DNA from: Zygophlyctis sp. KS116
Lineage: Eukaryota > Fungi > Chytridiomycota
Reading direction: 5' to 3'
Assembly (NCBI GenBank): GCA_054661495.1
Contig: BAAFSQ010000457.1
Coordinates: forward strand, 1 to 6,013
DNA length: 6,013 bases
The notes under the pieces were generated by a model. It saw only the letters and a list, made by a program, of their open reading frames with translations. It made no database searches and was not told the DNA's origin. Below are positions 1 to 6,013 of the stretch, piece after piece. Each line of letters starts with the position of its first letter. Within the stretch, counting starts at the first letter, position 1. The position numbers and the translations under genes are program-made.

Positions 1-1
1 G

Positions 2-157
2 ACGGAATGGTCGGGTCAGAAAGATGATGTTTCGGAATCACTAAAATCATTGCTCAAGGCCAATATTCTTTCTGACAGTGGTTACGGCATGACTTATACA
101 CTGAATTCAAAGGTAGAGAAGGAGTACTTGGTTGCAAATATGAATAAATTGCGTTGA
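2..157 (+). CDS. Probable 3' end of a host gene (51 codons, TEWSGQKDDVSESLKSLLKANILSDSGYGMTYTLNSKVEKEYLVANMNKLR*), product unknown
   Basis: Frame is open from the window edge to TGA at 155-157, has protein-like composition, and is followed by AT-rich sequence. It is partial and no family was recognised with certainty. Confidence 0.45.
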   Translation, partial: TEWSGQKDDVSESLKSLLKANILSDSGYGMTYTLNSKVEKEYLVANMNKLR

Positions 158-758
158 TTCATATTATAATTTCTGTTTACTTTTGAAAGAAGTAAATTGA
201 TTGGATCAGCAAAGTCGTGCTCTGTTAGTGTTCCATTGCAAAGAGTGTGAGTATCAACTTCGGGACGTCTGAATTTGGTAAGAGCTCTGGCAAAAGCTTT
301 GACGGAGTAAGGTCAATTTCTTGTTTGAGTTGTTCATCGTTGAGAGCTGAAATGTTGCGAATCCATTTGAAAATATCGTCTGCCATTCCAAGTTGTAAAC
401 ACTGTAAATTACAGGTTTTTACAAATTGTGATCATTGTAAACTGTGAATTTAAAGTCTTTATAATTTGTAATAATGCTGATTAGCCTATTGATTTTCTAA
501 TAATACTGAAAGGGCCTGCATGCGCTGTTTGGAGTGATTCAATCTTTTCTCCAATGGATTGAATCAGTTCGAGTCATTAAATAGAGAGTTGATGGGAGAC
601 CGTAAATACTATGAAACTGAAAGAGCCTTTTTTGTGTTGATGTGAATGTGTTGTGTATCAGATGCGAATAACAGACAGTAAAGAAGAAGCTCATCAATTA
701 TTAGAACAATATATGGGATGTGTGTGGAAAGACCCGCAATTGATAGCACGGCTTATGG

Positions 759-763
759 AGAAA
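759..763 (+). repeat. Target-site duplication, left copy (AGAAA)
   Basis: AGAAA directly before the TG of the 5' LTR; the same 5-mer follows the 3' LTR. Confidence 0.93.
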
Positions 764-837
764 TGTAGCAGATCCTGCAGTTAAGGTCAAGGATAAGAAT
801 GCCGAGGTTAAGGGGAAAATCAGAAAGCTCAAACTCC

Positions 838-891
838 GACTGACCCAGACTTGACTTATACTTGACCCAGACTTGACTCAGACTTGACTCA
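838..891 (+). repeat. Tandem array of five ~11-bp units, consensus GACTTGAC(C/T)CA, in the LTR (3' LTR copy at 5745-5798)
   Basis: Units GAC-TGACCCA, GACTTGACTTA, TACTTGACCCA, GACTTGACTCA, GACTTGACTCA. Confidence 0.9.
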
Positions 892-934
892 AGAATACTT
901 AAGAGTAAAACGCGTTCGCGTCCTTTAGAGGAAT

Positions 935-990
935 TAAATTCAATTCTAATTCTCTAAAGGTAAAATAAATTCAATTCTAATTCTCTAAAG
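935..990 (+). repeat. Perfect 25-bp direct repeat TAAATTCAATTCTAATTCTCTAAAG, two copies at 31-bp period (3' LTR copy at 5842-5897)
   Basis: Copies at 935-959 and 966-990. Confidence 0.93.
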
Positions 991-1028
991 ATCTGAGAAT
1001 ACTAAGGCCAACAACCATAAACTGTTAC

Positions 1029-1037
1029 AATTCCTCT
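1029..1037 (+). promoter_or_regulatory. Putative non-tRNA (self-priming) primer-binding site AATTCCTCT
   Basis: There is no TGG after the LTR, and this 9-mer is the exact reverse complement of AGAGGAATT at 927-935 inside the LTR. Confidence 0.65.
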
Positions 1038-1063
1038 CTCTGAAAATAAATTAATACTAAAAA

Positions 1064-2161
1064 ATGGATACCCCTATGGATACTACAGATAATATCCAAG
1101 CCCAAATGCAAGCCCAGAATCAATTACTGGCAGCTCAAAATGAGCTTTTAATTCAGCAGCTAGGAGAGCAAAGAGCTGCTCTTGAAAATTTAAGACGGGA
1201 AAATTCTCTAATGATGAATCCCGGATCCCAATTATCTTCTTTTTTATCAACTACAATTCAAAGTACGATAGAACAGACCCTTAAAGTTTCTTCAATGTCT
1301 AAAAGCGGGGGACGACCCCTAGAAGTTCCTAGCTATGATGGTACCTTGGGCATGCCTTGGAAAAACTTCAAGAACAAACTCTTAAATGAGTTAAATCGTC
1401 CAAATTCTTGCTATGCTAATATGAAATATTCATTTATGTACTCTAAGGCATCTGGCGACTTCTTAAAATATTTGGACTCTACTAATTTTGAATCCGAGGA
1501 TTTTGATGTCATTATTACGCGTCTAGACGACGTCTTTAGAGGGACTAATCCCCGTCTTGATGCTATTCGGAAGCTTGAAGAATTAGTAGTTAAAGGAACT
1601 ACTTTAGGTGGTCTAAGAGACTACTATTATACGTTTCGTAGTTTTCAAATCGAGACAGGTTATACCGCAAAGGATTTGTTTCAGAAATATATGGATGGCT
1701 TTGTGACAAGAAATAAGATTTTTATAAAAGCTAATTTTGCAAATGATACTATAAACTACAAGGAGAAATTGGAGGAGTTGAACCCTACTGATTTTAAAAC
1801 TCTCAGTGTCTATCAGGAAGAGTTGCTCAAATACGTTGAAGAATACTTAATCGCTACGTCTAGTTTATCGGATTCAGGTCTGGAGAGATCAATCAAAATT
1901 TCTGATATAAAGACACCTGCTAAAGATTTTATGGACCTATCGGCTCTTGACTTATCTGACCCAAAAGTTGTTAGTACAAGATTAAAGTTTTTATGCACAA
2001 AGAATGAACGGGGAACTTATCCACCGGTTCATGGGCACTCACAGGAGAAAAGGATGGATAGAAAGCTACTCGAAAAATATAATATTTATTTTGGATGTAG
2101 ACGTTCTTATAATCCCCCGCTACAATATCAGAAGCATAAGGAAAATTGCACTTTGGGGTGT
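1064..2161 (+). other. Gag region (N-terminal Gln-rich coiled coil, capsid-like domain, atypical nucleocapsid); boundaries approximate
   Basis: Lies before the protease. Has a heptad-like QAQNQLLAAQNELLIQQL stretch, a PSYDG motif resembling the PxxFxG capsid start, and FMDLS resembling the PMDLD/PMEID motif that precedes NC in Ty3/Gypsy Gag. Confidence 0.75.
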
Positions 2162-5100
2162 AATCTTAAATCTGGGACATCTGCAATTATGCTTATGGAT
2201 CTAGCTTCGTTGGGTATAGCCTCAGCCTCTGATTCAGAGTATGATTCTTTACGTTCTGATTTTATAGTTAATAAACCATCTGGCTCAGAAGTAAAATCTT
2301 GCTCAGAAGTGAATCAGAACGTAAAGAATAAATCTTTCTCTGAATTAAGCCATATTTGTAAACCAGACCTCATCCCGATCCCGTCTTCTGTTGTGGATCG
2401 TTTTTCTTTTACCATGTTTTGTTCGGAAATATCCTCTAATGTCTCTGTTTTGATCGATACCGGTGCTGTTTTAAATGTTATCAGTTTCGAGTTTGCAAAG
2501 CTTCATAATTTAACTCTCCAGCAAGGAAAAGAAATCAAAGTGAAGTTTGGTAACGGTTCTACGGCTCGGTCCTCTCATTGCACAATATTATCTATCAAAC
2601 AAGGCTCATATGTTCAAAAAATTGAGTTTTTTGTTGCAGACATACATTTACCTATGATATTAGGCATGCCATGGATCTCAGCGGTAGTGATCACCAAGAT
2701 TGATTGGTTAAATAAGGCGGTTCACTTTCATGATAGACAGGAACATCATTGTTTAATAGCCGATTCAAAGGACAAGGACATTGCACATTCTCTGCTACTT
2801 TCATCAATTGAATTTGAATCTGCAATCACTGAAGGCGAGTTTGAATCTTGGGGAATATTATCTTTGACAGATGTTGCCTCTAATTCCAAATTGCCGCCTA
2901 AAACTGATACTTTCAAATCCTCCAAATCCGAAACCTCTCGTGAACTCTCTGCCCTCCTTAAAGAATATGCGGATATATTTGTGAAGCCCACTCAGCCCCC
3001 TCCTTCTCGGCCTGAAGATCACGAAATTAAGATTATACCCGGCTCAAAATTGCCTGCAGTTCGAGGTATTGGACGATTGAATGATGGAAAACTGAAGATA
3101 TTAAAAGACACTCTGAATGATCTCTTGGAAAAAGGCTTTATACAATCGTCTCTCTCACCTTTTGGAACTAACATCTTGTTTGCTAAAAAACCAGATGGAT
3201 CTCTTAGGCTATGTGTCGATTACAGGGGACTTAATTCTATCACAGTGAAAAATAAGGCACCCTTGCCAAACTTGGGAGAGTTGAGAGATCGTGTTTCTAC
3301 AGCGAGATTCTTTAGCACAATGGATCTTCGGGACGGATTTTATAACATTCTGGTTAAAAAAGAGGACCGCCACAAAACCGCCTTTCGCACTCGGTATGGC
3401 CATTATGAATTTGTTGTTCTCCCGATGGGCCTCACTAATTCACCAGCTACCATGCAAACCATGATGAACCGTATTTTCGGTGAATTCTACGATTTATGGC
3501 TTCTCGGATATTTGGATGATCTGCTAGTCTATACTAAGGATATATCTACTCACTTAAATTCACTTAAAACGGTCTTTAATCTGCTACGAAAGCACAAACT
3601 TTTTCTTAAATTGGAGAAATGCACGTTTTTAGCAGATTCTGTCCGGTTCTGTGGCCACGTACTATCTAGTAATGGCATCAGTTTAAATATTGCTAAGCTT
3701 CCTGGCATTAATCGCGAAGCGCCTCGATCTCCCAAAGAAGTTCAGCAGTTTCTGGGTCTGGTCAACTGGTTCCGTGAATTCATTCCTCAGTGTGCAGAAA
3801 TATCCCAGCCACTCTCTCATCTTACTCGTAAAGATACTCCTTGGAAATGGGGGGCCAAAGAACAAACAGCGTTTCTCTCGCTATTACGTTGTCTACACTC
3901 TGCTCCTACTCTTAAGCACTACGAATCAGAACAACAGACTTACCTCTACACTGATGCCTCTGATTATGCCATTGGCGGATGGATCGGGCAATACGACTGC
4001 GATCGTAAATTGCGCCCTATCGTGTACTATTCTCGCAAAATGACGGCCCATGAACTCAAGTACCCGGTCCACGAAAAGGAATTGCTTGCAATAATCGCCA
4101 TGTTAGACCACCACGGAGCTTATCTGGCCTCGGGCGCTATTTGTCGCACTGATCACAAACCCCTCGTTTGGCTTCAATCTCAGCCCATATTATCTGGCAG
4201 ACAAGTACGTTGGGTCCTAAAACTTCAAGAATTTAATCTCCAAATCGAATATTTGCCCGGTAAACTGAATTCGGTAGCTGACTATCTAAGTCGCCAACCT
4301 AGTTTATCCCCAAAATGTCACTCTTGCCAAGCCCGCATTCCTAATTATGATCCCGAATCCAATCATATCGAATGTTTGACTATTGAAAACGACCAATTGG
4401 TCTCTATAGCCGTTGTTGATCTAGCCGGTGAACCGAAAGCCCAACAGCATGTGTTGTCTAATTTCCATGATAGAGCTCATCAGGGCATTAATCGCACTCT
4501 CAAATCCCTACGTAGATATTATACTTGGCCAAGCATGAAAAAATCAGTGAAAGAATATGTCGAAACTTGCGATGCTTGCCAGAGGTCAAAAGTTCGCAAT
4601 TCTAAGGCAGAAGGCCAGCTTCAATCTCTTCCTATTCCTTCACGCCGATTTAGTGTCATTGGCTTGGACTGGTTTTTCTTGCCCGCTGCTTCAACAAAAG
4701 AGGATTGTGTGATGATCATCGTGGATTATTTAACTAAGTTTGTAAAATTAATTCCTTGCAAATCAACGTCTGACTCTTCTACAATGGCCTCGTTATTCAA
4801 GCTCCACTGGCATGACCAGGGATTTGGTCTACCCAGCATGATTGTTTCGGATAGAGACTCAAAATTGACAAGTAAATTCTGGCAAAAATTATGTCTTATT
4901 CTAAACATTCAACGTAACTTGGCAACAGCACGGCATCAACAGACCAATGGTCAAGTGGAACGCACTATTCGTACAGTAAAACAGATGTTGATTGCTAACG
5001 ACGTTCACTCTAATTGGCTCAGCACTTTGTCGTCTGTTGAATATGCTATCAATGATTCAATCAGCCAGTCCACGGGATACACTCCGTTCTTTTTAACCTT

Positions 5101-5761
5101 TGGTCAGCATCCCGAATCTTTTACACTATCTCCAGAATTAAAGGAAATCGTTCCTGACTGGTCTAAATCTACGACAGAAGCTCAGAAAGCTATAAAAAAG
5201 GCACAGGATCACCAAGCAGCAGTGTATAATCTCAATCGCAAAGCTTCCTCTATAGCCGTTAATGATTTAGTCCTTTTGGAACGAGACGGCATAAATTGGT
5301 CTCCAGACTCCCAACTCTCCAAAAAATTATTGTCTCCATGGTTGGGTCCTTTTCGAGTCTTGGCTGTGGATGGATTAAATGCAACCTTAGAGTTGCCTCC
5401 TACTTCTAAACTTCATAATGTGTTCTCCGTTAACAAGTTAAAGCGCTATAATTCTGGGCCTGGTATTCCTCCTTCTCCTGATTTAATTGATGGGCAGTTT
5501 GAGTGGGAGGTCTCCAAAATCCTGGATCATCGGCAGTGGCAGTGGCGCAAACATTTACAATATCTAGTAGAATTCAAGGGATTGCACAAAGACACGAAGC
5601 AATGGCTATTTGCTGCAGATCTGAATCATTGCCAGGAGGCCATTGAAGATTATCTCTTGACCAAGGGGGGTGTAGCAGATCCTGCAGTTAAGGTCAAGGA
5701 TAAGAATGCCGAGGTTAAGGGGAAAATCAGAAAGCTCAAACTCCGACTGACCCAGACTTGA
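1064..5761 (+). CDS. Gag-Pol polyprotein (Gag, aspartic protease, reverse transcriptase, RNase H, integrase, chromodomain), 1565 aa
   Basis: Uninterrupted ORF with ATG in an A-rich context (TAAAAAATG). Motifs: LIDTGA and ILGMPW (PR); RLCVDYRGLN, DLRDGF, PMGL and YLDD (RT); TDAS, EKELLAI, TDH and ADYLSR (RH); HHCC, D,D35E and GPF (IN); EWEVSKILDHR...YLVEFKG (chromodomain). Confidence 0.97.
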   Translation: MDTPMDTTDNIQAQMQAQNQLLAAQNELLIQQLGEQRAALENLRRENSLMMNPGSQLSSFLSTTIQSTIEQTLKVSSMSKSGGRPLEVPSYDGTLGMPWKNFKNKLLNELNRPNSCYANMKYSFMYSKASGDFLKYLDSTNFESEDFDVIITRLDDVFRGTNPRLDAIRKLEELVVKGTTLGGLRDYYYTFRSFQIETGYTAKDLFQKYMDGFVTRNKIFIKANFANDTINYKEKLEELNPTDFKTLSVYQEELLKYVEEYLIATSSLSDSGLERSIKISDIKTPAKDFMDLSALDLSDPKVVSTRLKFLCTKNERGTYPPVHGHSQEKRMDRKLLEKYNIYFGCRRSYNPPLQYQKHKENCTLGCNLKSGTSAIMLMDLASLGIASASDSEYDSLRSDFIVNKPSGSEVKSCSEVNQNVKNKSFSELSHICKPDLIPIPSSVVDRFSFTMFCSEISSNVSVLIDTGAVLNVISFEFAKLHNLTLQQGKEIKVKFGNGSTARSSHCTILSIKQGSYVQKIEFFVADIHLPMILGMPWISAVVITKIDWLNKAVHFHDRQEHHCLIADSKDKDIAHSLLLSSIEFESAITEGEFESWGILSLTDVASNSKLPPKTDTFKSSKSETSRELSALLKEYADIFVKPTQPPPSRPEDHEIKIIPGSKLPAVRGIGRLNDGKLKILKDTLNDLLEKGFIQSSLSPFGTNILFAKKPDGSLRLCVDYRGLNSITVKNKAPLPNLGELRDRVSTARFFSTMDLRDGFYNILVKKEDRHKTAFRTRYGHYEFVVLPMGLTNSPATMQTMMNRIFGEFYDLWLLGYLDDLLVYTKDISTHLNSLKTVFNLLRKHKLFLKLEKCTFLADSVRFCGHVLSSNGISLNIAKLPGINREAPRSPKEVQQFLGLVNWFREFIPQCAEISQPLSHLTRKDTPWKWGAKEQTAFLSLLRCLHSAPTLKHYESEQQTYLYTDASDYAIGGWIGQYDCDRKLRPIVYYSRKMTAHELKYPVHEKELLAIIAMLDHHGAYLASGAICRTDHKPLVWLQSQPILSGRQVRWVLKLQEFNLQIEYLPGKLNSVADYLSRQPSLSPKCHSCQARIPNYDPESNHIECLTIENDQLVSIAVVDLAGEPKAQQHVLSNFHDRAHQGINRTLKSLRRYYTWPSMKKSVKEYVETCDACQRSKVRNSKAEGQLQSLPIPSRRFSVIGLDWFFLPAASTKEDCVMIIVDYLTKFVKLIPCKSTSDSSTMASLFKLHWHDQGFGLPSMIVSDRDSKLTSKFWQKLCLILNIQRNLATARHQQTNGQVERTIRTVKQMLIANDVHSNWLSTLSSVEYAINDSISQSTGYTPFFLTFGQHPESFTLSPELKEIVPDWSKSTTEAQKAIKKAQDHQAAVYNLNRKASSIAVNDLVLLERDGINWSPDSQLSKKLLSPWLGPFRVLAVDGLNATLELPPTSKLHNVFSVNKLKRYNSGPGIPPSPDLIDGQFEWEVSKILDHRQWQWRKHLQYLVEFKGLHKDTKQWLFAADLNHCQEAIEDYLLTKGGVADPAVKVKDKNAEVKGKIRKLKLRLTQT
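2441..2707 (+). other. Retropepsin aspartic protease domain (approximate)
   Basis: Catalytic DTG at 2456-2464, flap-like VKFGNG, ILGMPW at 2657-2674, then IDW. Confidence 0.92.
2954..3913 (+). other. Reverse transcriptase domain including thumb (approximate)
   Basis: KKPDGSLRLCVDYRGLN, TMDLRDGFYNI, KTAFRTRYGHYEF, PMGLTNSPAT, YLDD at 3509-3520, LKLEKCTF, FLGLVNWFREFI. Confidence 0.97.
3941..4294 (+). other. RNase H domain
   Basis: All four acidic residues present: TDASDYAIG (D at 3953), EKELLAI, TDHKPL, VADYLSR. Confidence 0.95.
4466..5449 (+). other. Integrase (HHCC zinc finger, DDE core, GPY/F module)
   Basis: H-x3-H-x29-C-x2-C at 4466-4579; GLDWF, IVSDRD and NGQVER with exactly 35 residues between the second D and E; PWLGPFRV...LELP...HNVFSVNKLKRY. 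Confidence 0.96.
5501..5656 (+). other. Chromodomain fused to integrase
   Basis: EWEVSKILDHR-x7-QYLVEFKG-x7-WLFAADLNHCQEAIEDY fits the chromodomain pattern EYEVEKILDHR...YLVKWKGY...WEPxxNL..C...I..F. Confidence 0.9.
5663..5670 (+). promoter_or_regulatory. Polypurine tract AAGGGGGG (plus-strand primer), lying inside the ORF
   Basis: Purine run directly abutting the TG of the 3' LTR; read as Lys-Gly-Gly codons. Confidence 0.85.
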
Positions 5762-5936
5762 CTTATACTTGACCCAGACTTGACTCAGACTTGACTCAAG
5801 AATACTTAAGAGTAAAACGCGTTCGCGTCCTTTAGAGGAATTAAATTCAATTCTAATTCTCTAAAGGTAAAATAAATTCAATTCTAATTCTCTAAAGATC
5901 TGAGAATACTAAGGCCAACAACCATAAACTGTTACA
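5671..5936 (+). repeat. 3' LTR, 266 bp
   Basis: Copy of 764-1029 at an offset of 4907 bp, immediately preceded by AAGGGGGG. Confidence 0.97.
5871..5876 (+). terminator. Candidate polyadenylation signal AATAAA in the 3' LTR (5' LTR copy at 964-969)
   Basis: AATAAA lies 60 nt before the LTR end, just downstream of a predicted hairpin. The position suits an R region, but the context is AT-rich. Confidence 0.4.
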
Positions 5937-5941
5937 AGAAA
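5937..5941 (+). repeat. Target-site duplication, right copy (AGAAA)
   Basis: AGAAA directly after the CA of the 3' LTR. A 5-bp TSD is typical of chromoviruses. Confidence 0.93.
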
Positions 5942-6013
5942 CAGGAGAAGAATTGATATTTTAAGATTCTCAATGGAAAATTCATTATTTCAATCTCAAG
6001 CTGCATTCTTAAC

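Follow-up and report, generated by a model that had tools for sequence, protein, structure and literature searches.

Organization of the element and its insertion site

The stretch of DNA analysed here (the window; 6,013 nt from Zygophlyctis sp. KS116) contains a complete, intact chromovirus-type Ty3/gypsy element, with all features described below on the forward strand. The element is bordered by a 5-nt target-site duplication, AGAAA, at positions 759–763 on the 5′ side and 5937–5941 on the 3′ side, and contigs resembling the empty site run on past position 763 with sequence like that from 5942 onward. The 5′ LTR (764–1029) and the 3′ LTR (5671–5936) are each 266 nt long, of the form TG...CA and identical to each other, which points to a recent insertion. 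A single gag-pol ORF of 1565 amino acids (1064–5761) encodes, according to Pfam, a protease, reverse transcriptase, RNase H, integrase, an SH3_Tf2-1 domain and a chromodomain. The integrase zinc-binding and core domains lie at 4436–4930 (PF17921, aa 1125–1177; PF00665, aa 1196–1289), followed by a Tf2-1-like C-terminal SH3 domain at 5264–5449 (PF24626, aa 1401–1462). The chromodomain at 5504–5653 has matches to Swi6, CDY and HP1 and scores 25.2 bits against PF00385 at the integrase C-terminus, with a cut-off of 25.1. LTRs, polypurine tract (PPT), target duplication, the order PR-RT-RH-IN and the C-terminal chromodomain are those of Ty3/gypsy chromoviruses.

The PPT, AA followed by six G (5663–5670), is read through in frame by the ORF, which continues for 29 amino acids and a stop codon (5672–5761). 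This tail has 9 basic and 3 acidic residues and lies entirely inside the LTR, as the initial annotation had described. Near its end is the sequence LKLRL (5735–5749), an alternation hydrophobic-K/R-hydrophobic-K/R-hydrophobic that makes it a candidate binding motif for extraterminal (ET) domains. An 11-nt tandem array (5740–5798) is the source of the terminal TQT and the stop codon in this copy.

No TGG tRNA-type primer site was found in the window element. Instead, nine bases at 1029–1037 are complementary to LTR positions 927–935, and this pairing falls within an imperfect inverted repeat at 922–960. Tf1-type elements are known to self-prime, and the analogy suggests that the window element may do so through the candidate site at 1029–1037. 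With self-priming, transcription would begin downstream of the tail, and the tail would thus lie in U3.

An 18-nt perfect inverted repeat with 50 nt between its arms (2244–2329) lies in the part of the ORF that separates gag from protease. The joints 1039–2198, 2252–2397, 4251–4922 and 4981–5599 recur as one set in three sequencing runs; this suggests, at the level of sequence, an internally deleted, non-autonomous derivative that retains the region just before the PPT. Sequence matching the element was found in freshwater, wetland, riverine and aquatic DNA runs and in one organism, and no RNA run was among the runs listed.

The flanks (1–763 and 5942–6013) are degenerate multi-copy repeat sequence without Pfam match, and none of the six flank ORF fragments had a Pfam match above the cut-off; no gene is recognisable at the site. 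The left flank matches many divergent contigs with a summed depth several-fold to tens-fold above that of the element interior, and we conclude from this that the window copy sits in a multi-copy repeat. This location carries small weight against promoter targeting, because it is one site and insertions survive in repeats.

The tail motif in a clade of related chromoviruses

Three homologue searches and one exhaustive search yielded 373 proteins. With the window element counted, a chromodomain was detectable in 260 of 374 proteins, and 19 of those 260, again including the window, were assigned to a clade with identities of 47% or more across the C-terminal part of the integrase (47–87% between the integrases). 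Eight more close matches, mostly fragments, were left out as they had no detectable chromodomain. In an integrase tree of 66 rows, comprising the 19 clade members and 47 of the 241 others, mostly unnamed relatives, with the tail left out of the alignment, the 19 group together on a single branch (SH-aLRT 100, by a quick method without bootstrap). An atlas lookup returned generic chromodomain clusters only. Metagenome contigs yielded one clade locus, L001; viral and prokaryotic contigs yielded none. The position of the tail in the LTR was read from DNA for the window, L001 and the aligned contigs; for most relatives it was deduced from the protein junction.

A tail of at least 8 amino acids is present in 16 of the 19 clade members, a proportion that the searches could slightly favour as their queries contained the tail. 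The five-residue alternation of hydrophobic and K/R residues occurs in 15 of these 16 tails; because the members share ancestry, this count represents one origin that was retained and not 15 events. As controls we used the tails of 8–80 residues from 201 of the 241 other chromodomain integrases, with 40 dropped, and found the pattern in a single one (P0193). Shuffled clade tails would be expected to give 0.36 matches in total, and 83 matches were counted in 332,913 body residues. The match in the window tail is weak on its own, because 4.6% of its shuffles yield the pattern; its retention among the tailed relatives is what raises the motif above chance, an explanation that the initial annotation had kept in play.

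The clade consensus is [IVL]-[KR]-[LIM]-[KR]-[LV], represented by 11 distinct five-mers, with K or R at both intervening positions in all 15 motif-bearing tails. Pairwise identity is 50% in the motif versus 10–16% in the spacer that separates it from the LTR edge. This spacer measures 9–25 amino acids and has 11 different lengths, with the motif in frame and usually 2–6 residues before the stop codon, and the tails are net basic across the clade. The initial annotation had proposed comparing relatives in these respects, and they do keep both the frame and the alternation while the spacer diverges. A separate tree branch of eight members shows a similar read-through of the PPT without the motif; read-through alone therefore does not yield it. 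Outside the clade, the chromoviruses P0193 (strict pattern) and P0051 (loose pattern) end in a similar alternating motif, and from their sequences these are possibly independent gains.

At the DNA level, whole codons are missing from the spacer of L001 relative to the window, and several motif codons of L001 differ from those of the window. Motif codons vary between families in general. Contig ends translated by eye revealed a synonymous CGA/AGA arginine change within the motif of the P0122-type tail in two runs, and two further families that end in alternating motifs. Among contigs aligned over 5540–5900, all 12 indels listed (6 more exist), a list that leaves out differences near contig ends, fall after the stop codon, and so does the DNA block common to the families. 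Codon variation together with the placement of indels after the stop favours selection on the peptide rather than on the DNA. Related copies lack 51–71 nt at the 11-nt array, and L001 lacks the array altogether. The initial annotation had likened LKLRLT, correctly placed at 5735–5752, to the end of integrase from murine leukemia virus (MLV); the likeness holds for the five-residue core, and the final T drops out of it, because the TQT comes from an array that related copies lack.

Relatives ending at the PPT or bearing unrelated tails, which the initial annotation had named as speaking against its reading, amount to just four of the 19. P0274, P0280 and P0323 end at the PPT junction, which sequence would lead one to expect if the G-run were one base shorter, and P0126 has a tail without the motif. 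P0323 carries an internal deletion, and a 4060-nt contig seems to hold both P0126 and a separate piece of integrase, so some of these exceptions may be decayed copies, while others could be active lineages that have no tail. The G-run of the PPT (5665–5670) sets the reading frame of the tail, and its length could switch the tail on and off or simply be a sign of decayed copies. At positions 517–1560 of L001, the LTR of a clade member is followed by a flavoprotein gene fragment (UDP-galactopyranose mutase/amine-oxidase-like), with a possible 24-nt intron and then protease-like sequence, and the contig end repeats the contig start. The fragment may be a captured host gene, the result of an insertion into a gene, or an assembly artefact.

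In an AlphaFold2 model based on an alignment of 19 sequences (pTM 0.39), the SH3 domain and the chromodomain fold, and pLDDT is below 50 over model residues 160–183. The tail itself has a pLDDT of 30–37 and no secondary structure, and is thus predicted to be disordered and accessible. We regard the tail motif with high confidence as a real, selected short linear motif that acts at the protein level and belongs to a distinct chromovirus clade.

Comparison with known integrase tails and chromodomains

The chromodomain of the window element has W/F/L at its cage positions and QWLF in place of TWEP. A full aromatic cage was found in 3 of the 19 clade members versus 196 of the 241 others, and the window element lacks the complete set of three cage aromatics that defines type I chromodomains. 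The initial annotation had called the domain weakened, and indeed the third cage residue is replaced clade-wide, as is TWEP; QWLF stands in its place in all 19 members and many other chromodomain columns are invariant. Because the replacing residues are themselves invariant, the domain is, as far as sequence conservation tells, remodelled under constraint and not decaying. The window copy also has an in-frame 6-nt duplication in a chromodomain loop (5534–5545; QW twice) that none of the aligned relatives shares; several aligned contigs have a 6-nt gap over this region.

Type I and type II chromodomain chromoviruses share with the clade the order PR-RT-RH-IN-chromodomain, the LTRs, the PPT and the 5-nt duplication (PMC3059260, PMC2864245). 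In contrast to both, the clade usually keeps the first cage aromatic and loses the third, a combination that fits neither type as these sources describe them, and it has the conserved tail motif in addition. Read-through into the LTR is already known from plant chromoviruses of CRM group A, where it carries a targeting element, the CR motif (PMC3059260). By its description there, however, the CR motif takes the place of the chromodomain and is associated with centromeres, whereas the clade keeps its chromodomain and adds an apparently unrelated short motif.

The MLV integrase ends in a tail of the form W-x7-PLK(I/L)R that is disordered when free and binds ET domains, in agreement with the C-terminus given in the initial annotation (PMC4027182). 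Its LKIRL interleaves with the acidic EIEID loop of the ET domain (bioRxiv 10.1101/2020.09.21.306696). ET ligands have further been described in the form K-phi-K-phi (PMC11939847) and as a core of five residues of which positions 2 and 4 are K/R (bioRxiv 2021.07.15.452438). The tail of the clade resembles that of MLV in being a flexible integrase C-terminus after the SH3 domain and in its alternating hydrophobic/basic five-residue core. The exact gammaretroviral PLK(I/L)R core occurs in P0122 (1 of 16 clade tails; none of 201 controls); the window tail is without it, and the clade tails other than P0122 carry conservative variants. The MLV tryptophan seven residues upstream was found in none of the 16 clade tails, and the 15 motif-bearing tails contain no tryptophan at all, which is why high-affinity hairpin binding is not expected. 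The clade differs from MLV also in being a Ty3/gypsy retrotransposon, in having a chromodomain between the SH3 domain and the tail, and in encoding the tail within the LTR, where MLV encodes it over env. Judged from sequence, the clade tail is thus like the MLV tail in position and pattern but falls outside the gammaretroviral W-x7-PLK(I/L)R class.

Ligands of the yeast Taf14 ET domain have the same five-residue alternation in a disordered region, and differ from the clade tails in that the latter are carried by a mobile element. The published consensus reads phi-x-phi-+-phi-+-phi, and neither Bdf1 nor Bdf2 was bound by the Sth1 ligand (PMC7442819). The seven-residue consensus fits 6 of the 16 clade tails, not including the window, and none of the 201 controls; in comparison with the Taf14 motif, 6 of 15 tails (first register) have Arg instead of Lys as their second residue, and the window has three in-register hydrophobics instead of four. 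As yeast BET and Taf14-type ET domains differ in their ligands, the pattern does not fix the partner.

In the available sections of PMC9609653, integrases of gammaretroviruses are reported to bind ET domains, whereas no such report is given for alpha-, beta-, delta- or lentiviruses. Gammaretroviruses are also the only group with ET-domain tethering of integration in the accessible parts of the literature covered, and the one review that deals with gypsy elements, BET proteins and chromodomains treats them, in the portion available, separately. The literature searched, which included few subscription papers, contained no ET-binding motif in any retrotransposon and no link of a retrotransposon integrase to Bdf1; this agrees with the initial annotation, which knew of no such description in a chromovirus.

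Candidate roles of the tail motif

We consider it probable that the tail motif is a tether to a host factor. From the pattern, an ET domain is the best-matching partner, an assignment that we hold about as readily as we doubt. In the proposed mechanism, the disordered, LTR-encoded tail would extend the integrase beyond the chromodomain, and the motif would dock in beta-strand form on the ET domain carried by a host chromatin protein of the BET or Taf14 type, with its K/R residues pairing with the acidic ET loop and its hydrophobic residues filling the groove, as may be expected from known ET structures. Docking would tether integration to chromatin bound by the ET-domain protein, supplementing or replacing methyl-lysine reading by the chromodomain, and would have arisen independently of gammaretroviruses. 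By analogy with MLV and Taf14 ligands, such docking and tethering may well take place, and we rate the case for it as evenly balanced. Scanning by pattern for an ET-domain gene turned up 4 matches in one scan and 6 in another; on translation, not one proved ET-like. A complex prediction of the element's own SH3-chromodomain part with the tail scored 0.02 and carries no weight either way.

The motif could also be a tether for another strand-binding module, chiefly the HP1/Swi6 chromoshadow dimer with its PxVxL-type ligands, which would direct integration to heterochromatin and repeats. For this reading, which we think unlikely but worth keeping in view, speak the position of the window copy in a multi-copy repeat, the fact that chromoviruses are known heterochromatin seekers (according to the title of a reference) and a relaxed PxVxL pattern, which fits 7 of the 16 clade tails against 6 of the 201 controls; the strict pattern occurs in 2 of 16. 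However, a proline precedes the motif at −1 or −2 in just 6 of 15 tails, and the only PxVxL match of the window falls outside the conserved motif. PxVxL ligands do not require K/R at the intervening positions, whereas the clade has the pair in 15 of 15. Among the other patterns, a dynein light-chain TQT motif was rejected, as it was found in 1 of 16 clade tails, that of the window, where it is made by the tandem array; PP1 RVxF (0 of 16) and an Asf1 B-domain-like pattern (3 of 16) were not favoured.

Slightly less likely still is a role within the element, in which the motif would bind the remodelled chromodomain or another integrase subunit, contact DNA or the nucleosome acidic patch, or serve nuclear import. 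The motif does co-occur with an invariant, clade-specific chromodomain surface (QWLF in 19 of 19) and the tails are net basic, but the single-chain model (19 sequences, pTM 0.39) shows no fold-back of the tail. A plain nuclear localization signal (NLS), which the initial annotation had mentioned, is disfavoured, since a classical NLS is no commoner in clade tails (3 of 16) than in controls (37 of 201), and neither import nor DNA binding needs a strict hydrophobic alternation. That the peptide is a by-product, either of LTR DNA kept as a cis-element or of a chance match, is very improbable: the shuffle rate of the single tail, the adjacency of the motif codons to the 11-nt array and DNA from few families would allow it, but the frame is kept over 11 spacer lengths, codons vary between families, and the listed indels lie after the stop codon.

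Taking the ET domain as partner, the clade would have evolved a gammaretroviral ET-docking motif within its LTR while rebuilding its chromodomain, and so have moved from reading a heterochromatin mark to BET/Taf14 proteins, converging with MLV down to the PLKIR core; we advance this wider scenario tentatively. If true, it would mean that one integration tether is convergent across very distant elements, extending ET-motif mimicry deep into eukaryotes, and it would provide a natural case of a chromovirus changing its targeting strategy. The comparable motif at the end of one or two unrelated chromoviruses (P0193 and, more loosely, P0051) would then mark a repeatedly evolved solution. Even with another partner, the five residues of the clade motif are a sharply bounded candidate for targeting, and peptides would allow an inexpensive test of it.
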